Assembly: GCA_047602405.1 (NCBI GenBank)
Contig: JASGHJ010000001.1
Coordinates: forward strand, 1,952,001 to 2,016,000
DNA: 64,000 nt
Source of the DNA: Anaeromyxobacteraceae bacterium
GTDB lineage: Bacteria > Myxococcota > Myxococcia > Myxococcales > Anaeromyxobacteraceae
Direction: 5' to 3'
Shown in pieces: positions 1 to 64,000 of the stretch; position 1 is the first letter of the stretch, and every line of letters starts with the position of its first letter. The notes under the pieces were generated by a model. That model saw only the letters and a list, made by a program, of their open reading frames with translations. It was not told the origin of the DNA and made no database searches. Made by a program: the position numbers and the translations under genes.

Positions 1-219
1 CGCGAACGCGCCCGCGCCGATGCCGGTGAAGACGACGACGTTGACGGGCTCCCAGATGCCCCAGGTGAACCCGTCGGTCATCATCGACACGGGGCCGATG
101 CCCACCGCGAAGCGGTAGATCATGACCACGGCCGCGACGCCGAACACGGCGAGCAGCTTCTTCATGAGCGGGTCGAGGAGAACGCCCCCGATCGCCTTGG
201 GATGCTCGTGCGCGCTCAT
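1..219 (-). CDS. hybB: Ni/Fe-hydrogenase 2 membrane subunit (NrfD/HybB family), 5' part; runs off window
   Basis: Manual translation MSAHEHPKAIGGVLLDPLMKKLLAVFGVAAVVMIYRFAVGIGPVSMMTDGFTWGIW...; ATG overlaps the hybA stop (TAATG). Confidence 0.8.
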   Translation of the reverse strand, partial: MSAHEHPKAIGGVLLDPLMKKLLAVFGVAAVVMIYRFAVGIGPVSMMTDGFTWGIWEPVNVVVFTGIGAGAFA

Positions 220-1206
220 TACTTGCCCTCCCCGTGGGCTTCCTTGTCGCTGTTCTTCTTGATGACGAACGCGAGGCCCGCGTACAGCGCGATGGGCGTG
301 ATGCCGTACAGGTACGGCGCGTGGGAGACGCCCTCGGAGAAGGCGCCGCTCGACTTCGCCGGCAGCTCCGGCAGGCCGAGCTGCTTGAAGTTGACGCCCG
401 TCGGCGCGAGGTAGAGCACCTGGGTGCCGCCGCCCTCGGTCTCGCCGTAGATGTGCGGGTTGTACTTCTTGGGATTCCGCCGCCTGGCGCGCCTTCGCGA
501 TCGCGAGGAGCTCCTTGCGCGTCCCGTAGATCACCGCCTGGGCCGGGCAGACCTCGCAGCAGGCCGGGTTGGCGACCGCGTACGCGGTCCCCTTCTTCTT
601 CTCCGGCTCACGGCGGTGGTTGCACAGCTCGCACTTCACGATGAGCGGGATCGGGTCGTCCCACTGGAACTTGGGGACGTTGAACGCGCAGCCGATCTGG
701 CAGTAACGGCAGCCGACGCAGAGCCCGCGGTCGTAGATCACGATCCCGGTGCCCTTCACCTCGGCGTACGGGCGGTCCTCGTGCTTGAAGAGGTCCCGCT
801 TGCCGTGACCCTCCTTGTGGAGCGCGCCCATCATGCAGACGGACACGCAGGAGGGATCCACGCAGTGCATGCACTGCTGCTTCATGTAGGCGTGCTGGTC
901 GCCGTCGACGAAGGCCTTGATGATGTTCTTCGTCGAGCCGTTGAGGTCCTGCGGCGCGTCGTAGACGCCGCCCTCGAAGGCGGCGTCCTTGCCCGCGGGC
1001 GTGACCTTGTCAGGCGGCAGGTTGTTGCTGACCTTGCACGCGGACTGGCAGGCGCGGCAGCCGACGCACTTGGTGGCGTCGAAGAGCATGCCGACGGCAT
1101 CCTCCTCGACCTCGTGCGTGTGCCGGGCCTCCGCGACGACGGGCAGGCTGGCGGCCGCGCCAGCGACCGCCGCTCCCTTCAGGAGGTCTCTCCGTGAGAT
1201 CGACAT
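219..1206 (-). CDS. hybA: Hydrogenase 2 4Fe-4S ferredoxin subunit; +1 frameshift at ~475 (likely sequencing error)
   Basis: Tat signal SRRDLLK; CVGCRAC, CMHCVDPSC, CVGCRYC and KCELC...PACCEVCP clusters; C-terminal TM segment in ORF 219..419. Confidence 0.88.
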
Positions 1207-1209
1207 GGA

Positions 1210-2317
1210 CTACTCCTTCTTGTCGTCCGCCGAGAGCTTCTTGGAGGTCGCGACGCCCATGCCGGCGATCACGCCGACCGCGGCAGCGCCAACGCCCACC
1301 GCGACCGTCGCGGCGCCGTTGCCGAGCACGCCGTGCTCGGGGTTGATGGCCGGGTAGGCCATCGGGGCCGTGGGGTTCGCGATCGGCATGTTGGTGTAGA
1401 TCGGCACGTTGAAGACGATGCCCTGCTCGGTGCAGCCGACGCAGGGGTGGCCGATGCCGATGGGCCACGCGCCGGGCATCTCGCAGAAGTCGAGCAGCGA
1501 GCAGTTGGCGTGGGTCTGGGGGCCCTTGCAGCCGAGCTTGTAGAGGCACCAGCCGGCGCGGTGACCCTCGTCACCGAACGCCTGCGCGAAGCGGCCGTTG
1601 TCGAAGTGGGCGCGGCGCGGGCAGTCGTCGTGGATCACGCGCGCGTACGCGAACGTCGGGCGGCCGAGCTCGTCGAGCTTCGGCAGCGTGCCGAACGTCG
1701 CGAACTGGAGCACGGTGCCGAGCAGGTTGTACGGGTTCGCCGGGCAGCCGGGCAGCGTGACGACCGTCTTGCCCTTCAGGATTTGCGGGGCGCCCGTCGC
1801 GCCGGTCGGGTTCGGCGCCGCGGAGGGCACGCCGCCCCAGGAGGCGCAGGAGCCGATCGCGATGACCGCGGCGGCCTTCTCGGCCACCTTCTTCAGCGTG
1901 TCGACGGCCTTCTTGCCGCCGACCTGGCAGTAGATGCCGCCGTCCTTCTCCGGGATGGCGCCCTCGACGATGAGGACGAAGCCACCCTTCTCCATCGCGG
2001 CCTCGAGGTTGGCCTCGATTCTGGTGGCCGGCCGCCGCGTGCAGCGTCTCGTGGTAGTCGACCGAGACGAGGTCGAGCACGAGCGAGCCCACGTCGGGGT
2101 GCGCGGTACGGAGCAGCGACTCCGTGCAGCCCGTGCACTCCTGGAAGTGCAGCCAGACGACCGAGGGCTTCTTACCCTTGGCCACATTCTCCGCCATCTT
2201 CTCGCCTGCCCAAGCGGGGAGGCCGACGGCGGCTGCTGCGGTGGTGCACACCTTGATGAAGTCTCGGCGGGAGACGCCCTTGGTCTCCAGCTCGGGGATC
2301 ACGGCAATAGGGTCCAT
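1210..2317 (-). CDS. hybO: [NiFe]-hydrogenase small subunit; +1 frameshift at ~2019
   Basis: Tat SRRDFIKVC, ECTGCTES, GSCASWGG, PGCP, HDDCPRR, CLYKLGCKGP, HPCVGC motifs; C-terminal TM anchor. Confidence 0.9.
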
Positions 2318-2478
2318 TCCGTCCTCCGGGTGCGCGGAGACTACCGGGTCGAGTTCAAATTGCAACGCCGCAAAATTCGGGAATTTTTCGGCTCCCGGAG
2401 GACGCAAAGTCTTCGCGCGACACTCTGTCGCAGCAAACCCCGGGTGCATGAGCGAGCGCCTCGCACATCCGGATTTCG

Positions 2479-2492
2479 TTGATCACGGTCAA
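2479..2492. promoter_or_regulatory. FNR/CRP-family box in the hyb / peptidase divergent region
   Basis: TTGATcacgGTCAA, 9/10 match to TTGAT-N4-ATCAA. Confidence 0.55.
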
Positions 2493-2780
2493 GCACACCA
2501 ATGACGGCGCGCAAGAATCGGCACATCGTGGACCGGACGGGCCAATATTGACCCTTCGCGTCCGCAACATTTTTGCGTCACCCCGGATGGGCAGAAAATT
2601 CGACCCTGCGCCCGCGGCGCGAGGCGCGAGGCGCGATCACGCACCGGCTCGCACCCACCGCACGGGTCAGCCCGCACGGCGGTCCCGGGCGCGCGACGAC
2701 CGACGCACCGTCGAGATTCTCAGTCAGTGAACGAGGGGACAGCGCTGCGCGCGTCCCGCGCCCGCGCTACACCGTGGGCC

Positions 2781-4427
2781 ATGCTCACCCTCCTCGCCGC
2801 CCTCGCGGTCTTCGCCGCGCCGCTCCCCGGTCGCGCCGCGCTCGAGCGCGGCGCCGCGCGCTTCGCCCCCGTGGACCTCGCCGTCGACCTCCGCGCGCTG
2901 CCGCCCGGCGAGCGCGCCGCGCTCGCGAAGCTCGTGCTCGCGGGCCGCGAGCTCGACGCGCTCTACCTGCGGCAGGCCTGGGCCGGAAACCCCGGGCTCG
3001 TGCGCGCGCTCGCCGGCGACGCGAGCCCGCTCGGCCGCGCGCGGCTCGCCGCGTTCCTGCGCAGCCAGGGCCCCTGGGACGCGCTCGACGGCACGCCGCT
3101 CGTGCCGGGCGTGCCCCCCGCGCGGCCGCCCGAGGCGAGCTACTACCCGGCCGGCGCGACGCGCGAGGAGGTGGACCGCTGGCTCGCCACGCTCGAGCCC
3201 GCCGCGCGGGAGGAGGCGATGGGCTTCTTCACGGTGCTGCGCCGAACGCCCGCGGGCGGGATCGCGGTCGTGCCGTACGCGGTCGAGTACCAGCCCGAGC
3301 TCGCCCGCGCCGCCGCGCTGCTCCGCGAGGCCGCCGCGCTCACCGGGGACGCGAAGCTGCGCCGGTTCCTCGAGGCGCGCGCCGCCGCGTTCCTCTCGAA
3401 CGACTACCAGGCCTCCGACGTGGCCTGGATGGAGCTCGACGGCGCGGTCGACCCGACCATCGGGCCCTACGAGACCTACGCCGACGGCTGGTTCGGCGCC
3501 AAGGCGGCGTTCGAGGCCTTCATCGCGGTGCGCGACGACGCCGAGACCGCGAAGCTCGCCCGCTTCGCCGCGGAGCTGCAGGGCATCGAGGACGCGCTGC
3601 CCATCGACGCGGCGCTCAAGAACCCGAAGCTCGGCGCGATGGCGCCGATCCGCGTGGTGAACGAGCTCTCCTGCCACGGCGAGGCGTCCGGCGGCGTGCA
3701 GACCGCCGCCTACAACCTCCCGAACGACGACCGCATCGTGAAGGAGAAGGGCGCGAAGCGGGTGATGCTGAAGAACGTCCAGCGCGCGAAGTACGACGCC
3801 GTGCTCGTGCCCATCGCGAAGGTCGCGCTCTCGCCCACCGACCGCGCGAACCTCGCCTTCGATCCCTTCTTCACGCACATCCTGATGCACGAGCTCGTGC
3901 ACGGCCTCGGGCCGAACGCGATCGTCCTCGGCGGCCGCGCCACCACCGTGCGCGCGGAGCTGCAGGATCTCTACGGCACGCTCGAGGAGGCGAAGGCCGA
4001 CGTGGGCGGCCTCTTCGCGCTCGCGAAGCTCGCCGACGAGGGAAAGCTCGACCCGTCCTACGCGCGGACGCTCTGGCCGACCTACGTCGCCGGGATGTTC
4101 CGCACGCTGCGCTTCGGCACCGGCGACGCGCACGCGCGCGGGATGGCGCTCCAGATGAGCTGGTTCGAGGACGCCGGCGCGATCCGCGCCCGGCCCGACG
4201 GCACGTTCGCGGTGGACGCCGCGAAGGCGCGCGCCGCCGCGACGTCGCTCACCCGGGAGATCATGACCATCCAGGGCAGGGGGGACCGCGCCGCCGCGAA
4301 GGCGCTGCTCCAGAAGCACGCCGCGATCCGCCCCGAGGTGAAGCGCGTGCTCGACCGGCTCGGGGGCGTCCCGGTGGACGTCGCCCCGCGCTTCGTGACC
4401 GCGGACGCGCTCCTCGCGGCGCCCTGA
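2781..4427 (+). CDS. Secreted peptidase M49 (dipeptidyl peptidase III family)
   Basis: Signal peptide; IGPYETY, AYNLPND, HELVHGLG and EEAKAD motifs. Confidence 0.85.
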   Translation: MLTLLAALAVFAAPLPGRAALERGAARFAPVDLAVDLRALPPGERAALAKLVLAGRELDALYLRQAWAGNPGLVRALAGDASPLGRARLAAFLRSQGPWDALDGTPLVPGVPPARPPEASYYPAGATREEVDRWLATLEPAAREEAMGFFTVLRRTPAGGIAVVPYAVEYQPELARAAALLREAAALTGDAKLRRFLEARAAAFLSNDYQASDVAWMELDGAVDPTIGPYETYADGWFGAKAAFEAFIAVRDDAETAKLARFAAELQGIEDALPIDAALKNPKLGAMAPIRVVNELSCHGEASGGVQTAAYNLPNDDRIVKEKGAKRVMLKNVQRAKYDAVLVPIAKVALSPTDRANLAFDPFFTHILMHELVHGLGPNAIVLGGRATTVRAELQDLYGTLEEAKADVGGLFALAKLADEGKLDPSYARTLWPTYVAGMFRTLRFGTGDAHARGMALQMSWFEDAGAIRARPDGTFAVDAAKARAAATSLTREIMTIQGRGDRAAAKALLQKHAAIRPEVKRVLDRLGGVPVDVAPRFVTADALLAAP

Positions 4428-4552
4428 CCCGCGGGCCGGGCGCCGGGACCCTGCGGGCGAGGCCCCGGCGGGACGCCCCTCGTCTCCGGCCCGCTGCGCG
4501 GCCCCAAGCTCCCGGCCCACGGGGTGGAAACCGGGAGGCACCCCGGCTAGGC

Positions 4553-4566
4553 TTGATCGCCGTCAA
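4553..4566. promoter_or_regulatory. FNR/CRP-family box upstream of hemerythrin
   Basis: TTGATcgccGTCAA, same half-sites as the box at 2479; ends 24 nt before the ATG. Confidence 0.55.
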
Positions 4567-4590
4567 GTCGACGGCCCTCGAGGAGAAACC

Positions 4591-4995
4591 ATGGCGAACG
4601 GGCAGCCCAGCGGGCGCGATCTCTCGGTCGGGAACGACGTCGTCGACGGAGAGCACGGCGTCCAGGTGCAGCTCGTGGACGCCCTGCAGGCCGCGCTCTC
4701 CGGCGGCAGCGACCGCGCCGCCGCGGGCGAGCTCCTCGACCGCCTCCTCGTCTTCAGCGACATGCACTTCGGGAGCGAGGAGCTCCTGATGCGCCTCCAC
4801 TCCTACCCGCGCTACCGCGTGCACGTCGACGAGCACCACCGCCTGCTCGACACCCTCCGCGAGCTCGGCGGCCGCATCGGCCGCGGCGACGGCGCGGGGC
4901 CGCTCGTCGAGGACCTCCGCCGCTGGCTCGTCGGGCACATCACGGGCATGGACCGCGACTTCGCGAACCACGCCCGGGAGTTCCCGGGGGCGTGA
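4591..4995 (+). CDS. Bacteriohemerythrin
   Basis: DGEH...HFGSEE...HVDEH...HITGMD di-iron ligand pattern; GAGGAG RBS. Confidence 0.9.
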   Translation: MANGQPSGRDLSVGNDVVDGEHGVQVQLVDALQAALSGGSDRAAAGELLDRLLVFSDMHFGSEELLMRLHSYPRYRVHVDEHHRLLDTLRELGGRIGRGDGAGPLVEDLRRWLVGHITGMDRDFANHAREFPGA

Positions 4996-5044
4996 GGTCC
5001 TCGCGCCAGTCGGTGTCCCGGTGACCGCTCTGCCTGCAAGAACC

Positions 5045-5096
5045 GCTCGTCCTGAGCGTAGGCCTGCCGCAGGCAGGCCGTAGTCGAAGGACGAGC
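5045..5096. repeat. REP-like branched palindrome
   Basis: GCTCGTCCT...AGGACGAGC outer stem with inner GGCCTGCC-GCA-GGCAGGCC; CCTGAGC...GTCGAAGG layout is typical of proteobacterial/myxobacterial REPs. Confidence 0.6.
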
Positions 5097-5180
5097 CCCC
5101 GTCGGCAGACGTCACCCTGGGGGCTCGACGCGCCCCCGCGACGCCGGCCGGCTGCGTCGGTCCGTGTATGGTGCAGACGC

Positions 5181-5771
5181 CCGGAACCGGGGCCGCTGCG
5201 ATCGTTCGGGCCGCGGCAGGCCTGCGGTTGAGTTGCGGGTGACGGCACAGCGCGCTTCGCGCGCCATGCCGTCACCCGCCCACATCCCTTGGCCTGCAAT
5301 CGCTAGGATCCTGGAGACGTGGAGAGCCCGACCTCCGCCGGCCGGCGCTGCGGGGGCACGTCTCGCCTCCGGGGCGTGGCGGACTGCGGTCGGCCGATGG
5401 TGCTGGGTGGCGAGTGATTGACTGATGGTGGAGAAGCTGCGGCGGGTGATGGATGCTGCAGATGAACGCGCAGCAGGTCGCCCAACGCCAACGCCACCCG
5501 GTCGGTCGCTGTGCGCAACACCACTCCATTAGTCGTTCATCAGCACCCGGCATCAACGGCCGACCGCAGGGCGCTACCCCCGAGAGCCAAACGGGCCTCC
5601 GCAGCAGCGCGCAGCGAGCGACGGGCGAGGTACCGTCTCCACGTCTCGCATTGCAGGCCAAGGAACCATCGCGCGAGGACGGCGCCGTGCGCGCAGCGCA
5701 CGACGCCGTCACGCGCACATGGTCCGCAGGCCTGCTGCACGATCACCGCCGTGGAACGGCAACGGTTCCGG
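5181..5771. repeat. ~590-bp imperfect inverted repeat (fold-back), centre ~5476
   Basis: Collinear complementary blocks 5181-89/5763-71, 5216-27/5724-35, 5287-300/5650-63, 5314-25/5636-47, 5384-96/5557-69. Confidence 0.85.
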
Positions 5772-5846
5772 CGATCTGTTCCGTCTCAAACCCGTCCGAG
5801 CAAGCGCTGTCGCGGAGGCCCGTTTGGCTCCCGCGGATACAGCTGC

Positions 5847-8800
5847 CTACGGCTTGCCGGACTTCTTCGGAGCAGGAGCAGTAACCGGTGCAGTAGCCGG
5901 TGCAGGTGCAGGAGCCGGTGCAGCGGTCGGTGCTGCCGACGCGGGAGGGAGCTTCGCGAGGCGGCGCTGCGCGAGGACGTGGGCGTCGGTCGGATCCGGG
6001 GCGCCGTCGACGGGCTCCGCCTGGACGCGGGCGTAGATGGCGCGGGCGGCGTCGGTGAGGCCGAAGCCCTCGGCGGTGCGGCCCACGACGTACCAGTCGG
6101 CGCCCTGCAGCGGGCGGGTGGGGCCGACCGAGCGGAGGAAGATCTCGCGGGCCTCGGCCGGGCGATCGAGCTCGGCGTAGACCGCGGCGAGCGTGTTGAG
6201 CGAGGCGTGGTTGTCGCGGCCGCGCTCCTGATCCACGGCGCGGCGGGCCCAGTCGAGGGCGGCGGGGGTGGCGCCGCCGCGGAAGAGCTCGAGCCAGGCG
6301 GCGTTGTTGTAGGCGAGCGGGGTCGCCTGGCCCGAGTCGATGAGCTGCCGCCACGTCGCGGCGGCGCCGTCGAGGTCGCCGGCCAGCAGCTGGGAGGCGC
6401 CCAGCGCGGAGAGGACCTCGGCGTCGCCCGGGAGGCGGGCGAGCATCGCCTGGCCCGCCTTCGCGAGGTCGGCGGGGCGCTTCAGGCGCTGGAGCGCCCA
6501 GGCCTTCGCCGCGAACGCGCTCCGCAGCGACGGATCCTCGGCGAGCAGCGCCTCGGCGGTGGAGAGCACGAGCTCCGCCTTGTCGGCGCTGCGCGCGGCG
6601 CGCACGAGGGCGAGCGCCACCGCGCGGCGCTCCGGGCCCGCGGGGGCCTTCGCGAGGAAGCCCTCGAGCGCCGGGATCGTGGCGCCCTTGCGGTCGGCGA
6701 AGGCGAGGAGCGCGCTCGCGGCGCGGCGGACCGCGTCGGCGTCGGGCGCGTCGCCGGCGAGCGGGCGCCAGAGCGGGGCGAGGATCGAGGTGGGCGAGGC
6801 GGGATCGGGATCGGGGCCCGCGTCCTCGCGGGCCCAGGTCACGAGGCGCGCGGCGGTGGCGAGGTCGCCCGCCTTCGCGCGCAGGAGCGCCTCGTCGGCG
6901 AGGATGGGCCAGGCGAGGTCGGTCGCGAGGAGCCGCACCTGCCCGCCCTCGCGCACGAGGTACGCGGTGGAGCCGCGCTCCGCGGGGGTGAACGGGAAGC
7001 GCATCCGGACCCGCAGGACCTTCGCGAGGTCGCCGTCGCGGGAGAGCTCGAGCCGCGAGAGGACGAGGTCGAGGAGCGCGTCCTTCGGCATGCCGGTCTC
7101 GTGCAGCGTCTGCTGCGCCGAGGCGACCGGCACGGGCAGGTTGGCGCGCAGGACGTCGGCGAGGTCGGAGGCGAGCACGCGCGGCGAGAGCAGGGGCGCG
7201 ATGGCCTTCATCGGCTGGTGCTCGGTGAGCGCCACGACGAAGAGCCGCTTCGCGAGCCTCTCCGCCTCGTCGCCCGCGTCGCGGGTCTTCTCCCACGGGC
7301 GGATCTTCGAGAAGTCGTCGGCCTGGGCGCGCAGCTCCGCGGCGTTCGGCGCGCCGCGGGCGGCCTCGCGCAGCAGCGCCGCCGCGACGTCGAAGCGGCG
7401 CAGCCGCACGAGCCACGGCGCGGCGCCGCGCAGCGCCTCGCGCCGGTCCTCGCCGAGCCCCTCCGCCTCCGCGGCGGCGCGCTCGGCGCCGTCGGAGGCC
7501 GCCACCGCCGCGACCAGCACCGCGTTCCGCTCGGCGCCGGCCTTCACGTCGCGGGCGAGCGCCCGCGCGTCGGCGAACCGGCCGGCCGAGAGGTCGGCGG
7601 CGGCGAAGGCCACGTCGGAGTCCTTGAAGGAGAGGTCGTCGCGCAGGGCGCGGTACTCCTCGAGGGCCGCCGGGAGGTCGGCGCTCGGGCCGTGGCGGGT
7701 GCCGTCGGCGCCGGTGGCGAGCAGCTCGGCGAGCGCGGCGCGGCCGCCCGCGTGGCTCGGGTCGAGCGTCCTCGCCTGCCGGTAGGCCGCGATCGCGCCG
7801 TCGCGATCGAAGCCCGGACCGTGGAGGCGGCCGACGGCGTCGTGCTCGAGCACGTAGCCGAGCACCCGGTGCGCCCACGCGCGCCGGGGTTCGAGCGCGA
7901 TCGCGTCGCGCGCGGCCAGCAGCGCCGCGTCGCCCATCCCGAGCTGCAGGAGGGCGACCGAGAGGTGCAGGCGGTGGGCGGCCTCGCGCGGGTGCGCGGC
8001 CGAGAGGCGCTTCAGCTCGGCGAGCCCCTCCTGGACCTGGCCCGCGGCGAGCAGCGCCGCGGCCGTCCGCTCGAGCTTCACCCGTGGGCCGTCGCCCGCG
8101 ACGACCTCGCGCGCGCGCTTCAGGAGCGCGGTCGCGTCCGCCGCCGGGAGGCGCCGCGCGCCGGTGTCGAACGAGAAGGTCGCGGTGATGGTGCCGTCGG
8201 CCTCCACCGCGAAGCGCCGGGTGTAGGTCGCGGGGCCGAACCGCTCGGTCCCCGACTCGGGCAGCGGCCGCGGCCGGAAGCCGTCGGGCGGGAACACCCG
8301 GTACCGGACCTCCCAGCGGTAGGCGAGGGGCAGGAGCAGGTCGGTCTTGCGGGGCGGAGGCGGGGGCGCGTCGGCGGCCTCGCCGTGCGGCACGACCGAG
8401 AGCAGCGGCTGGAAGATCGAGTCGGGCGTGACCGGCAGATCGGCCTCGTCGTCCTCGGTGAGGACCGCGGCGCTCTCGTCGGCCTCGACGCGGACCACGA
8501 GCGGGGCGGCGGGCTCGTCGGCCCCCTTCACGTCGGCGCCGAGGAAGGTCTCCGCCCGGAAGACGCCGAGCGCGTAGCGCTGGTCGACGTCCGGCCCGGC
8601 CTCGCCGCGGAAGCGCCGCTCGCCGTCGGCGAGGGCGCCGGTGAGGGTGCGGGTCTCGACGATGCGGCCGCGGCCGACGGTGGCGAGGTGGAGCTCCCGC
8701 ACGGTGACGGCGGCGTTGTCGGCCGACGTCGAGACCGGCGTCCGCGCGAGCTCCTTCGTGCCGGGCGCCGCGACGAGGGCGAGCTTCCCCTGGATCGGCG

Positions 8801-10031
8801 GCGGCAGCCGGCCGGGCGGCGTGGAGGGGTCGGTCGCGTCGAGCCAGAGGGCCGGGCCGCCGTCGACGCGCACGACCACGTGGTCGAGCTCGCCGAGACC
8901 CGGGAGCTCGGCGGTGAGGTCGTGCCACTCGGTGGAGAGGAGCGCGAGCCGCGCCTGCAGCCCGGCCGCGCGGAGCATGCCGAGCACGAGCAACGAGAGG
9001 TCCTTGCAGTCGCCGAACCGCCGCGCGAGCGTATCGGCCGGCCGCGCGGGCACGATCGCGGCGTCGCCGAGCTCGAGCCCGGTGTAGCGCGCGTGCTGCC
9101 AGACCCACGCCGCGACCTTGCGCACGATCGCGTCCCGGTCCTTCGCCGGATCGGGGCGGGGGCCGGGCCCGAGCGCCTCGGCGAGCGGCCCCGCGAGGTC
9201 GGCGCCGGCGAGCTGCCGGTCCGCGAGCGCGCCGTAGCGCTCGGCGACGTCCGCCCACGAGCGCCCCCAGCCGAAGGCGACGTACGGGGACGGGGGCAGC
9301 TCGGGCGGCCCCGCGGGCTCGGGGCGCGTCGCGCCCTGCACGTCGCGCTGCTCGAAGGCGAGGGTGCGCAGGCCGTTCGTGGTCTTCTCGACCGGGGTGA
9401 GCTTCGTGCCCTTCGCGACCCAGCGGAGCGGCAGCGAGGCGGGCGCCTCGAGGCGGAGCCGCACGAGCCGCGCGGGCCCGCCGCGCCCGAGCCAGAAGCG
9501 GGTCGTGACCCCGCCCTCGAACGCGGGCCCGGTGTCGCGCACGCTCGTCACCTCCTCGATGACGGAGCCCGCCCGCACGCCGGGGAGCGGGCCGACGAGC
9601 GCGCGGCGGTCGGAGAAGCGGTCCGGGTCGTCACCGCCGATGCCCTGCTCGGTCAGCGTCGCGGGGTCGAGCGCGGCGGCCTCGCCCTTCGGGGAGATCA
9701 CCCGCACGCGGACGTCGGGGGGGGCCTGGTGCCACGGCGACCAGGCCCGCTCGAGGCGCGAGAGGGCTCGGGCGGCCTCGGCGGTGACCACCCTCACGAC
9801 GACACGGTAGGTGAAGGTCTGGGCGCCGTTCGCCTCGAACCGGTAGGTGCCCTCCTCGAGCAGCACCTCCGCGCCCAGGCCCCGCGGGGCCGGGAGCGCC
9901 TCGGCGGCCGCGGCGATCGCGCCCGGGTCGGCCGAGAACGGCTCGCCCTCCCAGGGGCGGCCGGCCGGGGGCGCGGCGGCGAAGGCGGCGAGGGGCAGGG
10001 CGAGGGCGGCGACGGCGAGCGTGCGGATCAC
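5847..10031 (-). CDS. Secreted DUF3857 + transglutaminase-like + TPR protein
   Basis: GTG start with signal peptide; GDCKD, DHVV and LDAT Cys-His-Asp triad; TPR-like helices; Pro/Ala tail. Confidence 0.85.
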   Translation of the reverse strand: MIRTLAVAALALPLAAFAAAPPAGRPWEGEPFSADPGAIAAAAEALPAPRGLGAEVLLEEGTYRFEANGAQTFTYRVVVRVVTAEAARALSRLERAWSPWHQAPPDVRVRVISPKGEAAALDPATLTEQGIGGDDPDRFSDRRALVGPLPGVRAGSVIEEVTSVRDTGPAFEGGVTTRFWLGRGGPARLVRLRLEAPASLPLRWVAKGTKLTPVEKTTNGLRTLAFEQRDVQGATRPEPAGPPELPPSPYVAFGWGRSWADVAERYGALADRQLAGADLAGPLAEALGPGPRPDPAKDRDAIVRKVAAWVWQHARYTGLELGDAAIVPARPADTLARRFGDCKDLSLLVLGMLRAAGLQARLALLSTEWHDLTAELPGLGELDHVVVRVDGGPALWLDATDPSTPPGRLPPPIQGKLALVAAPGTKELARTPVSTSADNAAVTVRELHLATVGRGRIVETRTLTGALADGERRFRGEAGPDVDQRYALGVFRAETFLGADVKGADEPAAPLVVRVEADESAAVLTEDDEADLPVTPDSIFQPLLSVVPHGEAADAPPPPPRKTDLLLPLAYRWEVRYRVFPPDGFRPRPLPESGTERFGPATYTRRFAVEADGTITATFSFDTGARRLPAADATALLKRAREVVAGDGPRVKLERTAAALLAAGQVQEGLAELKRLSAAHPREAAHRLHLSVALLQLGMGDAALLAARDAIALEPRRAWAHRVLGYVLEHDAVGRLHGPGFDRDGAIAAYRQARTLDPSHAGGRAALAELLATGADGTRHGPSADLPAALEEYRALRDDLSFKDSDVAFAAADLSAGRFADARALARDVKAGAERNAVLVAAVAASDGAERAAAEAEGLGEDRREALRGAAPWLVRLRRFDVAAALLREAARGAPNAAELRAQADDFSKIRPWEKTRDAGDEAERLAKRLFVVALTEHQPMKAIAPLLSPRVLASDLADVLRANLPVPVASAQQTLHETGMPKDALLDLVLSRLELSRDGDLAKVLRVRMRFPFTPAERGSTAYLVREGGQVRLLATDLAWPILADEALLRAKAGDLATAARLVTWAREDAGPDPDPASPTSILAPLWRPLAGDAPDADAVRRAASALLAFADRKGATIPALEGFLAKAPAGPERRAVALALVRAARSADKAELVLSTAEALLAEDPSLRSAFAAKAWALQRLKRPADLAKAGQAMLARLPGDAEVLSALGASQLLAGDLDGAAATWRQLIDSGQATPLAYNNAAWLELFRGGATPAALDWARRAVDQERGRDNHASLNTLAAVYAELDRPAEAREIFLRSVGPTRPLQGADWYVVGRTAEGFGLTDAARAIYARVQAEPVDGAPDPTDAHVLAQRRLAKLPPASAAPTAAPAPAPAPATAPVTAPAPKKSGKP

Positions 10032-10139
10032 GCGCGCATTCTGTCGGGCATCCGCCCCGCGCGCCACCGCCCGGCGCCGGGCGCGGCGCCGAACGGGGCG
10101 GTTGCACGCAGGCCCGGAGCGCGGTAGGGAGCGGCCCCC

Positions 10140-10946
10140 GTGGTCGACCCCGCCCAGAAGCCCGCGTCCCCCGCCCGCCGCGCCCTCGTGCCCCGGGAGC
10201 ACGGCGCGTGGGGCCAGCTCGCGATGCCGCTCCTCGGCGGGCTCCTGCTCGGCCGCCCCGCGGTCGCCTCCGCCGCGCTCGCCGCCGCGGTGGTGCTCGC
10301 GTTCCTCGCGCACGAGCCGCTCCTCGTCGTGCTCGGCCAGCGGGGCAAGCGCCTCCGGGACGAGGAGGGCGCCCGCGCCCGGCGCTGGCTCGCGCTCGAG
10401 GGCGCCGCCGCGGCCGCCTGCGGCGCGCTCGGCCTCTGGCTCGCACCGCCGCTCGCGCGCGCCGTGCTCGGCGCGGCGGCCGCGCTCGGCGCGGTGGTCG
10501 CGGTCCTGGTCTCGCGCAAGCTCGAGAAGACCGCCCCCGGCGAGCTCACCGTGATCGCCGCGCTCTCCACCGCGGGCGGCGCGGTCGCGCTCGCCGGCGG
10601 CGCGGCGCCCGAGGTGGCGCTCGCCGCGACGCTCGCCTGGATCCTCTCGTTCGGGGCGGCGACCTTCGGCGTCCGCGCCGTGCTCGCCCGGCTCCGGTCG
10701 AAGGGCGCCGAGGACCCCGGCACGCGCCAGGCGGCGCTCGCGGCCGGCTGTGGCGCCGTCGCGTTCGGCCTCGCGGTGGCGGGCCTCCCGCCCGCGCTCG
10801 CCTGGGCGACCCTGCCCGGGGTGGTGGCGGGCGTCGCGATCGCGCTCGCCCGGCGGGCCACCGGCAAGGCGCTGAAGCCGGTGGGCTGGAGCATCGTCGC
10901 CGTCTCGGTGCTCACGCTGGGCGTGCTCGTGGTCGGGCTGCGGTAG
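10140..10946 (+). CDS. YwiC-like membrane protein
   Basis: N-terminal PREHGAW signature; multiple TM helices. Confidence 0.8.
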   Translation: MVDPAQKPASPARRALVPREHGAWGQLAMPLLGGLLLGRPAVASAALAAAVVLAFLAHEPLLVVLGQRGKRLRDEEGARARRWLALEGAAAAACGALGLWLAPPLARAVLGAAAALGAVVAVLVSRKLEKTAPGELTVIAALSTAGGAVALAGGAAPEVALAATLAWILSFGAATFGVRAVLARLRSKGAEDPGTRQAALAAGCGAVAFGLAVAGLPPALAWATLPGVVAGVAIALARRATGKALKPVGWSIVAVSVLTLGVLVVGLR

Positions 10947-10958
10947 ACTCCGCCCGCC

Positions 10959-11918
<960 letters not shown>

Positions 11919-11993
11919 CGCCCCGGGCGGGCCTTGCGCGGCAGGGCGCGGCCCCGGAATGACCTCCCCGGGCCACCGGGGAGGGCCCGAGCG

Positions 11994-12410
11994 ATGACCG
12001 AGACCCACGCCTGGAACGCGCAGCTCGAACTCGGCCACGAGGCGATGGACCACGAGCACCACCTGCAGATCGCGCTGGTGTCCGCGTTCATCGAGGCCGT
12101 CGAGCAGGCCCGACCCGCGCTCGCGCGCCAGCTCGTCGACCAGCTCGAGCGCTACAGCGTGGTGCACTTCGGCTCGGAGGAGCTGCTCATGGACGCGACC
12201 GGCTACGCCGGCCGGGTCCGGCACGCGGGCGAGCACGCCGAGTTCCTCACCCAGATCCGCGGCCTCGCGGGCGACCTCGACGCGGGCGCGACCGACCCCG
12301 CCATCGCGAGCGCCATCGACCTGCGCGCCGCGCTCGCCGCGCACATGAACGAGGCGGACCGCCGCCTCGCCGGCCACGTCACGCCGCGGACGGTCGTCCG
12401 CGGGAGCTGA
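11994..12410 (+). CDS. Bacteriohemerythrin
   Basis: MDHEH...HFGSEE...HAGEH...HMNEAD. Confidence 0.88.
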   Translation: MTETHAWNAQLELGHEAMDHEHHLQIALVSAFIEAVEQARPALARQLVDQLERYSVVHFGSEELLMDATGYAGRVRHAGEHAEFLTQIRGLAGDLDAGATDPAIASAIDLRAALAAHMNEADRRLAGHVTPRTVVRGS

Positions 12411-13503
12411 CCCGCCGCGCGAGCGCGGCCACCGCCGCCGGCGCGAACGCAGCCGAGACCGCGAGCGGCGCCAGCGCCAGCACGAGGTACTGCGGCCACT
12501 TCGTCTTCCACCAGAGCAGGAACGCGAACGACACGAGCGCCTGGATCGCCCACACCGGGCGCCGGCGCAGCGCCACCGGCAGGCCGACCACGGCGAGCGG
12601 GAGGAGCGCCACCGTGACCTTCCCGAGCGGGAAGACGCCCGCGTGCCAGCGGGTGGGCGCGGCCTCGAACAGCCAGACCACCTGCTGGTACCAGGGCAGG
12701 CCCGCGCGCTTCACGTGCTCGCTCTCGCCGTAGGCGAAGTGGTAGCTCGCCGACGCCCAGAGGCGGCCCGCCGGGTCGGGCCAGAGGTACGGATCGAGCG
12801 CCACGAACGCGGCGAGCGACACCGCGCCGAGCCCGGCCCACAGGAGCGGCCGGCGCGGGAACGCGACGAGCGCGAGCGGGGAGAGCGCGAGCACGCCGAC
12901 CGCGCCGAAGGGGTACTTGCCCGCGGCGGCCGCGCCGAGGAGCGCGAACGCGGCGAGCGCGAGCCTCGCGTCCGGGTCCTCGCGCCGCGCGGCGCCGCCC
13001 CGGCGCGTCGCGCGTTCGAAGAGGAGCAGCGCGAGCACGAAGAGCAGGCCGGGCAGGCCCTCGAGGTAGGCCTGGGCGGTGTACTTCGCGTGGTAGCAGT
13101 CGAGCGCGAGGAGGAGCCCGGCGAGCGGGTGCACCGCCGCGGCGACCGCCACCTGGCCGACGCCCGGCACCGCCGAGGCCCAGCGGGCCGCCGTGAAGGC
13201 CGGGCGCGCCGCCTCGGGCGTGGGGCGGCCGATGTCGATCCGCGCCCAGTCCGGCTCGGGCGCGGCCGCCGCCTTCACCGCGAGCCCGTACGTGAGCTTC
13301 ACGAGCGGCGGGTGCTCGGCGTTCTTCGTGACGTCCGGGATCTCGCCCCAGCGCCCGGGCGCCATCCGCTCGGCGTAGCGGTAGCCGGACGGGATGTAGT
13401 CCATCTCGTCGAAGTCCGGCGGGAGGCGCTCCACCGCGCGGCCCCGCTGCCAGGCCGCGACGGCGACGGCCAGGAGGCCGGCGGCGAGGTGTGCGCGCCT
13501 CAG
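12379..13503 (-). CDS. Polytopic GT-C-like (PMT/ArnT-type) membrane glycosyltransferase; start uncertain (CTG 13503 or GTG 13434)
   Basis: DFDE after first TM, NAEHPPLVK, multiple TMs; frame stays open upstream to a CTG overlapping the cupin stop. Confidence 0.6.
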   Translation of the reverse strand: MRRAHLAAGLLAVAVAAWQRGRAVERLPPDFDEMDYIPSGYRYAERMAPGRWGEIPDVTKNAEHPPLVKLTYGLAVKAAAAPEPDWARIDIGRPTPEAARPAFTAARWASAVPGVGQVAVAAAVHPLAGLLLALDCYHAKYTAQAYLEGLPGLLFVLALLLFERATRRGGAARREDPDARLALAAFALLGAAAAGKYPFGAVGVLALSPLALVAFPRRPLLWAGLGAVSLAAFVALDPYLWPDPAGRLWASASYHFAYGESEHVKRAGLPWYQQVVWLFEAAPTRWHAGVFPLGKVTVALLPLAVVGLPVALRRRPVWAIQALVSFAFLLWWKTKWPQYLVLALAPLAVSAAFAPAAVAALARRVSSRGRPSAA

Positions 13504-13880
13504 GGGGGCGTCACCGGCACGCCGGCGGTCTGCTCGCCGCCCTCGGGCCCGTAGAAGAACACCCAGGTGAAGAAGTCCTCGGTGAAGTCCTCGAACCGGT
13601 GCTCCTCGCCGGTCGCGGCGAAGAGCACGTCACCCGGCTTGAACGCCACGCGCTTCTCGCCGCAGACGTAGGAGCCGGTGCCCTTGATCACGACGTAGAT
13701 CTCGTCGCGCGTGTGCGGGCGCTGCGTGTCGCGCCCCCGGGGCGCGAAGACCTGGAGCTGCAGCGAGCCATGCCGGAACAGGATCGCGTAGCGCTTGCCG
13801 CCGGCCCGGGGGAGCTGGGCGATGGCGGCGGCGGCGGTCACCTGCCGCTCGGCGTCGAAGACATCGAAGAGTTCCGACAT
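13500..13880 (-). CDS. Cupin domain protein
   Basis: QRPHTRDEIYVVIKG...PGDVLF...EHRF. Confidence 0.85.
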   Translation of the reverse strand: MSELFDVFDAERQVTAAAAIAQLPRAGGKRYAILFRHGSLQLQVFAPRGRDTQRPHTRDEIYVVIKGTGSYVCGEKRVAFKPGDVLFAATGEEHRFEDFTEDFFTWVFFYGPEGGEQTAGVPVTPP

Positions 13881-13930
13881 GGTGCGAACGTCCTCCGGCG
13901 CGGAGTGTAGCGAAGGTTCCCGCGGGCCGG

Positions 13931-13969
13931 GAGAAAGAGAAGACCCGCGTCGCTCGCGCGGCGCGGGTC
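13931..13969 (-). terminator. Putative intrinsic terminator
   Basis: GACCCGCG...CGCGGGTC hairpin followed by TTCTCTTTC on the minus strand. Confidence 0.55.
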
Positions 13970-13995
13970 CGTGAGCCTCGAGGCGCGGGCCGGCT

Positions 13996-14508
13996 CTAGA
14001 AGGCCGACCACTCCACCTCGACGTCGATCAGGACCTCGACGGTGATGTGGGTCTTCGCGCCCCCCGGCGTCGGCGTGGCGGTGTACGCGACCGTGAGGGC
14101 GCCGTCGCCCTTGAGGGCGTTCTTCAGGATCGTGGCGGTCTGGTCGAGGTTCTGGGCGGCGTGCACGCTGCCCACGGCGACGGTCGCGGTGCCCGCGGCG
14201 AAGGTCACGTTGCCGCTCGCGCCGGTGAGCTTCGCGTCGCCGGCGACGCTCGTCGCGGTGTTGTCGCCGTGAACCTGGCGGATGACCGCGGTCGCGCTGG
14301 TGATGGTCGCGTCCTTGATCTTGTTCCTGTACTTCCACGCGTCGCCGGCGATGTCCTTCAGGTTCACCGCCACCGAGTTGGTCGCGGCGCCGGTGCCGTT
14401 GACCTCGATCTGCTCGGAGATGGTGAAGCTCTGGGTGCCGCTGCAGCCGGCGACGAACGAGAGGGCGAGGGCGCCGAGCGCGGCGCGTGCAATGGCGGTG
14501 AGCTTCAT
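13996..14508 (-). CDS. Hypothetical lipoprotein
   Basis: MKLTAIAR...FVAGC lipobox; AGGAG RBS. Confidence 0.75.
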   Translation of the reverse strand: MKLTAIARAALGALALSFVAGCSGTQSFTISEQIEVNGTGAATNSVAVNLKDIAGDAWKYRNKIKDATITSATAVIRQVHGDNTATSVAGDAKLTGASGNVTFAAGTATVAVGSVHAAQNLDQTATILKNALKGDGALTVAYTATPTPGGAKTHITVEVLIDVEVEWSAF

Positions 14509-14649
14509 CTGGATCTCCTGTGAGGCGGAGCAGGGGAACGAACGCTTCATCTTCCCGGAAGCGAGGGCGAGATGCACACCCGGCGATCGGGGGACACCAC
14601 CCCGGGCCCGGTTCCCGCGGGCCACCCCGGGCGGGGCGGTGGGTGAGCC

Positions 14650-15601
14650 TCACCGCGTGTGGGCCGCGGAATCCATCCAGACTTCGAGGCCCTGCGCGTT
14701 CAGCTCGAGGTCGTTCCCGTACAGGGCCAGCGCCTCTTCCCTCCCCAGGGGGCTGCCCTGGGCCGCGAGCCCCGCGAGGAGGAGGTGCCCGAGGCCCTCC
14801 ACGATGGCGTCGTGGCGGCCGGGGCCCGACGGCGCGGCGCGCGCGACGGCCACGTGCCCGTCGAGCAGCCGGTGCAGGGCCGCGCCCGCGGCGGCGAGGT
14901 CGCCCGTCACCGCGCCGAAGTGCGTGAGGTAGAGCCGCTCCGGGCGCTGCCCGAGGATCCGATTCGAAGGTCGCGTGCAGCGCCGGCGGGTCGAGCTGCA
15001 CGGGCGTCGTCGTGGGGAAGAAGCACGGCCCGCGCGGTCCGTCCGCCTGCCGGTAGGAGAGGCCGAAGGAGTCGCCGGTGAAGACGCCGCGGGAGCGGTC
15101 GTCGACCACGACGAAGTGGTGGCGCGCGTGCCCGGGTGCGTCGAGGAAGGTGAGCGTGCGGCCGCCGAGGTCCACCGAGGCCCCGTCCGCGGGCTCGAGC
15201 ACGCGCTCCCTCGGCACCGGCACGAGCTCCCCGTAGAGCGCGCGGTACTTCTCCTCGCCGTACACGGCGATGCTGCCCGCGACGAGCTTCGCCGGGTCGA
15301 CGAGGTGGCGCGCGCCCTTCGGGTGCGCGACGAGCGTCGCGCCCGGCAGGGCCTGGACGAGCGCGCCCGCGCCGCCGGCGTGGTCGAGGTGGACGTGGGT
15401 GACGACGACGTGGCTCACCGCCTCGCGCGCGACGCCGAGCGCGTCGAGGGTGGCGAGGATGCGAGGGACCGAGGAGGTGACGCCCGTCTCGACGATCGCC
15501 GTCGAGCGGTCGCCGCGGACCACGTAGGCCGCGGCGACCCGCGGCCCCGTGTAGTGGGTGTCGACGAGGAAGACGCCCGGGCCGGCCTCGAGGAGGTCCA
15601 T
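14650..15601 (-). CDS. MBL-fold metallo-hydrolase; +1 frameshift at ~14963
   Basis: THVHLDHAGG, PGHARHH, FTGD; C-terminal LTHFG in the shifted frame. Confidence 0.85.
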
Positions 15602-15620
15602 GCCCGGGAGTCTATGTCGC

Positions 15621-17036
15621 CTAGGGCTTGAGCGCCTTGAGGACGGAGGGGTCCTTCTCCTCCTGCGCGAGCACGGCGTGGCAGAGGTCGCAGTCCTGCT
15701 TGATGACCTTGCCGTCCTCCGCCTTGTGCTCGTCGTCATGGCAGCGGAAGCAGCCCGGGGTCTCCTCGTGGCCGATCTTCGAGGCGTAGGTGCCCCAGCC
15801 GATCTTCATGTTCGGCCAGATGTTCCAGCCGTAGATGTCGCCCACCGCCTCGGCCGTGGCGTCCACCGCCTTCGCGCGGCCGTCGAACGTGGCCGGGTCG
15901 AGCGTGCGGTAGAAGCCGACGAGCGCCTCGCGGATCTTCACCTTCGCGTCCTCGCGGGAGACGTAGTCGGCCTTGAGCGCCTTCACCGCCTCGCGGCGGA
16001 CGAACGGCAGGCTCCGGTCGATGCGGCCGGACTGGATCGCGAGATCGATCTCGACGCCCGGCTGGCGGAAGCGGTGCGACGCGCGGTTGTGGCAGTCGAC
16101 GCAGTCCATCGTGCGCCACGCCGCCTCGCCCGGGTCGGCGGCCGGCGAGTCCTTGGTCTTGAAGACGCGGCGCTGGCCGTCCGGGAAGATCGACTCGACG
16201 GTGGTGATGTTCTTGCGCTCCGGGTCGGAGAGGTAGCGGACCTGCACGCCGGGGGCGACGTGGGCGTGGATGCCGCTCGGGCGGCCCACCGCCGCGTCGG
16301 CGCCGCCGACGTGCATGAGGAGGACGGTCTTCTGCTCGCTGTTCTGCTCGTCCTCCGCGAAGACCGTCTTCACGAGGAGCCGGTCGCCGGCGAACTTCGC
16401 GGGCCAGTGGCAGGCCTCGCAGGTCTCGCGGGCGGGGCGCAGCGCGTGGACCGGGGTGGGGATGGGCTTCGAGTACAGATTGAAGGTGACCGACACGAGC
16501 TGCCACGCGCCGGAGAGCTTCGACTTCACGAACCACGAGGCGCCCGGGCCGATGTGACACTCGACGCACGCGACGCGCGCGTGCGGGGAGCGCTGGTAGG
16601 CGGTGTACTCGGGGTCCATCACCTTGTGGCAGGTCTTGCCGCAGAAGCCCGGGCTCTCCATCACGTGGAAGCCCTGGTAGCCGGCGAAGGCGACGATCAC
16701 GACGTTGACCGCGGTGATCGCGACGAAGGCGACGACCTTCTTGCGCGTCGAGCCCTCGTTGAGGTCGATGACCGGCAGCTCCGGCGCGGCGACGCCGAGC
16801 TCGGCCGCGCGCCGCGCGGCGCGGCGGGAGAGCCAGGAGCCGACGGGGATGAGGAGCAGCCCGCCGACGAAGAACATCGGCAGCACCAGGTACGCGATGA
16901 TGCCGATGTAGGGGCTTCCCGCGAAGCCGAAGAGCCCGGCGAGCGCGAGCCCGACGATCAGGACGCCGGAGACGATCGCCATCGACGCGCCCAGCAGCCC
17001 GAGCAGGTTCCGGGGAGCCCGTCCGTCCGTCGCCAT
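15621..17036 (-). CDS. Membrane-anchored multihaem cytochrome c (NapC/NirT-like N-domain)
   Basis: Three TMs; CGKTCH, CVECH, CEACH, CVDCH, CFRCH, CDLCH; GGAGG RBS. Confidence 0.88.
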   Translation of the reverse strand: MATDGRAPRNLLGLLGASMAIVSGVLIVGLALAGLFGFAGSPYIGIIAYLVLPMFFVGGLLLIPVGSWLSRRAARRAAELGVAAPELPVIDLNEGSTRKKVVAFVAITAVNVVIVAFAGYQGFHVMESPGFCGKTCHKVMDPEYTAYQRSPHARVACVECHIGPGASWFVKSKLSGAWQLVSVTFNLYSKPIPTPVHALRPARETCEACHWPAKFAGDRLLVKTVFAEDEQNSEQKTVLLMHVGGADAAVGRPSGIHAHVAPGVQVRYLSDPERKNITTVESIFPDGQRRVFKTKDSPAADPGEAAWRTMDCVDCHNRASHRFRQPGVEIDLAIQSGRIDRSLPFVRREAVKALKADYVSREDAKVKIREALVGFYRTLDPATFDGRAKAVDATAEAVGDIYGWNIWPNMKIGWGTYASKIGHEETPGCFRCHDDEHKAEDGKVIKQDCDLCHAVLAQEEKDPSVLKALKP

Positions 17037-17242
17037 CTTGTCTTCCTCCAGTGGCCGCCGGGTGCGGCCGCGGGCCTCGCGAGGGGAGGCACCGAGAAAC
17101 GCGCGCATCAGACAGCATCGCTCCGAGGACGGCAAGAGCGCTGCGCGCCTCCGCGCACCCGCGCCGCATCAAATCGCGCTTGGATCGCGCAAGGATTGCG
17201 CCGCAGCGCGGCGCAGCGGGTCGGCGCGCAAAGCCCGCGCGG

Positions 17243-18742
17243 CTACCGCCACGCCTCCCAGTCGATGTTCCGCATGTCACCGTCGGTGAGGAACTTCCGG
17301 TGCATGGCGAAGGCGAGGCTGAGCGACTGCGGCTCGTGCCCCTCCTTCACGAGGCGCAGGTACTGGCGGAGCTGGTCGCGGTAGGCGGGGTGGGCGCAGT
17401 GGTCGATGACGAGCTGCGCACGCTCGTGCGGGTCGCGGCCGCGCAGGTCGGCCACGCCCTGCTCGGTCACGACGATCTGCACCGAGTGCTCGCTGTGGTC
17501 CATGTGCGAGCAGAGCGGGACGATGGTCGAGATCTTCCCGGCCTTCGCGGTGGAGGGGCAGGAGAAGATCGAGAGGTACGCGTTGCGGGTGAAGTCGCCC
17601 GAGCCGCCGATGCCGTTCATCATCTGGCGGCCCACCACGTGGGTGGAGTTCACGTTGCCGCCGAGGTCGACCTCGATGGCGGTGTTCATCGAGACGATGC
17701 CGAGCCGGCGCACGACCTCGGGGTGGTTCGTGATCTCCTGCGGCCGCATCAGGATGCGGTCGTGGAAGACCTCGGGGTGGTCGTTGACGCGCGCGAGCGC
17801 GGCATCGGAGAGGGTGAGCGCGCAGGTCGACGCGAACGTGCAGCGGCCGGACTCGAGCAGCGGCACCACCGAGTCCTGCAGCACCTCGGTGTACATCTCG
17901 AACGGAGGCACGTCCGGGTGGGCGCCGAGCGCGGCGAGCACCGAGTTCGCGATGTCGCCGACGCCGGACTGCAGCGGGAGGAAGGTGGGCGGGATGCGCC
18001 CGGCCCGCATCTCGCCGACCAGGAACTCGGCGACGTGCTCGCCGATCTTCGTGGTCTCCGGCGTGGACGGCGAGAACCCGGCCGTCTCGTCGGGCATGCG
18101 GGTGAGCACCACGCCGGCGATCTTCTTCGGGTCGACGAGCAGGATCGGCGAGCCGATGCGGTCGGACGGCGCGAAGATCGGGATCTCCTGGCGCGCGGGC
18201 GGGTCCTTCGGCTCGAAGATGTCGTGCATGCCGAGCAGGCTGGCCGGCTGCGCCGAGTTGAGCTCGATGAGGATCTTGTCGGCCTTGCTCGCGAAGGTCG
18301 GGGTGGCGCCGACCGACGTGGTGAGCACGAGCCCGCCGCCGTGGGTGACGTCGCAGACCTCGATCACCGCCCAGTGCACCGGGCCGAGGAAGCCGTAGCG
18401 GACGTTCTGCGGGAACGCCGACAGGTGCATGTCGACGAACCGGACCTTGCCCGAGTTGATCTGCGAGCGGAGCAGCGGGTCGGACTGGTACGGGGTGCGG
18501 AAGCGCACGGCCTCCGCCGCGGCGAGCGCGCCGTCGAGCGAGGTGCCCGTCGAGGCCCCGGTCAGCACGCCGATCTGGAAGGGGCGTCCCGAGCGGTGCT
18601 CCTCGCGGGCACGATCGGCGATGGCCTTCGGGATCGCCTTCGCGGAGCCCGCGGCGGTGAACCCGCTGAAGCCGATGGTCTGGCCGTGCTGCACCAGCGT
18701 GGCGGCCTCGTCGGCCGAGAGGATCGGGTACGGGAACGGCAT
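17243..18742 (-). CDS. Acetyl-CoA hydrolase / succinate CoA-transferase
   Basis: GFSGFT, TGAST, LQSGVG, MYTEVLQD, NGIGGSGDF, VTEQGVADLRG. Confidence 0.9.
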   Translation of the reverse strand: MPFPYPILSADEAATLVQHGQTIGFSGFTAAGSAKAIPKAIADRAREEHRSGRPFQIGVLTGASTGTSLDGALAAAEAVRFRTPYQSDPLLRSQINSGKVRFVDMHLSAFPQNVRYGFLGPVHWAVIEVCDVTHGGGLVLTTSVGATPTFASKADKILIELNSAQPASLLGMHDIFEPKDPPARQEIPIFAPSDRIGSPILLVDPKKIAGVVLTRMPDETAGFSPSTPETTKIGEHVAEFLVGEMRAGRIPPTFLPLQSGVGDIANSVLAALGAHPDVPPFEMYTEVLQDSVVPLLESGRCTFASTCALTLSDAALARVNDHPEVFHDRILMRPQEITNHPEVVRRLGIVSMNTAIEVDLGGNVNSTHVVGRQMMNGIGGSGDFTRNAYLSIFSCPSTAKAGKISTIVPLCSHMDHSEHSVQIVVTEQGVADLRGRDPHERAQLVIDHCAHPAYRDQLRQYLRLVKEGHEPQSLSLAFAMHRKFLTDGDMRNIDWEAWR

Positions 18743-19199
18743 CGCGCCTCCTCGGGGTCGGACGCCCGCCTGGAAAATGCGGCAGCGGGCCCGCCCGCGC
18801 GGAACGTTTACCACCGCTTCGGCCGGGTCGCGACGACGCGTGAATGAACGTCCTTGCAGGTGGCGCGGCGTACGCGCTCGGCGGGTCGAATGCTCCGCGG
18901 GCGCACGCGGGGTCCGGACGACGTGGGACGGATGACGGACGGACGGCACGCCCGCGGCCATCCGCGTGCACCGCCGGGGAGGGTCGGACCTCCGCCCACG
19001 TGAACGCCGGCGCAGGGCGGCCGGGAGAAGGGGGGAGGCACGAGCGGGGGACACGCGGGCGGCTTGACGGTGTGTGAACCGGTTCGCGGCGCGCTCGACG
19101 GGGCCTCGCGAAGGTGGGAACCGCGGTGCCGGTTTGTCCTCCGCCCGAAGCCTCCTGTCAGGACGGCCACTTGGGGTGGTTGCGGGCGAGCGGCCGGTA

Positions 19200-19220
19200 T
19201 GATATCAATGTGCTATTGAT
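19200..19220. promoter_or_regulatory. AT-rich palindromic operator upstream of the SPFH-RHH operon
   Basis: TGATATCA palindrome overlapping ATCAAT-N5-ATTGAT, just before the AGGAGG RBS. Confidence 0.5.
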
Positions 19221-19242
19221 TCGATAGGAGGGACGCACCGTG

Positions 19243-20142
19243 ATGACCGAGACTCCCCGCAGGTCCCAGACCACGATCCAGGAGAAGGTCCGCCGTCCGA
19301 CCTCGGGCTGGTCGGCGTTCGGGATCCTCGTGCCGGCCGTGCTCGTGACGTTCGCCGCGCTCATCGGCGCCGCCGCGCAGGGCGCGCCCGCACTCGTGGT
19401 GCTGCTCGTGCTGTGCCTCGGCTTCGAGGCGTTCATGTTCGCCGGGCTGTTCGTCGTGAACCCGAACCAGGCGAAGGTGCTCCAGCTGTTCGGCGAGTAC
19501 GTCGGCTCGGTCCGCCAGGCCGGCTTCCACTGGGCGAACCCGCTCTTCATGAAGCGCGGCGTGTCGCTCCGGGTGGTCTCGTTCGAGAGCGGCAAGCTCA
19601 AGGTGAACGACCTCGACGGCAACCCGGTCGAGATCGCCGCCATCATCGTGTGGAAGGTGGTCGACACCGCGCAGGCCGTGTTCCAGGTCGACGAGTACCG
19701 CGAGTACGTGAAGGTCCAGAGCGAGGCCGCGCTCCGCAACCTCGCCTCGCGCTACACCTACGACGCGCACGACGACAGCCACGTCTCGCTGCGCGGCCAC
19801 ACCGTCACCGTCGCGCAGGAGCTCCAGCGCGAGATCGACGAGCGCGTCCGGCTCGCCGGCGTGGACGTCATCGAGGCCCGCATCAGCCACCTCGCGTACG
19901 CCCCGGAGATCGCGCAGGCGATGCTGCAGCGCCAGCAGGCCGGCGCCATCATCGCCGCCCGCCAGAAGATCGTGGAGGGCGCGGTGGGCATGGTCGAGAT
20001 GGCCCTCGAGCGCCTCGCCCGAAACCAGGTCGTGCAGCTCGACGAGGAGCGCAAGGCCGCGATGGTCTCCAACCTGCTCGTGGTCCTGTGCGGCGAGCGC
20101 TCGCCGACGCCGGTCGTGAACGCGGGGACGCTGTACACGTAG
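19243..20142 (+). CDS. SPFH/band-7 domain membrane protein
   Basis: Two TMs; [42 protein letters not shown]. Confidence 0.9.
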
Positions 20143-20148
20143 GCGACC

Positions 20149-20307
20149 ATGGCGGAGCGCAAGGCCTTCCTGCTCCGGGTCGACCCCCGCCTCCTCGAGG
20201 CGCTCCAGCGGTGGGCGAACGACGATCTGCGATCGCTGAACGGGCAGATCGAGTTCCTGCTGAGAAGGGCGCTGAGAGAGGCGGGGAGAGAGGAGAAGAA
20301 GGATTAG
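20149..20307 (+). CDS. Arc-like ribbon-helix-helix protein (52 aa; not in the ORF track)
   Basis: [47 protein letters not shown]; usual partner of this SPFH subfamily. Confidence 0.85.
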
Positions 20308-20487
20308 GATCAGGATCGGGATCAGTAGCAGGATCAGGATCAGGAGCAGGAGCAGGAGCGGGAGCAGGATCAGCAGAAGCAAGAGGAGCAGCAGGAGCAG
20401 CAGGAGCAAGAGGAGCAGGGGCAGCAGGGGCAGCAGGAGCGGGCATCAGCGTCGGCGTCAGCAGCGGCGTGAGCAGCAGCGTCAGCG
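20301..20487. repeat. Left arm: degenerate GGA(G/T)CA hexamer and GGAGCAGCA repeats
   Basis: Twelve hexamer units at 20301-20372, then 9-mer variants. Confidence 0.9.
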
Positions 20488-20811
20488 TCAGCGCGTCATC
20501 GTCCAGAGCATCGCGCAGAGCTCGTCGCAGAGGCCGAGGGCTGCCTGCACCGAGTCGTGCTCGACGTGGCCCCAGGCGACGGCGACGCGCAGCGCGGTCC
20601 GGGCCTCTTCGGCGCTGCCGCTCGCGACCTTCCAGTGCTGGAGGCGGTCCTTGCCGGTCCGCTTCCGTCCTTCGCCCAGGTTGAGGGCGATGGACGTCGC
20701 TGCTCGGCGCAGCTGGTCGGCAAGGTCCGGGTCCCGGGAGGTCAACGAGGCAGCGTGCGGCCGAAGGGTCTCGATGAGCTGGACCGCCCTGTCGAGCGCG
20801 ACGAAGGTCAT
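20488..20811 (-). CDS. Four-helix-bundle protein (23S rRNA IVS-protein / Avd-like family)
   Basis: DQLRRAATSIALNLGEG...ASGSAEE signature, 107 aa. Confidence 0.88.
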   Translation of the reverse strand: MTFVALDRAVQLIETLRPHAASLTSRDPDLADQLRRAATSIALNLGEGRKRTGKDRLQHWKVASGSAEEARTALRVAVAWGHVEHDSVQAALGLCDELCAMLWTMTR

Positions 20812-20917
20812 GCCGCGTCTCGATTGCAGCCGCCGCGCCATGGCCAATCGCTTGATTTCCCGGATCTCGCCGGGCTGCCCCGGTCCGCGCATCGGCCGCA
20901 GGGTCCGCGTTTCGGCC

Positions 20918-21203
<286 letters not shown>

Positions 21204-21220
21204 CCCCCCGCCCCGTCCCT

Positions 21221-21802
21221 CTACGGCTGCAGCATCCTGACTCTCCACCCCCCGCCTTCCCGCTCGAACCTCTCCCGGAAGTGCAGCCTCCCCGCTCCTT
21301 CCTTCCACATCTCCACGGCCTCCGGCACGATCAGGTACCCTCCCCACCGCGGCGGCCGTGGCACCTCGACGCCCTGGAACCGCTTCTCCGCCCCGGCGAG
21401 CTGCGCCTCGAGCTCCGCCCGCGAGCCGATCTCCTCGCTCTGCCGCGACGCCCAGGCCCCGAGCTGGCTCGCCCGCGGCCGCGTCGCGAAGTACGCGTCC
21501 GACTCCGCGTCGGAGAGCTCCGCGACCGCTCCCTCCGCCCGCGCCTGCTCCGCGAGCGCCGGCCAGTGCAGCACGATCGCCGCCCACGGGTTCGCCGCGA
21601 GCTCCCGCGCCTTCCGCGAGTCGCGGTTCGTGAACACCGAGATCCCCCGCGGCTCGATGGCCTTCACGAGCACCATCCGCACCGACGGCCGCCCGCGGGC
21701 GTCGGCGGTCGCGAGGGCGGCCGCGGTCGGGTCCAGCGGGGACGCGGCGCGGGCACGTGAGAGGGCGTCGTTCAGGCGGGCGATCGGGTCGTGGGCGGTC
21801 AC
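21221..21802 (-). CDS. pdxH: Pyridoxamine 5'-phosphate oxidase
   Basis: PSVRMVLVK, FTNRDSRK, YFATRPRASQLGAWASRQS, PRWGGY, RLHFR. Confidence 0.93.
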   Translation of the reverse strand: MTAHDPIARLNDALSRARAASPLDPTAAALATADARGRPSVRMVLVKAIEPRGISVFTNRDSRKARELAANPWAAIVLHWPALAEQARAEGAVAELSDAESDAYFATRPRASQLGAWASRQSEEIGSRAELEAQLAGAEKRFQGVEVPRPPRWGGYLIVPEAVEMWKEGAGRLHFRERFEREGGGWRVRMLQP

Positions 21803-21841
21803 GACCGGTCATCTAGACGATGCGACGCCCCCGCGCACGTT

Positions 21842-23236
21842 ATGCTTCGGGGCGTGCCGCTCGCTCCCGCGCTCCTCGCCGCCGCGCTCGCGGCCTCTCC
21901 CGCCGCGGCGCCCCCGGCTCCGGCACCCTCGCTCCCTCTTCCCCGGCTCCCCCCCGCCGACGCCCTCCGCGAGATGGACGCGCTCCTCGCGCGCGCCTAC
22001 CCCGACGACGAGCCCGGCGCCGCGGTGATCGTCGTCCGCCGCGGCGAGGTCCTGCTCCGCCGCGCCCGCGGCCTCGCCGACGTCGCCGCGGGCGCGCCGG
22101 TGTCGCCCGGCACGCCCTTCCCGATCGGCTCGATCACGAAGGGCTTCACCGCCCTCGCGCTCGCGCTCCTCGCCCAGGACGGCCGCCTCTCCCTCGACGA
22201 CCGGCTCTCCTCCCGGCTCCCCGGCTGGCGCGCGCCGAACGGCGACCCCACGCTCGCGCAGCTCCTCGCGCACGTTTCCGGCGTCGACTCGACGGCGCCG
22301 GGCCATCCGCTCGCGTTCCCGCCGGGCACCGCCTACCGGTATGGCAACGACGCGTACCTCCTCGCCGCCGAGGTCGTCGCCCGCGCGTCCGGCGAGCCGT
22401 GGGCGACGTTCGTCCAGGAGCGCATCCTCGGGCCGGCGGGGCTCGCCGCGACCGGGCTCGAGGCCCGGCCCGGGCTCGCGAAGGGGTACGTCCGCGGCGA
22501 GCGGGGCTGGGCGCCGGCGGCGCCGATCGACGGCGCGGCCCACGGGGCCGCGGGCGGGCTCGCGTCGACGGTCGACGACCTCGCGCGGCTCGAGGGCGCG
22601 CTCCTCGCGGGCCGCCTCCTGCCGCGGCCGGCCCTCGACCGGCTCCGCGCCACGGTGGCGCTCCCGGACGGGACCCCGCTGCACGCCGGGCTCGGCTGGG
22701 CGCTCGGCGAGCTCCTCGGCGGGCCCACCGCCGAGCACGGCGGCACGGTCGACGGGTTCGCGGCGTACCAGCTCGCGGTCCCCTCCGAGCAGGTCTTCGT
22801 GGCGGTGCTCACGAACCGCGAGGCCGGGGAGCCGCTCCCCGCGGCCGTGGCGGCCGGGCTCGCGATGCTCGCGCTCGGCGTCCGCCCGCCGGCGCCGGTG
22901 GCCGTGCCGGTGCCGCAGGCCACGCTCGACGCCTACGCCGGGACCTACGGCTCGCCGGGCGCGCCCCGGCACGTCCGCCGCGCGGGCGACGGGCTCGAGC
23001 TCGAGCGGCCCGCGCAGGACGGCCGGCCCCCGCTCGTGCGCCGGCTCGTCCCGGTCGGTCCGGACACGTTCGAGTGCCCCGCGCTCCCGCGCGTGCGCCT
23101 CACCTTCGAGCGCGGGCCCGTCCCTGGACCTCGGTCCGGTGCGCGGGCCGACGCCCCGGAGGCACGGGGCGCGATCACGGCGCTGCGCGTGCGCCAGCAG
23201 GCGGGGCCGGACGACGTGCTGCCGCGGGTCCGCTGA
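21842..23236 (+). CDS. Serine hydrolase, beta-lactamase/AmpC family
   Basis: SITK (SxxK), YGN (YxN), HGG; signal peptide. Confidence 0.85.
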   Translation: MLRGVPLAPALLAAALAASPAAAPPAPAPSLPLPRLPPADALREMDALLARAYPDDEPGAAVIVVRRGEVLLRRARGLADVAAGAPVSPGTPFPIGSITKGFTALALALLAQDGRLSLDDRLSSRLPGWRAPNGDPTLAQLLAHVSGVDSTAPGHPLAFPPGTAYRYGNDAYLLAAEVVARASGEPWATFVQERILGPAGLAATGLEARPGLAKGYVRGERGWAPAAPIDGAAHGAAGGLASTVDDLARLEGALLAGRLLPRPALDRLRATVALPDGTPLHAGLGWALGELLGGPTAEHGGTVDGFAAYQLAVPSEQVFVAVLTNREAGEPLPAAVAAGLAMLALGVRPPAPVAVPVPQATLDAYAGTYGSPGAPRHVRRAGDGLELERPAQDGRPPLVRRLVPVGPDTFECPALPRVRLTFERGPVPGPRSGARADAPEARGAITALRVRQQAGPDDVLPRVR

Positions 23237-23270
23237 GCCGCGCGCTCGAAGCGGGCTGGAGCCCCGCGGG

Positions 23271-23610
23271 TCAGCGGTACGACGCGAGGATGGCGTCGAT
23301 GCGCGCGACGAGCTGCCCCTTCGAGAGCACCTCGTCGGCCCCGGCCGCCCGCGCCGCGGCGATCTTCTCCTCCTGCACGTGGCCCGCGAAGGCGATCACC
23401 TTGAGCCCCGCGGCGAGCACGTCCGGGATCGCCTCGAGCGCGCCCGCGTCCCCGAGGTCGAGGAGCGCGACGCCGTGGCCCACCGCCTTCGCGGCCTCGC
23501 CGAGCGGCTTGTCCCTCGGCGCGAGGTCGAGCTTCACGCCGAGGCGCTGGGCGGCGGAGTCGATGCGGGAGCGGAACAGCAGAATCGCGGCAGGCGACGA
23601 GGACGGCCAT
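23271..23610 (-). CDS. Atypical single-domain response regulator; +1 frameshift at ~23584
   Basis: Repaired MAVLVACRDLLFRSRI...LLDL...AFAGHV...AARAAGADEVLSK. Confidence 0.7.
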
Positions 23611-23614
23611 CGGC

Positions 23615-23950
23615 TCACTTCACCTCGATGTCGCCGAAGAACATCCGCATCGCGCACGAGTAGCGGAGCTTGCCCGCCTGCTTCGGCGTGAACGTGATGG
23701 TCACCGGCTGGTTGAGCGGCAGGGGGACGTTGAGGTTCTCCTCCGGCATGAAGAACTCGGTCGCGCAGGTCTCGTCGGTGGTGCGGGTGACGACGAGGGT
23801 GAGCGGCTGGCCGGCCTTCGCGAGGACCGTGGTGGGCTCGTAGCCGTTCTTCGTGACGGTGATCTTCACGGGCCCGCCCCCGTCCTGCTTGCAGGCGGGG
23901 AGGGCGACGGCGAGCGCGGCGCAGGCGGCGAGGGCGAGGAGGGAGCGCAT
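23615..23950 (-). CDS. Cupredoxin-like lipoprotein
   Basis: LPAC lipobox; GYEP, ETCA, YSCAMRMFFG. Confidence 0.8.
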   Translation of the reverse strand: MRSLLALAACAALAVALPACKQDGGGPVKITVTKNGYEPTTVLAKAGQPLTLVVTRTTDETCATEFFMPEENLNVPLPLNQPVTITFTPKQAGKLRYSCAMRMFFGDIEVK

Positions 23951-23959
23951 GGCGCCGTT

Positions 23960-24868
23960 CTACACCCAGGCCCGCGGCGCGCGCAGCACCTCGAGGAGCG
24001 CGGCCTCGCGGCTCCCCGCCGCGGGTACGTGCCCGTACACGAACTGCACCCGCGGCGGCAGCGACATCAGGATCGACTCGGTCCGCCCGCCGGTCTGCAG
24101 GCCGAAGACGGTGCCGCGGTCGTGCACGAGGTTGAACTCGACGTAGCGCCCGCGCCGGATCTCCTGCCAGGTGCGCTCCGCCTCCCCGTACGGCAGCGCG
24201 CGACGGCGCTCGAAGATCGGCAGGAGCGCCGGGAGGAACGCCCGGGCGGTCTCGCGGCAGAGCGCGAGCCCCTGCTCGAGCCCACCGGCGGGGTCCTCGA
24301 AGAACACGCCGCCCACGCCCCGGTGCTCGCCGCGGTGCGGGAGGAAGAAATACCGGTCGGCGTGCGCCTTGTGCTCGGGGTAGGAGCCCGGCGCGGCGCG
24401 CTCGCACGCGTCGCGCAGCGTGCGGTGGAAGTGCGCCGCGTCCTCGTCGAAGAGGTAGTACGGCGTGAGGTCCGCCCCGCCGCCGAACCACGCCGCCGCC
24501 CCGCGCCGGAGGAACCGCACGTTCATGTGCGCGGTGGGGACCATCGGCGAGCGCGGGTGGAGCACGATCGACAGCCCGGTCGCGACGAAGTCGGGCCCGT
24601 CGCCCGGCAGCCGCGCGGCGAGCTCCTTCGAGAGCGGGCCGTGCACGAGCGAGACGTTCACGCCCGCCTTCTCGAGGAGCGCGCCGCCGGCGAGCACGCG
24701 CGAGCGCCCGCCGCCGCCGCCCGGCCGATCCCAGGCGTCCTCCAGGAAGCGGGCCCCGCCGTCGGCGGCCTCGAGGCCGCGGCAGATCTCGTCCTGCAGC
24801 TCGCGCACGAAGGCGGCCATCTCGCCGGCGAGCCGGTCGAGGACCTCGGGCGCCGCGGTGCCGGGCAC
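23960..24868 (-). CDS. hemF: Oxygen-dependent coproporphyrinogen III oxidase
   Basis: EKAGVNVS, HPRSPMVPTAHMN, WFGGGADLTP, RRGRYVEFNL, ESILMSLPP. Confidence 0.95.
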   Translation of the reverse strand: MPGTAAPEVLDRLAGEMAAFVRELQDEICRGLEAADGGARFLEDAWDRPGGGGGRSRVLAGGALLEKAGVNVSLVHGPLSKELAARLPGDGPDFVATGLSIVLHPRSPMVPTAHMNVRFLRRGAAAWFGGGADLTPYYLFDEDAAHFHRTLRDACERAAPGSYPEHKAHADRYFFLPHRGEHRGVGGVFFEDPAGGLEQGLALCRETARAFLPALLPIFERRRALPYGEAERTWQEIRRGRYVEFNLVHDRGTVFGLQTGGRTESILMSLPPRVQFVYGHVPAAGSREAALLEVLRAPRAWV

Positions 24869-24872
24869 GGCC

Positions 24873-25349
24873 CTAGGACTCCTTGCGCAGCTGCTGCGCG
24901 AGGTAGTTCTGGATGCCGACCTGCTTCACGGCCTCCTGCTGCGCCTCGATCCAGTCGGCGTGCTCCTCCTCGCCCTCGAGGATGTCCTCGAGGAGCTCGG
25001 CCGAGCCGTTGTCGCCGACGTTGCGCGCGAACGCGATGCCGCGGTTGAGCACCGCGATCGCGTTCGCCTCGGTGTCGTGGTCGATCTGCAGCATCTCCTC
25101 GACGCTCTCGCCCACGTTCACCTTGCCGAGCCGTTGCAGGTTCGGGAGGCCGTCGAGGTAGAGGATCCGCTCGATGAGCGCGTCCGCGTCCTTCATCTCG
25201 TCGATCGACTCGTCGCGGAACTTGTGGTGCAGCCGCTCGTAGCCCCAGTTCGCGCAGATCTTCGCGTGCAGGAAGTACTGGTTGATGGCGGTGAGCTCGT
25301 TCGTGAGGACCTCGTTCAACAGGTCGATGATCTTGGGGTCGCCCTTCAT
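24873..25349 (-). CDS. bfr: Bacterioferritin
   Basis: MKGDPKII...[11 protein letters not shown]...ESIDEMK...EEEHADW. Confidence 0.97.
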
Positions 25350-25463
25350 GGAGCTCTCCTCGGGTGGTGGGGACGGTGCCAGCGACGGACGAGGGTCCGG
25401 AGATACGCGGCCCCGGCGAGGGGCGCGTGTCCCGCTCGGGGCGGGGACGACCGGTTCGTGGCG

Positions 25464-25685
25464 TCAGGCCGCGGTGCGCGGCGCGCCGGCCGCGGGCACG
25501 TTCGCCGCGGCGCGCTCGGCCGCGACGGTGGCCTCGGCGGCGTGGATGCGGGCGACGGCGAGCAGGCACTGACCGCAGGACGAGCCGGCCTTCGTGAGCG
25601 CGAGGATCTGCTCCAGCGAGCGGCCTGCCCGGGCGTGCTCGCGGATGGTGCGGTCGCTCACGTCGTTGCAGATGCAGACCTTCAC
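25464..25685 (-). CDS. bfd: Bacterioferritin-associated ferredoxin
   Basis: VCICNDVSD...AGSSCGQC; GTG overlaps the upstream stop (GTGA). Confidence 0.88.
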   Translation of the reverse strand: MKVCICNDVSDRTIREHARAGRSLEQILALTKAGSSCGQCLLAVARIHAAEATVAAERAAANVPAAGAPRTAA

Positions 25686-25915
25686 GCGCGCCCCCACTTC
25701 TGCCGTGCGGGGGCGGGGTCGCGCTGGCAGTCGGCGCAGCAGCCCGACAGCTCGACACGGCCGCGGAGCGTCTCCCAGCCGAGCGTGCGGATGAGCTCGG
25801 CGCGGGCAAGGTCGAGCACGCTCCGGTCGAGGGCGATGGAGGAGCCGCACCGGGTGCAGGTGAGTGCACCGAGAAGGCCGCTGGGGCGACCCTGGGCGAT
25901 GCGACCTCCGTTCAT
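25682..25915 (-). CDS. Stand-alone Fur C-terminal (dimerisation/Zn) domain protein
   Basis: LTCTRCG...LGWETLRGRVELSGCCADC; AGGGAG RBS; translationally coupled to bfd. Confidence 0.7.
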   Translation of the reverse strand: MNGGRIAQGRPSGLLGALTCTRCGSSIALDRSVLDLARAELIRTLGWETLRGRVELSGCCADCQRDPAPARQKWGRA

Positions 25916-25963
25916 CACGCCTTCTCCCTTGGCGAGGGGGATGACCTTGCCCGCGCCGTCTCA

Positions 25964-25978
25964 TGAGAACGAGTATCA
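25964..25978. promoter_or_regulatory. Fur-like box
   Basis: TGAGAAC-G-AGTATCA, 11/14 match to TGATAAT-N-ATTATCA, in a high-GC background. Confidence 0.6.
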
Positions 25979-26105
25979 CAAGGCGCGGCGCGATGTAAAC
26001 CCGGTAGGGGTCCATCGAGGGTCGTAAGTAGTCGATCCCGGCTTTGCAAAACGCGCGTTCTGGCGCGACCGAGAGTCGTTTCCCGGTCTTCTCCGCAGGT
26101 TCCGT

Positions 26106-26146
26106 GGGACCCCGTTGTTGCGACTGGACTACAACAAAGGGGTCCC
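26106..26146. terminator. Hairpin downstream of the lipoprotein gene
   Basis: GGGACCCC-g-TTGTTG...CAACAA-a-GGGGTCCC. Confidence 0.4.
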
Positions 26147-26179
26147 CGCCCGGGCCGCTGCACCCTCTCGGGACGCGCG

Positions 26180-26584
26180 TCAGCGGTGCTGCTTCGCCTC
26201 GAGCTTGAGCAGGACCGGCGTCGAGTCGTCGAAGTCGAACGTGGCGCGGACCTCGTCGCCCTCCCGCAGGTCGGTCAGCCGGGCGGGCCGATCGTCGAGC
26301 ATGATCTGCGTGCCGTCGGCGACGTGGAGCCGCGCGGGCGGACCGTCGTTGCGCATGACCGTGATGCTGCGGTCGATCCCGAGGAGACCCTTGCCCACGA
26401 CGCCGAGGCGGCCCTCGACCTCGAACGGGTTCCGCGTCTGGGACGCGGCGCCCGTGGACGGCCTCCGGTCGTCGCGCCGGTCGTCCCGGCGGGCGGATGG
26501 CGCGTTCCGATCGTTGCGGTCCTGGAGCGGCGTGGAGCAGGCGGCGAGGCAGGCGACGGCGGCGGCGGCGAGCAGGCGGTTCAT
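26180..26584 (-). CDS. Hypothetical lipoprotein (OB-fold/DUF5666-like)
   Basis: LAAC lipobox; LTDLREGDEVRA motif. Confidence 0.65.
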   Translation of the reverse strand: MNRLLAAAAVACLAACSTPLQDRNDRNAPSARRDDRRDDRRPSTGAASQTRNPFEVEGRLGVVGKGLLGIDRSITVMRNDGPPARLHVADGTQIMLDDRPARLTDLREGDEVRATFDFDDSTPVLLKLEAKQHR

Positions 26585-26684
26585 GGGTCTATCGTTCCCT
26601 CCGCCTGGAAGGATGCGAACGGGCGGGCGCGAGGGGGAGCCACGCCCGCCGCGGGGCGAGGCCGGCGCCGCCCCGGCCCGCTCG

Positions 26685-27353
26685 TCACCTCGGGTGAATC
26701 CGGAGGGCCCGGTACCGCACCGAGCGGGCGAACGCCGGCACGCCGGTGGGCCGGTCCCGCCAGGCGTTCACGGCGATCGCGAGCCGCAGCGGGGTCGCGG
26801 GCCGGAGCGGGCCGTGCGGCACCGCGCCGTCCGCGTCGAGCACGCCGTGCGTCGCGTCGCCCGGGAACAGCGCGAGCCGGTTCGGCCACGGCCGCACGAG
26901 GTCGAGCGTGGAGAGGTCGGACGGGGCGCGCGCGGGGTTCCGCTCGTCGGGCGGCTCGGGCGACACGGCGAGGAGGCCGCCCCGGCACCGGTTCAGGAAG
27001 ATCACCGAGGAGGCCGCGGGGTGCACGAGCGGGCCGCCGCGCCGGAGCAGCACCTCGTCGCAGTCGGCGTGGAAGTCGACGGCCACGTCGCTCGTGCGCA
27101 TGCGCGAGAGCCACCACTCGAAGCCGGCGACATCCGGCGGGTAGTGCGGGCGGAGCGCCACGATTGCCTCCTCCACGAGCGAGGCGGGCGCGACCCCGGC
27201 CGCGAACCAGAACGTGGTCTGGTAGCCGCGCCGCAGGTTCTCGGTGCCGAGCGCGACGACCGCGCGCCGCAGCCGGGCGAACCGCGCCGGCGGCAGGGCG
27301 CGATCGACGACGCGGACGAGCGGGCGGGGGCGACCGCCGGTGCGAGGGCTCAC
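26685..27353 (-). CDS. Putative 2OG-Fe(II) oxygenase
   Basis: EWW, HADCDE (HxD), PNRLALFPGDATHGV, distal Arg. Confidence 0.6.
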   Translation of the reverse strand: MSPRTGGRPRPLVRVVDRALPPARFARLRRAVVALGTENLRRGYQTTFWFAAGVAPASLVEEAIVALRPHYPPDVAGFEWWLSRMRTSDVAVDFHADCDEVLLRRGGPLVHPAASSVIFLNRCRGGLLAVSPEPPDERNPARAPSDLSTLDLVRPWPNRLALFPGDATHGVLDADGAVPHGPLRPATPLRLAIAVNAWRDRPTGVPAFARSVRYRALRIHPR

Positions 27354-27362
27354 GAGAGCCTT

Positions 27363-28790
27363 CTACCGGATCCGGGGCTGCTTCGCGTCGAGCTCGCCCG
27401 CGCCCGGGCCGTCCCCGGCGGGGGCGGGAGCGGCGGGGCCCGCGAGCGCCGCGAGCTCGCGCAGGGTGAGGTCGTTCGGCGAGGCGCGCCGCTCGCCCTC
27501 GAGCGCGGCCGCGAGCGCGCGCAGCCCGGGCGGCAGCCGGCGCTCGAAGCTCGCCCGCGCGCCCGCGGCGCCCGGATCGCGGCGCAGCGCGTCCGCGACG
27601 TCGCTCACCCGCAGCGTGCCCGGGTCCCGGCCGGGCACCCAGGCGAGGTCCACCCCCGACACGGTGCGCGCCAGCACCCCCGCCCGGACGAGCGCCTCGA
27701 GCACGTCCTCCGCCACCGCGGGCGACACCTCGGCGTCGGCGGCGAGCGCCGCGGCGCCGCGGCGGGGCGCGCCGGCGAGGAAGTCGGCGGTCACGCGTGC
27801 CACGAGCACGAGCGCGAGGGTCTCCCGGAGCGCGGGGTCCGGCGGGTGTCCTCGCAGGCGCTGCCGCTCCGCGGGTTCGTGCTGGTGGCTCGCGGCGACC
27901 TCCGCCCCCACGAGCACGATGAGCCAGGAGACGTACGTCCAGACGAGGAAGATCGGGATCGCGCCGAGCACCGAGTAGAGCGCGTTGTAGTTCGCGACGC
28001 CGACCTGGAGCTTCACCTGTGTCACGAGCGCGCCCTGCCAGCCGAGCGCGGCGAGCGCCCCGCCGAGGAGCGCGGAGCGCGCCTGCACCCGCACGTTCGG
28101 GAGGATGAGGTACATCGCGAAGAGCCCCGCGCCGACCGCGAGCACCGGCGAGAGGTCGAGCACGAGGTCGATGAGCGCGCCCAGCCCGAGCCGGTCGCGG
28201 AGGAACTCGACTGCCGCGGAGCTCTGGGCGGCGGCCGAGACGGTCGCCGCCGCGAACACGAGGAGCGGCGTCGTGACGAGCAGGGTGACGTAGTCGGTCA
28301 CCTGCCGGAGCAGCGGCCGGGTGGCGCGCGCGCCGAAGATGCGGTTGAGCGCGTCCTCGACCGAGGACACGAGCGAGATGGCCGCGTAGACGAGCAGCAC
28401 GAGCCCGACCGCCCCGAGGCGCGAGGCGTCGGTGCGGTCGACGAAGCCGAGGATGCGGTCGACCGCCTCGTGCAGGGCGGGGTTGGGCGAGAACGTGCCG
28501 AGCAGCCAGGGGCGCAGGGTCTGCGCGGCAAAGGTCTGGTAGGCGCCGAAGCCCTTCAGCACGCTGAACGTGAAGGCGAGCAGGGGCACGAGCGACAGGA
28601 CGCTGTAGTAGGTGAGCGCGGCCGCCCGGACCGTCAGGTCGTGCGAGAGGAAGCCGCGCACCGCCGCGTGGCCGATCCGGAGCGCGCGGAAGGCCGCCGC
28701 CTTCGCCGCCGGGAGCTCGCCGGGGCGGACCTCCCAGATGCGGATCGCGAGGAGCTGGCGCGCGTGCTGGAGGGCTCCGGCCACCCGCAC
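27363..28790 (-). CDS. YihY/virulence factor BrkB family membrane protein with C-terminal wHTH; start uncertain
   Basis: AAALTYYSVLSLVP, EDALNRIF, YNALYSVLGAIPIFLVW, GAEVA. Confidence 0.85.
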   Translation of the reverse strand: MRVAGALQHARQLLAIRIWEVRPGELPAAKAAAFRALRIGHAAVRGFLSHDLTVRAAALTYYSVLSLVPLLAFTFSVLKGFGAYQTFAAQTLRPWLLGTFSPNPALHEAVDRILGFVDRTDASRLGAVGLVLLVYAAISLVSSVEDALNRIFGARATRPLLRQVTDYVTLLVTTPLLVFAAATVSAAAQSSAAVEFLRDRLGLGALIDLVLDLSPVLAVGAGLFAMYLILPNVRVQARSALLGGALAALGWQGALVTQVKLQVGVANYNALYSVLGAIPIFLVWTYVSWLIVLVGAEVAASHQHEPAERQRLRGHPPDPALRETLALVLVARVTADFLAGAPRRGAAALAADAEVSPAVAEDVLEALVRAGVLARTVSGVDLAWVPGRDPGTLRVSDVADALRRDPGAAGARASFERRLPPGLRALAAALEGERRASPNDLTLRELAALAGPAAPAPAGDGPGAGELDAKQPRIR

Positions 28791-28951
28791 AGCCTGCGCA
28801 CGCCGCCGCCGGCCGACAGCCGCCCACAGCGGGAGCACCTGCCTACACCCGCAGCGAACCCCCCCCCGGCGCGGAATGCATCGCGGTGCGGGCGCGGTTG
28901 GGAGGGGCGCAACGCGACCTTCACTTGTAGTCATCGCACCCGCGCGCACCC

Positions 28952-30643
28952 ATGCCCACCTCGCTCGTCCTCGCCCTCGCCCTCGCCGCCTCGCTCCGGT
29001 CCCCCGCCGATCGCGTCGCGATCGCCGAGGGGCTCCGGGACGCGATCCGCGCGCGGTACGTGTTCCTGTCCGTGAAGCCGCCCGTGGACCTCGACGGCTG
29101 CGTCGCCGCCGAGGCGGCGATCAAGGACGAGGAGGACCCGCTCCGCTTCTACGACCGGATGCGTCGCTGCACCGCCGCATTCCAGGACGGCCACCTCATC
29201 CTCTCCGTGCCGGACCGGCTGCCCCCGGTGGCCCTCGGCGTCGCGTTCCGCCGGACCGGGGACGGCGCGGTGCGCCTCGCGGGCCGCTCGCCGGGCCTCG
29301 TGCGCTGGCTCGAGGCGGAGGGCAGCGTGCCGGACGCGGACGCCGTGCTCGCGGCCGGCGCCGAGGTGGTGCGGATCGACGGCCGCCCGGCCGCCGAGGC
29401 CCTCGAGGCGCTCGTGCCCTACGTGCAGGGCTCGAGCCCCGGCGCCCGCCTCGAGCGCGCCGCCGACGCGCTCGGCCGCCGCGACTTCGCGTACCCGGGC
29501 GCGCGCGCGGCGACGCTCGTCGTCGCCCACCAGGGCGGGCTGCGCACGGTGACGCTGCCGTGGTGGATTGCGCCGGGCGCCCGCGAGCACGCGGTCGCGG
29601 GCGCGTACGCGCGGCGGATGGAGCTCCGCACCGCGGACTTCCTCGACTGGAGCGGCACCCCGGCGTGGGCGAACGCCGACCCCGGCCTGGGCGCCGCGCG
29701 CGGCGAGCCCGCCGTCCCGCCCGCGGACGCCGCCGTGCTGCGCCCGTTCCGGACCGCCTCGGGGCGCGTCGCGGCCCGGCTCGGCGAGGCGACGTCGGCG
29801 GACGGCCGCCGGTACTGTTACGCGCAGATCCTCACCTTCCACACCGAGACGCTCGACGGCGGCGCGGGTCCCCGGCCGCTCCCGGAGGTGCTGCGCGACC
29901 ACCTCGCGGGCTGCGCCGCCCGCGGCGAGGACCTCGTGCTCGATTCGAGGCAGAACGAGGGTGGCTACCTCTCCCACGCGACCGCGGTCGCGCGCCTCCT
30001 CCTCCCCGCAGGTCGCCCGCTGCCGGCCGCCGCGCTCGTCGTGCGCGCCACCGAGCGGAACGAGGCGGTCTACAAGGTCCGCGCGCCGGCGCCGGCGCTC
30101 GGGACCGTGCGCGCGCTCGTGACCGGCGGCCGCACCGAGGCCGAGGAGGTGCTCGACGCGGTCCGCGACGCCCGCGCCTCGGGCGCGGAGTTCACGCCCG
30201 CGTTCCTCGAGCGCACCGCGGGCGAGGGCGTCTTCGCCGGGCGCGTCGTCGCGCTCGCGTCACCCGCCTGCATGAGCGCGTGCGACCGGCTCCTCGCGAC
30301 GCTGAAGGCCGCGGGGCGCGCGACGATCGTGGGCGGTCCGACCGAGGGCGCCGGCGGAAGCCAGCAGGAGGCCGGCGACCTCTCGGCCCGCTGGACCGAT
30401 CCGTCGAGCCGGCTCACGCTGTCGATCCCGAACGCCGCGATGGGCGTCGCGCCCGCCGGCGCGGGCCGCACCGAGGGCGCCGACCGGTTCTTCCGGACGA
30501 GCGCGCTCGAGAACCGGCCCGTCGAACCCGACGTGCCGTACGCGACGGGCGAGGAGGACCTCGCCCGCGCGAACCAGGGCTGGCGCGCGGCGGCCGAGGC
30601 GGCGCTTGCGCCACCGCGGCTCGCTCGCGCACCGCAGGGCTAG
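28952..30643 (+). CDS. S41-family peptidase with PDZ-like region
   Basis: DGHL, LDxRQNEGG, CMSACD, GGPTEGAGG, VEPDV. Confidence 0.75.
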   Translation: MPTSLVLALALAASLRSPADRVAIAEGLRDAIRARYVFLSVKPPVDLDGCVAAEAAIKDEEDPLRFYDRMRRCTAAFQDGHLILSVPDRLPPVALGVAFRRTGDGAVRLAGRSPGLVRWLEAEGSVPDADAVLAAGAEVVRIDGRPAAEALEALVPYVQGSSPGARLERAADALGRRDFAYPGARAATLVVAHQGGLRTVTLPWWIAPGAREHAVAGAYARRMELRTADFLDWSGTPAWANADPGLGAARGEPAVPPADAAVLRPFRTASGRVAARLGEATSADGRRYCYAQILTFHTETLDGGAGPRPLPEVLRDHLAGCAARGEDLVLDSRQNEGGYLSHATAVARLLLPAGRPLPAAALVVRATERNEAVYKVRAPAPALGTVRALVTGGRTEAEEVLDAVRDARASGAEFTPAFLERTAGEGVFAGRVVALASPACMSACDRLLATLKAAGRATIVGGPTEGAGGSQQEAGDLSARWTDPSSRLTLSIPNAAMGVAPAGAGRTEGADRFFRTSALENRPVEPDVPYATGEEDLARANQGWRAAAEAALAPPRLARAPQG

Positions 30644-30924
30644 CGGCCGGAGCCGCTCGAGCTGCTGGAGCCGCTCGAGCTGCCGGACCGCCCGGTCGTG
30701 CCGCTGGAGCCGGAGCCGGTCGAGCTGCCCGACCCGGTGCCCGAGTCCGATCCGCGCGTGCCGCCCGAGTCGGAGCCCGAGCCCTGCGAGCCGCGCGAGC
30801 CCTCCGAGGACGAGCCCGAGCCCGTCCCGCCGGAGCCCGACCCGCTGCCGCCGCGCGGGCAACCCGCCGCGCCGGCGAGCAAGAGCGCGCCCGCGATCGC
30901 CATCCAAGTCTTCCCGTTCTTCAT
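30640..30924 (-). CDS. Small Gly/Ser-rich lipoprotein
   Basis: AAGC lipobox; GGAGGGG RBS; low-complexity body. Confidence 0.7.
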   Translation of the reverse strand: MKNGKTWMAIAGALLLAGAAGCPRGGSGSGSGGTGSGSSSEGSRGSQGSGSDSGGTRGSDSGTGSGSSTGSGSSGTTGRSGSSSGSSSSSGSGR

Positions 30925-30984
30925 GTCCGTCCCCTCCCGAGGTCGAACCCAGAAGATGAAGGTCGTGTCGCAGGAGGGAAGGGG

Positions 30985-31827
30985 TCACTCCGCGGCGAGC
31001 GCCGCGAAGGCGAGCGAGTAGGCCCGGACCCGGCCGACGTACGCGGCGAGGTCCTGCCCGCCGCACCGCTCGCCGGGCGATGGCCGGAAGCCCCGGTGGG
31101 CGAACGCCGTGGCCCGCTCCGGTCCGCAGAGGTGCGCCGTGGCGACCAGCGCGTCGCGCTCCGTGGGCGCCGGCCGGCGCACGCCCGGCCTCGCGAGGAT
31201 CGCCTGCGCGGTCACCGTGAGGTACGCGGAGGTCATCTCGATCGCGTGCGACGGCACGGTCCGGACGTAGAGGCCGTTCAGGAAGCAGCTCGACGGGTCC
31301 CACCACGGGCCCGTGCGCGCGACCGCGTGGTCGTGGATGCACAGCTCGCGCGCGAGCGCGTAGTTGCCGTCGGTCATCTGGAGGATGCCCACCGCCGAGG
31401 AGGGCGGCGCGTAGACGCCCCGGGGATCGACCGTCAGCCTGAACCGCCAGTCGGGCAGCGCCACCGGGTCGCCCGAGCTCTCGGCCTGCACGAGCGCGGC
31501 GAGGAGCTCGGGCCGCACGAGCGCGGTCGAGTGCTCCTCGAAGAGGTCGCCGTACGTGCGCCAGGTCTCGGCGGGCGGCTTCGGGGAGGCCGGGGTGACG
31601 AGGCCGACGAGCTCGGACGGCTTGCGGTACACCTGGTACAGCGCGTTCGCGAGCACGAGCAGCAGGAGCGCGAGCGCGGTCCACGCCGGGGCGGGCAGCC
31701 GCCGGGCGCGGGTGACGACGAGGTCGAGCCGCGTGCGCCAGCCCGGGCGGCGCCGGCCGCGGCCCGTCCTCGACCGCGGCGATGCGGTGGGCCTCCTCGC
31801 GGGCCGCCGGGCGGGTCTCCTCGCCAC
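30985..31827 (-). CDS. Lytic transglycosylase (SLT) domain protein; start uncertain
   Basis: TM segment; ALVQAESSG, GILQM, YVGRV. Confidence 0.75.
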   Translation of the reverse strand: MARRPARRPARRPTASPRSRTGRGRRRPGWRTRLDLVVTRARRLPAPAWTALALLLLVLANALYQVYRKPSELVGLVTPASPKPPAETWRTYGDLFEEHSTALVRPELLAALVQAESSGDPVALPDWRFRLTVDPRGVYAPPSSAVGILQMTDGNYALARELCIHDHAVARTGPWWDPSSCFLNGLYVRTVPSHAIEMTSAYLTVTAQAILARPGVRRPAPTERDALVATAHLCGPERATAFAHRGFRPSPGERCGGQDLAAYVGRVRAYSLAFAALAAE

Positions 31828-31867
31828 CCCGGGATCGTACCGCGGATCCGTGTTATCTCCCGGGCCG

Positions 31868-32890
31868 ATGGCGGGTCCGTCGGGTCGCTACTCGAGGCAG
31901 GAGCTGTTCGCGCCGGTGGGGCGCGAGGGGCAGGCGCGCCTCCGCGCCGCGCGCGTGCTCGTGGTCGGCTGCGGCGGCCTGGGCTCGAACGCCGCGAACC
32001 TGCTCGCCCGCGCCGGCGTCGGCACGCTGCGCATCGTGGACCGCGACGTCGTCGAGCTCTCGAACCTGCAGCGCCAGTCGCTCTTCTGCGAGGCGGACGC
32101 CCGGGAGCCGCTCCCGAAGGCGGTCGCCGCCGCGCGCGCGATCGCCGCGTTCAACTCGGACGTCACCGTCGAGCCGTTCGTCGCGGACCTCGACGCCACG
32201 AACGTGCTGCGCTTCCTCGACGGGATGGACCTCGTCGTCGACGGCTTCGACAACTTCGAGGGCCGCTACGTCCTCAACGACGCCTGCGCGAAGCGCGGGG
32301 TGCCCTGGATCTACGGCGCCTGCGTCGCCTCGACGGCGATGGCCCAGCTCGTCGTGCCGGGCGCGACCCCCTGCCTGCGCTGCGGCCAGCGCGACGCGCC
32401 GGAGCCGGGCACGGTCCAGACCTGCGACACGAGCGGCATCATCGGCCCGGCGGCGACGCTCGCCGCCTCGCTCCAGGTCGCGCTCGCGCTGCGCTGGCTC
32501 GTGGAGCGGACGCCGCCGGCGCGCCCGTTCGTGATGGCCGCGGACGCATGGGAGCTCGAGGTGCAGCGGCTCGCGCTGCCGCCACGCGACCCGGAGTGCC
32601 CGACCTGCGCGCACGGGCGCTACGACTTCCTGGAGGGCGAGGGCCTCGGCTCGACCTCGCTCTGCGGGAACGCCGTGCAGGTGCGGCCGCACGCGCCGCA
32701 CCGGCCCGACTTCGAGGCCATCGCCGCGCGGGTGCGCGCCGTGGGCGAGGTGCACGTGAACCCGTACCTGCTCCGGCTCCGGGCGCCGCCGTACGAGCTC
32801 ACGCTGTTCGACGACGGGCGCGCGATCGTGAAGGGCACCGTGGATCCGGCCGTGGCCCGCGGTCTCCTCGCCCGCTGGATCGGGGCGTGA
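31868..32890 (+). CDS. ThiF/MoeB family adenylyltransferase
   Basis: RYSRQ, GCGGLG, DRDVVELSNLQRQ, two CxxC. Confidence 0.9.
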   Translation: MAGPSGRYSRQELFAPVGREGQARLRAARVLVVGCGGLGSNAANLLARAGVGTLRIVDRDVVELSNLQRQSLFCEADAREPLPKAVAAARAIAAFNSDVTVEPFVADLDATNVLRFLDGMDLVVDGFDNFEGRYVLNDACAKRGVPWIYGACVASTAMAQLVVPGATPCLRCGQRDAPEPGTVQTCDTSGIIGPAATLAASLQVALALRWLVERTPPARPFVMAADAWELEVQRLALPPRDPECPTCAHGRYDFLEGEGLGSTSLCGNAVQVRPHAPHRPDFEAIAARVRAVGEVHVNPYLLRLRAPPYELTLFDDGRAIVKGTVDPAVARGLLARWIGA

Positions 32891-32988
32891 TCGGGATCAG
32901 CCTCCGCCGGTCCCGCGCGGAGGTCCGCTGCACCATGCCGCACTTCCCGCGCGTGGGGCCGCGACTACCATGCCCTCCGGGGGATGGC

Positions 32989-33747
32989 ATGAGCGACGGA
33001 AACGCGGGCGGGCGGGCGCACGAGGTCGGGGCGGCGGTCTTCGAGACGCTGTTCGACCGCGCCCTCGACCCGGTGCTCATCCTCGCGATGGACGGGTCCG
33101 TGGTCCGGGCCAACGCGGCGGCGGCGTACGCGCTCGGGTGGCGGCTCGGGGACCTCGTCGGCAAGCGCCGCGACGAGCTCGTCGTGATGGACGACCCGAT
33201 GCGCGACGCGATCGAGACCCGGCAGCGCACCGGCGCCGCCAGCGCCGAGGTCACCGTGCGCCGCGCCAACGGCACGACCTTCCCCGCCGAGATCCACTCC
33301 GCGGTGGTCAAGGAGGGGCCCGAGCCGCTCGCCTACGTGATGTTCCGCGACCTCACGGCCGAGCGGGTCGCCGCCCGGGCGCTCGTGGAGAGCGAGCAGC
33401 GCTTCCTCGCGGTCTTCGACCTGGCTCCGGTCGCGATGGCGATCTCGAAGATCCCCGAGACCACCTACGTCGCCGCGAACGACGCGTGGCGCGCGCTGTT
33501 CGAGGTGGGCGACGTCGACGTCGCGGGCAAGACCGGCGCCGACCTCGGGCTCGCCACGGAGGAAGAGTGGCTCCGGGCGCGGGACATCTTCCTGCGCTGG
33601 GGCTCCTTCCGCGGCCGCGAGGTGGTGCGCAGGACCCGCTCCGGCCGCGAGCTGCAGCTCCTCCTCGGGATGGAGCCGCTCTCGATCGGCGGCAAGCGGC
33701 ACGTGATCTCGTTCGTGCAGCCGGCGCCGGCCGACGCGGAGCGCTAG
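32989..33747 (+). CDS. Tandem PAS-domain protein with no output domain
   Basis: Two PAS/PAC repeats (ANAAA...GTTFPAE...FRDLT; ANDAW...RSGRE), then stop. Confidence 0.75.
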   Translation: MSDGNAGGRAHEVGAAVFETLFDRALDPVLILAMDGSVVRANAAAAYALGWRLGDLVGKRRDELVVMDDPMRDAIETRQRTGAASAEVTVRRANGTTFPAEIHSAVVKEGPEPLAYVMFRDLTAERVAARALVESEQRFLAVFDLAPVAMAISKIPETTYVAANDAWRALFEVGDVDVAGKTGADLGLATEEEWLRARDIFLRWGSFRGREVVRRTRSGRELQLLLGMEPLSIGGKRHVISFVQPAPADAER

Positions 33748-34346
33748 CGAAGCACCTCCGCCAGGAACGCCTGCACGTCCCGGAGCTCCTCGGGGCTGAC
33801 CTCGTGCCCCACGCCGCGGTACCGCCGCACCGTCACCTTCGCGCCCCACGCGCCGAGCAGGCGCGCGCTGTCCGGGGCGTAGTCCACCGGGATCCGCGGG
33901 TCGGCCTCGCCGTGCGCGACGAGCACCGGCGTCGACACCGCGCCCGCGACCGGGCTCGACGCCTCGGACACGCGGCCGGAGAGCATCACCAGCGCCGCCG
34001 GTGCGGGGCGGCGGTGCAGCGTGACCGAGGCCGCGACGATCGCGCCCTGCGAGAACCCGACGAGCACGAGCCGGTCGCCGCCGAGCTTCCGCCTCGCAAG
34101 CTCCGCGTCGATGTACCTCGACACCTCCTCGGCCGCGGCCTTCACGCGCAGCGGGCGGGTCTCCTCGGTGATGCCGGAGAGGCTGAACCACTGCCGCCCC
34201 CCGCCGCCGCCGTCGAAGGGGTGGAAGCCATCGGGGACGAGGAACTCCGCCTGCGGGAGCCCCTGCGCGAGCGCGCGCGCGAGCGGCTGGAACGAGGCCG
34301 CGTCGGCGCCGACGCCGTGGAGCAGGATGACGAGGTAGGTGGGCAC
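33744..34346 (-). CDS. Phospholipase/carboxylesterase (alpha/beta hydrolase)
   Basis: LLHGVG, GFSQG, HGEADP, GHEV. Confidence 0.88.
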   Translation of the reverse strand: MPTYLVILLHGVGADAASFQPLARALAQGLPQAEFLVPDGFHPFDGGGGGRQWFSLSGITEETRPLRVKAAAEEVSRYIDAELARRKLGGDRLVLVGFSQGAIVAASVTLHRRPAPAALVMLSGRVSEASSPVAGAVSTPVLVAHGEADPRIPVDYAPDSARLLGAWGAKVTVRRYRGVGHEVSPEELRDVQAFLAEVLR

Positions 34347-34643
34347 CCGAGGGGTGTAACGCGCAGCGCCGGGTGGCGCCCGGCCGCCGGGATGGATGGC
34401 GTTGTCTCCCGTCAAGCTCTCGCTGCCGCGAACCGGTTACGCTCCGAGCAAAGGAGAGCTCCTCATGCGGATCCGCCGTGCGGCCTGGCTCGCGTTCGTC
34501 GTCGCCTCCTCGTGCGCCCTCGGCGAAGGGCAGCCCGCCGTCGATGACGGTCACGGCGATCGCGTTCAGGAAGTAGGGCGTCGCAAGCTGCCCGGCGCTC
34601 CGCGGTCGCGCGCGCCTCGGGGAGGGGCGCCGTCGAGCCGCGC

Positions 34644-35882
34644 TCAGCGGCCCGAGCGTGTCCGCCGTCGCGGCGCGGGTCGTGACGGGAGGTCGTCGCC
34701 CGTGGGCGTCGCGAGCTCGCGCTCGAGGTCGTCGACGAGCGCGAACAGCTCGCGGGCTTCCCACGCACGGTTGCGCTTCGCGACCGTGATGGGGTGAAGG
34801 ACGCCGCGCTCGGCGAGCGCGTTGATGGCCTCGTTCACGGCCTGCTTGGAGCGGCCGAGGATGGACTGGGCCGTCGCGACCGTGACGACGGGGTGCGCGG
34901 GCAACGCCGCGATGAGGGCCTCGGCGCTCGAGTGCCGGCGCGGCCGGCCCGTCAGTTCGCGCCAGCGCTCCTGGAGTTCGGCCACGCGCAGCGCGAGCTC
35001 GCGCGCCTTCGCGGAGGCCCGCTCGAGCGCGCCGGCGAAGAGCAGGACCCACTCTGCCGCGCGGCCCTCCCGGAAGGCCGTGAGCCCCTCGATGTAGGCC
35101 CTGGCGTCGGCGGCCAGCACGAGGCTGACGGGCGGTACGTAGCGCGGCGCGAGACCTCGGCGGCGCAGGACGACGTGGATGAGGGCCCGGCCCACGCGGC
35201 CGTTTCCGTCGGCGAACGGGTGGATGGTCTCGAACTGCGCGTGAGCGATGGCAGCCTGGACGACGGGCGCGAGGTCCGTCCGCCCCATGAATGCGAGGAG
35301 GTCGTCCATGAGCGCCCTGACACGCTCCGGCGCGGGGGGGACGAAGTCGGCCCGTCCGGGGTTGAAGGCATTCCCGCCGATCCAGTTCTGGTGCACGCGG
35401 AGCTTGCCCGCGATGTCCGGCGTGGTCGTCGCGAGCATGAGGCGCCGATGGATCTCGAGGAGGTCGCCGAGCCGGAGCGAGCCTGCTTCCACGCCGAGGG
35501 CGACGGCGTGCTCCATCGCGACGACGTTGCCGAGGACGGAGCGGGCCGTCTCGTCCCGTGCGTCGGTTTCCTCCGCCTCGGCGCGCGCGAGGCGGCGCTG
35601 CGAAAGGACGAGCCCCTCGATGCGGGAGGAGGCGACCGACTCGGCCCGGAGCAGACGGCGCGCGAGCACCTCGAGGCTGGCGAGGCCCGGGGGGTCGCGG
35701 TCGAGCGCGGCGATGGCGCGCTCCGCGGCCGACACTGCGGCGGCGACCCCCGAGGGCAGCGCGAGCTGGAGCGGGTAGACGGGGTCCGGGACGAAGGCCT
35801 GGTAGCGGAACGCGCGCCGCTCCGCCCGGCCGCCGGGGGCGGAGGGATCGGCGGGCCATGAGCGGGTCTCGTACCGGGACAC
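34644..35882 (-). CDS. Fic family protein (class II, N-terminal inhibitory motif)
   Basis: HPFADGNGRVGR; SSRIEG; C-terminal HTH. Confidence 0.92.
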   Translation of the reverse strand: MSRYETRSWPADPSAPGGRAERRAFRYQAFVPDPVYPLQLALPSGVAAAVSAAERAIAALDRDPPGLASLEVLARRLLRAESVASSRIEGLVLSQRRLARAEAEETDARDETARSVLGNVVAMEHAVALGVEAGSLRLGDLLEIHRRLMLATTTPDIAGKLRVHQNWIGGNAFNPGRADFVPPAPERVRALMDDLLAFMGRTDLAPVVQAAIAHAQFETIHPFADGNGRVGRALIHVVLRRRGLAPRYVPPVSLVLAADARAYIEGLTAFREGRAAEWVLLFAGALERASAKARELALRVAELQERWRELTGRPRRHSSAEALIAALPAHPVVTVATAQSILGRSKQAVNEAINALAERGVLHPITVAKRNRAWEARELFALVDDLERELATPTGDDLPSRPAPRRRTRSGR

Positions 35883-36115
35883 CCTGGGAACCTGGACCTT
35901 CGCGAATCATTAGTCAAGATTACCAAGCAAACCTTGATCAGCGAGAGACCCTGGTCAACCTTCCAGGACCGATGATCGGAGGGGAACGTGTCCGCAGGCG
36001 TCACGGCGAGCGTGAAGGTGAAGTGACGTCGGGGAGCGGTGAGAAGCCTGTCACGCGTCGGGCGCGGGGGCGCAAACGACGTTGCGCGTGCGGCCCGCGC
36101 GGGCTACCAGCCCGC

Positions 36116-36568
36116 ATGACCTGGCGCCCCGCACGACCGGACGAGGACGAGACCGTCGTCGCGATGTGCCTCGCGCTCAACCGCGAGGACCCAGGCACGC
36201 GGCCCGTCGAGGCGTCGCAGGTGCGGCGGACGCTCGCCGCGCTCCGGGCCGACCCGGTGCGAGGCCGGGCCGTCGTGCTCGAGGAGGACGGCGCCGCGCG
36301 GGGCTACGCGCTCCTCGTGTCGTTCTGGTCGAACGAGCTCGGCGGAGAGGTCTGCAACGTGGACGAACTGTGGGTCGCGCCCGAGGCGCGGGGCCGCGGC
36401 CAGGCCCACGCGCTCATCTCCGCGCTGCAGGCCGGCACCGGCCCGTGGCCGCGCGTGCCCGTCGCGATCGAGCTCGAGGTGAGCCCGGAGAACGCGCGTG
36501 CCCGTGCGCTGTACGAGAAGCTCGGCTTCGCGCCCCAGCGGAACGCGGGGATGAGGTGGAGGGGGTAG
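36116..36568 (+). CDS. GNAT acetyltransferase
   Basis: VDELWVAPEARGRG, NARARALYEKLGF. Confidence 0.88.
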   Translation: MTWRPARPDEDETVVAMCLALNREDPGTRPVEASQVRRTLAALRADPVRGRAVVLEEDGAARGYALLVSFWSNELGGEVCNVDELWVAPEARGRGQAHALISALQAGTGPWPRVPVAIELEVSPENARARALYEKLGFAPQRNAGMRWRG

Positions 36569-36592
36569 AAGCGTGGCACGACGGGGCGTACC

Positions 36593-37102
36593 GTGGTCCC
36601 GATGGACGATCCTCGACCCTTCGTGATCTGGAGCGTCTGTCCCGCCTGCAGCGGGGCGGGGCGAGCCCCGCCGGCGCCGCCATGCCACGCGTGCAAGGGT
36701 ACCGGTGCGAGCGAGTTCCTCCACGGTACGAAGGCGGACCTCGTGGCCGGCGACCTCGTGGAGCCGGGGCGCGGATCCAACTTCGGCACGCCGGGCCGCA
36801 TCGCGAACCACGCCTACTTCACGGGCACGCTCGACGCGGCGACCTGGGGCGCCGAGCTGGCGCGCGGCGAGGGCCCGGGCCGGATCTTCGTCGTCGAGCC
36901 CACCGGCCCGTTCGAGGACGATCCGAACGTCACCGACAAGAAGTTCCCCGGGAACCCCACGCGCTCCTACCGGTCGCGACGGCCCCTGCGCGTCGTCCGC
37001 GAGCTCACGGGCTGGCGCGGCCACGCGCCCGAGCAGGTCGCGGCCATGAAGGCCGCGGTCGAGGCGGCGATCCGGGCCGGAGACGCGGTCATCGACGACT
37101 GA
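36593..37102 (+). CDS. arr: NAD+-rifampin ADP-ribosyltransferase with N-terminal Zn-finger
   Basis: HGTKADL, AYFT, WGAELA, VEPTG, EDDPNVTDKKFPGNPTRSYRS. Confidence 0.9.
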   Translation: MVPMDDPRPFVIWSVCPACSGAGRAPPAPPCHACKGTGASEFLHGTKADLVAGDLVEPGRGSNFGTPGRIANHAYFTGTLDAATWGAELARGEGPGRIFVVEPTGPFEDDPNVTDKKFPGNPTRSYRSRRPLRVVRELTGWRGHAPEQVAAMKAAVEAAIRAGDAVIDD

Positions 37103-37360
37103 CCGCGAGGGCTGGATGGCGCGAGCGCCTCGGTGAGGTGAGAGGTTCACTCGGAGGGTGGGTCGGCGGAGCCTCGGGGTTTTCTCCGGTGAAAGTGTTC
37201 GAGAATGGGTCGCACCGGGCTCGCACTGGCTTCGCGAGCGGCGGGAACTGCTATCAAAGGTGATAGCGACGGCCGCCGTGCTCGCAGGCCTCTACGGCCG
37301 CGGCTCGGCCGCATGCCGGAACGGGGACGGTTACGCGTGAGGCGCGGGGCCGCAAACGGG

Positions 37361-37472
37361 ATGGCGGAGACGGAGGCGCTCCCGGTGCTCGCCGCGGGGC
37401 CCGGAAAGTCGAAGGCCGGGATCCCGTTGAAGGATCCCGGCCTCCGGAGTGGCGGGGTGTAGGGGACTCGAA
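37361..37472. repeat. att-like direct repeat copy (23-bp tRNA-Asp 3' end, hairpin and flank)
   Basis: 105/112 identical to 39171-39282. Confidence 0.92.
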
Positions 37473-37633
37473 GGCGTCAGGCATCCAACCCTAACCGGCC
37501 GACGGCGCACACCATCGTGTCGGGAATGCCTGGGGCAGAGATGAATCCCGCGTTGCTCGAGTCTACGCGAGGTGACGCGAATCCACCGCCGGATACCGCG
37601 GCGGTGGAGAGCTGGCGGAGACGAGGTCGGGCT

Positions 37634-38332
37634 TCAACGCCCGGGTGCGGGCGCCTCACCGAACGCGGCCGCCACCTCCGTCGCGCTCCGGCGCAACGCC
37701 GCCTCCTTGGTGGCGCGCTCCGCGGGTCGCACGTAGACGAATCGGGCGAGGTCACGGGCGAGACCGACGAAGGCGTCCAGCTTCGGACGGTCGTGCTGTG
37801 GTTCGGCGTGAGCGAACTTCCAGCCGCCCGCGTCGCGAACACCGAGGTGGTAGGTCCCGCCATCCATGACGACCCAGCAGGGAGGGAGTGAGCTTGGCGC
37901 GGGCGCAGGCGTGCGGGTCGAGAGCACGGCCGACCAGGTGGCGAGGAGCTGTCTGCAAGTTTCCATCCCCAGCGGCGCGCGCAGGCTCTGGGCTTTCGGC
38001 AGCCGCGCTCCCTCCCTGACCGCGAGCCGGAAGCTGCCGCCCTGGATCCAGACCTTGACGACCTGGCAGGAGCCGCGGGCGCGCGTCAGGTAGACGCCAG
38101 CCTCGGGACCTCTACCAGGGAGGTCCGCGAGGTACAGGGTGTGTCCGCTTCGGGGAAGGAGAGCGCGCGCGAGCTGTCGTTCGAGCTCGTTCCCGGCGAA
38201 GGGTTGGGCATCCTGAATGAGCAGGTCGGGCGGCGGGTTGCTGCACGTCGCGGGACCCGCTCGAGCGACCGATGGCATCGCCGCCAGGCCGAGCAGCGCG
38301 GCGCAGAGGGTGCCGAGCGCGTTTCGGATCAT
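37634..38332 (-). CDS. Hypothetical secreted protein
   Basis: Signal peptide MIRNALGTLC...VARA; atypical codon use. Confidence 0.6.
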   Translation of the reverse strand: MIRNALGTLCAALLGLAAMPSVARAGPATCSNPPPDLLIQDAQPFAGNELERQLARALLPRSGHTLYLADLPGRGPEAGVYLTRARGSCQVVKVWIQGGSFRLAVREGARLPKAQSLRAPLGMETCRQLLATWSAVLSTRTPAPAPSSLPPCWVVMDGGTYHLGVRDAGGWKFAHAEPQHDRPKLDAFVGLARDLARFVYVRPAERATKEAALRRSATEVAAAFGEAPAPGR

Positions 38333-38458
38333 CACCAGGAGCGTATCGCGGATGAGGGGCCTACGATGCGAGTCGTGGTGCCCCACCCGTCCCCCACCCC
38401 TCCACCCCGGGTTTTTGCGGTTCACGCGTGGGCGGGGGGCCCCATCCCTGGATTCGGG

Positions 38459-38995
38459 TCACGTGGGATCGGCCGAGAGGTCCGGCATCGGGTTGTCCCT
38501 CGGGTGATCGTCCTCGACGTACCCGGACAGCAGGCGAATGAGATCGGTCGCAGGACTCGCGCCAGTAAGCGGGACGCACTTGCGCAGACAGTCGTAGGCG
38601 AAGCGGGCGGTCTCAGGTCCCACGCGGACCTCCACTTCCCAGGTCCAGCCGTCGATGAAGATGCCGCCCTCTTCGGCCGGCGGACCAAGACTTGCCACAC
38701 GCGAGGCGTCGTAGCGGGCGAGGATCTCGGCCAAGCCTCGCTCCGGGAGCTTCAAGCGCTTCGGGCGCCCGCGGGTCAGATTCTGGATGGCCTCGTCGCC
38801 CACCACGAGCAGGTACGAGAAGAGCCCGTCCACCTCGCCACGCAGGCTCGCGAGCACGACGCGCGTGCCAGGCTGGGGGTTGAGCTGCTCGAGGTAGCTC
38901 TCCAGGAACCGGTGCTTCTCGGCCTGGCTGCGGAACCTTGGTGGGCCATGAGCGCAGGCGAGACCGAGCAGGGCGACCACGGCGAGTTGGCGCAA
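38459..38995 (-). CDS. Hypothetical lipoprotein; start uncertain
   Basis: LRQLAVVALLGLAC lipobox. Confidence 0.55.
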   Translation of the reverse strand: MRQLAVVALLGLACAHGPPRFRSQAEKHRFLESYLEQLNPQPGTRVVLASLRGEVDGLFSYLLVVGDEAIQNLTRGRPKRLKLPERGLAEILARYDASRVASLGPPAEEGGIFIDGWTWEVEVRVGPETARFAYDCLRKCVPLTGASPATDLIRLLSGYVEDDHPRDNPMPDLSADPT

Positions 38996-39223
38996 CCGGT
39001 TGCGACGCAACGTGGACGGCTGGCCGCTCGTGCAAAGCATGAACGACGCCTTCACGGCAGCAGCGAGGGCGCAACGGGCACCTCGGGTGCTCGGCCCGAG
39101 GCTCCAGGTCGAGCTCAGGGAGGGCACCGTGGTCGCGCTGCCGCGCCTGGCAGCAACTCCTGGTGGAGCAATGACGGAGACGGAGGCGCTCCCGGCGCTC
39201 GCCGCGGCGGCCGAAAAGTCGAA

Positions 39224-39251
39224 GGCCGGGATCCCGTTGAAGGATCCCGGC
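39224..39251 (-). terminator. Terminator hairpin after the tRNA operon
   Basis: GGCCGGGATCC...GGATCCCGGCC followed by TTCGACTTTT on the minus strand; also duplicated at ~37414-37441. Confidence 0.65.
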
Positions 39252-39259
39252 CCTCGGAG

Positions 39260-39336
<77 letters not shown>

Positions 39337-39364
39337 AAGTCGGGAGACTGCGCTGCTTCAGCAC

Positions 39365-39439
39365 TGGTGGGCGGAACAGGTTTCGAACCTGTGACCCTCG
39401 CCTTGTAAGGGCGACGCTCTACCGCTGAGCTATCCGCCC
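39365..39439 (-). tRNA. tRNA-Val(TAC)
   Basis: GGGCGGATAGCTCAGCGG...CTTACAA...GGTTCGAAACC...CCCACCA. Confidence 0.97.
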
Positions 39440-39460
39440 AAGGCGGTGAAAGCGACGGGC

Positions 39461-39489
39461 GTTCTAGCTTGCGCGCGGCGCCATGTCAA
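39461..39489 (-). promoter_or_regulatory. Sigma70 promoter of the tRNA operon
   Basis: TTGACA-N17-TAGAAC on the minus strand. Confidence 0.75.
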
Positions 39490-39597
39490 CGGACGCGATG
39501 CCCCTCAGGGACGGGGGGCGGGCGGGACCCAAGTCCCCACAGGTCCTGGGAAAGGCTTCTCTGGACCGAAGCCGGTGCCGATGCTAGACGCGCGCGC

Positions 39598-42309
39598 ATG
39601 GCGGTGACCTGGCGGCCGGGGATGAAGGTGGTCCATCGCGCCCAGCGGACGTGGGGCGTGGGGGTCGTGGTCCAGGTCGCGGACGAGGGCCGGCGGATCG
39701 CGGTGCGGTTCGCCGGGCGCGACGGCGTCACCGTGGTCTCGGGGCGCGACCCCGCGCTCGCCGAGGTGCCGGCCGACACGCCGATCGAGAGCGGCGTCGG
39801 CGGCCCCGCGGAGCAGCTCGCGGGCGGCACGCCGGGCTCGGCCTCGGCGTTCTCGCTGCGCAGCCGGGTCGTGCGGCTCGAGGCGCTCCGCCGGGCGGAC
39901 TCGCTCGGCGCGCTCCTCTCCTCCCGCGTGCACGTCCTCCCGCACCAGGTCGGCGCGGCCGGGCGCATCCTCTCCGATCGCATGCCGCGGTTCGTCCTCG
40001 CCGACGAGGTCGGCCTCGGAAAGACCGTGGAGGCGGGCCTCGTGTTCGCGGGGCTGCGCCAGCTCGGCATCGCCGAGCGCGCGCTCGTGGTGGTGCCGGA
40101 GCACCTCTCCTTCCAGTGGCTCGCCGAGCTCTTCCACAAGTTCAACGCGCTCTTCACGCTCCTCACCGACGCGCGCATCGACGAGCTCGGCGGCCCCGCC
40201 GAGGCCCTCGCCCGGAGCCCGCTCGCGATCGTGTCGCACGAGGCGCTGCGCGACGACGAGGAGCTCGCCGAGGCCGCGGCGAAGGTGCCCTGGGACCTCG
40301 TCGTCGTCGACGAGGCGCACCACCTCGCCGACGACGCGCTCCACGACGCGGTCGCCCCGGTCACGAAGGCGAGCTTCGGCGTGCTGCTCCTCACCGCGAC
40401 GCCGGTGCGCCTCGATCCGCGCGAGTACTTCCGCCTGCTCTCGCTCGTCGAGCCCGTGCCCTCGACCACGCTCGAGGAGTTCCTCGCCCGCCTCGAGCAC
40501 CACGAGCAGTACGCCGAGATCGCGCGCGGGCTCCTCTCCGGCGCGAAGCCCGGCGCGGCGCTCGCGAAGCTCAGGAAGCTCGCGCCGGAGGACCCGCTCT
40601 TCTCCCGCGACGACCCGCCCCCGGATGCCCTCGAGCTCCTCGCCTGGCTCTCCGACCGCTACGGCCTCTCCGGCCGGCTCATCCGCAACCGCCGCGTGAA
40701 GGTCGGCGCGTTCACGAAGCGCGTGCTCCGCCGCGAGGACGTCGGCGAGGGCCAGAAGGCCGCGGCGCTCGTCGCGACGGTGGCACGCCTCGCGAGGCGA
40801 GGACCCGCCGGGCAGCACGGCGAGAAGGTGCTCGTGTTCGGCGGCGACGTCGACGCGCTCCGGGAGCTGCAGGCCGGGCTCGCGGGCGCCGGGCTCGAGG
40901 CGCTCCTCTACGACGATGCGCCCTCCATCGAGGCGCGCGACCGGCTCGTGGCGCGGTTCCGCGATCCCGAGGGGCCGATGGTGCTCCTCTCCGGCGAGTC
41001 CGGCGGCGAGGGGCGCAACTTCCAGTTCGCCTCGCACCTCGTGTGCGCCGACCTGCCGGCGTCCCCGCTCGTGCTCGAGCAGCGCATCGGCCGGCTCGAC
41101 CGGCTCGGGCAGACGCGGCCGGTCGAGATCCACGTCGTGGTCGAGCCCGGCGAGGAGGCGTTCCTCGCCGACCTCTACGCGAACGAGATCGGCATCTTCG
41201 AGGAGCCGGTCGGCGGCCTCGACGCGGTGCTCGCGTCCTTGCCGGAGGAGCTCGAGGCGCTCTCCCGCAAGCGCACCGCGAAGGGCCGCGACACCTTCCG
41301 CAAGGCCCTCGCGGAGCGCGTCGCCGCCGCCCGCAAGGCGCAGCACGAGGGCGACCCGCTCCTCGACATCCGCTCGGCGTCGCTGCCGGAGCTCGGCGCG
41401 CTCGTCGAGGGCGCGTTCCGCCGGCTCGGCGACGAGCCGCCGGAGCTCGGCGGCACCGACGCGGGGCCGGTCGGGCTCGCGCTCGGGACGCTCTCGAAGT
41501 GGCTCGAGGAGGAGCTCGAGGACGTCGTCTGCGAGGTCGCGCACCGGGTCGGCATCGAGGTCGACACCGATCAGAACGTGCATCCGTTCGAGGCCGCGTT
41601 CACGCTCGGCGCGCACATGAAGATCGAGGCGCTCCCGGGCATGACCATGCCGGAGGAGCCGCAGACGCTGCTCGGCAGCTTCTGGCGCGAGACCGCGGTC
41701 GCGCGCGACGAGCTCGAGTGGTACGCGACGGGCCACCGGCTCGTCGAGGCCTTGCTCGGCATCGTGCGCGACGGGGACGCCGGCCGCTCCGCGTGCGTGC
41801 GCCGCGAGTGGGCGCCCCGCCGCGGCGCGCTCTACGCGCGCTTCGAGCCGCGCCTCGCCTCCGGCTCCGACCTCGCGCCGGGCGCCCGCGTGGCGTCCAG
41901 GCAGGCGTCGCGGTACCTCGACCTCTCGCCGATCTCGGTCATGGTCGACCTCGAGGCGCCGCACGCCGAGGTGAAGGGCGGCGCGGCGCGGCTCGAGGAG
42001 GAGGCGGAGGGCCTCGAGGACGCGCGCACCGGCCCCGCGCCGGCGGCCGTCCTCGCGGCGGCGATCGCGGCCGCGGAGGCCCGCGCGAGAGCCGAGCTCG
42101 CGCGGCGGGTCGAGGACGCGCAGGCGCGGCTCCTCGCGCACGCGTCGGGAGAGGAGGAGCGGCTCGTCGAGTCGGCCTTCCTCGGCGGCGCGCCGCCGGC
42201 GCGCATCGAGAACGCGCTCGTGACGCTCCGGCACCACCGCGAGGTCGTGGGGAAGGCGATCGCACGGGCCGCGCTGGGGGTCGACGCGCTGGCGCTCGTC
42301 GTGCCCTGA
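39598..42309 (+). CDS. SNF2-family helicase, RapA/HepA-like
   Basis: LADEVGLGKT, DEAH, TATP, EGRNFQFA, EQRIGRLDR. Confidence 0.9.
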   Translation: MAVTWRPGMKVVHRAQRTWGVGVVVQVADEGRRIAVRFAGRDGVTVVSGRDPALAEVPADTPIESGVGGPAEQLAGGTPGSASAFSLRSRVVRLEALRRADSLGALLSSRVHVLPHQVGAAGRILSDRMPRFVLADEVGLGKTVEAGLVFAGLRQLGIAERALVVVPEHLSFQWLAELFHKFNALFTLLTDARIDELGGPAEALARSPLAIVSHEALRDDEELAEAAAKVPWDLVVVDEAHHLADDALHDAVAPVTKASFGVLLLTATPVRLDPREYFRLLSLVEPVPSTTLEEFLARLEHHEQYAEIARGLLSGAKPGAALAKLRKLAPEDPLFSRDDPPPDALELLAWLSDRYGLSGRLIRNRRVKVGAFTKRVLRREDVGEGQKAAALVATVARLARRGPAGQHGEKVLVFGGDVDALRELQAGLAGAGLEALLYDDAPSIEARDRLVARFRDPEGPMVLLSGESGGEGRNFQFASHLVCADLPASPLVLEQRIGRLDRLGQTRPVEIHVVVEPGEEAFLADLYANEIGIFEEPVGGLDAVLASLPEELEALSRKRTAKGRDTFRKALAERVAAARKAQHEGDPLLDIRSASLPELGALVEGAFRRLGDEPPELGGTDAGPVGLALGTLSKWLEEELEDVVCEVAHRVGIEVDTDQNVHPFEAAFTLGAHMKIEALPGMTMPEEPQTLLGSFWRETAVARDELEWYATGHRLVEALLGIVRDGDAGRSACVRREWAPRRGALYARFEPRLASGSDLAPGARVASRQASRYLDLSPISVMVDLEAPHAEVKGGAARLEEEAEGLEDARTGPAPAAVLAAAIAAAEARARAELARRVEDAQARLLAHASGEEERLVESAFLGGAPPARIENALVTLRHHREVVGKAIARAALGVDALALVVP

Positions 42310-42492
42310 CCGGGGCCGTCACGAAGCGCCCCGCTGCGCCTCCAGTCCACTTCGCTGCATCAACGTCCGTTTCGCGGACGGTGCGTCCTGCCCGCTGCAG
42401 TCACAGGGCGGTCAGGGGCTTGACGGGGCTCGGACCCTTTGCCAAACCAGGGTGTACGGAAGGGGGCACCACGCCCTCGGGGGAGTAGATCG

Positions 42493-43128
42493 ATGATCGC
42501 CGCACTCGCGCTCGCGCTGATCGCAGGGCAGTCGCAGCCCGCCGTCCAGGACGACTTCTACATGGACGAGCCTGCGAAGAAGGACGAGGAGACGCACATC
42601 CTCGAGGCGCGCGCCGGGGCGGGCGGGGCCACGATCTTCGACGTGCCGGGCGTGGGCATGGCCGCCGAGACCGGCCTCGAGTTCAAGCCCTGGGGCCCGG
42701 TGGCGCTCCGCCTGTCCGTCGGCTCCAACATGAAGATCGGCTGGGGCACGTTCTACGCGGCACCCGAGGCGGTGTTCCGCCTGCGCGACACGAAGTCGAC
42801 CTTCTCTCCGTACATCGCCATCGGCGGCAACCTCACGGTCGTCAACATCTCCGACGACGCGCTCGGCATCGATCGCATCCCGACCTGGCGCGCGAACCAG
42901 GGCGCGGCCGCCGGCTCCGACGGGCAGGAGGTCTTCCGCTCGCAGGACTCGCCGGGCGGGATGGCGCTCCGCGCCTCGGCGATGCCGCAGGCGACGCTCG
43001 GCCTCCGCTGGCAGGCCTTCAAGACCTACGCGCTCGACTTCGGTGGGCGCTGGACGATGCTGCGCTTCCACGGCGACACGTACCAGAACTTCTCGATCGT
43101 GATGGCGCTGTGCATGCCGTCGACCTGA
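42493..43128 (+). CDS. Putative outer-membrane beta-barrel protein
   Basis: Signal peptide; alternating hydrophobic strands; PYIAIGG. Confidence 0.6.
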   Translation: MIAALALALIAGQSQPAVQDDFYMDEPAKKDEETHILEARAGAGGATIFDVPGVGMAAETGLEFKPWGPVALRLSVGSNMKIGWGTFYAAPEAVFRLRDTKSTFSPYIAIGGNLTVVNISDDALGIDRIPTWRANQGAAAGSDGQEVFRSQDSPGGMALRASAMPQATLGLRWQAFKTYALDFGGRWTMLRFHGDTYQNFSIVMALCMPST

Positions 43129-43132
43129 TCTC

Positions 43133-43161
43133 CTTCGCGATTCGCATCGCGAATCGCGAAG
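43133..43161. terminator. 13-bp perfect hairpin between convergent genes
   Basis: CTTCGCGATTCGC-ATC-GCGAATCGCGAAG. Confidence 0.6.
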
Positions 43162-43249
43162 CAGCTCAGGTCTTTCTTGGTCTTGGGGGGCTTCGCCCCC
43201 CTCCCGCAAAACGGAGCTCTGCGGGGCCCCTCTGCCCCACGGGGCTGCT

Positions 43250-44377
43250 CTACGCGCAGAACCTCGCGATCGCGCGGCCCAGGATCTCCGTCGCCTTCGC
43301 GACCTCGGCGAGGTCCACGTGCTCGCCGGTCCGGTGCGCGACCGTGATGTCGCCGGGGCCGAACACGCAGGCCTCCGCGCCGAGCCCGATCACCTCCGGC
43401 AGCTCCGTGCCGAACGGCACGGTCACCGAGCGCGCGCCGCTCTCCGCCTCGAGGAAGCGCACGATCTCCGCCTCCGGCGGCGTGACGGCCGCGGCGTCGG
43501 TGCGGAGCGGCGCGATGTGCGCGTGCAGCTTGCCGCCGCTCGCGGCGGTGAGCCGGTGCACGGCCTCCTCCACGAGCCGGAGCGCGCGGCGCGGGTCCTG
43601 GCCGGGCAGGGGGCGCCACTCGTAGCTGAAGCGGCACTCGCCCGCGATGATGTTGCGGGCCTTCCCGCCCTGCACGACGCCGACGTTCCAGGTGGTGTGC
43701 GGCGGGTCGAAGCTCTCGTCGCGCTCCGCGCGGAGCACCTCGCCGATCTGCTCGAGGTCGGGGAAGAGCCGGCCGAAGGCGTGGATGGCCGAGGCGCCGA
43801 CGTCCGGGTAGGCCGAGTGGCCCTCGACGCCCTCCACGACGACCTCCACGGCGCAGTAGCCCTTGTGCGCGCGCACCGGCACGAGCCGGGTCGGCTCGCC
43901 CACGATGGCGTGGCGCGGGTGGACGCGGGCCTCGGCGAGGAGCTGCTTCGCGCCCAGGCAGCCGACCTCCTCGTCGGCCGTGAACAGGAGGAGCAGCGGG
44001 CCGCCGTGCTCTCGCACCTCGCCGGCGGCGGTCAGGGCCGCGGCGAGGAAGGCCTTCGTGTCCGCCGAGCCCCGGCCGTAGAGCTTGCCGTCGCGGATGG
44101 GCGCCGCGAGCGCCTCGGCCCACTCCGGATCGAACGGGACGCAGTCGGTGTGCCCCACCAGCGCGAGCCCGCCCGGCTCCCGGGGGCCCCGGTGGCAGAC
44201 GAGGTTGCCCTTCTCGACGCCGCTCGCGTCGGCCCAGGTCTGGCGGCGGGTCTCGAACCCCCGGAGGTGGGCCTCCCGCTCGAGGAGGTCCAGCACCGGC
44301 AGGTTGGAGCGCGCCGAGGTCGAGTCGATGGCGACGAGGGCGCGCAGCAGCGCGACGGTGTCCGACGCTGGGTCCAT
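43250..44377 (-). CDS. argE: Acetylornithine deacetylase (M20)
   Basis: GHTDCVP, GRGSADTK, DEEVGC, GEPT, AHKG, FGTE. Confidence 0.88.
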   Translation of the reverse strand: MDPASDTVALLRALVAIDSTSARSNLPVLDLLEREAHLRGFETRRQTWADASGVEKGNLVCHRGPREPGGLALVGHTDCVPFDPEWAEALAAPIRDGKLYGRGSADTKAFLAAALTAAGEVREHGGPLLLLFTADEEVGCLGAKQLLAEARVHPRHAIVGEPTRLVPVRAHKGYCAVEVVVEGVEGHSAYPDVGASAIHAFGRLFPDLEQIGEVLRAERDESFDPPHTTWNVGVVQGGKARNIIAGECRFSYEWRPLPGQDPRRALRLVEEAVHRLTAASGGKLHAHIAPLRTDAAAVTPPEAEIVRFLEAESGARSVTVPFGTELPEVIGLGAEACVFGPGDITVAHRTGEHVDLAEVAKATEILGRAIARFCA

Positions 44378-44474
44378 GGAGGGAGGCTAACATCTATGCC
44401 GTTCGCCAGCCTGTCCTCGGCGGATCCGCCGGGGTAGGATGCGTCACCCTCGAGGGCCCGGAGACCGCCGCACG

Positions 44475-45299
44475 GTGACGCTGCGCTTCGCGAAATACCA
44501 CGGCATCGGCAACGACTTCGTCGTGGTCGAGGGCCCGCTCATGGACGCCGCGCGGGCCGCGCGCCTCTGCGACCGCCGTCGCGGGGTCGGGGCCGACGGC
44601 GTGCTCACCGTCCTGCCGCCCACGACGCCCGGGGCCGTGGCCCGGATGCACATCTTCAACTCCGACGGCTCGGTCGCCGCGATGTGCGGGAACGGGATCC
44701 GGTGCGTGGCGAAGGACCTCGTCCCTCGTCTTCGCGCCGCCTCGGGCGGAGCGACGCTCGGGGCGAACGGTGGCGAGCTCGAGATGGTCATCGACACGGA
44801 CGCCGGCCCGAAGCGCTGCGTCGCCCACCTCGACGCGGCCGGGGAGGCGCAGGCCGTCACGGTCGAGATGGGGCCCGCGAAGCTCCTCGGCGAGGAGGAC
44901 TTCACGGTGGGTGGCGAGCGGCTGCGCGCGGTCCGGGTCTCGATGGGCAACCCGCACGCCGTCTTCTTCGACGCGCCGACCCGCGAGCGCGCGACCGCCA
45001 TCGGCCCGCTCGTCGAGAGGGCGGTCCCGGGCGGCGTGAACGCCGGCTTCTCGCGGCCCGGTCCGCACGGCATCGACCTCGTGGTGTGGGAGCGCGGCGC
45101 GGGGCTGACGGAGGCGTGCGGCACCGGCGCCTGCGCGGCGGCCGTCGCGGCCGTGGCGCGCGGCCTCGCGGCGGCGGGGAAGCCCGTCGAGGTCCGCCTG
45201 CCCGGAGGCCCGCTCGAGATCACCGTCGCGCCCGACCTCGCCTCGGTGCGCATGCGCGGCCCGGCCGCGCTCACGTACCGCGGGGAGACGGAGCTCTAG
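44475..45299 (+). CDS. dapF: Diaminopimelate epimerase
   Basis: KYHGIGNDF, MCGNGIRC, MGNPH, ERGAG, ACGTG. Confidence 0.95.
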   Translation: MTLRFAKYHGIGNDFVVVEGPLMDAARAARLCDRRRGVGADGVLTVLPPTTPGAVARMHIFNSDGSVAAMCGNGIRCVAKDLVPRLRAASGGATLGANGGELEMVIDTDAGPKRCVAHLDAAGEAQAVTVEMGPAKLLGEEDFTVGGERLRAVRVSMGNPHAVFFDAPTRERATAIGPLVERAVPGGVNAGFSRPGPHGIDLVVWERGAGLTEACGTGACAAAVAAVARGLAAAGKPVEVRLPGGPLEITVAPDLASVRMRGPAALTYRGETEL

Positions 45300-47178
45300 A
45301 TGGCGACCGGGCGCATCCTCGTCGTCGACGACGAGAAGTTCTTCCTCGAGCTCCTGCGCGACACGCTCTCCGGCGCCGGCTACTCGGTGCGGACGGCGGG
45401 CTCCGGCGAGGACGCGCTGAAGCTCCTCGGCGCCGGCACCGAGAGCTTCGACCTCGTCGTGACCGACATGGTCATGCCGGGGATGGACGGGATCGCGCTC
45501 ATCCGGGAGTCGAAGCGCGTCAACCCGGACGTCGAGGTGGTGGCCCTCACCGGCCGCGACGACGTGAAGCTCGCCGTCACCGCCATGAAGGCGGGCTGCG
45601 CCGACTTCCTGCAGAAGCCGGTCGACGCGAAGGAGCTCCTCGAGGTCGCCGCGAAGGCGCTCGGGCGGGTGCAGCTGAAGCGCGAGCACTCGCAGCTCCT
45701 CGAGGAGAACCTCGAGTTCGTGAAGTCCCAGGCGCTCCACCGCCAGGGGCTCCTCATCCTCTCCACGCTCGACGGCGAGCGGATCCAGGACCTCGCCCTC
45801 ACCGTGCTGGCGCGGGTGACCGACGCGCAGGGCGCCGCCATCTGGACGGCGGAGGAGCGGGGCGTGCTCGCGCTGCGCGGGTACCGCGGCCTCGTCGACC
45901 GCACCGCGCTGCCCCCGCGGGTGGACCCGCGCGACCCGGCGTGGAAGGACGCGCTCCGGCTCGCGTCGCCCTTCCCGGTGCCCGGCAGCGGCGGGACGGG
46001 CGACGCCTTCATGGTGCCGCTCCTCGTCGAGGACGAGCCCATCGGCCTCGTGCTGCTGTCCGATCGGGCCCGGGGGCCCTTCGGTCCCGAGCAGCACGCC
46101 TCCGCCGTCACCGTCGCCGACTTCGCCGCCATCGCGCTCAAGAACGCGCGGCGCTTCCAGGCGGTCGAGCGGATCGGCCTGCGCGACCGCGAGACCGGCG
46201 CGTACAACCTCGCCTACTTCGTCGACTATGCGGGCAAGGAGTTCTACAAGGCCCGGCGCTACGCCCGCGCGTTCTCGCTCGCGGTGCTCTCCTTCGACAA
46301 CGCCGAGCAGGTGCGCAAGGAGGCCGGGCGCGAGCTCTTCCGCCGCGCCTCGCGCGACATCGTCACCGCCGTCTCGCGCGTCGTGCGCGACGCCGACATC
46401 CTCGCGAAGGTGTCGGAGTCCGAGTACTACGTGCTCCTCCCCGAGACCGACTACTTCGGCGCGCTCATGTTCGTCCGGCGCGCGCACGAGGAGATCCGGA
46501 AGGAGGAGGCGATCCGGCAGCTCGAGGAGAAGTGCCCGGCGCGCATCTCGATGGGCGCCTCGACCTTCCCGAAGGACGGGGAGGACTTCGACGAGCTGCT
46601 CCACTGGGCGCGGGTGCGGGTCGAGGAGCAGCGCGCCTCGCTCCTGCGCCAGTTCCAGGCCGGGGACCTCGACCCCTCCGCCTTCTGGGAGCTCGCCGAC
46701 GTGCTGCTCGCCGACGAGCCGGCGCTGCCGGAGGGCTCGCCCTCGGCGCGGGTGCAGGCCGACCGCGAGCTCTTCGAGGCGGCCCAGCGCGAGGCGGCGC
46801 TCGAGATCGCCCGCGACCCCCGCGCGCGCGGGCTGCTCTACGTGGGGCTCGGCGGCGGCCTCTCCACCGCGCCGGTGCTGCACGCGCTGCCGGCGGGCGA
46901 CACCTCCTCGCGCGCAGGGGACCCGACCGTGCGGGTGTACCTGCTCGGCCCGCGCGGCCGCGACGTCGAGCGCACCCCGCACCCGCTCGTCTCGGAGGTC
47001 TTCCTCGACGGCGACAAGCGCTTCCAGGCGCACGAGTTCCTGCTTCTTCATCTCGGAGCACTCCGCCTACGGCCTCATCAGCGGCCCGAACGGCCGGATG
47101 TTCCACACCGCCGACGTGCCGCTCGTGGACGCACTCGTCTCGAAGCTGCAGGCCCTCTACGACCTCACCCCCGCCTGA
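45300..47178 (+). CDS. REC-GAF-degenerate GGDEF protein; +1 frameshift at ~47045
   Basis: VVDDE...TDMVMPGMDG; DRETGAYN; RDAD...SESEY. Confidence 0.8.
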
Positions 47179-47183
47179 GCGCC

Positions 47184-48648
47184 ATGCCCCCGGTCCGCAA
47201 GATCCTCATCGCCGATCCCGACGCCAGCATCGTGCGCGCCCTCGCCCCGGCCCTGCGCCAGCGCGGCTACCAGGTCCACGCGGCGCGAGACGGCACCCGC
47301 GCGCTGCAGGTGGCGATCCTCCGCTTCCCGGACGTCATCCTCCTCGACGACAAGACCCCGCTCCTCGACCCGCGCACCTTCATGCGGATCCTCCGCACGA
47401 ACCCGCGCACCGAGCGGATCCCGGTCGTGCTCATGGGCGACACCGCGGACGCCGACAAGGCGCGCCTCGGCGTCTTCGTGAAGAAGCCGTTCAAGGCCGA
47501 CGAGGTCGTCGCGCGCATCGAGCAGATCTTCCGCCGGGTGGATGCGTCGAAGGCGGTCGCCGGCGAGAGCCGCGAGATCGAGGGCGACCTCGCGCAGATC
47601 CCGCTCGTCGACCTCCTGCAGATCCTCGCCGTGAACCGCAAGACCGGGAAGCTCGCGGTCGAGCGCGAGGGCGAGAAGGCGGAGGTCTACCTCAAGGACG
47701 GCAAGATCACCGACGCGGCCATGGGCGCCGCCACGGGCGAGAAGGCCCTGTGGCGCCTGCTGGGCAGCCGCGAGGGCCAGTTCGCCTTCCTGCCCGGGCC
47801 GGGCGGCGCCGAGCGCATCGACCGCAAGGTGGACGAGCTCGTGCTCGAGGGGCTCCGGCAGGCCGACGAGGTCGCGCGCCTCGCCGACCAGCTCCCGCCC
47901 CCGACCGATCACATCGAGCTCACGCTCGATCCCCTCCGAGCTCCCCGCGGGCCTGCACCCGGTGACCGAGGAGGTCGTCGCGCTCCTCGCGACGCCGCGC
48001 AGCTTCCAGGAGCTCGTCGATCGCACGAAGTCGAGCGACCTCGAGGCCATCCGCGCGGTGCTCGCGCTCCTCGACCGCGGCTACGCGCGCCGCCGCCGCG
48101 GCCCGCCACCGCCCGTCGACACCGGCGCCCTGCTCGGCTCGCACGAGGTCCACGCGCTCCGCCAGCGGATCGCCCGCGGCCGCTCGTCGGGCAACCAGAC
48201 CGTCGGCAAGGTCGTGCTCGCCGGCGGCGGCCCGCTCGCGCGGCGGGCGGCGCTCGCGCGGTTCCAGACCCTCGCCGGCTTCCAGGCGGCCCCCGGCGGC
48301 GCCTCCGGCTTCGGCACGCTCGGCCGGCTCTCGCTGGGCGAGGGCGTGCGGGTCGACGTGGTCGAGATCCCCGGCGACCCGTCGCTCCGCCCGCTGCGCG
48401 GCCCGTTCTCGGCCGGCGCGGTCGGCGCGCTCGTCCTGCTCCCGGCCGAGGACGACGGCGCGCTGCTCTCCGACCTCTCGAACGGCCAGCGGCTCCCGCT
48501 CGTCGTGTGCGGCCCGTCCGAGCACTCGGTGCCGCAGTACCTCCGGGAGGCGCCCGGCGGCTTCGCCTTCGGCGGGCCCGACGCGGCAGAGGCGCTCCGC
48601 ATGCTCCTCGCCGGCGCCGCCGCGAAGGGGAACGCGGAGGCGGCGTAG
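47184..48648 (+). CDS. REC-DUF4388(PATAN)-degenerate GTPase-like protein; +1 frameshift at ~47932
   Basis: REC domain; EGDLAQIPLVDLLQIL...KTGKL; C-terminal KVVLAG...VDVVEIPGD. Confidence 0.75.
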
Positions 48649-48651
48649 CGG

Positions 48652-49063
48652 CTACTTCGGCCGGTTCTTCAGCCACTCCCCGAACATCCGGTCGGTCCGG
48701 TAGATGTGCTCGCGCAGCCAGGTGGTCACCCGGTTGCCGACCCGGATCACGAACCGGTTGGTGGGCCCCTCGGTCTGCAGCTCGAGCCGCAGCACCTCGA
48801 GCTCGCGGACGAACGAGCGGTGCTCGAGGCGGTGACTCTCGATCCGGTCGTAGGCGGCCTGGATCATCAGGCCCTCCTCCGCGGAGAAGTGCTCCACGAC
48901 GTACTGGCCGAGGTACTCGAGGAGGCGGACGACCTCCTCCTTCGAGCGGTGCTCGCGGGACGCGTCGAGGAGCCGCGCCAGGCGCGCGAAGAAGCTCGCG
49001 GTGCTGGTCGTCGATGACGTCGTGGCCGGTGAGGAGGACGGGGTCGAACTCGAGCGGCGCCAA
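48652..49063 (-). CDS. Bacteriohemerythrin; +1 frameshift at ~48991
   Basis: IDDQH...HFSAEE...HRLEH...HIYRTD. Confidence 0.85.
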
Positions 49064-49066
49064 GCG

Positions 49067-49390
49067 CTAGCCTCCGATGGCCGCCACGAGCTCCTCGCCC
49101 AGCGCGGCGCGGACCTCGGGGCTCTGGCAGAGGAGCCGGAACTCGGCGCCTGTCAGGTAGGACGTGCGGCGGCTGCGGGCGCCGGTGAGCTCCACCCGGA
49201 CACGCCCCTCCTCGCGGGCCGCGGTGACGGACCAGCCGCGCGCGAGGTCGCGCTCGATGGAGCGCAGGTGCCGGTGGATGCGCAGGGCCTCCTTCCCCTC
49301 GGGCGAGGAGAGGGCCAGGAAGAAGCGGTTCCTGCTGAAGCCGGGGTCCGAGCGCAGCCGCTCGACGGCCCGGGCGACGAACCCGCGCAT
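49067..49390 (-). CDS. Hypothetical protein
   Basis: MRGFVARAVERL...FSRNRFF...; host-like codon usage; abuts the downstream gene. Confidence 0.65.
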   Translation of the reverse strand: MRGFVARAVERLRSDPGFSRNRFFLALSSPEGKEALRIHRHLRSIERDLARGWSVTAAREEGRVRVELTGARSRRTSYLTGAEFRLLCQSPEVRAALGEELVAAIGG

Positions 49391-49494
49391 GTCACGTTTG
49401 TAGCATGCGACGGGGTGCCACGGGAGCCCCTGTCCCTCGTCTTCGCGGCCGCTTGCGCGGCCGCCACGCTCGGGACGAAAGGACGACGAGGAGC

Positions 49495-49941
49495 TCACGC
49501 GACGGTCGGGAGCGCCTCGTCGGACGGGACGTTGCCCGTCCAGCGGCGCGCCTTCACGAAGCGGGCGAGCGTGACGTCGCTGCCGTAGATGTGATCGCGC
49601 AGCCAGCCGCCGACGTCGCGATCGAGCCGCAGCACGAGCTCGGCGGAGCTGCCGTGCTCGGCGAGCGAGAGGTCGAGCCGGGACACCGCGGCCTTGAAGC
49701 CCTCGTGCTCGGCGTGGTGCCGCTCGAGGTCGGGGTAGGCGACCACGCGCATCAGCGCCTCCTCCGCGTCGAAGTGCACGCGCACGTAGTCGGCGAGGAA
49801 GTCGAGCATCCGCCCGGCCTCGGTCCGGTCGCGGCGCAGGATCGCGTCCTCCAGCCGCTCGAACCGGCGGAAGAGCTCCTGGTGCTGCTCGTCGATCCCG
49901 CGCACGCCCACGGCGAGCGCGCTGGTCCAGCGAAGCGCCAC
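49495..49941 (-). CDS. Bacteriohemerythrin
   Basis: WTSALAVG...IDEQH...HFDAEE...HHAEH...HIYGSD. Confidence 0.9.
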   Translation of the reverse strand: MALRWTSALAVGVRGIDEQHQELFRRFERLEDAILRRDRTEAGRMLDFLADYVRVHFDAEEALMRVVAYPDLERHHAEHEGFKAAVSRLDLSLAEHGSSAELVLRLDRDVGGWLRDHIYGSDVTLARFVKARRWTGNVPSDEALPTVA

Positions 49942-50100
49942 GGCGAGACTCCCGGAAGTCTGCGAAGCGACCGCCAGTATGGGCAACCCTGCGCAGAAAG
50001 GGTGTGCGGCACGCGGCCGCACCCCTCGTCGAGAGTGAGGTCGCGAGGCTGCGCGCGGCGCGTTGACGCGGGTCAGGGCCCGGTGCGAGGGCGCGGCCCC

Positions 50101-51522
50101 TCAGGGCGGCAGGAGCTGCGTCGACGAGACGAGGCGCTCGAGCGCGGCGCGCTCGCGGCGGCGCACCGGCCCGACCACCACGGCGACGAGGTTCCGGCGC
50201 CGGAAGGTCTCCCTCGCGATGCGCTGCAGGTCGGCGGGCGTGACGCGCTCCACGCGGCGGCAACGCTCCTCGAAGCCCTCGGGCGACGAGAGCACCTCGC
50301 CGGCGCCGTACCAGCCGGCGAGGTCCGAGGCGCTGTCGAGCGAGAACGCGAGCGTCATGCGGTGCCGGCGCTGCACGCGCAGGAGCTCCTCCTCGGGCAC
50401 CGGCTTCTCGCAGAGCTCGCCGAGCACGCGCAGCACCTCGGTCATGACGAGCGTGAGCTTCCGCGGCGCGCAGGCCCCGTCGATCACGTGCATGCCCGCG
50501 TCGACGAACGTGTCGATGCCGGCGTGCAGCGAGTAGGCGAGGCCGCGCCGCTCGACCACCTCGAACGGCAGCCGGGACGAGAGCCCGTCGTCGAGGATCC
50601 GCCGGATGCAGAGGTGCACCGGGTAGTCGGGGTGGCGCTCGGGCGGGCAGGGGAAGGAGATCGAGAACTCCGCCTGCGCGTCGTCGTGGTCGACGAGCTC
50701 GAGCCGCCCGCCGTCCGGCCAGGGCGGCGGCAAGACGTCGGCGGAGGCGCGGCCGCGCGGGATCGCGCCGAGCCACCGGTCGGCGAGCGCCTCGACCTCG
50801 TCGGGCCGCACCGGGCCGGCCACCGCGAGCACGAGGTTCGCGCCGCCGTAGAAGCGGGCGTGGTGCTCGCGCATGTCGCGGCGGGAGAGGCGCCGCACGT
50901 TGTCGCCGGTGCCGGCGATCTTGAAGCCGAGCGGGTGCGCGCCGAAGACGATGCGCTTCGAGAGGTTGTCGGGGTCGATGTCCCGCCCGTCGGCGTCGAC
51001 CTCGTCGAGGATCTCCTCGAGGATCACCTCGCGCTCCACGTCGAGCTCGCGCAGGAGGGGGCGGCGCACCAGGTCGCCGAGCACCTCGAGGCCGGTGCCG
51101 ATCTCGCCGGGGTGGATGGGCGTGAAGTAGCAGCCGTGGTCGCGGGCGGTGATGCCGTTGAGCGACCCGCCGGCGCTCTCGACCGCCGCGTTCATCGCGA
51201 CCGTGTCGGGCCAGCCCACCGAGCCGCGGAAGAACAGGTGCTCGAGGAAGTGCGAGACGCCGTTTCGCGCGGCGTCCTCGTGGCGCGAGCCGGCGCGCAC
51301 GTAGAGGGCGATCATCGCGGAGTGCAGCCCGCGCGCGGGCGAGGTGATCACGCGCAGGCCGTTCGGCAGCACCGCGCGCCGGACCTCGCCCCACCGCTCG
51401 GTGGGGCGCGAGCGGGCGGTGTCGCGGGCGGGCTTGCGGGGCTGCGGCTCCGCCCGGAAGCGGGTGAGGGCCTTGCGGGGCGAGGCGCGCTTGCGCCGGA
51501 TGGGGCTGCCGAGGAGCCTCAC
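50101..51522 (-). CDS. M16 (pitrilysin) family zinc peptidase; start uncertain
   Basis: LPNGL, HFLEH inverted zincin motif, RGLAY. Confidence 0.9.
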   Translation of the reverse strand: MRLLGSPIRRKRASPRKALTRFRAEPQPRKPARDTARSRPTERWGEVRRAVLPNGLRVITSPARGLHSAMIALYVRAGSRHEDAARNGVSHFLEHLFFRGSVGWPDTVAMNAAVESAGGSLNGITARDHGCYFTPIHPGEIGTGLEVLGDLVRRPLLRELDVEREVILEEILDEVDADGRDIDPDNLSKRIVFGAHPLGFKIAGTGDNVRRLSRRDMREHHARFYGGANLVLAVAGPVRPDEVEALADRWLGAIPRGRASADVLPPPWPDGGRLELVDHDDAQAEFSISFPCPPERHPDYPVHLCIRRILDDGLSSRLPFEVVERRGLAYSLHAGIDTFVDAGMHVIDGACAPRKLTLVMTEVLRVLGELCEKPVPEEELLRVQRRHRMTLAFSLDSASDLAGWYGAGEVLSSPEGFEERCRRVERVTPADLQRIARETFRRRNLVAVVVGPVRRRERAALERLVSSTQLLPP

Positions 51523-51524
51523 GC

Positions 51525-53143
51525 TCAGCCCCCGGCGTCCTGGGATGCGACGGCGCCGAGGCCGGGGGCCTTGCCCCCGACGTCCCGAGGTGCGTCGGCG
51601 CCGAGGTCGGGGGCCGCCCCCGGCAGGCGGATCGTGAAGGTCGTCCCGCGTCCGACCTCGCTGTCGCAGCGAATGGTCCCGCCGTGCTGCACCACCACCT
51701 CCCGCACGTACGCGAGGCCGAGCCCCGTGCCGCGCTCCTTGGTCGAGTAGAACGGCTCGAAGATGCGCGTCAGGTCACCCGCGGGGATGCCCCCGCCGGT
51801 ATCCGAAAGCCGGACCTCGACGCCCCCCGGCCCGTCTCCCGCCCGGCCGCCCGCCGGCTCCGGCCGGGCCACCGCCGTGACGGTGCCCCCGCCGGGCATC
51901 GCCTCGCGGCTGTTGCGCACGAGGTTCAGGAACACCGCGCGGAGCTGGCCCTCGTCGGCCCGCACGGGCGGCAGGCCCGGGGCGAGCTCGCGGCGGACCT
52001 CCACCTTCGCGGCCGAGAGCTCGGGCCCCAGGAAGTCGAGCAGGCCGCCGAGCACCTCCGCGACGTCGACGCGCGCCGCGGAGGCGCGCGGGGGGCGCGA
52101 GAAGCGCAGGTACTCCTCGGCGACCGCGTCGAGCCGGTCCACCTCGCGGGAGATGGCCGCCACGAGGCCGAGCGCCTCCTTCGGCGGCGCGGGCAGCTGC
52201 GCGAGCTCCTCGGCGAGGAGCTCGGCGTTGAGCCCCATCGCGTTCAAGGGGTTGCGGATCTCGTGGGTGATTCTGGGCGGAGATGCGCCCGACCGCCGCG
52301 AGGCGCTCGGCCCGGCGGAGGTCGTCGCGCTGGCGGGAGAGGGAGGCGGCCATGGCGTTGAACTCGCGCGCGAGGACGCCGAGCTCGTCGGCGCTTCGCG
52401 GCTCCTCCACGCTGCGCCCGAGATTGCCGGACGCCACCGCCTTCACCCCCTCGGTGAGCACCTGGATCGGGGCGAGCAGGCGCTGGGCCACGAGCGCCGC
52501 GCCCACGCCGATGGCGAGCGCGAGCAGGGAGTACAGGACGATGAGGACGACCGTGCGGCCTTCGGCCCGCTCGGCCGCCTGCACCCGGTCGCCGATCTGG
52601 CTCTCGAGCGAGGCCTGCAGGAGCTTCACGTCGAGGGTGAGCCCGCGCTCCATGCCCTTCAGCGTCGCGGCCCGCGCCTCGAGCGCCCCGGGCGCGAGGT
52701 CTCCCTGCTCGAGGGCGTCGAAGAGTCGCGTTCGCCTCGCGGTCGTACTCGGCCCAGCGGCGCGCGAGCGCGTCGAGCCGGTCGGAGACCTCCCCGAGGA
52801 ACCGGGCGTCCCCCTCGCGGGCGAACGCGCGGGCCGCCTCGGCGACCGCCCGCCCCTCGGCGAGCTGCTCCTTCACGAAGGCCGGGAAGTGCGCCCGGGC
52901 GACCGGCAGGTAGGCGCGCCGGGCGGCGGGGTCGAGCCCGCGCGCCTCCACCGCCCGGGCGGCCACCCAGTCCTTGACCTCCAGCTGGGCCGCGACGCGG
53001 GTGAGCGGGAGGTAGCCGGAGGAGAGCAGGCGCAGGTCGCGCCGGGCCTCGTGCAGGCGCGCGATCGCGAACGCCGCGACCGCCGCGAAGGCGACGAGCG
53101 CGACGGCGAAGGCGAGGAAGATCTTGGTGGCGACGCGGCGCAT
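51525..53143 (-). CDS. HAMP sensor histidine kinase; +1 frameshifts at ~52726 and ~52271
   Basis: Two TMs, HAMP, repaired H-box THEIRNPL, N/G1/F/G2 boxes. Confidence 0.88.
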
Positions 53144-53257
53144 GACCGGGATCACGGAACATACTCGACCGGGCTCCTGCGCGCTTCCCAGGACCCCTTC
53201 GGCTGGTGTACGAGATTCCCCTTTCCAGTCGCAGTTTTCCCCGGAGCCTCTACTTCC

Positions 53258-54073
53258 ATGACCGGCCTTCTCGCCTTCGTCGCCCTCGTCGCGGTCCTCG
53301 CCGCGATCGGCTTCTTCCTCGTCCTGCGCACCGCCCGCGCGGAGCTCACCGCCCTCTCCGGGAAGCAGGGCGCGATCGCCTCGGACGCGGAGGCCGCGAA
53401 GAAGGCCGCCGCGGAGGCGCGCGCGGAGGCGAAGGAGCAGCGGGAGCAGGCCCAGGCGCTCAAGGCCGACCTGGAGCGGGCGAAGCGGAAGGCGTTCGAG
53501 CAGGCCGAGGCCGCGAAGAAGGCCGGCGGCGCCGCCGCGCTGCGCGAGGAGCTCGACAAGGTCGCCGGCCGCCTCGCCGAGGCGCGCGCCGAGGCCGACC
53601 ACCAGGCCGCCCTCGTGAAGGCGGCCCAGAAGGACCTCGAGAAGGCGAACGCCGAGATCGCCGCGCTGAAGGCCCGCCCGGCCCCGGCGCCGATCGTCGT
53701 CACCGCGCCCGCCCCGACCGACGAGGCGGTCGCCGCCGCCGCGGCCGAGGCCGCCGCGAAGCTCGCCGCCGAGAAGGACCGCGCCGACAAGGCCGAGGCG
53801 AAGCTCACCGAGGCGAAGAAGAAGCTCGCCGACGCCGAGAAGGAGGCGAAGGCGGCCCGCGGCCGGCTCGAGACCGAGAAGCGGCTCTACGTGATGCAGA
53901 AGGGCGAGCTCGACCTCGCGGCCGACCGCTACGCCGAGCTCAAGCGCCGCAACGACCAGCTCCGCAAGGACCACGACGAGCTCATCGAGGCGGTCCGCCA
54001 GGCGGCGCGCGAGGAGCGCGCCCGGGAGAAGGCGGCCACGACGGCCCCGGCCGCCGACGCCGGGAAGGCGTAG
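53258..54073 (+). CDS. Membrane-anchored Ala/Lys/Glu-rich coiled-coil protein (TolA-like composition)
   Basis: N-terminal TM followed by a long coiled coil. Confidence 0.75.
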   Translation: MTGLLAFVALVAVLAAIGFFLVLRTARAELTALSGKQGAIASDAEAAKKAAAEARAEAKEQREQAQALKADLERAKRKAFEQAEAAKKAGGAAALREELDKVAGRLAEARAEADHQAALVKAAQKDLEKANAEIAALKARPAPAPIVVTAPAPTDEAVAAAAAEAAAKLAAEKDRADKAEAKLTEAKKKLADAEKEAKAARGRLETEKRLYVMQKGELDLAADRYAELKRRNDQLRKDHDELIEAVRQAAREERAREKAATTAPAADAGKA

Positions 54074-54074
54074 C

Positions 54075-54731
54075 TCAGGCCTGCGGGGACTCGCCGGTCG
54101 CCGCCGCCTCTGCGGCGGCGAGCAGCTTGTAGAGCGGCGCCAGATCGCGGAACACGCCGAGGAGGTCCCCGAGCGCGATGCTGCGGGCGTCCTCGCGCGG
54201 CCACGAGACGCCGACGTCGAAGCCGTCCCGGTCCGGCGCGAGCTCGTCGCCGAGCTCGATCCAGAACGCGGCCGAGTGCGCGGGCGCGAGCTCCGGCAGC
54301 TCCTCGAAGTTCCAGCCGTGGAACGCGCGCAGGCGGCGGAAGGGCTTCCCCTTGCGCGCGAGGTTCGCGGCCTCGCGCTCGAGCGCGGCGCGCATCGCGG
54401 CCCGCCGGGGCGAGTCGCCGCGCACGGCGACCCGGGCGTGGAGGTGATCCCGCGTCGCGACGATCCCGAGGTGCGGCACGCCGCGGATGCCCTTGGGCGT
54501 GTCGGAGAACGCGACCCGCACCTCCTCGGGGGCGACGCCCTTGCGGCGCGGCGGCTTCACGGGGTGCAGGAGCAGCGGGCGGCCGACGACCCGCCCCAGC
54601 CCGGAGAGGCAACCCTCCCCGAGCGTCACGAGCCTGGGCATGAGCTGCCCCTCGAGCGCGATGGTGCGCTCGTCCGGGTCGGTGATCCCGAACAGCCCGA
54701 AGTCGGACGGCGTGAGGCCGAGCCCTGCCAT
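54075..54731 (-). CDS. Hypothetical protein (DUF1054/YktB-like)
   Basis: MAGLGLTPSDFGLF...VAFSD...PHL...DLAPLYK resembles YktB. Confidence 0.6.
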   Translation of the reverse strand: MAGLGLTPSDFGLFGITDPDERTIALEGQLMPRLVTLGEGCLSGLGRVVGRPLLLHPVKPPRRKGVAPEEVRVAFSDTPKGIRGVPHLGIVATRDHLHARVAVRGDSPRRAAMRAALEREAANLARKGKPFRRLRAFHGWNFEELPELAPAHSAAFWIELGDELAPDRDGFDVGVSWPREDARSIALGDLLGVFRDLAPLYKLLAAAEAAATGESPQA

Positions 54732-54839
54732 CGCCTGTAGCTCCTGCGCCCGGTGGGGTGGCCATCGTAGCACGGGTCCCGCGCGGCTCGGGTACGGGCC
54801 CGGTTGACGGCCCGGGCGGTGTCTGACAGGTTCCGCCCC

Positions 54840-55850
54840 GTGCAGAAGGATCAGCGCCTGCTCGACCTCGCGGCGCTCCTGCTCAAGGCCGCCGAACCGG
54901 TTTCCTGGAGGGAGATCCAGGAGCAGTTCCCGGAGGACTACGCCGGGACGGGCGAGGCCGCGATCAGGAAGTTCGAACGCGACAAGGCCGATCTCCTGGA
55001 GCTGGGGATCCCGGTCCGGTACGCCGCGGGCGACGAGGACCTGCCGGCCGGGTACGTCATCGACAAGGACGAGTTCTACCTGCCGGACCTGAAACTCCCT
55101 CCGGAGGATCTCGCGCTCCTGTACCTCGCCGGGTCGGCCGCGCTCGCGCGCGGGAGCTTCCCGTACGCCCGCGACCTCGCGCACGCGCTCAACAAGCTCT
55201 CGTTCGCGGCCCGCGCCCCGGGCGCCTCCGAGGCCGCCGCCCTCGGCGCGCGCCTCTCCGCGGAGGAGGACCAGGACGGCGCGGCGGTGATGGCGGTGCG
55301 GGTGGAGGAGCTCTCCCGGGCCATCGCGCACAAGAAGCGGGTCCACCTCGTCTACGAGGGCGCCGAGCGCCGGCAGCCCACCGAGCGCGACGTGGATCCC
55401 TACGGCCTCTACCAGCAGGGCGGCGCCTGGCTGCTCGTCGGCCACTGCCACCTGCGCGACGCCCTGCGCACGTTCCACCTCTCCCGCATGCAGTCGCTCG
55501 TGGTGAACCCGGCCGCGCCGCGCACGCCCGACTTCGCGCCGCCGGCCCGCTTCTCGCTCGCCGAGCACGCGCAGCAGGATCCCTGGGAGTACCGGAAGCA
55601 CGCCCCCGTGAAGGCGAAGGTCGGCCTCGACCCGACGGTGGGCGCCGAGGTGCTCGCCTCGTTCGGCGAGCGGGCGCGCACGAAGGAGGACCCGAAGCAC
55701 GGCATCGTCGTGGAGCTCGAGGTGACGAACCTCGACGGGCTCCTGCGCCACGTGCTCGCGCTCGGGGACCAGGCCGAGGCGCTCGCGCCGAAGGAGCTGC
55801 GCGACCGGGCCCGGGCCGCCCTCGCCGGCCTCGCGCAGAGGAGCGCGTGA
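54840..55850 (+). CDS. HTH-WYL-WCX transcriptional regulator, PafB-like
   Basis: RKFERDKADL, RDVDPYGL, WLLVG, RTFHLSRM; TTGACG 36 nt upstream of the GTG. Confidence 0.9.
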   Translation: MQKDQRLLDLAALLLKAAEPVSWREIQEQFPEDYAGTGEAAIRKFERDKADLLELGIPVRYAAGDEDLPAGYVIDKDEFYLPDLKLPPEDLALLYLAGSAALARGSFPYARDLAHALNKLSFAARAPGASEAAALGARLSAEEDQDGAAVMAVRVEELSRAIAHKKRVHLVYEGAERRQPTERDVDPYGLYQQGGAWLLVGHCHLRDALRTFHLSRMQSLVVNPAAPRTPDFAPPARFSLAEHAQQDPWEYRKHAPVKAKVGLDPTVGAEVLASFGERARTKEDPKHGIVVELEVTNLDGLLRHVLALGDQAEALAPKELRDRARAALAGLAQRSA

Positions 55851-56896
55851 CCGCGGCCCGGAAGAAGAGGCCGGCCGCGGCCAGGAAGCCCGTCGCCGCG
55901 CCCCGCGCGGCACCGGCGGCCGCGCCCACGCCGCGCCAGGCCCCGAAGACCACGCCCGCCCGCGATCCGCGCGACCGGCTGCGGCGCGTGCTGTTCCTCG
56001 TGCCCTACGCGGTCCGCCACCCGGGCATCCCGGTGCGCGACCTCGCCCGGCGCTGCAACTGCTCCGAGAAGGAGCTGCTCGAGGACCTCGACTTCCTGCT
56101 CGGCGTCGGCTCGCCGCCCTTCGCGCCGGACGACTTCCTCGACCTCTACGTCGAGGGCGACAAGGTGTACGTCGCCCTCCACCAGAGCTTCTCCCGGCCG
56201 CCCCGGTTCACCGAGAGCGAGGCCGCCGCGCTCGCCGCCGCGGCCCGCGCCCTCGGCGGCGACGGCTCGGGGCGGGCGCTGAAGGCGCTCCGGGACGCGG
56301 TGCCGCGCGACCGCCGCGCGAGCTTCGACGAGCTCGTGGACCGCATCTACGCCGGCGCGCCGCCGGCCCGCGACTCGGTGCTCGGCAAGCTCCACCGCGC
56401 CATCGCCGACCGCCGGGCCGTCGAGCTCGTGCACCGGGCCGCCTCCGGCGCCGAGACCGCGCGCGCGGTGCGCCCCTGGACGCTCGCCCAGCGGCTCGGC
56501 CACTGGTACCTCTACGGCGAGGACGTCGCGCAGGGCCGCGCGAAGGCGTTCCGGCTCGACCGCATCCGCGAGGTCACGGTGGGCGACGAGCGCTTCCAGG
56601 CGCCGACCGAGGCCGAGATGGCGAAGGCCCGACTCTTCTCGGATCCCCAGGGCGAGCCGGTGCGCGTCCGGGTGGGCGAGGACGTGGTCGCGTGGGCCGA
56701 GTCGCGGCCGGGCATCCGGCTCGTGCGGCGCGAGAAGGGCGAGGGCGCGGGGGCGGTCGTCGAGATCCCCGGCGCGTCGCCGGAGTGGGCCACCCGGTTC
56801 GCGCTCTCGCTCGGCGGCGACGCCGAGGTGATCGGCCCGCCCCAGGCGCGCCGGCACTTCGAGGATGTCGTGAAGAGGGCGCTGGGACGGTATTGA
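55847..56896 (+). CDS. HTH-WYL-WCX transcriptional regulator, PafC-like
   Basis: RLRRVLFLVPY, WYLYG, FRLDRI; GTGA overlap with the upstream gene. Confidence 0.9.
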   Translation: MTAARKKRPAAARKPVAAPRAAPAAAPTPRQAPKTTPARDPRDRLRRVLFLVPYAVRHPGIPVRDLARRCNCSEKELLEDLDFLLGVGSPPFAPDDFLDLYVEGDKVYVALHQSFSRPPRFTESEAAALAAAARALGGDGSGRALKALRDAVPRDRRASFDELVDRIYAGAPPARDSVLGKLHRAIADRRAVELVHRAASGAETARAVRPWTLAQRLGHWYLYGEDVAQGRAKAFRLDRIREVTVGDERFQAPTEAEMAKARLFSDPQGEPVRVRVGEDVVAWAESRPGIRLVRREKGEGAGAVVEIPGASPEWATRFALSLGGDAEVIGPPQARRHFEDVVKRALGRY

Positions 56897-57057
56897 AGCC
56901 GACCCTCCGGGGCAGGGTCCGGCCGCTGCCCCGCTCCTCACACGATCGAGGGGTGAGCCACCCAGGGGGTTCCCGATGTCCCGGGGCCGCGGGGCGGAAT
57001 CACTCGCTTTTTTCTCGGCACGGCGCGCGCAATCGATCGGGACCGGAGGAATCGTCC

Positions 57058-57423
57058 TTGGCGCGCGTGCTCATCTGCGACGACACCGAGATCGTGAGGA
57101 AGGCGCTCGAGCTCGCCGTCCGCCGGATGGGCCACGCCGCGGTCTCCACGGCCGACCCCGTCGAGGCGCTCGCGATGGCCGAGCGGGATCCGCCCGACCT
57201 CGCGGTGCTCGACTACCGCATGCCCGGCATGGACGGCGGCGAGCTCTTCCAGGCGATGGCGAGCGCGCTCGGCAGGCGGTGCCCGCGCGTGGTGATGGTG
57301 TCCGCCTCGCCGGTCGAGGACGTGAAGCGCGAGCTCGCGGCGTTCGGCGTGAGCGCTGCCCACGTGAAGAAGCCCTTCCACCTCGACGAGCTGCAGAAGG
57401 TGCTCCGCGAGCAGCTCGCGTAG
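57058..57423 (+). CDS. Single-domain response regulator
   Basis: ICDD...VLDYRMPGMDG...KKPF; GGAGG RBS. Confidence 0.88.
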   Translation: MARVLICDDTEIVRKALELAVRRMGHAAVSTADPVEALAMAERDPPDLAVLDYRMPGMDGGELFQAMASALGRRCPRVVMVSASPVEDVKRELAAFGVSAAHVKKPFHLDELQKVLREQLA

Positions 57424-57563
57424 CGCCTGGTCGCGGCGCTCCGGCCGCGGATTCGACCCGCCGGCTGCGACGATCCGTCCGCCCGCTCCGGGGGGCGTCA
57501 ACGCTGGTTTCGAGGTCGGTCTTCTGCGAGTCTCCCCCCCGACAAGACGATCAGGGGGCAGCG

Positions 57564-58776
57564 ATGTCCAAGACGGACGTGGTGGTGGTCGGGGCGGGGG
57601 TGAGCGGGCTCGCGTTCGCGTGGAAGGCGGCGCAGGCCGGGCGCAAGGTCACCGTGCTCGAGCGCGAGCCGCGCATCGGCGGGTGCTTCCACTCCCACCG
57701 GAAGCCGGACGGCTTCTGGTTCGAGATGGGCGCCCACACCACCTACAACTCGTACGGCGGCTTCCTCGACATCGCGGTGGGCACCGGCGTCACGCCGCGG
57801 ATCCAGGAGCGCGGCCCGGCGCGCGCGGTGTTCGGCCTGCTGCGCAACGGCGAGTACCACTGGCTGACGCCGCCGAAGATCCTCCTGCAGCTCAACTGGC
57901 TCGAGGCCGCGGTCCATTTCCCGTTCAACTTCCTCCGGAAGAAGGACGGCGAGACCATCTACTCGTACTACTCGAAGCTGCTCGGCCGCCGGAACTACGA
58001 CCGCATCTTCTCGCCCTTCTTCGCGGCGGTGCCCTCGCAGAAGGCCGACGGTTTCCCGGTCGACGGGCCGGGCTCGCTCTTCAAGAAGCGCCCGCGCCGC
58101 AAGGAGTTCATCCGGAGCTTCGGCTTCGACGGCGGCATCCAGGTCGTCCTCGACGGGGCCGCCACGGCGCCCGGCGTGACGGTCGAGAAGGGCGTCGTCG
58201 CGACGTCGGTGCGGCGCGACGGGCGAGGCTTCAAGAATCACGGCCGCCGACGGCCGCACCTTCGAGGCGGACGTCGCCGCGATCGCCGCGACGGTGGACC
58301 AGGTGCCGGGGCTCGTGCAGGACGACTTCCACGAGCTCGCGAGCGTGGTCTCGCGCGTGAGCAGCGTGGTCGTGGAGAGCGTCGGCGTCGTCCTGCCGCG
58401 CGAGAAGTGCTGGATGCCGGAGTGCGCGTTCGTGATCCCGGTGGACGACGTCTTCCACTCGGCCGTCACCCGCGACCCGTTCCCGGATCCGGCCCGCCGG
58501 GCGTTCGCCTTCCACTTCAAGCCGGGCGTCTCGCGTCCCGACAAGCTCGCGCGGATGAGCGACGTGCTGAAGGTCCCCCAGGGCGAGCTCGGCGAGCTCG
58601 TCGAGCAGCGGCTCGTGCTGCCGTCGCCGGCGCTCGGTCACGATCGGATCGTCGCCGACGTGGACCGGGTGGTCGCGGGTGGTCGCCTCGCCGTCACCGG
58701 CAACTACTTCGACGGGCTCGCCATCGAGGACTGCGTGCAGCGCTCGTTCTCCGAGTGGGCGCGGGTTTCCGGGTAG
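57564..58776 (+). CDS. FAD-dependent oxidoreductase, protoporphyrinogen oxidase (HemY)-like; +1 frameshift at ~58237
   Basis: VVGAGVSGL, RIGG, EMGAH, GNYFDGLAIEDCV. Confidence 0.8.
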
Positions 58777-58948
58777 GGCTCCGCGTTCCCACCCGCGGTG
58801 AGGGCGTGCGGCGGAGGGCGGCGATGTGCGCCGCCTCCGCACGTCACCTCAGCCTCGAAGGCGGCTATTCGAATTCCCGGCGCCGTGGGACCTTGTGCCC
58901 GTCCCTGGCGCCCACGACATTGGCGCGGGGGACTCTGGAGACCACGCC

Positions 58949-59696
58949 GTGATCGATCGCCACTCGAAGACCTCGCTCTTGCTCGCCGCGCTCTCGCTCG
59001 TCGCGCTGGGCGGCTGCAACCTCATGACCGCGCCCGCGTACAAGGAGCCCGCCGCGCAGAACGTCGAGGTCGCCGTCACGCCCGACGCGGCCACCGTCAA
59101 CGTGAACGAGACCGTGCCGTTCACGGCGACGGTCACCGGCGCCGCCGACACGACCGTCACCTGGTCGGCCACCTGCGGCTCCGTCACCGCCACCGGCGCG
59201 TTCACCGCGCCGGGCACCGCGGGCTCCTGCGTCGTCACCGCGAAGTCGAACGCCCAGCCCACCGCGACGGGCTCGGCGGTCGTCACCGTGTCCGCCACGC
59301 CGGTCCCGGTCGCCATCACGATCGACAAGCCGACCGCCTCGGCGGTCGCGTGCAAGACGGTCCAGTTCACCGCGACCGTCACCGGCGCCACCAACAAGGC
59401 CGTCACCTGGTCGGTGCAGGAGGGCGCGACGGGCGGCACGGTGAGCGCCGCCGGCCTCTACACCGCGCCGGACGGCGCCGGCACCTACCACGTGATCGCG
59501 ACGGCGGCGGCCGACACCACGAAGAAGGTGACCGCGACCGTCACCGTGACGACCCAGAATCGTGTCGGTGGCGGTGAGCCCGGCCACCGTCGAGGTCGCG
59601 CCCGGCGGGACGACCCAGCTCACCGCGACCGTCACGACGAGCTGCGGGACGTTCACCGCGTTCCGCACGCTGCACGGCGACGGCACCGTGGACTGA
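58949..59696 (+). CDS. Lipoprotein with three Ig-like (Big-2) repeats; +1 frameshift at ~59559
   Basis: LGGC lipobox; repeated FTATVTG...VTWS...G.(F/Y)TAP. Confidence 0.82.
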
Positions 59697-59775
59697 AGTA
59701 CCGGGGGCGCTCGTCCCTCGACTCCGGCCCGCTTCGCGGGCCTACGCTCGGGATGAGCGGTCCCTTCCGTGGAGC

Positions 59776-60309
59776 TCAGCGGTGGTCGAGCGGGTGGCGC
59801 CACACGCTCGGGTGCAGCACGCACTCGACCTCGGCGCCGTCCGGCGCGTAGCCGGTCCGGCCGGCGAGCACCTCGGCGACGAACTCGAAGCCCATCCAGC
59901 GCGGGTCGCGGTGATCGGGGTCCCCGAGCACCGCGTGCCCGACCTCGTGCACCAGCACCGTCTGCTCGACGCAGTCGAAGGTGCCGGCGCCCGGGTCCCC
60001 CGTGACGACGCGGATCTCGTCGCGGGTGGTGCAGCCGAGGGCCCACCGGTCGCCGCAGCGGACCTCGCGCTCGTCGGTGAGCGTGACGGTCATGCCGTCG
60101 AGCGTGTCCCAGTCCCCGCCCCAGTAGCCGAGCGCGACCGCGAGCGTGGAGGAGACCCGGTCGCGAAGGTCCTGGCGGCCGGCGAACGGGGCCCCGGAGT
60201 CGACGACGACGCTGGCGCCGTGCACCTCGAACGCCGGCGCGGGCCGGTAGGGCGCCCCGCAGGCGGTCGCCAGGGCGACGAGCGAGAGCATGGAGAGGAT
60301 CCGCGACAC
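59776..60309 (-). CDS. Lipoprotein, putative zincin metallopeptidase
   Basis: ATAC lipobox; HEVGH...H. Confidence 0.7.
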   Translation of the reverse strand: MSRILSMLSLVALATACGAPYRPAPAFEVHGASVVVDSGAPFAGRQDLRDRVSSTLAVALGYWGGDWDTLDGMTVTLTDEREVRCGDRWALGCTTRDEIRVVTGDPGAGTFDCVEQTVLVHEVGHAVLGDPDHRDPRWMGFEFVAEVLAGRTGYAPDGAEVECVLHPSVWRHPLDHR

Positions 60310-60434
60310 CGGCTGCTCCGAACGGCTGAGGTGACCTCACGATAGGAGGTCCCCGGGACGTAGGGGAAGCACGGTGGGTGTGTGACGGGTGAACGCGGGA
60401 ACCCTGGCGGGTCCGGAGTTCCGGTTCTTCCGGT

Positions 60435-60923
60435 TCAGGGGGCCGGCGTGGCCCCGAGCCGTGCTCCGAGTCGAGCCGCGAGCGTCCGCGGGCGCAGGGC
60501 ACCCTCCGGCGCCACGAACACGGTGTCGTCGCCGGCGATCGTGCCGAGCACGCCCGCGAGGCCGGCGAGGTCGATCGCGCGGGCCACCGCGGGCGCGGCG
60601 CCGGGGCGCGTGCGCACCACGACCAGCGAGGCGTTCGCCTGCACGGTCGTCACCATGCCGCTCACGGCGGCGAGCGAATCGTCCGGCGCGGCGGGCGCGG
60701 CCTCGAGGCCCGCGTCGGGCTCGGCGCCGAGCTCGTAGATCGTCCCGCCCTGCGGGAGCGACACCCGGCGCGCGCCGAGCCGGGCGAGGTCGCGCGAGAG
60801 CGTCGCCTGCGTCGCGTCGAAGCCCGCGTCGCGGAGCGCCTCGAGGAGCTCCTCCTGCGTGCCGATCCGGCGCGGCGAGCGCAGGATGCGCGCCACCGCC
60901 TCGCGTCGCGCGATCGAGTTCAC
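60435..60923 (-). CDS. argR: Arginine repressor
   Basis: TQEEL, TQATLSRDL, GTIAGDDT. Confidence 0.95.
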   Translation of the reverse strand: MNSIARREAVARILRSPRRIGTQEELLEALRDAGFDATQATLSRDLARLGARRVSLPQGGTIYELGAEPDAGLEAAPAAPDDSLAAVSGMVTTVQANASLVVVRTRPGAAPAVARAIDLAGLAGVLGTIAGDDTVFVAPEGALRPRTLAARLGARLGATPAP

Positions 60924-63019
60924 GACGCGGTCACCAGCGAGCCCACGCCGCGATCGGTGAAGAGCTCGGCGATGATGGTGTGCGGCTGGCGCCCGTCGAG
61001 CACGTGCACCCGCTCGACCCCGCCGGCGAGCGCGACCAGGATCGACTGCGCCTTCCACTTCATGCCGCCGGTGATCGCGCCCGCGGCGACCCGCCGGCGC
61101 AGGTCCTCGGCCGACAGCGTCCGCAGGAGCTCGCCGTCGGGGGAGGACTCGAGGATGCCCGGCACGTCGGTGAGGTGGATGAGCTTCTTCGCGCCGACCG
61201 CGACCGCGACGGCGGCGGCCACCTCGTCGGCGTTGATGGAGAGCGTCGAGCCCGCCTCGGTGAGCCCGATGGGCGAGATGACCGGCACGTAGCCGCCCTC
61301 GAGGAACATCCTGAGGAAGTCCTTGTTCACCTCGACGACCTCGCCCACCTGGCCGAGGTCGCGGCCGCTCTCGTGCACCGCCTTCTTCGCGACGAGGAGC
61401 TTGCCGTCCTTGCCGGAGAGCCCGACCGCCATCGCGTCGCGGGCGTTGAGGAGGGCGACGAGCTCCTGGTTCACCTTGCCGGTCAGCACCATCTCGACGA
61501 CCGGCAGGCTCTGCGCGTCGGTGACCCGCATGCCCTCGATGAACTCGGAGCGCTCGCCGAGCTTCTCGAGCGTCTTCGTGATCTCCGGCGCGCCGCCGTG
61601 GACGACGACGGGCCTGAGGCCCACGCGCTTCAGGAGCGCCACGTCCTCGGCGAAGGCGACCTTGAGGCTCTCCTTCACCATCGCGGCGCCGCCGTACTTC
61701 ACGACCGCCACCGTGCCCGAGAACGCCGCGATGTACTTGAGCGCCTCGGCGAGGAGGTTGCGCTTGAAGGTCGGGCTGTAGTTCGCGACCCGGTCGTCCT
61801 TCGCCACCCCGCCGTCGGCCTTCTGGATGACGAGGGAGGAGTAGTCGGCGTTGATCTTCACGTAGTCGTAGGACAGGTCGCAGCCCCACGCGACCGCCTT
61901 CTCGGCGCCGCCGCCGAGCTCGACGACCACCTCGACCCTCGCCTCCCGCATGCGCGACTTGAGCTCGTCGCGGTCGAAGTCGACGGGCTGGCTCTTCTCG
62001 TAGACCGGGAGCCCCTGGATCACGACCCGCGCCTGGAACGGATCGACCGGCCAGCCGCGGGCGCCCGCCTTCGCGCCGACGGTGGCGAGGATGCGGCCCC
62101 AGTTCGGGTCGGCGCCGAACACCGCCGCCTTCACGAGCGGCGAGGCGGCGATGGCCCGGGCGGTGTCGCGCGCGATCTCCGCGGACGGCGCCGCGGCGAC
62201 CGTGACCTCCAGCATGCGGGTCGCGCCCTCGCCGTCGGCGGCCATGGCGCGGGCCATCTCGCCGAGGAGGTCCTCGAGCGCCGCCTCGAGGACCGCGAGG
62301 TCGGGGGAGTCCTCCGCGATGCGCGGGTTGCCGGCGAGGCCGTTCGCGAGCGCGAGCACGGTGTCGTTCGTCGACATCTCGCCGTCGACGGTCACCATCT
62401 CGAGCGTCGAGCGGACCGCGCGGGAGAGGGCCGCCTGCAGCGCCGGCGGGGTCACCGCCGCGTCGGTGACGACGAGGCACATTGTGGTCGCGAGCTGCGG
62501 CGCGAGCATGCCCGAGCCCTTGCAGATCGCCGACAGCGTCGCGGCCTTGCCGCCGAGCACGAGCTCGCGCGCGGCCATCTTCGGCCGCGTGTCGGTGGTC
62601 ATGATCGCCTCGGCGGCGAGGTCGGGGTGGTCCCCGAGCTGCTCGACCAGGGCGGGCAGGGCGGTGACGACCTTCATGGCCGGGAGCCGCACGCCGATGA
62701 CGCCGGTGGAGGCGGTGAGGATCGCGCGCTTCTGCACCCCGAGCGCGTCGGCCACCGCCGAGCGGATCACCGTGACGTCGTCGAGCCCGGCCTGGCCGGT
62801 GAGCGCGTTCGCGTTGCCGGAGTTCGCGAAGATGGCGCGCATGCCCTCCGCGGGCACGCGGCCGCGGGCGTCCTGCACCGGGGCGGCGGGCGCCTTGTTG
62901 ATGGTGAAGACGCCGGCCGCGGCGGCCGGGTGATCGGAGACCACGAGCGCGACGTCGCGCCGGCTGGGCTTGAGGCCCGCCGCCACGCCGCCGAAGCGGA
63001 AGCCCTTCGGGATCTTCAC
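60920..63019 (-). CDS. argJ: Fused ornithine acetyltransferase (ArgJ) - acetylglutamate kinase (ArgB)
   Basis: NSGNANA, KGSGM, DGEGAT, WGCDLSYDYVKINADY, then VVKYGG, VHGGAPEI, GGMKWK in a single ORF. Confidence 0.92.
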   Translation of the reverse strand: MKIPKGFRFGGVAAGLKPSRRDVALVVSDHPAAAAGVFTINKAPAAPVQDARGRVPAEGMRAIFANSGNANALTGQAGLDDVTVIRSAVADALGVQKRAILTASTGVIGVRLPAMKVVTALPALVEQLGDHPDLAAEAIMTTDTRPKMAARELVLGGKAATLSAICKGSGMLAPQLATTMCLVVTDAAVTPPALQAALSRAVRSTLEMVTVDGEMSTNDTVLALANGLAGNPRIAEDSPDLAVLEAALEDLLGEMARAMAADGEGATRMLEVTVAAAPSAEIARDTARAIAASPLVKAAVFGADPNWGRILATVGAKAGARGWPVDPFQARVVIQGLPVYEKSQPVDFDRDELKSRMREARVEVVVELGGGAEKAVAWGCDLSYDYVKINADYSSLVIQKADGGVAKDDRVANYSPTFKRNLLAEALKYIAAFSGTVAVVKYGGAAMVKESLKVAFAEDVALLKRVGLRPVVVHGGAPEITKTLEKLGERSEFIEGMRVTDAQSLPVVEMVLTGKVNQELVALLNARDAMAVGLSGKDGKLLVAKKAVHESGRDLGQVGEVVEVNKDFLRMFLEGGYVPVISPIGLTEAGSTLSINADEVAAAVAVAVGAKKLIHLTDVPGILESSPDGELLRTLSAEDLRRRVAAGAITGGMKWKAQSILVALAGGVERVHVLDGRQPHTIIAELFTDRGVGSLVTAS

Positions 63020-63023
63020 CGGG

Positions 63024-64000
63024 CTAGCCTCCGATGAGGTCGAGGCCGTCGGTCTCCGGCCAGCCCATCACCGCGTTCATCGCCTGCACGGCCTGCCCGG
63101 CGGCGCCCTTCACGAGGTTGTCGATCGCGCTCGTCGCGAGCGCGAGCCCCGAGCGCGAGTCGACCGTCACCCCCACGTGGACCCGGTTCGTGTGCACCAC
63201 GTCCTTCACCTGCACCCTGTCGGCGGCGACGACGCGCACGAAGGGCTCGCCGGCGTACGCGGCGGCGTAGGCCTTCGTGAGGTCGGCCTGGGCGGGCGCC
63301 CCGACCGCGCGCAGCGCGACCGAGGCGAGGATCCCGCGGCGGATGGGCGCGAGGATGGGCGTGAAGGCGATGGGCCCGCAGCCGCCCGCGAAGCGCGCCA
63401 CGGTCTGCTCGATCTCCGGCACGTGCTGGTGCTTGCCGATGCGGTAGGCGCGGAAGTCGTCCGCGACCTCGACGAAGGAGTAGTCCTCCGTGGCCTTCCG
63501 GCCCGCGCCGGACACGCCGGAGAGCGCGGTGACGACGATGCCCTCCGTCGCGACGAGGCCGCTGCGGACGAGGGGGGCGATGGCGCAGGCGATGGCGGTC
63601 GCGTAGCAGCCCGGGTTCGTGACGAGCGTCGCGCCGGCGAGGCGGTCGCGTGCGAACTCGGGCAGGCCGTAGCGCGCCTCGGCGAGGAGCGAAGGGGCGG
63701 GGTGCTCGAAGCCGTACCAGCGCGGGTAGTCGGCCGGGTCGGCGAGCCGGAAGGCGCCGGAGAGATCGACGACGCGCTTCCCGCGCGAGAGGAGCTTCGG
63801 CGCGAGGTGGGCGGAGGCCTCGGCGGGCGTGGCGAGGAAGACGAGGTCCGCGTCGGCGGCGGCGGCCTCCTCGAGCGTCGAGTACGCGAGGCGGGCGAGG
63901 TCGCCGCCGAGCGGCAGGCGGTCGCCCGCCCGCTCGCCGGCCCACTTGTCGGAGTGCAGCGAGGTCACCTTCACGCGCGGGTGGCGCGCGAGGAGGCGGG
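63024..64000 (-). CDS. argC: N-acetyl-gamma-glutamyl-phosphate reductase (5' end outside window)
   Basis: DLSGAFRL, NPGCYAT, SGVSGAG, DNLVKGAAGQA. Confidence 0.95.
   Translation of the reverse strand, partial: RLLARHPRVKVTSLHSDKWAGERAGDRLPLGGDLARLAYSTLEEAAAADADLVFLATPAEASAHLAPKLLSRGKRVVDLSGAFRLADPADYPRWYGFEHPAPSLLAEARYGLPEFARDRLAGATLVTNPGCYATAIACAIAPLVRSGLVATEGIVVTALSGVSGAGRKATEDYSFVEVADDFRAYRIGKHQHVPEIEQTVARFAGGCGPIAFTPILAPIRRGILASVALRAVGAPAQADLTKAYAAAYAGEPFVRVVAADRVQVKDVVHTNRVHVGVTVDSRSGLALATSAIDNLVKGAAGQAVQAMNAVMGWPETDGLDLIGG

Follow-up and report, generated by a model that had tools for sequence, protein, structure and literature searches.

How REP- and REPIN-type repeats get copied in vivo is a question still open, and the element described here bears on it. 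Among the closest described systems, the frame GTGG-GA-GC...GC-GA is common to the Pseudomonas REPs PF8-PF16 (PMC3686654, Table 1), GTAG-1 repeats carry an unpaired dinucleotide and a 3-bp tail (PMC3733652), and REPs are among the known targets of IS110-family elements (10.1101/2024.01.24.577089). In the window, by which we mean the whole stretch of 64,000 nucleotides that was analysed, we find a non-coding, two-armed palindromic repeat of ~750 bp with a left (L) and a right (R) arm of ~330 bp each, which is an oversized, orphan REPIN/BIME-like DNA repeat. It displays a REP-type foot and forms inverted, extragenic, hairpin-forming doublets; it lacks the short palindrome 3' of the foot, a cognate RAYT and the high copy number with singlets, so that it falls outside the REPINs in the strict sense. 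The repeat is real, undescribed and lineage-restricted, and no published account of it was found in the literature outside subscription papers and supplements.

The initial annotation had placed a palindrome at 5181-5771, in a gap without credible ORFs between two convergent genes. A crude gene caller agreed on the gap and on the orientation of the neighbours, placing no gene inside, and the palindrome itself stood; its boundaries did not, and alignment of the 16 genomic copies with their flanks, together with the orthologous site of a close relative, gave a homologous unit at about 5103-5845 whose outer ends are fuzzy to within ~10 bp. The perfect complementary blocks reported earlier (at least five, of 9-14 bp) were recovered as seven inverted blocks of 8-14 bp, five of them within 9-14 bp, centred on 5475-5481, and the mirrored arm hairpins were present at 5235-5279 and about 5671-5716. 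From the left, the unit comprises an outer REP-like motif with foot, 19-bp stem strand and GAC tail (5117-5142, + strand), whose foot reads CTGG in this copy and GTGG in most others; a central hairpin (5216-5300, +) with its apex at 5235-5279 and a C-GAA-G loop on the - strand; an inner inverted copy of the motif (5347-5372, -), which pairs with the outer one and has neither the GTGG foot nor the GAC tail; and an inner tail (5373-5432, +), where 5416-5428, homologous in position to an IS1111 target, has diverged in this copy and holds no insertion. A variable central spacer with short simple repeats follows (5433-5525, no strand assigned), without any meaningful match elsewhere in the genome, and then the right arm with its inner tail (5526-5579, -), inner motif copy (5580-5605, +), central hairpin (5650-5735, -; loop C-GCA-G on the + strand) and outer REP-like motif (5809-5834, -; foot GCGG). 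The cross-arm stem inspected at first is the product of the two inner tails. Outside the element proper, a short palindromic repeat of an Ssn/SRM-like type (5043-5096, +) abuts the L end. The left flanking gene (4591-4995, +) encodes a hemerythrin domain (TIGR02481, above cut-off), and the right one encodes a large protein, its 3' end (5847-6300, -) lying with the stop codon against the R end. This large gene is bracketed by two hemerythrin-like genes, 4591-4995 and 11934-12410, the second read from the ORF only; the ORF list also gives a hydrogenase small subunit with iron-sulfur genes at 451-2570 on the - strand, the hydrogenase ORF bearing an apparent frame shift near 1900-2200.

BLAST of the palindrome against its own genome (G000) revealed a dispersed family of 16 loci, where the pair is complete at 14 and internally deleted at one, and the last holds a solitary arm; a filtered nhmmer profile search of G000 added no further arms. 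The 32 aligned arms reach a maximum pairwise identity of 93.6%. Fifteen of the 16 loci lie in convergent gaps, compared with 860 of 5143 gaps genome-wide by the crude gene caller, and the solitary arm sits in a tandem gap. Long BLAST matches among 92 genomes of the family were confined to G000 and a close relative, G010; a motif search through 368 genomes of the class gave 26 matches in G000 and five in G010, with single two-mismatch matches in 13 others, at control level. Exact-pattern scans returned four loci on genome contigs (two from the G010 copy and two by chance) and five on metagenome contigs, all by chance, and no sequencing run in a word search contained half of the element's words. 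These searches went by sequence only, so that a diverged structural relative would escape them. The family is also present on sludge contigs, which are not independent since their loose ends match the G010 copies. The copies divide evenly between replichores as defined by KOPS-like skew (8 vs 8), and a replichore bias was discarded. As a separate observation, about 2.35 Mb carry no copy (G000 C2:3.37 Mb to the end plus C1:0-1.95 Mb), a region that holds the origin by KOPS-like skew if the two contigs are assumed to join; a largest gap of this size has roughly a 1% chance.

Comparison with G010 exposed turnover of the element. Thirteen orthologous sites were located there, with flanks 86-98% identical and sites i, j and k not included: one holds a full element, two hold partial ones (one of them inverted relative to the genes) and three hold stubs, while six are without trace and one is unclear. 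The window's own site is one of the stubs, the left motif being fused to the right end. Orthologous arms are 79-87% identical and come only 5th, 6th and 8th among 31 arms ordered by similarity, which indicates that copies are rewritten in place. At the six element-free sites neither a target-site duplication nor a sharp terminal repeat was seen, a comparison limited by intergenic divergence, and no excision or clean insertion event was observed.

The REP-like character of the family resides in a motif of ~26 bp at the outer end of each arm, with an inverted copy 230 nt inward and the central hairpin between the two. A GTGG foot precedes 20 of the 32 outer motifs, with most others one base off, and none of the 32 inner ones; the 12 non-GTGG feet include both of the window copy. 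In the same way, the tail reads GCGAC in 32/32 outer motifs, where it interrupts the stem, vs GCAGC in 32/32 inner ones. The frame GTGG-GA-GC...GC-GA of this motif is the one seen in the Pseudomonas REPs PF8-PF16. By itself the motif is a poor local palindrome that forms a weak local hairpin, its partner in the 19-bp stem being the inner copy 230 nt away. A loose version of the REP frame is not rare alone in this GC-rich genome (112 matches in G000 vs 238 in the reversed control). Terminal stutters occur at four loci of G000 and one of G010, and an end-motif profile detected no free singlets in G000. As for the cognate enzyme, G000 and G010 each gave 11 RAYT-like matches and none over the NF047646 cut-off of 80 bits, the best scoring 67.7 and 73.4 bits, respectively; the element borders none of the 21 Y1 loci checked (best E 0.83), and in four further genomes of the family the canonical RAYTs are associated with a different REP. 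G000 has 11 Y1-like loci in total; among its Y1-HUH genes are those at G000:C2:1013774, C2:2439561 and C2:1325570, at least two of which are bracketed by a ~20-bp terminal repeat unrelated to the element, in a TIRtron-like manner.

Our preferred reading, to which we give a probability of roughly 55%, is that the dispersed repeat acts as an oversized REPIN, a selfish sequence that a RAYT-type (HUH) nuclease would mobilise in the form of folded single-stranded DNA. The element would then be non-autonomous, and the nuclease that probably recognised it may since have been lost. An arm would fold once its strand becomes exposed at the replication fork, and the GTGG foot, the 19-bp stem and the GCGAC tail together would serve as the handle for the nuclease. 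The copied unit would be the L+R pair, and copies might afterwards be refreshed through the exchange of apex-containing blocks between them. Long palindromes of this kind would decay through internal deletion and be tolerated mainly in convergent gaps.

A different enzyme is suggested by the short repeat that abuts the L end in the window. This family counts ~230 genomic copies and none in the reversed control, and together with a small stand-alone GIY-YIG gene (G000:C1:1892872-1893087), flanked by tandem inward-pointing copies of it, looks by analogy like a putative Ssn/SRM-like system of Anaeromyxobacter. The long element could thus be a cargo or partner of Ssn, the small GIY-YIG protein, the SRM-like repeat being its true left boundary and an Ssn nick in single-stranded DNA 5' of that repeat starting the copying or exchange. 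The element does lie on the same 3' side of the short repeat as the GIY-YIG gene, two L arms contain the short repeat internally, and in G010 it is found at the L end in 6/6 sites with a trace of the element and 0/6 without. Moreover, SsnA cleaves single-stranded DNA just upstream of its repeat according to PMC11893778, where transposition by Ssn is put forward as a hypothesis and not demonstrated. We nevertheless consider this arrangement unlikely. An intact short repeat adjoins 4/16 loci of G000 (two by pattern and two by eye) vs 69/350 convergent gaps, which means no enrichment in this genome; no copy has it at both ends; GIY-YIG genes are found in 33 of 37 genomes of the genus and the element in two; and the short repeat may simply insert beside or into the L arm.

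One mobile gene does reside in the repeat. An IS110-family element of 1.49 kb (NF033542, 254 bits), with the PF01548 and PF02371 domains of a DEDD recombinase, occupies 4 of the 16 copies; all four genomic copies of this IS are inside the repeat and are at least 99.6% identical (L023 at G000:C2:1993989-1995464, and L021, L022 and L024). Each entered an arm tail at TGAA-CT-AACGG, around a CT core; three of them lie in L arms and the fourth in an R arm. The guest belongs to the IS1111 group as this is delimited in 10.1101/2024.01.24.577089, having the DEDD recombinase, subterminal inverted repeats, a core repeat and, in a long non-coding stretch downstream, RNA with guides that match the target, the guide-flank matches being judged by eye. 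Its downstream region folds with a z-score of -4.8, and an internal loop contains ATGAACT and CTGTTAG, the predicted left and right target guides, which match the arm tail. Among six related IS copies of other genomes, a different flank comes with a different left guide, again by eye; these relatives belong to loci L143-L152 and L157, and L148 sits in a GTAG-type REP. A role for the IS110 element as the transposase of the repeat was rejected, since this guest brings its own ends and CT core, enters either arm, is absent from G010 and has relatives at unrelated targets: the IS is a parasite of the repeat and not its mobiliser. In a GC-rich host, it also provides an IS1111 bridge-RNA/target pair that is natural and reprogrammed, within a group of related IS whose guides track their targets.

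How the copies are rewritten can be followed in the nested organisation of the arms. Four layers, i.e., the motif stem, a flanking A/B layer, the base and the middle of the central hairpin, were scored separately on the 5' and 3' sides of 32 arms. The alleles on both sides of these nested layers agree in 127/128 cases, even though the 32 arms show 10 layer combinations and each of the four possible allele pairings occurs for layers 2-3, 2-4 and 3-4. Segments that are allele-specific but unpaired move together with their partners, a linkage that would not be expected from template-switch 'perfecting'. Either the exchanged blocks contain the apex and end at mirror-image positions, or chimeras with mismatched sides arise and are quickly purged. 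A tentative and rather doubtful extension is that copies recombine while folded, a nuclease or recombinase treating the extruded hairpin as a duplex and swapping whole apical blocks at mirror-image positions to give onion-layer mosaics; if true, giant REP-like elements as a class would have an exchange mechanism that acts on the hairpin. Two other sources of variation were set aside. Apex flip-flop inversion, as in rolling-hairpin replication, does not fit with a single flipped apex among 32, and mutagenesis by a diversity-generating retroelement, considered for the multi-allelic columns, does not fit with a variation that is not adenine-specific. Reverse transcriptase genes were likewise rejected as its source, the eight matches being seven identical frames and a partial one, group II intron-like on inspection; the frames are 484 aa long (G000:C1:439597 and six more) and the partial one is at C1:1301199.

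Polarity is kept in the outermost layer: pairs set an L-type against an R-type arm, and the CAA motif type is present in 14/15 R arms vs 0/17 L arms. Such a strict polarity would suit the arms being the ends of a larger autonomous element that once had a gene in its spacer, the 750-bp copies being deletion derivatives. In line with this, the spacers vary freely in length (about 110-310 nt separate the conserved tail blocks, and more with the IS), and the spacer of copy a (G000:C1:2051594-2051617) has two GGGGTCAG motifs, a sequence given in PMC6006769 as the TIR consensus around subclass 2.1 Y1 genes and the TIRYT terminal consensus. On the other hand, no gene other than the guest IS1111, in 4/16 copies, was found between arms, and the spacers have no meaningful match elsewhere, so this origin seems improbable.

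In the preferred REPIN-like reading the mobilised unit would be folded DNA, and folding and covariation bear on whether structure is kept at the DNA or at the RNA level. The interval 5181-5771 folds far better than its shuffles (z-scores of -13.9 on the + strand and -13.2 on the - strand), and the two strands are alike in energy both for this interval (-384.9 vs -382.2 kcal/mol) and for the full element (-473.3 vs -473.9). A strand-specific G-U bias proposed from the sequence alone vanished on counting: with left arms aligned to reverse-complemented right arms, G-T:A-C mismatches were 30:27 over the whole arm of the window copy and 322:341 over the 15 two-arm copies, whose inner tails gave 63:60; the bias is confined to the 55-column inner tail of the window copy, with six G-T to one A-C. 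The rod conformation was not confirmed. RNA parameters and the true ends gave, on both strands, two self-paired arms joined by a short central stem, but DNA parameters still gave largely a rod on the + strand. Cross-arm pairing is barely copy-specific, as the complementarity of a left arm to its own right arm hardly exceeds that to foreign ones (0.685 vs 0.678, p 0.06; tail, p 0.14). The exception is found in the central hairpins: within one copy, those of the left and the right arm resemble each other beyond chance (0.805 vs 0.774, p 0.0014), which indicates some cross-arm homogenisation or conversion.

Covariation was found within each arm and not across the rod. The per-arm hairpin of ~260 nt comprises three helices and 61 pairs, with 92.7% of cells paired in 24 arms, compared with 31-51% in slid registers; in the same arms 17 of the 61 pairs show compensation, with 117 cells changed on both sides, a level that none of 500 shuffles reached, although the arms are related and these cells are not independent events. 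The outer-to-inner orientation folds better in 15/32 arms with RNA parameters and in 11/32 with DNA parameters, and mismatch bias is opposite in the main helices, with G-T:A-C of 92:44 in the outer stem and 14:51 in the central hairpin. The apical loop is C-GNA-G on the inner-to-outer strand in 26/32 arms, a loop type that is very stable in DNA. Altogether, arm covariation, the lack of strand preference, the opposed mismatch biases and the C-GNA-G loops favour a fold of the arm at the DNA level. Structural conservation concerns the arm and not the rod.

Two readings at the RNA level have to be weighed against these data. In the first, each arm would be a structured 3'-end RNA element of the gene running into it, one that stabilises the transcript or assists termination and that recombination has spread while selection on the RNA maintains it. 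Every arm, the solitary one included, faces the incoming gene in the same outer-to-inner sense, with the stop codon mostly within 10-180 bp, and in this sense G-T mismatches outnumber A-C ones in the outer stem; family pieces are also found in one metatranscriptome assembly, from a relative, on low-depth contigs unable to show transcription. Nevertheless, the central hairpin is biased the opposite way, whole arms fold without strand preference, no sigma70-like or terminator-like site was found at the element, and about half of the orthologous sites in G010 have lost it, so that a 3'-end function of this sort looks quite improbable. The second, a free-standing rod-shaped ncRNA transcribed from the + strand, could appeal to the very low folding energy, the 6:1 ratio in one tail and the weak within-copy likeness of central hairpins, but is very hard to sustain when the family has no G-U bias, rod pairing is not copy-specific overall, no promoter-like site or Rfam family was matched (sole match MIR8788, E 2.1) and the close relative's site is a stub. 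The undescribed large ncRNA of the initial annotation is therefore not supported, since its arms are copies of a dispersed repeat and their G-U and A-C counts are equal, and the palindrome is not a unique rod-shaped ncRNA. The alternative offered there, a MITE-like fold-back element, came close as regards a fold-back mobile element, but not as a classical MITE.

The value of this family lies in being fully listable, in recording recombination in its layers and in having a decaying sister population in G010, which together could separate folded-DNA exchange from gene conversion plus purging. Should the enzyme turn out not to be a RAYT, more proteins would be known to spread hairpin repeats.

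Set against known systems, the element resembles classical MITEs such as ERIC, RUP and NEMIS, as summarised in PMC3733652, in being non-coding, multi-copy, intergenic and fold-back, but it is longer than their 70-300 bp, with no sharp TIR or target duplication seen and no matching DDE transposase identified. The TIR repeats of TIRtrons and TIRYTs are described in PMC3733652 and PMC6006769 as long, partly self-complementary, dimeric and linked to Y1 genes, and G000 has such genes, whereas the element flanks none of the Y1 genes checked and is without the GGGGWSAS terminus. SRM/NTS repeats with Ssn, as presented in PMC11893778, are also single-stranded DNA hairpin repeats, and an SRM-like repeat often abuts the L end; SRMs measure 20-50 nt, however, the long arms carry no SRM sequence, and it is the short repeat, not the long element, that flanks an ssn-type gene. 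The IS1111 bridge/seekRNA elements of 10.1101/2024.01.24.577089 and PMC11187229 match the guest IS and not the repeat, with the particularity that the guide is here set to the tail of a giant hairpin element. The nearest relatives are the REPINs and BIMEs as portrayed in PMC3116915, PMC3733652, PMC3686654 and PMC8266576. Unlike these, the element spans ~750 bp with ~330-bp arms, compared with a spacing of 71 bp in the GI doublets of SBW25; its motif pairs with a partner 230 nt off and has no hairpin of its own, its inner copies have no foot or tail, it shows L/R polarity and concentric mosaicism, and it amounts to only 16 loci, with no free singlets and no cognate RAYT. What it shares with them is the extragenic pairing of inverted motifs, the hairpins, an outer foot of the GT(A/G)G type, a GTAG-1-like frame with a 3-bp tail, terminal tandem stutters, stubs and turnover at orthologous sites, and its use as a target by an IS110-family element.
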